The translations under genes were made by a program, and so were the position numbers. Below, in pieces: positions 1-21,268 of a stretch of DNA of 21,268 nucleotides. The stretch's first letter is position 1, and each line of letters opens with the position of its first letter. This DNA comes from Simkaniaceae bacterium (GTDB lineage Bacteria; Chlamydiota; Chlamydiia; Chlamydiales; Simkaniaceae). The DNA is taken from contig JBFWSA010000034.1 in the NCBI GenBank assembly GCA_050248615.1, forward strand, positions 1-21,268. Reading direction: 5' to 3'. Below the pieces are notes generated by a model that saw only the letters and a list, made by a program, of their open reading frames with translations, ran no database searches and was not told the DNA's origin.

Positions 1-1
1 A

Positions 2-220
2 GGCTATACCGAGCTTATGGAAACCACTACCAATTGCCAACATGCCAATGAACGCCAAGCACTCTTAAGACAAAGCGAACAGATCATCATGAATGATATG
101 CCTGTGATCCCTATTTTTCATTTTACAATGCTTTACATCCAAGATGACACTTTAAAAGATGTTGTTCTCACGACAATGGGGAATATCGACTTCAAATATG
201 CTCATATAGAAAAGGAGTAA
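2..220 (+). CDS. oppA: Peptide ABC transporter substrate-binding protein (OppA family), C-terminal fragment, 5' end outside window
   Basis: Frame is open from the window edge (GYTELME...). The tail 'R..LL...E.II..DMPVIPIFH...IDFKYA' is typical of OppA/DppA C-termini. Confidence 0.8.
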   Translation, partial: GYTELMETTTNCQHANERQALLRQSEQIIMNDMPVIPIFHFTMLYIQDDTLKDVVLTTMGNIDFKYAHIEKE

Positions 221-222
221 TA

Positions 223-666
223 ATGAAGCTTGGGAGCGCACTTTTCTTCCTCTTAGGGGGAAGTGTTTTTGCAGGCTCTGTTCATATCATTAATGACAGC
301 CAGTATGATTTGGTTGCCACTATCCACTCTGCAGACGGCAAAAACAAAGGCTCGGTTGGGGTTGCCCCCAATTCAAGTGGAACCTGGCAAGATAGTGAAG
401 GAGGAGCCTATTCTTGGTCTCAAACTCCTTACCAAGTCACTTTTACTTGTAAAAAATCGGGACAGCAATATGGCATCATCAATGGAGTCACCCAAGCAGC
501 AACCGTGACTGCTTCTATGGCTTCTGGAGCTCGTGTTTGTACCGATCCTAAAAAAAAAGATGATAATTCATCACAGCAAAATCCAAGTTCTTTATCAGGA
601 CAAGATGGGCAGCCCTCATGGGAAAATAGTGAACCTCCTGGGGATCCCAATTGGGGGCCCCCCTAA
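223..666 (+). CDS. Secreted hypothetical protein, paralog of 667..1050
   Basis: AAGGAG RBS upstream. Sec-type signal peptide (MKLGSALFFLLGGSVFA). Beta-rich core with two Cys and a S/Q/P/G-rich tail. Confidence 0.8.
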   Translation: MKLGSALFFLLGGSVFAGSVHIINDSQYDLVATIHSADGKNKGSVGVAPNSSGTWQDSEGGAYSWSQTPYQVTFTCKKSGQQYGIINGVTQAATVTASMASGARVCTDPKKKDDNSSQQNPSSLSGQDGQPSWENSEPPGDPNWGPP

Positions 667-1050
667 ATGATGCGTTTCCTCCTTCCTTTACTTGCTCTAA
701 CCACCACTCTTTTTGCTGTAAAGATCACTGTAACAAATGATAGTTCCTACTCTCTCCATGCAACCATCTATGATAAAGAGGCAAAAGAGCTTGGGGGATT
801 TGAGTTAGGGCCTGGGCACACCCATATTTGGTATGATAGTCTCTATAATGCTAAAGATTATGCAAAAGGGCCTTTTTCAGTCCGCTTTACCTGCCCTGAA
901 GGAGCGGATTATGGTACGGTCTCTCGGATCGCTGAAAATGGCACAGCACGTGCCAAAGCTGCAATAGGACCCAAAAAGTGCGCCGTACAAGAGCAACCCT
1001 CTCCCCATCAAGATTGGAATAGTAATCCACCCCACCACAAATACCAATAA
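667..1050 (+). CDS. Secreted hypothetical protein, paralog of 223..666
   Basis: Starts directly after the upstream stop. Signal peptide ends in LFA. Shares NDS.Y.L.ATI, W.DS, P..V.FTC, YG and G...C motifs with the upstream ORF. Confidence 0.8.
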   Translation: MMRFLLPLLALTTTLFAVKITVTNDSSYSLHATIYDKEAKELGGFELGPGHTHIWYDSLYNAKDYAKGPFSVRFTCPEGADYGTVSRIAENGTARAKAAIGPKKCAVQEQPSPHQDWNSNPPHHKYQ

Positions 1051-1071
1051 TACACCGCCCAACCGGCTTTA

Positions 1072-1162
1072 TATAGCTAAATTAATTTAAAATTGGGATG
1101 ATTTATTTCGACTTCTTAAAATCTCTCCTAAATCATCCCAATTTTAAATTAATTTAGCTATA
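1072..1162. repeat. 91-bp palindromic element with perfect 34-bp inverted arms (MITE-like; may also terminate both convergent transcripts)
   Basis: 1072-1105 TATAGCTAAATTAATTTAAAATTGGGATGATTTA is the exact reverse complement of 1129-1162. 23-nt loop. TA at both ends. Confidence 0.9.
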
Positions 1163-1173
1163 GTCGATTCAGT

Positions 1174-1719
1174 TTAAAATAGATAAACTTCTGTGAGGGG
1201 GATATCATGGGCCTTCGCAGGAAGGGGAGCCGCAAGATGTTGCTCTTTAAAACCTATTCCATAGAAAGGGCATGTGAGTTTTGAAAGAAAACGGTCATAA
1301 TGTCCTTTCCCGTACCCAATTCTTTGCTTATTGGCATCAAACCCAATGCCTGGAACCAATACGCAATCGATCTGATTAAGGGCGACTAAGGGACACCGAT
1401 CAGGGTGGGGCTCTAATACTTTCCAATGAGTATTCATGACCAGCTCGTGTTCAAAATCTTTGACTGCAAAGGGCAATAGCTCTACAGGACTCACTAAGCG
1501 GGGAAAAAGAAGACGCCCCTCTTTTGCTAGTTTGCTATTAAGGGGCCATAGATTAATTTCTTCCTCCTTATTGGCAAAGGAGAGAATCCAAGAAAAGGTC
1601 TGCAACTGGGGATAGAGCACTTGAAGAACTTGATGCTGCGCTTCAAGACGCCTCTCTTCAGAAAGCATACGGCGCACGTGCAACATCTTTTTTCTAATTT
1701 CTTCTTTAGATCGTGTCAT
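1174..1719 (-). CDS. ygfA: 5-formyltetrahydrofolate cyclo-ligase
   Basis: N-terminal K..IR..M...R, E.EI, and the signature IDCVLVPGIGFD...RIGYGKGHYDRFL with C-terminal HDIP. Confidence 0.95.
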   Translation of the reverse strand: MTRSKEEIRKKMLHVRRMLSEERRLEAQHQVLQVLYPQLQTFSWILSFANKEEEINLWPLNSKLAKEGRLLFPRLVSPVELLPFAVKDFEHELVMNTHWKVLEPHPDRCPLVALNQIDCVLVPGIGFDANKQRIGYGKGHYDRFLSKLTCPFYGIGFKEQHLAAPLPAKAHDIPLTEVYLF

Positions 1720-1734
1720 TCCAAAAAGACCCTC

Positions 1735-3009
1735 TCAATCAACGGGAATCCCCTTTTTATAGGAAACTCTTTTGATGAAAAACCCATCAGGGTCATAAAG
1801 AGTGGCAGTTCCTTCTCCTTGATCAACAGTTGAAACAGGAGTCGGATCCCCTTTCTTCATGTAGGTTCCTCGATAGAGCTGATCGTTTTCATACTCTTCA
1901 ACCATCATGAGAGAGCCGTCCCGATACCAACAGGAAGAGACCCCATGTTTTTGGTTGTCATAAAGTTCACGCTCGCTTTCTAAAGCACCATTCTCATACC
2001 AAGTACGCATCATTCCTTGAGCCACGTCCTCACTCCACTGAATGTAAAGCTTAGGCTGAGGAGTGAGATCATCAAATGCAGTGTAGTAAACCCATTCTTC
2101 TCCATGCTTCATCCCCTCTTTTATATGAAAGAGATTGTGAAGGCGTCCTCTTGCATCAAATCGTTGGACTTCACCTTGAGGAATTCCTTTCTGATATTCT
2201 TGAATGCTTTGCAATTTTCCCTCTTGAAAAAGGGCTTGCTTCCCCTTTCCATTTTCAATGGTCGCAAGGATTTTTCCTGAAAAATCCTGATACGTTGCCT
2301 CCATCAAGAGGTCCTGGTCGTATTCTTCGGAGTAGGGAGGGATATTTCTATCTCCTTTGAAGGTGGCTATCCCCTGTTTCAGGCCGCGCCTATACGGTGT
2401 TTTCCCAAGGACGCTCCCTTTTTCATCGTAGTAGATAAGATCGCCCTCGATTCTATCATTTTCGTAAGGGATAATCTTACTCACTTTTCCATTGGGATGG
2501 TAATAGAGTGCATTCCCCTGAAGTTTCCCTTTTTCATAGTAGATCTCTGCTAATAAATGTCCCTCGCTATCCCATGCGCGAGAAGGGCCATCAAAAATCC
2601 AACTGAGTTGTGCCTCTTCACTAAGGTCTCCAAGACCTTCAATCACCGTAAGTTCAAGGCGTAAGACACCATTTTCATGCCATTCACGATAATACCCACG
2701 GGCACGCCCATTGACCACTTCTAAGTATTGCCAAAGCTCTCCATTAGAATGGTACGTTGTCATTTTGGAAGGGGTTTTTCCTTGAGTATTACGTGTATAA
2801 ACACGCATTACTTTCTCGTAAGGTTGGGGGGCAAAAAAATCGGTGTGTTCATAGTAACGGAGACGCTCAGGTGCACTGATGGTTTCTTTAAAACCGTTAC
2901 GATCGACAATTTGGATACTGCTTAATCTATTTTCCTCTTCTCCTTGTCGATTTCCACATCCTGTCAGAAGGATGAGAATAAGCATTAAGCAGATGCTTAA
3001 ATATTTCAT
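1735..3009 (-). CDS. MORN-variant/YwqK-like repeat lipoprotein (C. trachomatis CT648-like)
   Basis: Lipobox LTGC. Many G...YY..NG.L...Y..G..(H/Q)G repeats. Position next to ygfA matches my recollection of chlamydial gene order. Confidence 0.8.
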   Translation of the reverse strand: MKYLSICLMLILILLTGCGNRQGEEENRLSSIQIVDRNGFKETISAPERLRYYEHTDFFAPQPYEKVMRVYTRNTQGKTPSKMTTYHSNGELWQYLEVVNGRARGYYREWHENGVLRLELTVIEGLGDLSEEAQLSWIFDGPSRAWDSEGHLLAEIYYEKGKLQGNALYYHPNGKVSKIIPYENDRIEGDLIYYDEKGSVLGKTPYRRGLKQGIATFKGDRNIPPYSEEYDQDLLMEATYQDFSGKILATIENGKGKQALFQEGKLQSIQEYQKGIPQGEVQRFDARGRLHNLFHIKEGMKHGEEWVYYTAFDDLTPQPKLYIQWSEDVAQGMMRTWYENGALESERELYDNQKHGVSSCWYRDGSLMMVEEYENDQLYRGTYMKKGDPTPVSTVDQGEGTATLYDPDGFFIKRVSYKKGIPVD

Positions 3010-3665
3010 TTGAGGACCTCTCTCTTTATCAAGTGCATTTCTAGTAAAAACGTTTCCCTTTCTGCAAGTTTTTTCTTGCGCAGAAGGAGGCGTCGCATGA
3101 TGAATTGTGGTGCCATCCCAGGGGGTTCAAACTCTCCCACTGGGACACCTTCAATGAGCGAAAGTAAATTTCTCAGGTCTTGGGTATTGATTTCAATGGG
3201 ATGTTTTTGTTTGAGATCGAGTTCTTCAATGTGATTTTTAGACCGGCGATTTTCCTCGGAAAAAAACAACCGGTTATCCCCCTTGGTGAGGAAGTCTAAC
3301 CGTTTTTTCACGTTATCACATGTTTCAAAGGCAGGATGGCCATAAACAAGTGTGAGTGCTTCCACTTCAGGTTTTAAGAAAGTTGCAACTTCTAAAACAT
3401 GATCTAAATAATAACGGTCTGCGTCTGCATACCGTTTATAAAAGGTATTGCGATCCTTTTGTATTTCAAGGGTACGTTCCATGCGGAGCCTCATGCGAGC
3501 TATTTGCTCAGAGAGTTCTTGATAAGATGCGTTTTTTTCTTTAACGAAAAAAATGCATAACAAAAAAGGGACCAAAGAGAGGAGATAAAAAGCAAAGATC
3601 ACTTTCTTACTTTGTATCATCTGTTTGGGATGAAACTCAAACTTGAAGGAAAAAGGCAATTTCAT
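3006..3665 (-). CDS. Bitopic membrane protein with coiled coil (CT647-like; possibly GspM/PilO-like)
   Basis: Single N-terminal TM (IFAFYLLSLVPFLLCIFFV) followed by a helical segment. Overlaps both neighbours, consistent with an operon. Confidence 0.65.
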   Translation of the reverse strand: MKLPFSFKFEFHPKQMIQSKKVIFAFYLLSLVPFLLCIFFVKEKNASYQELSEQIARMRLRMERTLEIQKDRNTFYKRYADADRYYLDHVLEVATFLKPEVEALTLVYGHPAFETCDNVKKRLDFLTKGDNRLFFSEENRRSKNHIEELDLKQKHPIEINTQDLRNLLSLIEGVPVGEFEPPGMAPQFIMRRLLLRKKKLAERETFLLEMHLIKREVLK

Positions 3666-5109
3666 ATTCGCTTCCCTTTCGATTCCATTCTATTTCCGCA
3701 TCACTCTTGATCAAATCCCCTCCTTCTACAATCGCATCATGAAAGTCTCGTGCTTTTTTCGCTTCTTCTGTCGTAAATAAAATCTTTACTTTTGGCTTAT
3801 AAACCCCATCAGGACGATCGAGTGTCGGATAGGATTTGAGTTCATACTCAATCCGCAATAACTCTATCCCCTCTAATTTCGGATGGGTTGAAATAAAGGT
3901 CAGGAAATCACTGACTAGAGGGGGGGGAGAAAAATACCCATCACGATTTTTTGGCAAACGGAGCTCCCGATCCATAAACTCCATTTTTTCATGAGCTCCC
4001 TGAACAAGCCTCACCCCTTTTAATGCAGGCATTTCCCCTTCATATTCCATTGCTAAACTTTCCATTTCATGGGAGAGTTCCTGATTTTTTTTCTGAAAAT
4101 ACATAGAGGAACAAAAGGCTGTTAACGCAAAGAGTATTCCTGCTAAAACACCCCCTTTTATCAGCCCTGTTTTGATCTTTTTTAAACGGGGTTCGGAAAT
4201 ATATTCCCCTTGGCGCAATTGAATGCTTTTTTGATCATTTTTCAAAGCATCTAAACAAAGACCTATTGAAATGGCATAAGAACGCAAAACCTCGGCATCA
4301 AAACCGCGATAACCTTGAATTTCGAGAGGAGAAAATCTAAACGCTCCCTCTTCCAATAGAGCACGCTCGATTTGAGAGGCCATCTCCCCACAAAAAAGGA
4401 CAGGATGGATGCTTTCTTCCTCTTCCTTTTGGGCCAAAAAACAAAAGGCTCGATCCACTTCTCGACGCAATCGACTTAAAAGCTCAAAAAGATGAGGGGA
4501 GCTCTTTTCTTTAACATGCGTCAGTTCAAAACAATTATCTTGAGTACAGGCAGTGTGAAAATCTTGGGCTCCCATAGGGAGGGTTAGATGACTTTCAATC
4601 ATCCCCATTTTTACTGAAATGATTTGCGTCCTGATCTTCCCTACGTGGAAAATCACTAGAGAGGGAGCATCGGGACAGGTAAACTCCCCAAAGCGCAAGA
4701 GTGCCATTGGGACAACTGAGACCCATTCGGGATCCACTCCTCTCTCTTGGTAGGTATGAAGAAATTTTTCAAAAAATTTCTTAGGAACCGTAAAAAAAGT
4801 CCCTAGAGTTTCCTCTTTTTCTCGCATGTAAATCGGCTTGACAATGACCTCATCTAAGGAGTAAGGGATGAGGGCTTCGAGTTGAAAGGGAAGGGTCTTA
4901 TGCAGAGCTTGTTTTTTTCTTAAAGGGGATCTTAACTGACGAATCAAGAGATCGTGCCCATCGACCCCAGCGACAACTAGCATCTCTTTACTAATAGAGA
5001 GGGGCCCTTCTCTTCTTTCGAGAAACTCCAGGATCACCTGTCCTTTCTGCTCACTTAAACAAGCAACTTGAAATTCTAGCTCTTCTTTATGGAGACCAAC
5101 AACTTGCAT
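3637..5109 (-). CDS. Membrane protein with PilM/GspL-like cytoplasmic domain, TM and periplasmic domain (CT646-like)
   Basis: Motifs 'LPFQLEALIPYSLDEV', 'VIFHVG...T.I', 'VLFCGE' and 'YAISIGL.L......I.LR' resemble PilM/GspL actin-like domains. One TM near residue 320-335. Confidence 0.6.
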   Translation of the reverse strand: MQVVGLHKEELEFQVACLSEQKGQVILEFLERREGPLSISKEMLVVAGVDGHDLLIRQLRSPLRKKQALHKTLPFQLEALIPYSLDEVIVKPIYMREKEETLGTFFTVPKKFFEKFLHTYQERGVDPEWVSVVPMALLRFGEFTCPDAPSLVIFHVGKIRTQIISVKMGMIESHLTLPMGAQDFHTACTQDNCFELTHVKEKSSPHLFELLSRLRREVDRAFCFLAQKEEEESIHPVLFCGEMASQIERALLEEGAFRFSPLEIQGYRGFDAEVLRSYAISIGLCLDALKNDQKSIQLRQGEYISEPRLKKIKTGLIKGGVLAGILFALTAFCSSMYFQKKNQELSHEMESLAMEYEGEMPALKGVRLVQGAHEKMEFMDRELRLPKNRDGYFSPPPLVSDFLTFISTHPKLEGIELLRIEYELKSYPTLDRPDGVYKPKVKILFTTEEAKKARDFHDAIVEGGDLIKSDAEIEWNRKGSEYEIAFFLQV

Positions 5110-5231
5110 ACCCTACTTCCGTAAAAGTGTAAGAGTATAGACAAATCGAAAGAAAAATTAAACCCCGGTGTTAAACCCATTATACTCAAAGAATTTTTTG
5201 TTAAGGACCACTGGAAGTTTTTCCTAAAGTT

Positions 5232-5240
5232 TGTTATCCT
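5232..5240 (+). promoter_or_regulatory. Putative extended -10 promoter (TGnTATCCT) for yggT-dusB-acyP
   Basis: TGTTATCCT ends 7 nt before the yggT ATG. No SD between them. Confidence 0.4.
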
Positions 5241-5247
5241 TTGCTCT

Positions 5248-5505
5248 ATGATTTACCTTGTTTATATCATTCGTTTAGTCTTCACGGTCTATTCTCTTCT
5301 GATTGTGATTCGTATCTTCGGGTCTTGGTTCCCTAACCTGCAGCACTCAAGGTTTATGCATTTCATCGCCCATTATACTGATCCTTATCTGAATATTTTC
5401 CGTCGGTTTATTCCCCCTATTGGAGGGGTCTTAGATCTAAGCCCACTCATTGGTTTTTTCGTTCTGCAACTCGCGCAAAAGCTTTTACTCATGCTGATCC
5501 TATGA
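5248..5505 (+). CDS. yggT: YggT family membrane protein
   Basis: Signature 'Y..LI..R...SWFP......TDPYL..FRR.IPP.GG.LDLSP'. Confidence 0.93.
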   Translation: MIYLVYIIRLVFTVYSLLIVIRIFGSWFPNLQHSRFMHFIAHYTDPYLNIFRRFIPPIGGVLDLSPLIGFFVLQLAQKLLLMLIL

Positions 5506-6506
5506 ACCGTTTCGTTAAACCTCTTCAACTGGGAAAGCTTTCCCTCCCCTCGAATATTTTTTATTCCCCCCTTGCAGGATGTTCGGATTATCCTTTTCGC
5601 CAGATGGCTGCTCGTTACAGGCCAGGCCTCATGTTTTGCGAAATGGTCAAGATGGATGCCCTTATCCGCCATGAACCCTCGACCTATCACTTGCTAGATT
5701 ATGACCCCTCTATGCGCCCTATTGGAGGACAAATTTGTGGAAGTAAACCCAAAATGGCAGCTCCCTGCGCCCGGATTATTGAAGAGCTTGGATTTGATGT
5801 GGTCGATCTCAACTGTGGATGCCCAGTCGATAAGGTAACGAAAGACGGAAGTGGCTCTGGAATGCTCAAAAATCCCGAGCTCATCGGAGAAGTGATCTCT
5901 AATATGGTGGCTGCTGTTTCGATTCCCGTTACAGTCAAGATCCGCGCTGGATGGGATGATACCTCTATTAATGCTCCCGAAATCACAAAGATAGCGGAAG
6001 CGGCGGGAGCCAAAGCGATCTCCATCCACGGAAGAACGCGGCAGCAAAAATACACTGGAAAAGCGAATTGGGATCATATTCGAAAATGTAAGGAAGCTGC
6101 TTCTTCCATTTACGTCATTGGAAATGGAGATGTGTTCGACCCTGAGGCTGCACACGACCTTTTTACCCAATCTGGATGTGATGGAATCTTAGTTTCTAGA
6201 GGAACATTTGGAAAACCTTGGATCGTAGAGGATATCAGACAGTTTGATCGGGGAATGCCTCTAGAGACTCCCGATGTGCGCGCCCATCTTTTAGAGCATA
6301 TGGAGTATATCTCTGCCTACCAAACAGATCGGAAAGCCTTACTTGATATGCGACGCGTAGGGTGTTGGTATTTACGGAGTGGTCAAGGGACAAAAAAATT
6401 GCGTGAATCTCTCAATCATGCAAAAGATATCCAAGAAGTAAAAACTTTGATTTTAGACTATGACTGGACAAACACCACCTTCAACAGAAACGCTCCTGAT
6501 TGTTAA
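5502..6506 (+). CDS. dusB: tRNA-dihydrouridine synthase DusB family
   Basis: PLAG.SD..FR, DLNCGCP, GSGSG, TVKIR.GWD, HGRT and GNGD motifs. Confidence 0.93.
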   Translation: MNRFVKPLQLGKLSLPSNIFYSPLAGCSDYPFRQMAARYRPGLMFCEMVKMDALIRHEPSTYHLLDYDPSMRPIGGQICGSKPKMAAPCARIIEELGFDVVDLNCGCPVDKVTKDGSGSGMLKNPELIGEVISNMVAAVSIPVTVKIRAGWDDTSINAPEITKIAEAAGAKAISIHGRTRQQKYTGKANWDHIRKCKEAASSIYVIGNGDVFDPEAAHDLFTQSGCDGILVSRGTFGKPWIVEDIRQFDRGMPLETPDVRAHLLEHMEYISAYQTDRKALLDMRRVGCWYLRSGQGTKKLRESLNHAKDIQEVKTLILDYDWTNTTFNRNAPDC

Positions 6507-6747
6507 AGGGACCGTTCAGGGTGTTTTTTTTCGCGCCACCACAAAGCGTCTTGCAGATCGCTTGGGAATTCGGGGATATGTACGTAACTTATCGGATGGA
6601 AGCGTTGAGATTTGCATCACAAGCGGGAACGTTGATTCTCTCATCGCAGCGTTAAAAAAAGAGCCCCCTCCTATTCATATTGAATCGGTGAGCAAAACCT
6701 CTCACATCCGCAAACAAGAATTTTCCTCTTTTCAGATCAAGCATTGA
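6460..6747 (+). CDS. acyP: Acylphosphatase
   Basis: V.G.VQGVFFR and G.VRN..DGSVE signatures. Overlaps the dusB 3' end by 47 nt. Confidence 0.92.
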   Translation: MTGQTPPSTETLLIVKGTVQGVFFRATTKRLADRLGIRGYVRNLSDGSVEICITSGNVDSLIAALKKEPPPIHIESVSKTSHIRKQEFSSFQIKH

Positions 6748-6780
6748 ATTTTTAAATAATTTTAGCTATATAACCCGAAT

Positions 6781-7022
6781 ATGAAGCTATTCAAAACATG
6801 CCTAATTCTTCTATTAAGCTTCCTTCTCACCGGTTGTGAAAAGGGAGAAGATCCAGCTTTTTGTAAAGAGGCAACGACGAAAAGCTTTAGCCCCCCAAAG
6901 ATCAAATGCATGCGATTGTGATCCAACTCACAGCTTATCATACGGAAGATGGGAAAAAGATAATTGATGGACGGTCACAAAGCCGCCCCTATCTGATCGC
7001 TTTAGATGCAAGCATTCAGTAG
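6781..7022 (+). CDS. Small lipoprotein, apparently frameshifted (46 aa in frame to 6921; 80 aa if a -1 shift occurs at 6894-6900)
   Basis: Not in the ORF track. MKLFKTCLILLLSFLLTGC is a clear signal peptide with lipobox. The -1 frame is open from 6891 to TAG at 7020-7022. Confidence 0.6.
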
Positions 7023-8239
7023 GCTTGCACAAACAACCGCTGATACTCTGCTAAGGTGTCTATTTGAACTTGAGCGATAGGATTAAAGTAGGGAAGGAGT
7101 TGCTCAGCTTTAAAATTATCGATGTTTTTCGAATAGATCTCTAGTAGCTCTCGCTCTCTTCGAATCTGTTCATCAAAGGGACGAGAGATGGTGTTTTTCT
7201 CTTGGTTGAAATTGATTTCTAGCAAGCGGAGCGCATCTTTATATTCTTGCTCGATAAACTTACGATAGGCGGCAATATCCCCTTCTTGTGGTTGGTTTCT
7301 TAGCGCTTCTAATCGTTGTCTATCTAAACGCTCTTTTTGCAAATTAAACCGCTCCTGACATGGTTGCAACGCCTCTTTTTTCTCTTTTTCAATTTGTGCA
7401 ATGCGTCCTTCAATTTCTCTGCGCATGGCTGCTTGTTGTTCACGCGCTGCACCCATAATGCGTTGGATATCTCCCACAACTTGATTATAGGCATTCAGGT
7501 AAGCGCTTAAATACTGAAAATGTTGCGCTGAAAATTGGGCCACTTTTAGAGCCTCTGGGCTTAAAGGCCCTTTAGAAATCGAGGCTTCAATTAAGCGTAC
7601 TCTATCCTGATGAGTGACAGCTTCTCTTAAACGACTCACAAATTGGCAAAAATATTCGTAATGGAGACCGAGTAACTCTAATTGATTTAACACAACGGTG
7701 TAGGGTTTGGGAACGCCATTGGATAAAGCAACGAGAAAGCCACGATCAAATACCTCTTTTCTCTCTGCTGCAATTGCTGTAGGAAGATCTATTTGCCATT
7801 GATTGATCTGTTCTGAAGCTTGGCCTGCCCGTTTAAAACCCATCACAGAAACGAAAATAGAGACTGCTAAACTTGCGACTCCAATAATGGGAGCTCCAAA
7901 CATTGCTAAAGCGGCTGAACCCATCGCTCCAGCTAATCCTGTTGCGCCGACACAATACATCTCAAAACGTCGCGACTCCCAGAATTCGATTCTACTTTGG
8001 CGGGTTTGCTTGGATACATCGATGACATTTACAGCATTATCAATGATGAATTGGGAGCGATCTTCTCGAATGATCTCAACAATGCGCTCATTTAAAGCTT
8101 TTGAAACTTCCTTGCGAGAATCGCTATAGGAAGGACCACTTTCTAAAAGAGAAACCTGTGCTTCTTCCTTTCTTCCAAAGTCTACCGTTTCAAAACTATC
8201 CCCAGAAGGCCCTTCTAAAACAAAGTCAACTGCTGACAT
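7016..8239 (-). CDS. Inc-like protein (bilobed hydrophobic domain plus long coiled coil), candidate type III secreted inclusion-membrane effector
   Basis: GGAG RBS and no Sec signal. ~40-aa hydrophobic hairpin (MYCVGATGLAGAMGSAALAMFGAPIIGVASLAVSIFVSVMGF). E/Q/R-rich helical C-terminus. Confidence 0.6.
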   Translation of the reverse strand: MSAVDFVLEGPSGDSFETVDFGRKEEAQVSLLESGPSYSDSRKEVSKALNERIVEIIREDRSQFIIDNAVNVIDVSKQTRQSRIEFWESRRFEMYCVGATGLAGAMGSAALAMFGAPIIGVASLAVSIFVSVMGFKRAGQASEQINQWQIDLPTAIAAERKEVFDRGFLVALSNGVPKPYTVVLNQLELLGLHYEYFCQFVSRLREAVTHQDRVRLIEASISKGPLSPEALKVAQFSAQHFQYLSAYLNAYNQVVGDIQRIMGAAREQQAAMRREIEGRIAQIEKEKKEALQPCQERFNLQKERLDRQRLEALRNQPQEGDIAAYRKFIEQEYKDALRLLEINFNQEKNTISRPFDEQIRRERELLEIYSKNIDNFKAEQLLPYFNPIAQVQIDTLAEYQRLFVQAY

Positions 8240-8311
8240 AATAATTACTCCAATAAAAATTCGGAATAATTATAGAGGCAAGAAAGATTGCTTTCAACGA
8301 ATTAAATTAAA

Positions 8312-8476
8312 AACCTGCGTTTTGGGTTCTTCTTATTGAGTCTCAGAGTTTTTTCTCTTTCTTTTTGCTTGTTTTCACTTGAAAAGGACCCTTTGGCCCT
8401 TTCCTTCATGAAAACAAACAAAAATCTAATAAAAAAACTCTCAGATTCTCCATAACAAAAACTCAAAACCCAGGTT
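8312..8476. repeat. 165-bp imperfect rod-like palindrome (element D, AACCTG termini)
   Basis: ~80-nt arms pair along their whole length (AACCTGcGTTTTGgGTT / AActCAAAACcCAGGTT; AGAGTTTTTT / AAAAAACTCT; TTTTTGcTTGTTTTCA / TGAAAACAAaCAAAAA). 4-nt apex. Right end overlaps the porin stop codon. Confidence 0.85.
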
Positions 8477-9551
8477 AAAAATATAATTTTACAGACAGGG
8501 TCAACCCATGCATAGAGAGATCTTCTGCAAAATTATCATAGCGCACGGCTGTATACTCATAGATTTTGAGCATTTGATTTTGTCGCCACCAATACATCCC
8601 TTCGTACGCAGCAGAAAGATTCAAATAATTTTGTTTTCTATTAAAATAGGACCCCCAACTCAAACCTAAGCGCCATTGTATCATGGGAACAAAGCGATGT
8701 TTATTGTCTTCTAGCTTGATGTGATCTAAAGGACTGGGAGTGACCCGTTCACAATGTTCGATATCAAAATACCCATAGAGAAGGGCTCCTGCTATTAAGG
8801 CATCAATATGCCAACCATTCCCAATAAACCATCGGGTGTTTACGCCTCCTTTTGTTCCAACTCCCCAATAATCACAGTAGTCTTTGACATGGGCTGTATT
8901 GAGGGCAAGAGATCCCCCAGTGTAGCGAATCATTTGCCTTTGATCAATCCACGCACTTTTACCCCCAATAAAGGGGCGAAAAGAGAGTTTAGCACTTACG
9001 TAATAGTGACGTCCCAACTCAACATCTAAATTATAAAAATCTAATGCATAAGAGGACTTAGCATGTGTTACTCCCGTTTGAGTGATGATTGCACCACGTA
9101 AGGGAATGAGGGTACTGGCTTGCCCCGATTTCGCTGTTCCGGAAACATGATTACTGTAATAGAGAAATGACGCACTTAAATCCCATTTATCGTAATCAAT
9201 GTTTTTTCCCCCTCCAACACGTATTCCCCAACTCCACCCAAAGTCAATATCTTTTGTTCTTCCTTTTAAGGGAACAGATGTTAACAAGGTATGATTACTA
9301 TAAGCAAAAGCAGTTCCATTGGTTCGTTGATACCAATAAAGTGGTTCTAAAAAAACAAACCACTCATCACTCATGATATCGGGATTTGCACTGGGACGAG
9401 ATTGCGAAAGCATGAGCGCATGCAATTCTTCTCTTAAATCATCAATCTCTTTTTCTAAACGTGTAATACGTGAAGAATTGGTCTCTAATGCACTTAAGAA
9501 GCCAATTTGTAAAAATAAAAAAATAAAAAAAACTTTTTTCAACAGTTGCAC
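8475..9551 (-). CDS. Lpg1974-family / chlamydial MOMP-like beta-barrel outer membrane protein (paralog 1, most divergent, short loops)
   Basis: Signal peptide. LYW, W.WG.R.G.G, D.ELGR.Y, FRP..G.K.AW.DQ, YWWRQNQ and HGLTL motifs. C-terminal Phe. Confidence 0.88.
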   Translation of the reverse strand: MQLLKKVFFIFLFLQIGFLSALETNSSRITRLEKEIDDLREELHALMLSQSRPSANPDIMSDEWFVFLEPLYWYQRTNGTAFAYSNHTLLTSVPLKGRTKDIDFGWSWGIRVGGGKNIDYDKWDLSASFLYYSNHVSGTAKSGQASTLIPLRGAIITQTGVTHAKSSYALDFYNLDVELGRHYYVSAKLSFRPFIGGKSAWIDQRQMIRYTGGSLALNTAHVKDYCDYWGVGTKGGVNTRWFIGNGWHIDALIAGALLYGYFDIEHCERVTPSPLDHIKLEDNKHRFVPMIQWRLGLSWGSYFNRKQNYLNLSAAYEGMYWWRQNQMLKIYEYTAVRYDNFAEDLSMHGLTLSVKLYF

Positions 9552-9643
9552 AAATATTACTTAGTTTGCTTGCGCTTCTGTCCTCAATATAAGGATCAAA
9601 AAGTTTTTTTAAATAATTATTTTATTTTTCAAATCATTACGAT

Positions 9644-9802
9644 GAACTTAACCGCAAAGTATACTCAAACAACTTCAAAAGTTGGATTTTTATGTGTTTT
9701 CTTGGAGATTTAGGAACTGCATGGATGATAAGACGGAAAAATGAAGGTTCTAAAGATTCTGAAAACACAAAAAGATTAGAAATAATTTATTAGGATAGCT
9801 TC
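9644..9802. repeat. Degenerate 159-bp copy of the GAACCTATCC palindromic element (element C)
   Basis: Left end GAACtTAaCCGCAAAGT is a 15/17 match to the element B terminus. Right end is GGATAGcTTC. Internal inverted pair TGTGTTTTC / GAAAACACA. Confidence 0.65.
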
Positions 9803-10118
9803 ATGAGATGAGATTTTCATTTTCACTTTCAATCTTTTCCAATCGCTCAATACGTTTTTCTAAATCTAAAATGCGATTCTCGATCGAAGGTTTTTCTCCA
9901 ATATTTTTTGATTTTTCCCCCAATAAAAGCTCATGCATTGTCACTTTGCCTAAAGTAAACTCTTCTATTTTTTTCGCAGTTTTTAATGAAGGCCGGGAAA
10001 TTCCTTTTAGAATTTTCCATAGATTAGTCGTGCTAATTTCAACGGCCTGAGCAAACGCCTTTTTTTTGAGTCCAGATTTTTTAAGATATTCTTCTAAAAG
10101 CATCAAACCAGGTTTCAT
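9801..10118 (-). CDS. Cro/XRE-family helix-turn-helix transcriptional regulator with C-terminal coiled coil
   Basis: L..YL...GL....FA..V.IS...L..I..G...PS...A..IE..T.G.VT..EL pattern, followed by RILDLEKRIERLEK. Confidence 0.88.
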   Translation of the reverse strand: MKPGLMLLEEYLKKSGLKKKAFAQAVEISTTNLWKILKGISRPSLKTAKKIEEFTLGKVTMHELLLGEKSKNIGEKPSIENRILDLEKRIERLEKIESENENLIS

Positions 10119-10121
10119 TTG

Positions 10122-10169
10122 TGAACCTATCTCGAATGAAAATAAATCCTTTAACTCGTGATAGGTTCA
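10122..10169. repeat. Short internally deleted copy of the GAACCTATC element (element E), hairpin over the HTH RBS
   Basis: TGAACCTATCtCGA (10122-10135) pairs with TCGtGATAGGTTCA (10156-10169), 20-nt loop. On the minus strand AAGGATTTATTT sits at the same offset as in element A. Confidence 0.8.
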
Positions 10170-10315
10170 TGGTTAAGAAACAAAATTCTATTCTATGATT
10201 TCATTAACATTCAAACTTTTTTATAAAATTTCTGAATACTTAATGAAATAAGAAATATAAGATAACAAAATAGTTAACTTTGGTTAATCAAAAGGACTCA
10301 ACAGGGAGAAAGGAT

Positions 10316-10479
10316 GAACCTATCCAGTATTTAAGGATTTATTTGATTTCTTCGATTTTTGAACAGATTTTCCATTTTCATTTTGATCACATTGTCCATG
10401 AGACAAGAGGTCAAAATGAAAATGGAAAAGATGCCAAAAAGCGCGGAATAAAAAAATGTCTTAAATATTGGATAGGTTC
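10316..10479 (+). repeat. 164-bp rod-like palindromic element (element A)
   Basis: Terminal arms 10314-10335 and 10460-10481 are 21/22 complementary. Inner arms TTTTCCATTTTCATTTTGAtC / GgTCAAAATGAAAATGGAAAA are 20/21. Apex TTGTC-catga-GACAA. Confidence 0.9.
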
Positions 10480-10500
10480 ATAGGTCTCGAAAAGGCTGAA

Positions 10501-10530
10501 ATAAAAAAGGCGAGACTATAGTCTCGCCTT
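10501..10530 (-). terminator. Rho-independent terminator of the porin cluster
   Basis: Perfect palindrome AAGGCGAGACTATAGTCTCGCCTT (10507-10530) running into a U tract on the minus strand, 30 nt after the stop at 10561. Confidence 0.88.
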
Positions 10531-10560
10531 ATAGATAAAAGGTGTCCCAGCTAGAGTTGC

Positions 10561-11730
10561 TTAGAAATCCCACTGAAAATTGAGGGTCACACCATGCATA
10601 CTCACATCTTCAGAATACCTTTCATAAGTTGAAGCTGTAACAATGTTGGTTTCATCTATTTGTAGCATTTGGTTTTGTCTCCACCAATACTCAACTTCAA
10701 ACCCCAGCCCAATCCCAAGGTGCTGTTTATTGTTATTGATATAGGTATCATAGCGCAGACCCAACTGCATCTGTGCTGTGGGAGAGAACGCATGACGGTT
10801 TGCATCTAACTTAATTTTGTTATTGATAAAACCACTATATTTCTCTTCATGTTCAACATCAAAGTATCCGAAAAGGAGGGCTCCATTAAGGTTACCAAAA
10901 ATACTGAACCCATACCCTAAATACCACTTGGTATCAAATCCAACACGAGGACCAATCCCCCAGAAATCACATTCATCATCGATATGAACGGTATTTCCAC
11001 TGAGACCAACTACCGTAGGATTAACGGCAGCATCAGGGCTTCCACCCGTGTAGCGAATAATTTGCTCTTGATTCATCCAAGCAGCCTTCATCCCCCAGTG
11101 AGGGCGAAATGAGAGCTTACCGCTAATGTAGTAAGCCCGTCCCAGTTCAAGATCTACGGCATCATAGTTAAAGTCATACTGAGACTTTGCACTCGTACAA
11201 TAGAGGAACTGAGGTACCGGAGGAATCGCAGGATTCGTTGGATCACTGGTAATATTTGAGCTTCCTCGTAGAGGAATAATCGAGCTATTCACTCCCGAAC
11301 GGGTAGAATTGCTTCCATTGGTATCAAACCATGTATAGACCGCTCTGATATCCCAATTATCATGGACAAAATTATAACCAAGTCCTATACGGAGTCCCCA
11401 ATCCCAGTCGAAATCCATGTCTTTGGTTCGCCCTCTAATGGGAAGGGAAGCTGTTGGGTCCTGATCTGTATATGCAAACTCTGTCCCACCGACACGGGTT
11501 TGCCAATAAAGGATGTCGGCTAAAATAAATAAGCCTTCTCCATCAACTTCAGCGCGTGCTGCAGCTGTTTTTGCACCATATCTCCCTGTTGCCGTCTCTG
11601 TCCGGATGTGAGTCATTTTATTTTCTAACTCTGTCACCCTAGAGTCCATATCCATAGCAGCAAATGCCATGGATGAAACCATAAGGGAAGGTATGGCCAT
11701 TGAGATCTTTCTCAATATATTTGTTTTCAT
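10561..11730 (-). CDS. Lpg1974-family / MOMP-like outer membrane porin (paralog 2)
   Basis: GAGGT RBS, signal peptide ending AFA, all family motifs, ends WDF. Confidence 0.9.
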   Translation of the reverse strand: MKTNILRKISMAIPSLMVSSMAFAAMDMDSRVTELENKMTHIRTETATGRYGAKTAAARAEVDGEGLFILADILYWQTRVGGTEFAYTDQDPTASLPIRGRTKDMDFDWDWGLRIGLGYNFVHDNWDIRAVYTWFDTNGSNSTRSGVNSSIIPLRGSSNITSDPTNPAIPPVPQFLYCTSAKSQYDFNYDAVDLELGRAYYISGKLSFRPHWGMKAAWMNQEQIIRYTGGSPDAAVNPTVVGLSGNTVHIDDECDFWGIGPRVGFDTKWYLGYGFSIFGNLNGALLFGYFDVEHEEKYSGFINNKIKLDANRHAFSPTAQMQLGLRYDTYINNNKQHLGIGLGFEVEYWWRQNQMLQIDETNIVTASTYERYSEDVSMHGVTLNFQWDF

Positions 11731-11771
11731 TTTTTCTTACCTCATGGGTTTATTTGTTAACTTTTTTGACC

Positions 11772-12926
11772 TTAGAAATCCCACGTGAAGTCTAAAGTCA
11801 AGCCATGCATACTGATGTCCTCAGAATACCTCTCATATTGAAGCTGTTCTGAATCATCAATTTTTAGTGTTTGGTTTTGTCTCCACCAATACTCAACTTC
11901 AAAGCCTAAACCAATCCCGATGTGTTGCTTGTGATCAAACACATAGGTATCGTACCGAAGACCGAGTTGCATTTGAGCCGTTGGCGTGAATGCATGGCGA
12001 TTTGCATGAATTTTTATCTGATTGTTGATATATGCACTGTAGTGCTCTTCATGATCCACATTAAAATAGCCGAAAAGAAGGGCTCCCGCTAAATTCCCAA
12101 AAATACTAAATCCATACCCGAGAGACCATTGCGTATCGAAGCCCAGACGGGGTCCTACTCCCCAGAAATCGGATTCATCTTTCACATGAACGGTATTGCC
12201 TGATAAACCGACTTCAATGGGGGTTCCATCAAAATTGACTTGAGGAACTCCTCCTGTATAGCGAACAAGCTGCTCCAAATCTATCCAAGCTGTTTTCACA
12301 CCCCAATGAGGGCGGAAAGCAAGATCCCCACTAATAAAGTAGGCGCGCCCCATCTCCAAATCAACTGCATCATAGTTAAAGTCGAACTGAGATTTGGCAC
12401 TCGTGCAGTAGAGGAAAAGAGGGTTCGTATCATTCGGTCTACGTGTGATTGTGGAGCTTCCTTTTAATGGAATAATAGAGTTATTTGATCCCACGCGAGT
12501 GGAAGCGCTTCCATTGGACTCAAACCAGGTATATTGGGCTCTCACATCCCAGTTATCATGAGTAAAGTGACGCCCCAGACCGATACGGAGTCCCCAATCC
12601 CAATCGAAATCCATATCTTTGGTACGCCCTCTTAAGGGTAGAGTTGCTGTTGTACTTTGATCGGTATAAGCATATTCCGTGCCACCGACTCTAGGTTGCC
12701 AATAAAGGATATCAAATAGAATGAACCATCCTTGCCCATCCACCTGAACTTCAGCAGTCGCCGTTTGAGCAGAGTAAGTCCCCACAGCTGTTTCAGTACG
12801 TACCTGCCCCATTTTATTTTCCAGCGCTGTCAAACGATCTTCCGTTTCTAGGTGGGCAAAAGCTACAGATCCTATTCCTAATAAAGGAAGAGCTCTCAAA
12901 ACAACCTTTAGTGCACTATTTTTCAC
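11772..12926 (-). CDS. Lpg1974-family / MOMP-like outer membrane porin (paralog 3), GTG start
   Basis: GAGGT RBS 7 nt before GTG. Signal peptide ending AFA. Ends WDF. Confidence 0.9.
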   Translation of the reverse strand: MKNSALKVVLRALPLLGIGSVAFAHLETEDRLTALENKMGQVRTETAVGTYSAQTATAEVQVDGQGWFILFDILYWQPRVGGTEYAYTDQSTTATLPLRGRTKDMDFDWDWGLRIGLGRHFTHDNWDVRAQYTWFESNGSASTRVGSNNSIIPLKGSSTITRRPNDTNPLFLYCTSAKSQFDFNYDAVDLEMGRAYFISGDLAFRPHWGVKTAWIDLEQLVRYTGGVPQVNFDGTPIEVGLSGNTVHVKDESDFWGVGPRLGFDTQWSLGYGFSIFGNLAGALLFGYFNVDHEEHYSAYINNQIKIHANRHAFTPTAQMQLGLRYDTYVFDHKQHIGIGLGFEVEYWWRQNQTLKIDDSEQLQYERYSEDISMHGLTLDFTWDF

Positions 12927-12951
12927 CGCATTTACCTCTTCGGGTTACCCT

Positions 12952-14133
12952 TTAAAAATCCCATTTTAAATCAAACGTGACCCCATGCATGCTGAGATCT
13001 TCTGCATACCTTTCATACTGTGTGTTAAAGGAATCATCTACTTTTAGCATTTGATTCTGTCTCCACCAATACTGCGCTTCAAACCCGAGCCCTATGCCAA
13101 TATGTTGTTTGCCGTTATAGACATAGGTATCATAGTGGAGACCCAATTGCATTTGAGCTGTTGGAGAAAAAGCATGACGATTGGCATCCAGATCGATCGA
13201 GTTGTTAATATAAGCGCTATATCTTTCTTCATGCTCTACATCAAAGTATCCGTACAGAAGGGCTCCCGCTAGGTTTCCAAAAAAACTAAATCCATTCCCG
13301 AGATACCACTTGGTGTTAAAGCCAACGCGTGGACCCACTCCCCAGAAATGACAGGTATCTTCTATATGAACCGTATTTCCATTTAGCCCCACAATTTCAG
13401 GAACATTGGCCCCAGGAACTGTTCCAGGGCTTCCTCCCGTATAACGGACAATTTGCTCTAAGTCAAACCAGGCCGCTTTTACTCCATAGTGAGGACGGAA
13501 AGAGAGCTTTCCACTAATAAAGTAAGCCCGTCCTAACTCTAGATCGATCGCATCGTAGCTGAAATTAAATTGAGACTTTGCACTCAATGCAAATATGAAA
13601 AAGGGTGTACGCAGAGCGGGATCAAACGTGATCCTTGATGATCCTCTTAAGGGAATCACAGAGTCATTCTGGTTTTTGCGCGTGGAATCACTCCCATTGG
13701 TATCAAACCAAGTATACTCTCCATTTAGGATCCAGTTATCATGCTGAAAATTGTATCCCAGCCCAATACGGAGTCCCCAATCCCAATCGAAACTCATATC
13801 TTTGGTACGCCCACTGATCGGAAGGGCATTACCCACTCCAGCACCTGCATTGGAAGGTGTAGGACTCCCTATGTCTGTATAAGCATACTCTGTCCCCCCT
13901 ACTCTGGCTTGCCAATAGAGAATCCCAAAGGTAATAAACCATCCTTGTCCATCGACTTCTGGACGCGCTGTTGCCGTTTTGGGAGAATAGGTATCTTCAG
14001 CCGTGCGTACACGAAGTTGACTCATTTGATGTTCTAGCTCCGCCACTCGCGCTTCTTCATTCACATATCCTAATAGAGCTGTGGAAAGCCCCATCATCAC
14101 CAAAAATTTTAACGTACTGCTTTTCTTCAGCAT
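12952..14133 (-). CDS. Lpg1974-family / MOMP-like outer membrane porin (paralog 4)
   Basis: Likely start is the ATG at 14133, overlapping the upstream stop (TAATG), rather than 14145. Family motifs present. Ends WDF. Confidence 0.88.
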   Translation of the reverse strand: MLKKSSTLKFLVMMGLSTALLGYVNEEARVAELEHQMSQLRVRTAEDTYSPKTATARPEVDGQGWFITFGILYWQARVGGTEYAYTDIGSPTPSNAGAGVGNALPISGRTKDMSFDWDWGLRIGLGYNFQHDNWILNGEYTWFDTNGSDSTRKNQNDSVIPLRGSSRITFDPALRTPFFIFALSAKSQFNFSYDAIDLELGRAYFISGKLSFRPHYGVKAAWFDLEQIVRYTGGSPGTVPGANVPEIVGLNGNTVHIEDTCHFWGVGPRVGFNTKWYLGNGFSFFGNLAGALLYGYFDVEHEERYSAYINNSIDLDANRHAFSPTAQMQLGLHYDTYVYNGKQHIGIGLGFEAQYWWRQNQMLKVDDSFNTQYERYAEDLSMHGVTFDLKWDF

Positions 14134-15281
14134 TAGAAATCCCATTTAATATCTAGCGTTAACCCATACATATTGATGTCTTCAGAATACCTCTCATATT
14201 TGAAAACTTGGGCATCGTCAACCTTTAGCATTTGGTTTTGTCGCCACCAGTACTGCACTTCAAGCCCGAGCCCAATGCCAATATGGTGCTTATCCTGGTG
14301 GAAATAAGTATCATAGTGGAGACCCAGTTGGAGTTGCATGGTTGGAGAAAAAGCATTTCTATTCGCATTCAAAGTAATATGACTCCTTTCGTTTTGGCTC
14401 CACTTTTCTCTATGTTTGACATCAAAAAAGCCATAAAGAAGTGCAACCGCTCCATTACCAAAAATGCTCCAGCCACTTCCTAAATGCCACTGAGTATCCA
14501 TACCCACTCTTGGACCTGCTCCCGAAAAATCACATGAGTCTTTTACGTGCACTGTGGTTCCTTCTAGTCCTAATACCACTGGAAGACCATCATTGTCCAA
14601 TACTGAACCCGAGCCCGTATAACGAGTCGTTTGCTTTTGATCAAACCACGCAGCTTTCACTCCGTAGAAAGGGCGCATCGAAAACCACGCGCTCAAGAAA
14701 TAGGCACGTCCCAACTCTACATCGACCCCTTGATAATCGAAGTTGTACTGCGATTTTGCACTCGAGCAAAACAAAAAAATCGGAGGTGTGTTGGCATTGG
14801 GAGCAGCTCCTGGAACGGTAATCGTCGCCGTTCCGCGTAAGGGAACTAATGAACTACTCTGTCCTGCCCTTGAAGAATCACTCCCACTGGAATCAAACCA
14901 TGTGTATTGGGCTCTCACATCCCAGCTGTCAAAATCAAAATTATATCCTAAGCCAAAGCGCAATCCCCAGTCCCATTTAAAATCGATCGATTTTGTTCGC
15001 CCTTTAATTGGCAAACTCGCCGTAGGGTCTTGATCGGAATAAGCATATTCTGTCCCACCAACTTTCGCATGCCAATAGAGAATATCTGCTAAAATAAACC
15101 ACCCTTTACCCCCTACGTCGGGACGAGCCGTTGCTGTTCTAGCGCCATAGGTTCCCATTGAAGTCTCTGTCCGCACACACTGCATCTGGGTTTCCAGCTC
15201 TGTAACACGAGCGTCCATATCTTCAGCAGCAAATCCCATGCTGGTGACTAGAGTACTTATTGCTATCCAAATCTTCTTCAA
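14133..15281 (-). CDS. Lpg1974-family / MOMP-like outer membrane porin (paralog 5), TTG start
   Basis: GAGGT lies 6 nt before the TTG at 15281 (MKKIWIAISTLVTSMGFA). The track start at 15308 falls in the terminator tail. Ends WDF. Confidence 0.88.
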   Translation of the reverse strand: MKKIWIAISTLVTSMGFAAEDMDARVTELETQMQCVRTETSMGTYGARTATARPDVGGKGWFILADILYWHAKVGGTEYAYSDQDPTASLPIKGRTKSIDFKWDWGLRFGLGYNFDFDSWDVRAQYTWFDSSGSDSSRAGQSSSLVPLRGTATITVPGAAPNANTPPIFLFCSSAKSQYNFDYQGVDVELGRAYFLSAWFSMRPFYGVKAAWFDQKQTTRYTGSGSVLDNDGLPVVLGLEGTTVHVKDSCDFSGAGPRVGMDTQWHLGSGWSIFGNGAVALLYGFFDVKHREKWSQNERSHITLNANRNAFSPTMQLQLGLHYDTYFHQDKHHIGIGLGLEVQYWWRQNQMLKVDDAQVFKYERYSEDINMYGLTLDIKWDF

Positions 15282-15306
15282 CTTCCTACCTCGAGGATTT
15301 TTTTTC

Positions 15307-15347
15307 AAAAAAAAAGGGCGAGAGTCTACTCTAGTCCCCCGCCCTTT
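15307..15347 (-). terminator. Rho-independent terminator after porin paralog 6
   Basis: Minus strand AAAGGGCGGGG...TCTCGCCCTTT stem with G-U pairs, ending in a run of 9 U. Confidence 0.85.
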
Positions 15348-15374
15348 GTAGGTATCTGTTACGCAGTGTTTAGT

Positions 15375-16526
15375 CTAGAAGTCCCATTTGAAATCTAGAG
15401 TCACACCGTGCATGCTGACATCTTCAGAGTATCTCTCATACTTGAGAACCTGAGAGTCATCAATCTTCAGCATTTGGTTTTGTCTCCACCAATAATTGGC
15501 TTCAAAACCGAGGCCTATGCCTAAATGCTGTTTGTTATTATGGATGTACCTGTCATAACGTAAGCCTAACTGCATCTGCACCGTAGGTGAAAATGCGTGG
15601 CGACTTGCATGGATCTTAATTCTCTGATCCACTGCGTTACTCCAGCGCTCTTTATGGTCTACATCAAAGTAGCCAAAAAGCAGCGCCCCAGCCACGTTAC
15701 CAAAAATGCTAAATCCATTACCTAGGTGCCATTGAGAGTCTACACCCACACGTGGGCCCATTCCCCAAAAGTCACAATCATCTTTGACATGAACAGTCGA
15801 TCCTTCTAGACCTAGCGATACAACCTGACCATTCACAACCTGTGTTGGTCCACCCGTGTAACGCGCAATCTGTTCAAGATCGAGCCAAGCTGTCTTTAAA
15901 CCCCAAAAAGGGCGGAAAGAGAGCTTTCCACTGATAAAATAGGCACGTCCCAAGTCCAGATCTATCGACTGAAAGTCGAAGTCAAACTGTGACTTTCCAC
16001 TCGCACAATACAAAAATGGAGCATTGTTATTTGCTGCAATTTCTGTAATGCTTGAGGACCCCCGAAGAGGCACCACTGAGCTATTTTGCCCAGGACGCGT
16101 CGAATCACTACCATTCGAATCAAAGTATGTGTATTGGGCTTGCAGGTCCCAACCATCATGTTCAAAGTTGTATCCTAAACCAACCCTAAAGCCCCAATCC
16201 CACTCAAAGTCGATATCTTTTGATCGACCACTGATTGGAAGAGACGCAACTGGATCTTGGTCAGTATACGCATATTCTGTCCCACCAACTTTAGCGTGCC
16301 AATAAAGCACGTCAGCGGTGAAGAACCAGCCATACCCGTCCACTTCTGCACGAGCTGTAGCTGTATTCGCACCATAAGTCCCCATAGCGGTCTCGGTACG
16401 CACTTGCGACATTTGATTTTCAAGCTGCGTTACACGAGAGTCCATATCTATTGCAGCAAAAGCTGCTGAAGATGTCACAAGGGAGGCAATGGCTATTGAG
16501 AGTAATCTCAAATTGCTCACTTTCAT
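15375..16526 (-). CDS. Lpg1974-family / MOMP-like outer membrane porin (paralog 6, candidate major porin)
   Basis: GAGGTAAG RBS, signal peptide ending AFA, ends WDF. Has its own ~300-nt upstream region and its own terminator. Confidence 0.9.
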   Translation of the reverse strand: MKVSNLRLLSIAIASLVTSSAAFAAIDMDSRVTQLENQMSQVRTETAMGTYGANTATARAEVDGYGWFFTADVLYWHAKVGGTEYAYTDQDPVASLPISGRSKDIDFEWDWGFRVGLGYNFEHDGWDLQAQYTYFDSNGSDSTRPGQNSSVVPLRGSSSITEIAANNNAPFLYCASGKSQFDFDFQSIDLDLGRAYFISGKLSFRPFWGLKTAWLDLEQIARYTGGPTQVVNGQVVSLGLEGSTVHVKDDCDFWGMGPRVGVDSQWHLGNGFSIFGNVAGALLFGYFDVDHKERWSNAVDQRIKIHASRHAFSPTVQMQLGLRYDRYIHNNKQHLGIGLGFEANYWWRQNQMLKIDDSQVLKYERYSEDVSMHGVTLDFKWDF

Positions 16527-16822
16527 CTTCTTACCTCATAAGAATTATTTATGTTATTTCTAAACTTGCTTCAATTTTTTCTATATAGGATAGCAACTAA
16601 ATAAATGAAGCAATTTTTAATACTCAATTATGAACATTACTAATTGCGCTTCGTTATTATATTGACTCTCTTGCAGAGAGCCGCAAGTCTTACCCGGGGA
16701 AGTCGGCACCCTAGAGCATAGACCTCCTCCACCCCCATAAGTACTGAATACTTTATTTAATTGTACAGGGTTTTATTTACGAATAAGAAATTAAAATGAA
16801 AAAGAAAGAAAATAAATTAAAT

Positions 16823-16852
16823 AAAAAAAGACCCTGATTACAGGGTCTTTTT
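16823..16852. terminator. Intrinsic terminator after porin paralog 7, potentially bidirectional
   Basis: AAAAAGACCCTG-atta-CAGGGTCTTTTT with A and T tracts on the two sides. Confidence 0.88.
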
Positions 16853-16875
16853 GTAGGTCGAAAGATGTCAGGGAT

Positions 16876-18036
16876 TTAGAAATCCCATTTTACATCCACT
16901 GTAATGCCATAAAATGCTAAGTCTTCAGAATAACGATCATACTTAACCTCTGAAGAATCATTTATTTTAAGCATTTGATTCTGTCTCCACCAGTATTGAC
17001 CTTCAAAGCCAATACCAATTCCGAGATGGTTTTTGTGCTCATACAGGTAAGTATCATAGCGCAAACCTAACTGGAACTGAAGCGTTGGAGAAAAAGCATG
17101 ACGATTCGCATGCAAATGGATCCGTGAGGCTTCAATCGCACTATATTTTTCTTTGTGATCTACATCAAAGTATCCCCAAAGAAGAGCTCCTGAAACATTT
17201 CCAAAGATGCTAAATCCTTGACCCATATACCATCTAGAATCGACACCCGTTCTAGGACCAATACCCCAGAAATCACTGGTTTCTTTTACATGGACTGTGT
17301 TTCCAGCAATACCCAAAGGACTTACACCTTGTTGATTAGGCAACTGCCCACCCCCTGTGTAACGCGTCTTTTGTTCCAGATCAATCCATGCATTCTTAAG
17401 ACCCCAGAAAGGGCGGAAAGAAAGGGTACTTGTAATGTAATAATCCCGTCCAAGTTCTAAGTCAATCGCCTGATAGTCTACATCAAACAGAGACTTTGCA
17501 CTTGTACAGAAAAGAAAAGGTGTTTCTACCTGATTGGTTTGAGGCAAATCCGTTAAAAATGCAGATCCACGGAGAGGAATCACACTACTGCTGAGCCCTG
17601 CGCGAGTAGATGAGCTGCCATCGCCATCCCACCAAGTATATTGACCACGCATATCCCAGCCATCATGCTCGAAGTTATAGCCTAAACCGACTCGAATACC
17701 CCAGTCCCAATCAAATTCCATCTGCTTTGTATTTCCTTTAACGGGAAGTCGAGCAATAGGATCTTGGTCTGTATAGGCAAACTCTGTTCCGCCGATCTTT
17801 GTACGCCAAAATAATAAATCAAAGGTTATGAACCAACCTTTACCGTCTACTTCGGGGCGAGCATGAGCTGTGTTCGCGCCAAAAGTACCCATAGCATTCT
17901 CAGTCCCCACTTGTTTCATCTGATTTTCAAGTTCCGCGATTCGGACCTCTCGATCAGCTGCAGCATAACCCAGGGAAGAGAACACAAATAAGGAAACGAT
18001 GCCGGCCGCAATCTTCCTTAAACGTCTCACTTTCAT
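16876..18036 (-). CDS. Lpg1974-family / MOMP-like outer membrane porin (paralog 7)
   Basis: GAGGT RBS, signal peptide ending GYA, family motifs, ends WDF. Confidence 0.9.
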   Translation of the reverse strand: MKVRRLRKIAAGIVSLFVFSSLGYAAADREVRIAELENQMKQVGTENAMGTFGANTAHARPEVDGKGWFITFDLLFWRTKIGGTEFAYTDQDPIARLPVKGNTKQMEFDWDWGIRVGLGYNFEHDGWDMRGQYTWWDGDGSSSTRAGLSSSVIPLRGSAFLTDLPQTNQVETPFLFCTSAKSLFDVDYQAIDLELGRDYYITSTLSFRPFWGLKNAWIDLEQKTRYTGGGQLPNQQGVSPLGIAGNTVHVKETSDFWGIGPRTGVDSRWYMGQGFSIFGNVSGALLWGYFDVDHKEKYSAIEASRIHLHANRHAFSPTLQFQLGLRYDTYLYEHKNHLGIGIGFEGQYWWRQNQMLKINDSSEVKYDRYSEDLAFYGITVDVKWDF

Positions 18037-18205
18037 TTTTTTACCTCTTGAGGGGGTTAAATATAATACGTCTTAGTTCCCTGATATAAAGTATGATGCT
18101 GAAATAATAAAGAGATTTTTGAAATATTATCTTCTAAGTCTTTAATATCAATGTAATAAAAAACAAAAAATCTGAAAAATTATTAAAAAGAAATGAATTA
18201 GATAT

Positions 18206-18227
18206 GCTGAAATGCAGGCATTTCAGC
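18206..18227 (-). terminator. Hairpin immediately after the rpoD stop (possible terminator or stability stem)
   Basis: GCTGAAATGC-ag-GCATTTCAGC perfect inverted repeat. U tract is weak. Confidence 0.55.
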
Positions 18228-18228
18228 T

Positions 18229-19893
18229 CTATTCTACTTCAATAATATCGAGGAAAGCCTGAAGCTGTTTAGAACGTGTAGGATGACGCATTTTTCTCAA
18301 AGCTTTAGCTTCAATTTGCCGCACACGCTCACGGGTCACTTTAAAACGAACACCGACCTCTTCCAGCGTCTTAGGTTTCCCATCTAGGAGCCCAAACCTT
18401 TCTATAAGGACAGTACGCTCGCGATCGGTTAAGGTCGAAAGGACCTCATTCATCTTATCTTTTAATATCGAGTACCCTGTTGCTTCATCGGGAGATTCGA
18501 TTGTCGTGTCTTCTAAAAAGTCCCCAAACTGACTCTCCCCACTATCGCCCACTTCGGCCTGAAGAGAGATTGGATGTTGAGCTATCTTATAGATTTCACG
18601 AATGCGCTCTGGAGTGAGCCCTAACTCAATCGCTAATTCTTCAGGGGTGGGTTCCCGCCCTGTCTCCATCATCAACTTCTTCGCTCCACGCAAGACCTTA
18701 TTAATGGTCTCAATCATATGGACAGGGATACGAATGGTACGTGCTTGATCTGCAATTGCTCGCGTTACAGCCTGACGAATCCACCACGTTGCATAGGTAG
18801 AAAACTTATAACCACGTCGGTATTCGAATTTCTCGACAGCCTTCATGAGTCCCATGTTCCCCTCTTGAATCAGATCCAAGAAAGAAAGGCCTCGGTTGGT
18901 ATATTTTTTCGCAATCGAAATGACGAGCCTTAAGTTAGACTCAACCATTTCACGCTTCGCTTCTTGACTCTTATCCATCCACCGTTGAAGCATCCGGACA
19001 TCTTTTTTAAACTTATCTAGCGTCCGACCCGCTGCCAATTCCCGCTTCGCCAATTTACGCTCCGCAGACATCAACTTGGCTTTCGCAAAGCGGTTCTTCT
19101 CAGCACGTGGCACAAGTTCCTGAATTTCTTTCTCTAAGCTTAAAAAACGATCGTAAGCAGAAAGGATGACTTCTCCGAAATCATCCGTCACATTATGACG
19201 GAAGTACATCCTTCTTAAAAAAGCTTGCGTGCGGACATTACATTTTTCGATATCTTCGGATAGCTTAACCTTTTCCACCTTATTTAAAGATCGATCCAAG
19301 GATTTAAGCAAAAGGTCTTCCAGGATATCATCCTCTTTAATCAGTAAATCCCGGAGTTTGGGGAGCATTTTGAGGAAATGGTTTTTATCATCGATTTCCT
19401 TTTCCGCAATACTCTTATCAAAGCGCTCTTTCCCAGAAATCAAATAGTTAGCAATGGAAATCGCTTCACGTGTGGAATAACGAAAACGCATAATAATGCG
19501 TTCGATCTGCATCTGTGCTTTTTCAATCCGTTTCGATATTTCTACCTCTTCCTCTCTTGAAAGAAGAGGGACCGACCCCATCTCTTTAAGGTACATCCGC
19601 ACAGGATCGTCACTACTTCCCTCCATACGTTTGGGAAGAGATTCCATCTCCTTCGCTTCTTTTTTCCTTTCTTTTTGGCGCTCGACTTCAGACTGATTTA
19701 AAATCTGAATGTCCATCCCACTTAGAAAGATAAGAACTTGGTCGATCTGCTCAGCAGAGTCAAAGGTCATGGGGAGAATTTCATTGATCTCCTCATAGGT
19801 AATATACCCCTGCTCCTTTGCAATCGCAACGAGCTCTTCGATTTTCTGTTGATGTTGTGGATCGAAACCCTGACTAAATCCGGATTTGCTCAT
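18229..19893 (-). CDS. rpoD: Primary RNA polymerase sigma factor (sigma66/RpoD)
   Basis: Region 1.1 ([13 protein letters not shown]), region 1.2 ([12 protein letters not shown]), region 2 ([12 protein letters not shown]...[12 protein letters not shown]) and region 4 (TLEEVG...[10 protein letters not shown]). AGGAG RBS. Confidence 0.98.
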
Positions 19894-19959
19894 GGTCTCC
19901 TAAGAATCACAAAGAAATCTCTATATCAGCTTTTAGCAATAAATGCCTATACCTATAAT

Positions 19960-19989
19960 ATTGTACTATGAACCTATCCGCAAAGTCAA
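19960..19989 (-). promoter_or_regulatory. Putative sigma66 promoter of rpoD: TTGACT-N18-TACAAT
   Basis: -35 at 19989-19984 and -10 at 19965-19960. Each hexamer is 5/6 to the sigma70 consensus. About 66 nt upstream of the ATG. Confidence 0.65.
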
Positions 19990-20133
19990 ATACGCTTTCT
20001 TTTTGCTCTTTTTTGACTTTTTTGATGTTCTTTTTTCGCCCTTGTCTCCTGGACAATGTGCTCAAATAAAAACATCAAAAATTGTCTAAAAAACTTCCAA
20101 AAATTAAACTTACTCTACTTTGCGGATAGGTTC
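19970..20133 (-). repeat. 164-bp rod-like palindromic element (element B), inverted homolog of element A
   Basis: Perfect 17-bp terminal inverted repeats GAACCTATCCGCAAAGT, flanked by TAT on both sides. 20041-20066 is the reverse complement of 10382-10407 at 24/26 positions. Confidence 0.9.
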
Positions 20134-20168
20134 TATAAGAGCAACCATTGTGGAAAGGAAAAGTCTTA

Positions 20169-20918
20169 ATGTCAAGAACCGAAATGATTTTTTCTGAGCG
20201 CCGGAGAGATAAAACACACCTAGCTATTCAAAACTCTTTACTTTCTCTCCTACCCCATGCAGTCCTTGAACACCGCTTTTCCACAATTAATCGCATTGCC
20301 GATGTGGCACTTCTCCCTCAAAAAATTATTTTTGAAATCCAATGCTCTCCAATTACTCTTGAAGAGGTCAAAAATCGTTATCAAGCCTATGGATCCCTAG
20401 GCTTTACCGTCATTTGGATTTTACACGACCAGAAGTTTAATCGAAAAATTGCTTCTACAGCAGAACGGTACATGCGTCGTCATCTTGCCTATTTTACGTC
20501 CATTACCCCCTTTGGCCAAGGTTTTTTCTATGATCAGCTCGAGTTTTTCGAAGGAGTCTGCCGCCTCTATAAAAGCCCCCCTTATGTATTAGAACATTTC
20601 CTTCCCCAACACCTTCTGACTATCCCCTCGAGGTTTCCCCACATCCTCAAAGAGAAGCTAAGTACTTGTCCCTATTATCTACGTGGAGACCTCACCGACT
20701 CTCTCTTAAAGAGCCCCCAAATGCAGTGGGCACGTTTGCTTGAAAAAAACTACCTTCCTACCCCCATAAAAAAACTCTTAAAGCTTTATCGAGATTTTTT
20801 CCTTTATCTCCTCCATCTCAATGCGGATCGATCGCCCCCATCTTCCGAACATAGATCCGAAGCCAAGAAAAATATAGAAAAACCCCTAAACAAAGGACAA
20901 AATAAACCCCTGCTTTAA
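20169..20918 (+). CDS. Competence protein CoiA-like PD-(D/E)XK nuclease
   Basis: H...Q, R.ADV, FEIQCSPI...E...R...Y...G..V.WIL motifs. Start uncertain (20148 TTG, 20169 or 20184 ATG). Confidence 0.8.
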   Translation: MSRTEMIFSERRRDKTHLAIQNSLLSLLPHAVLEHRFSTINRIADVALLPQKIIFEIQCSPITLEEVKNRYQAYGSLGFTVIWILHDQKFNRKIASTAERYMRRHLAYFTSITPFGQGFFYDQLEFFEGVCRLYKSPPYVLEHFLPQHLLTIPSRFPHILKEKLSTCPYYLRGDLTDSLLKSPQMQWARLLEKNYLPTPIKKLLKLYRDFFLYLLHLNADRSPPSSEHRSEAKKNIEKPLNKGQNKPLL

Positions 20919-21267
20919 GAGGAAACGCTTTTTGTAGAGAAGCCATTAGAGGATCTTTGGGGTTATACCACACCTCCCATAACTCTTTTTCCCATCTTCC
21001 AATCAAAGCTTCTGCCGCATAGGGATTTTGATAGACCGGCTTGAGAAAACGATAGTTTTTATAAAAAATTCTTTCTCCGACTTGAAACTCAAGGGAAGCA
21101 AAGATGGAGAATTTCCCTGGTTTAATCTCTTCTACTTTCCACTCATTGATATGCACTGGAGCGGTATGAGAAAGGAGAAAATAGTGATGGAGGTCATATA
21201 AAAATTTTCCTCCCATCCATAGCCCCACACCTGACACAACCACTAATAAGAAAGCAAAAAAACTCTT
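20818..21267 (-). CDS. DUF3592-like membrane protein, 5' end outside window
   Basis: Frame stays open to the window edge (KSFFAFLLVVVSGVG...). TM, small beta domain with V.YNPKDP..A.L, then a second TM. Confidence 0.65.
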   Translation of the reverse strand, partial: KSFFAFLLVVVSGVGLWMGGKFLYDLHHYFLLSHTAPVHINEWKVEEIKPGKFSIFASLEFQVGERIFYKNYRFLKPVYQNPYAAEALIGRWEKELWEVWYNPKDPLMASLQKAFPLKAGVYFVLCLGVFLYFSWLRIYVRKMGAIDPH

Positions 21268-21268
21268 T

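Follow-up and report, generated by a model that had tools for sequence, protein, structure and literature searches.

Rod-shaped 164-nt elements of a Simkaniaceae genome as probable type II MITEs with IS5-family terminal repeats

The window (the whole stretch of Simkaniaceae DNA analyzed here, 21,268 nt) carries two rod-shaped elements, copies A and B, each exactly 164 nt long from GAACC to GGTTC and placed in opposite orientation, together with the other features given below.

10316..10479, + strand: copy A, a probable full-length GAACC-ended MITE from a near-identical subfamily of 8 copies in the genome
10382..10407, + strand: apex of A, a 5-bp stem with a 5-nt loop, flanked by an asymmetric loop and common to the TATAG-ended family
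19970..20133, − strand: copy B, a probable full-length MITE from a 2-copy subfamily
20041..20066, − strand: apex of B
19893, − strand: start of a primary-sigma-factor-like gene on one side of copy B (label from the sequence), with a CoiA-nuclease-like gene on the other side
9644..9802, + strand: 159-nt mosaic with AT on either side, absent in G001
10123..10168, no strand assigned: collapsed 46-nt copy (two ends, interior lost) just upstream of an HTH gene, absent in G001
1072..1162, no strand assigned: collapsed copy of the TATAG-ended family, with its apex deleted
8313..8475, − strand: 163-nt rod of the ACCTG end class with a 5-bp direct repeat

The first-pass annotation had described two inverted 164-nt copies with shared ends and self-pairing stems, and this description holds in its coordinates, stem strings, apex and folds. 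A and B contain all eight of the stem strings as well as the apical 26-mer, with the apex starting at offset 67 (A) or 68 (B); the terminal 20 bases are complementary at 19/20 positions in A and 18/20 in B, and the two copies are 66% identical. The folding energies of −74.6 kcal/mol for A on its better-folding + strand (z −11.3) and −67.9 kcal/mol for B on the − strand (z −11.25) were each equaled by 0/200 shuffles. Copy A has an AT/AT target duplication, one AT per side, and copy B, flanked by AT and TA, has no clean 2-bp duplication. The mosaic at 9644..9802 consists of a decayed GAAC-type left end, a 31-nt TATAC-family end piece (9660-9690) and the right part of another GAACC subfamily. Rod copies adjoin promoters and alter the intergenic regions of these reduced genomes.

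The search of the genome for further copies revealed a family far larger than two, with 58 profile hits and 39 near-full-length rods, and the end 10-mer has 78 occurrences over 2.04 Mb, where simple arithmetic from 43% GC predicts ~3-4. A 2-bp target duplication is present in 30/39 near-full-length rods (AT 18, TT 5, AA 4, CT 2, TA 1), a count that none of 5000 flank shuffles reached (mean 13.6, maximum 22), and where the left flank is not AT the right flank still matches it in 12/18 cases. Target duplications are also present at 77/119 GTDB loci. One rod copy splits a transposase pseudogene, with positions 15-61 and 60-153 of an IS30 model at its two sides.

Empty orthologous sites, which the first-pass annotation had suggested looking for, were found for both window copies. 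The site of A is empty in G001 and G027 and that of B in G001, G027 and G020, and both are empty in one same-genus genome; divergence of the orthologous flanks is too great for a base-exact reading of these sites. Three strain-level DNA runs yielded no allele in which the site of A or of B is empty, and no contig joint removes either copy. One strain contig lacks 122 nt of the interior of B and likely represents a collapsed copy at another place.

The same genome contains a candidate source of the ends, as had been proposed for IS5-family termini and for a transposase gene bounded by them. It is a 777-bp DDE_Tnp_1 remnant (G000:C55:3968-4744) with an 18-bp repeat beginning GAACCTATCC, whose reading frame ends within the right repeat and which is without a target duplication; no intact cognate transposase was found among the 69 contigs of this assembly, which is 96% complete. 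Eight related elements in relatives measure 836-919 bp, are laid out in two frames and have ends reading GA(A/G)(C/T)CTATCC, and a full-length two-ORF copy with an annotated transposase is present in a cultured strain (NC_015710.1). Among the nine long elements a 2-bp duplication is seen in 5/9 and the repeats are 16-18 bp. Their transposases carry DUF4096 and DDE_Tnp_1 domains, and one element reaches 128.5 bits against the IS5 transposase model NF033580 (cut-off 110), which identifies the partner, as judged from its sequence, as an IS5-family DDE insertion sequence. Its size, repeat length, duplication and two-ORF layout suggest that it belongs to the IS427 group, whose Paracoccus elements (e.g., IS1248 and ISPaes1) are described in the available text of PMC3281130 as two-ORF elements of 832-865 bp whose repeats are 14-21 bp and whose duplications are mostly 2 bp; four partner copies exceed these lengths by 20-55 bp. 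The rod differs from this group in having no transposase and in the varying sequence of its duplication.

Matches between rods and these insertion sequences are confined to the ends (16-22 nt, up to 34), plus a single weak match of 54 nt at the left end (E 5e-4), and among the matches listed nothing better than the end matches relates the rod interior to the IS bodies. A simple internal deletion of the IS is rejected on the same ground, as the interiors are without a match among those listed. The sharing of ends and not of interior marks the rod as a probable type II MITE. The co-occurrence of the two partners is imperfect, with an IS match in 6/12 rod genomes and 9/49 others (p=0.055, with kin treated as independent though they are not); G022 has 15 IS hits and no rod by exact pattern.

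The rods are thus, very probably, gene-less type II MITEs of environmental chlamydiae with IS5-family terminal repeats that are likely moved in trans by an IS transposase. Counting against this are the failure to find an intact transposase, the remnant's lack of a duplication, the imperfect match between rod and IS genomes, the absence of empty alleles in the strain-level runs and the diverged orthologous flanks. The transposase would recognize the ends that rod and IS share, and movement of this kind by an IS5-type enzyme would explain the 2-bp target duplications; its source may be IS copies that have now decayed or been lost. Of the identities offered at first, that of a non-autonomous mobile hairpin agrees with the duplications, the cognate transposase element, the empty sites and the many copies.

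The divergent stems were expected to pair with themselves, and they do so through compensatory change: pairs changed on both sides number 31/59 and 27/64 in two groups, which 0/500 shuffles equaled. The groups were counted apart because a single MAFFT alignment of 34 sequences put the inner arms out of register, leaving only 29 outer pairs, and both pair structures were derived from the counted alignments, which biases the result in their favor over the slid controls. Within subfamilies there are 28/98 double changes against 4.5 expected, 26 of them Watson-Crick. Arm mismatches between lineages are one-stranded, with G-A over T-C at 74:7 and G-T over A-C at 54:11. At the level of individual copies G-T:A-C is 25:17, which differs from 54:11 between lineages (p=0.012, for sequences that are related), and copy-level changes of the TATAC family point in the opposite direction (39:65). 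Other end classes give 94:7 for G-A and 70:31 for G-T, which we discount as evidence because the strands there were picked by folding energy. The proposal that length and structure are conserved while stem sequence is free stands for length and structure; the stems are not wholly free, since T/A tracts and G-A mismatches are conserved in them. DNA bending by phased A-tracts was set aside: such tracts do recur every 10-13 nt, but by simple arithmetic those of the two arms lie about half a turn out of phase.

If a strand of the rod folds, be it DNA or RNA, one arm could be copied onto the other, which is likely why the arms stay matched; lineages that fold in this way would likely amplify better, which would account for the one-strand G-A and G-T asymmetry and the retained length of ~164 nt.

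The apical 26-mer had been taken as a fixed handle, which is true of A and B and fails across the family, where the apical stem TTGTC/GACAA of this genome's group is replaced by TACTT/AAGTA and others in other chlamydial copies. As judged from profile matches, the core of the GAACC rod also sits within the TA-flanked TATAG family, whose ends are unrelated. A further 18 end classes are present in the genome, almost all 157-171 nt long and with duplications of 2-10 bp (2, 3, 4, 5, 6-9 and 10 bp across classes), and core homology was seen for one of them, the TATAG family. Both TATAC and TATAG families are TA-flanked, and we found no cognate IS630 element with either end, apart from a single remnant whose ends cannot be seen. 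Scores of the whole-rod model on other classes reflect any long hairpin.

What the interior of such a MITE does admits different accounts. It is quite possible that it is passive, with arm copying, shared ancestry and a limit on size accounting for covariation and asymmetry while structure is under no selection; double changes do appear inside young subfamilies, the apex of the copy at C4:33618 is flipped relative to its outer arms, and the G-A positions are in part inherited from one ancestor. However, copying between arms would be expected to remove mismatches, yet G-T outnumbers A-C in 16/18 lineages (the reverse in none) and G-A outnumbers T-C in 17/18, and copy-level changes are near neutral. 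It is possible, if somewhat less so, that the interior is a functional single-strand chassis of ~165 nt (RNA or ssDNA), bound by the transposase or a host protein, that changes its transposase by swapping ends. The GAACC core model has a one-strand match to the TATAG family (31.7 bits, E 3e-5), the TATAG-family apex accounts for 13/14 inspected genome hits outside full GAACC copies and has a profile score of 7.7 against −21.2 ± 5.7 for shuffles, and the window's three-part mosaic and the apical stems swapped between chlamydial groups point the same way. So do the 99/193 de novo rods of 160-169 nt across end classes with different repeat lengths, although this size peak partly reflects the finder and MITEs in general. 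Against a chassis, 17 of the 18 other end classes are without demonstrated core homology (best E 0.07; profile scores no higher than about the 95th percentile of shuffles), near-perfect palindromes exist among relatives (L148, L154), and collapsed copies of 37-67 nt carry duplications. A wider chlamydial version is doubtful: the folding strand, with its G-A loops and periodic A/U tracts, would be needed for jumping, the element would parasitize IS5-, IS630-, IS982- and other transposases by end swapping, and arm copying would regenerate the second end. If this version were true, the core of such a non-autonomous element would define it in place of derivation from a single IS, and transposition by DDE enzymes would by implication include a step with structured RNA or ssDNA.

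It is improbable that the host has domesticated the rods as a multicopy structured RNA or as a signal for mRNA processing. The strong covariation and one-strand folding would suit it, and MITE transcripts affect mRNA decay in other bacteria, according to parts of PMC3184786 and PMC10969869; set against this, even members of the genus do not share the insertion sites, and of the 21 cases that lie up to 200 nt downstream from the end of a gene, 15 have an antisense folding strand. The Rfam query that had been suggested returned no match at gathering threshold, and for the window and the rods of 20 related loci gave sub-threshold hits only, mostly miRNA hairpins. Gene orientation, site conservation and Rfam thus give no sign of a host RNA role; RNA contigs cover the rods poorly and are uninformative for repeats. 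The Flavo-1 motif (RF01705), multicopy, structured and found in both orientations (partial text of PMC9723704), was rejected with no genome match at E ≤ 1. A coding role was likewise rejected, as each frame is closed in at least one of the 18 lineages; 0/39 copies lie wholly inside a called ORF of at least 100 aa. Very improbable is a REPIN-like element moved by an HUH (RAYT) nuclease, the other option raised at first: a hairpin spanning the whole length and a single-strand bias would fit, but the variable 2-bp duplications and the ends identical to those of DDE insertion sequences speak against it. REPINs are not known to have DDE-type ends or such target duplication, and they have a RAYT partner. 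Leading and lagging strands also show no bias, at 18:18 for the GAACC family (3 unclear; 17:11 under a second orientation rule) and 63:79 for all families (p=0.21); a post hoc subset with p=0.035 was given no weight.

The reading as type II MITEs places the rods beside Nezha (with ISNpu3), mISOt1 of Orientia (IS5 family) and MITECca01 of Cardinium (IS982), type II MITEs paired with insertion sequences by their ends. These are short, gene-less and intergenic, with target duplications, IS-shared ends and a stable predicted hairpin (from portions of PMC3184786, PMC2575882, PMC9769881 and PMC10969869), all of which the GAACC rod resembles; going by the available parts of their descriptions, it is set apart by covarying arms over the whole length, the one-strand G-A/G-T bias and the core shared with a family of unrelated ends. 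ERIC, Correia and Rickettsia palindromic elements are, like the rod, palindromic multicopy repeats (127-157 nt), and ERIC is TA-flanked as are the TATAC and TATAG families here, whereas GAACC rods have GAACC ends and a variable duplication, and the Rickettsia elements fuse in frame whereas the rod has no frame conserved across lineages. The bcr1 element of the Bacillus cereus group (about 155 bp, mobile, with compensatory base changes, in the text available of PMC3184786) is a cruciform with 5-bp repeats, in contrast to the unbranched rod with its 2-bp duplication and identified IS partner.

Apart from the core shared with a family of unrelated ends, the rods are an ordinary kind of selfish DNA. 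In the literature searched we found no MITE described for Chlamydiota, nor these shared-core families. The GAACC family offers a testable handle on the similar-size, long-hairpin form of bacterial MITEs, with a full-length partner IS in a cultured strain, dozens of compensatory variants and a core common to two end classes.

Copies A (10316-10479, forward strand) and B (19970-20133, reverse strand) are rods, or hairpin elements, of 164 nt in opposite orientation, as the first-pass annotation had described, and every stem it quoted, together with the apical 26-mer, was found in them. The two copies are 66% identical and each folds far better than shuffled sequence (z about −11). The window makes up contig C34 of a 2.04 Mb genome (G000, 96% complete), and its cluster of Legionella_OMP paralogues, together with the names of other genomes carrying the element, indicates an environmental chlamydia. 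In G000 a profile built from 28 copies gives 58 matches, which bears out the suggestion that the pair belongs to a family. Near-full-length copies with GAACC ends account for 39 of these matches and, clustered at 88% identity, form 14 groups (10, 8, 5, 4, 2 and 2 copies, plus eight singles), and with ORFs crudely called none of the 39 lies wholly within one of at least 100 aa. Collapsed copies of 37-67 nt retain both ends and the duplication.

Window genes near the rods, and collapsed copies in the genome
8475-9551 and 10561-18036, reverse strand: seven tandem major-outer-membrane-protein-like paralogues, 60-80% alike in DNA, with a Legionella_OMP match in both scanned
9801-10118, reverse strand: Cro/HTH_3 gene, kept in three other genomes (G001, G020, G027)
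G000:C4:34479-34515: collapsed copy
G000:C4:49036-49072: collapsed copy
G000:C58:5417-5462: collapsed copy
G000:C1:9987-10053: collapsed copy

At the end of the outer-membrane-protein cluster an intrinsic-terminator-like hairpin (10507-10530, reverse strand) lies 27 nt before copy A, so that read-through into A is probably limited. A mosaic rod adjoins the stop of the Cro/HTH_3 gene, and shortly before the gene's start lies a 46-nt copy. On the reverse strand at 19960-19989, a TTGACT hexamer from the end of copy B precedes, by 18 nt, a flanking TACAAT; situated upstream of a primary-sigma-factor-like gene, these hexamers might tentatively be considered a candidate hybrid promoter, with 2 sites of this type found against 0.5 ± 0.8 in shuffles and the B site empty in relatives.

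A 2-bp target duplication accompanies 30 of the 39 copies (AT 18, TT 5, AA 4, CT 2, TA 1), while random flank pairings average 13.6 and peak at 22, with 0 of 5000 shuffles reaching the observed value; where the left flank is not AT, the duplication still matches in 12 of 18. For B, empty orthologous sites were found in G027, G020 and the same-genus genome G001, and the A site is empty in G001 and G027, as are in G001 the sites of the 46-nt copy and the mosaic, with orthologous flanks too diverged for exact junctions. In three strain-level DNA runs no allele lacking A or B turned up. One GAACC copy interrupts an IS30 pseudogene (model positions 15-61 before the copy, 60-153 after); the IS30 pseudogene at G000:C22:13228-14736 has been hit by an IS630 remnant as well as two GAACC rods. 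Of the 61 genomes searched, 12 contain the exact end-to-end pattern, G000 counted among them, and a GTDB search gave at least 119 loci, mostly Chlamydiota (among 119, 77 with 2-bp and 15 with 3-bp duplications). Massilia loci among the matches listed (L056, L062, L161 and others) have the same 10-bp ends on GC-rich rods of 156-171 nt with 3-bp TTA/TAA-type repeats; the ends are common to both, and the interior looks different. Genome G006 holds 26 copies, one young subfamily having expanded.

A transposase gene bounded by the same ends, which the first-pass annotation had proposed looking for, is present as a broken IS5-family element of 777 bp (G000:C55:3968-4744), whose 18-bp terminal repeat opens with the same 10-mer as the rods. 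Relatives of its C-terminal ORF occur in 15 of 61 genomes, and eight long elements recovered at those loci (836-919 bp, ends GA(A/G)(C/T)CTATCC) carry DUF4096 and DDE_Tnp_1 domains, score best on NF033580 and, counted with the remnant, show a 2-bp duplication in 5 of 9; NC_015710.1 holds a full-length copy with two ORFs. These features are consistent with the IS427 group as tabulated for Paracoccus (PMC3281130). Among the matches listed, rods and long elements agree over 16-34 terminal bases and not in the interior, and since the match is limited to the ends the rods are type II MITEs as PMC10969869 uses the term.

We regard it as highly probable that the GAACC rods are MITEs. The G000 assembly yielded no intact partner element, which counts against this reading, and co-occurrence is imperfect, with an IS match in 6 of 12 rod genomes vs. 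9 of 49 others (p = 0.055); G022 has 15 IS matches, yet no rod was found there by the exact pattern. From the common ends and the duplications, an IS427-type transposase acting in trans would most likely bind both rod ends and move the rod, the 2-bp duplication being made at an AT-rich target site during movement. Folding of one strand would likely let the arms copy each other, and selection for jumping probably acts on the conserved size and on the asymmetric core. If the rods are MITEs, a passive core is less likely than not and a functional core only slightly less likely than a passive one, with the remaining probability assigned to neither.

Covariation, counted in two nearly gap-free alignment groups (12 and 18 sequences), was borne out: both sides change in 31 of 59 and 27 of 64 pairs, and paired cells reach 93.8% and 95.7% vs. 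80.9% and 85.6% after shuffling (in each group 0 of 500 shuffles did as well). The apex proved not to be fixed, for its stem is near-invariant within a group and differs between groups (TTGTC/GACAA vs. TACTT/AAGTA), and is thus a structural feature rather than a fixed sequence. Arm mismatches in 18 lineage representatives are asymmetric (G-A 74 : T-C 7; G-T 54 : A-C 11; A-A 25 : T-T 9), with strands oriented by profile; 105 of 130 outside elements were excluded from this count, either because the interior scored low or because the orientation was ambiguous. One and the same strand is the better folder in 34 of 39 copies when treated as RNA and in 37 of 39 when treated as DNA, so that RNA and single-stranded DNA cannot be told apart on these data.

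Paired-site substitutions in four subfamilies (24 copies) include 28 double changes of 98 vs. 4.5 expected, a count inflated by sub-lineages in common, and 26 of the 28 are Watson-Crick. Together with a copy carrying a flipped apex, these double changes suggest arm-to-arm copying. In the G006 copy C252:2785 the right arm holds left-arm sequence, as such copying predicts. Single changes come close to neutrality (G-T 25 : A-C 17, vs. 54:11 between lineages, p = 0.012), from which we infer that the filter on asymmetry acts between lineages, on those that amplify; at copy level the TATAC-ended family runs contrary (G-T 39 : A-C 65). The GAACC family has no replication-strand bias (18:18) and no sense-strand preference relative to nearby genes (of the copies downstream of gene ends, 6 are sense and 15 antisense).

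Rods extend beyond GAACC ends. A de novo search gave 193, of which 99 measure 160-169 nt, and the first ten contigs hold 76 vs. 0 in block-shuffled controls. Across the 18 further end classes scored (one more pattern being redundant), direct repeats track the class (TA, TTA-type 3 bp, CTAG, 5 bp, 6-9 bp), and one class has a 10-bp repeat in two of its four copies. IS remnants within G000 match two of the classes; GATAGTGTCG is the end of an IS5-type remnant (C22) and ACGCGAATT that of an IS982 element (C11). TA flanks point to IS630-type enzymes, and a search of G000 for a cognate IS630 element found none. In G000 the TATAC-ended family numbers 43 copies that have both ends; they are mostly 163-164 nt long, TA-flanked and ERIC-like in look. 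At G000:C19:8050-8378, C28:23452-23650 and C15:7348-7546 rods sit inside, or are joined to, rods belonging to another end class, and the 159-nt mosaic of the window (9644-9802) combines parts of two classes. The GAACC-core model matches the TA-flanked TATAG family on one strand (E 3e-5), and the apex of that family appears in 13 of 14 inspected genome matches outside full GAACC copies; scored against the GAACC core, the other 17 classes gave no demonstrable core homology by sequence.

The rods match no Rfam family, as the proposed query established. The literature searched, outside subscription journals and ISfinder, yielded no title dealing with MITEs of chlamydiae or with cores common to end classes. 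The sources compared were PMC2575882, PMC9723704, PMC3184786, PMC9769881, PMC10969869, PMC3281130, PMC5896051 and PMC2864571; "Chlamyd" is absent from the main text of two reviews and of bioRxiv 10.1101/2024.01.18.576219, whose supplementary census covers 1.4 million MITEs and may include these sequences. The GAACC rods form a real and widespread family of MITEs, apparently without prior description, whose IS5-type partner has been identified and whose unexplained one-strand core is common to at least two end classes.
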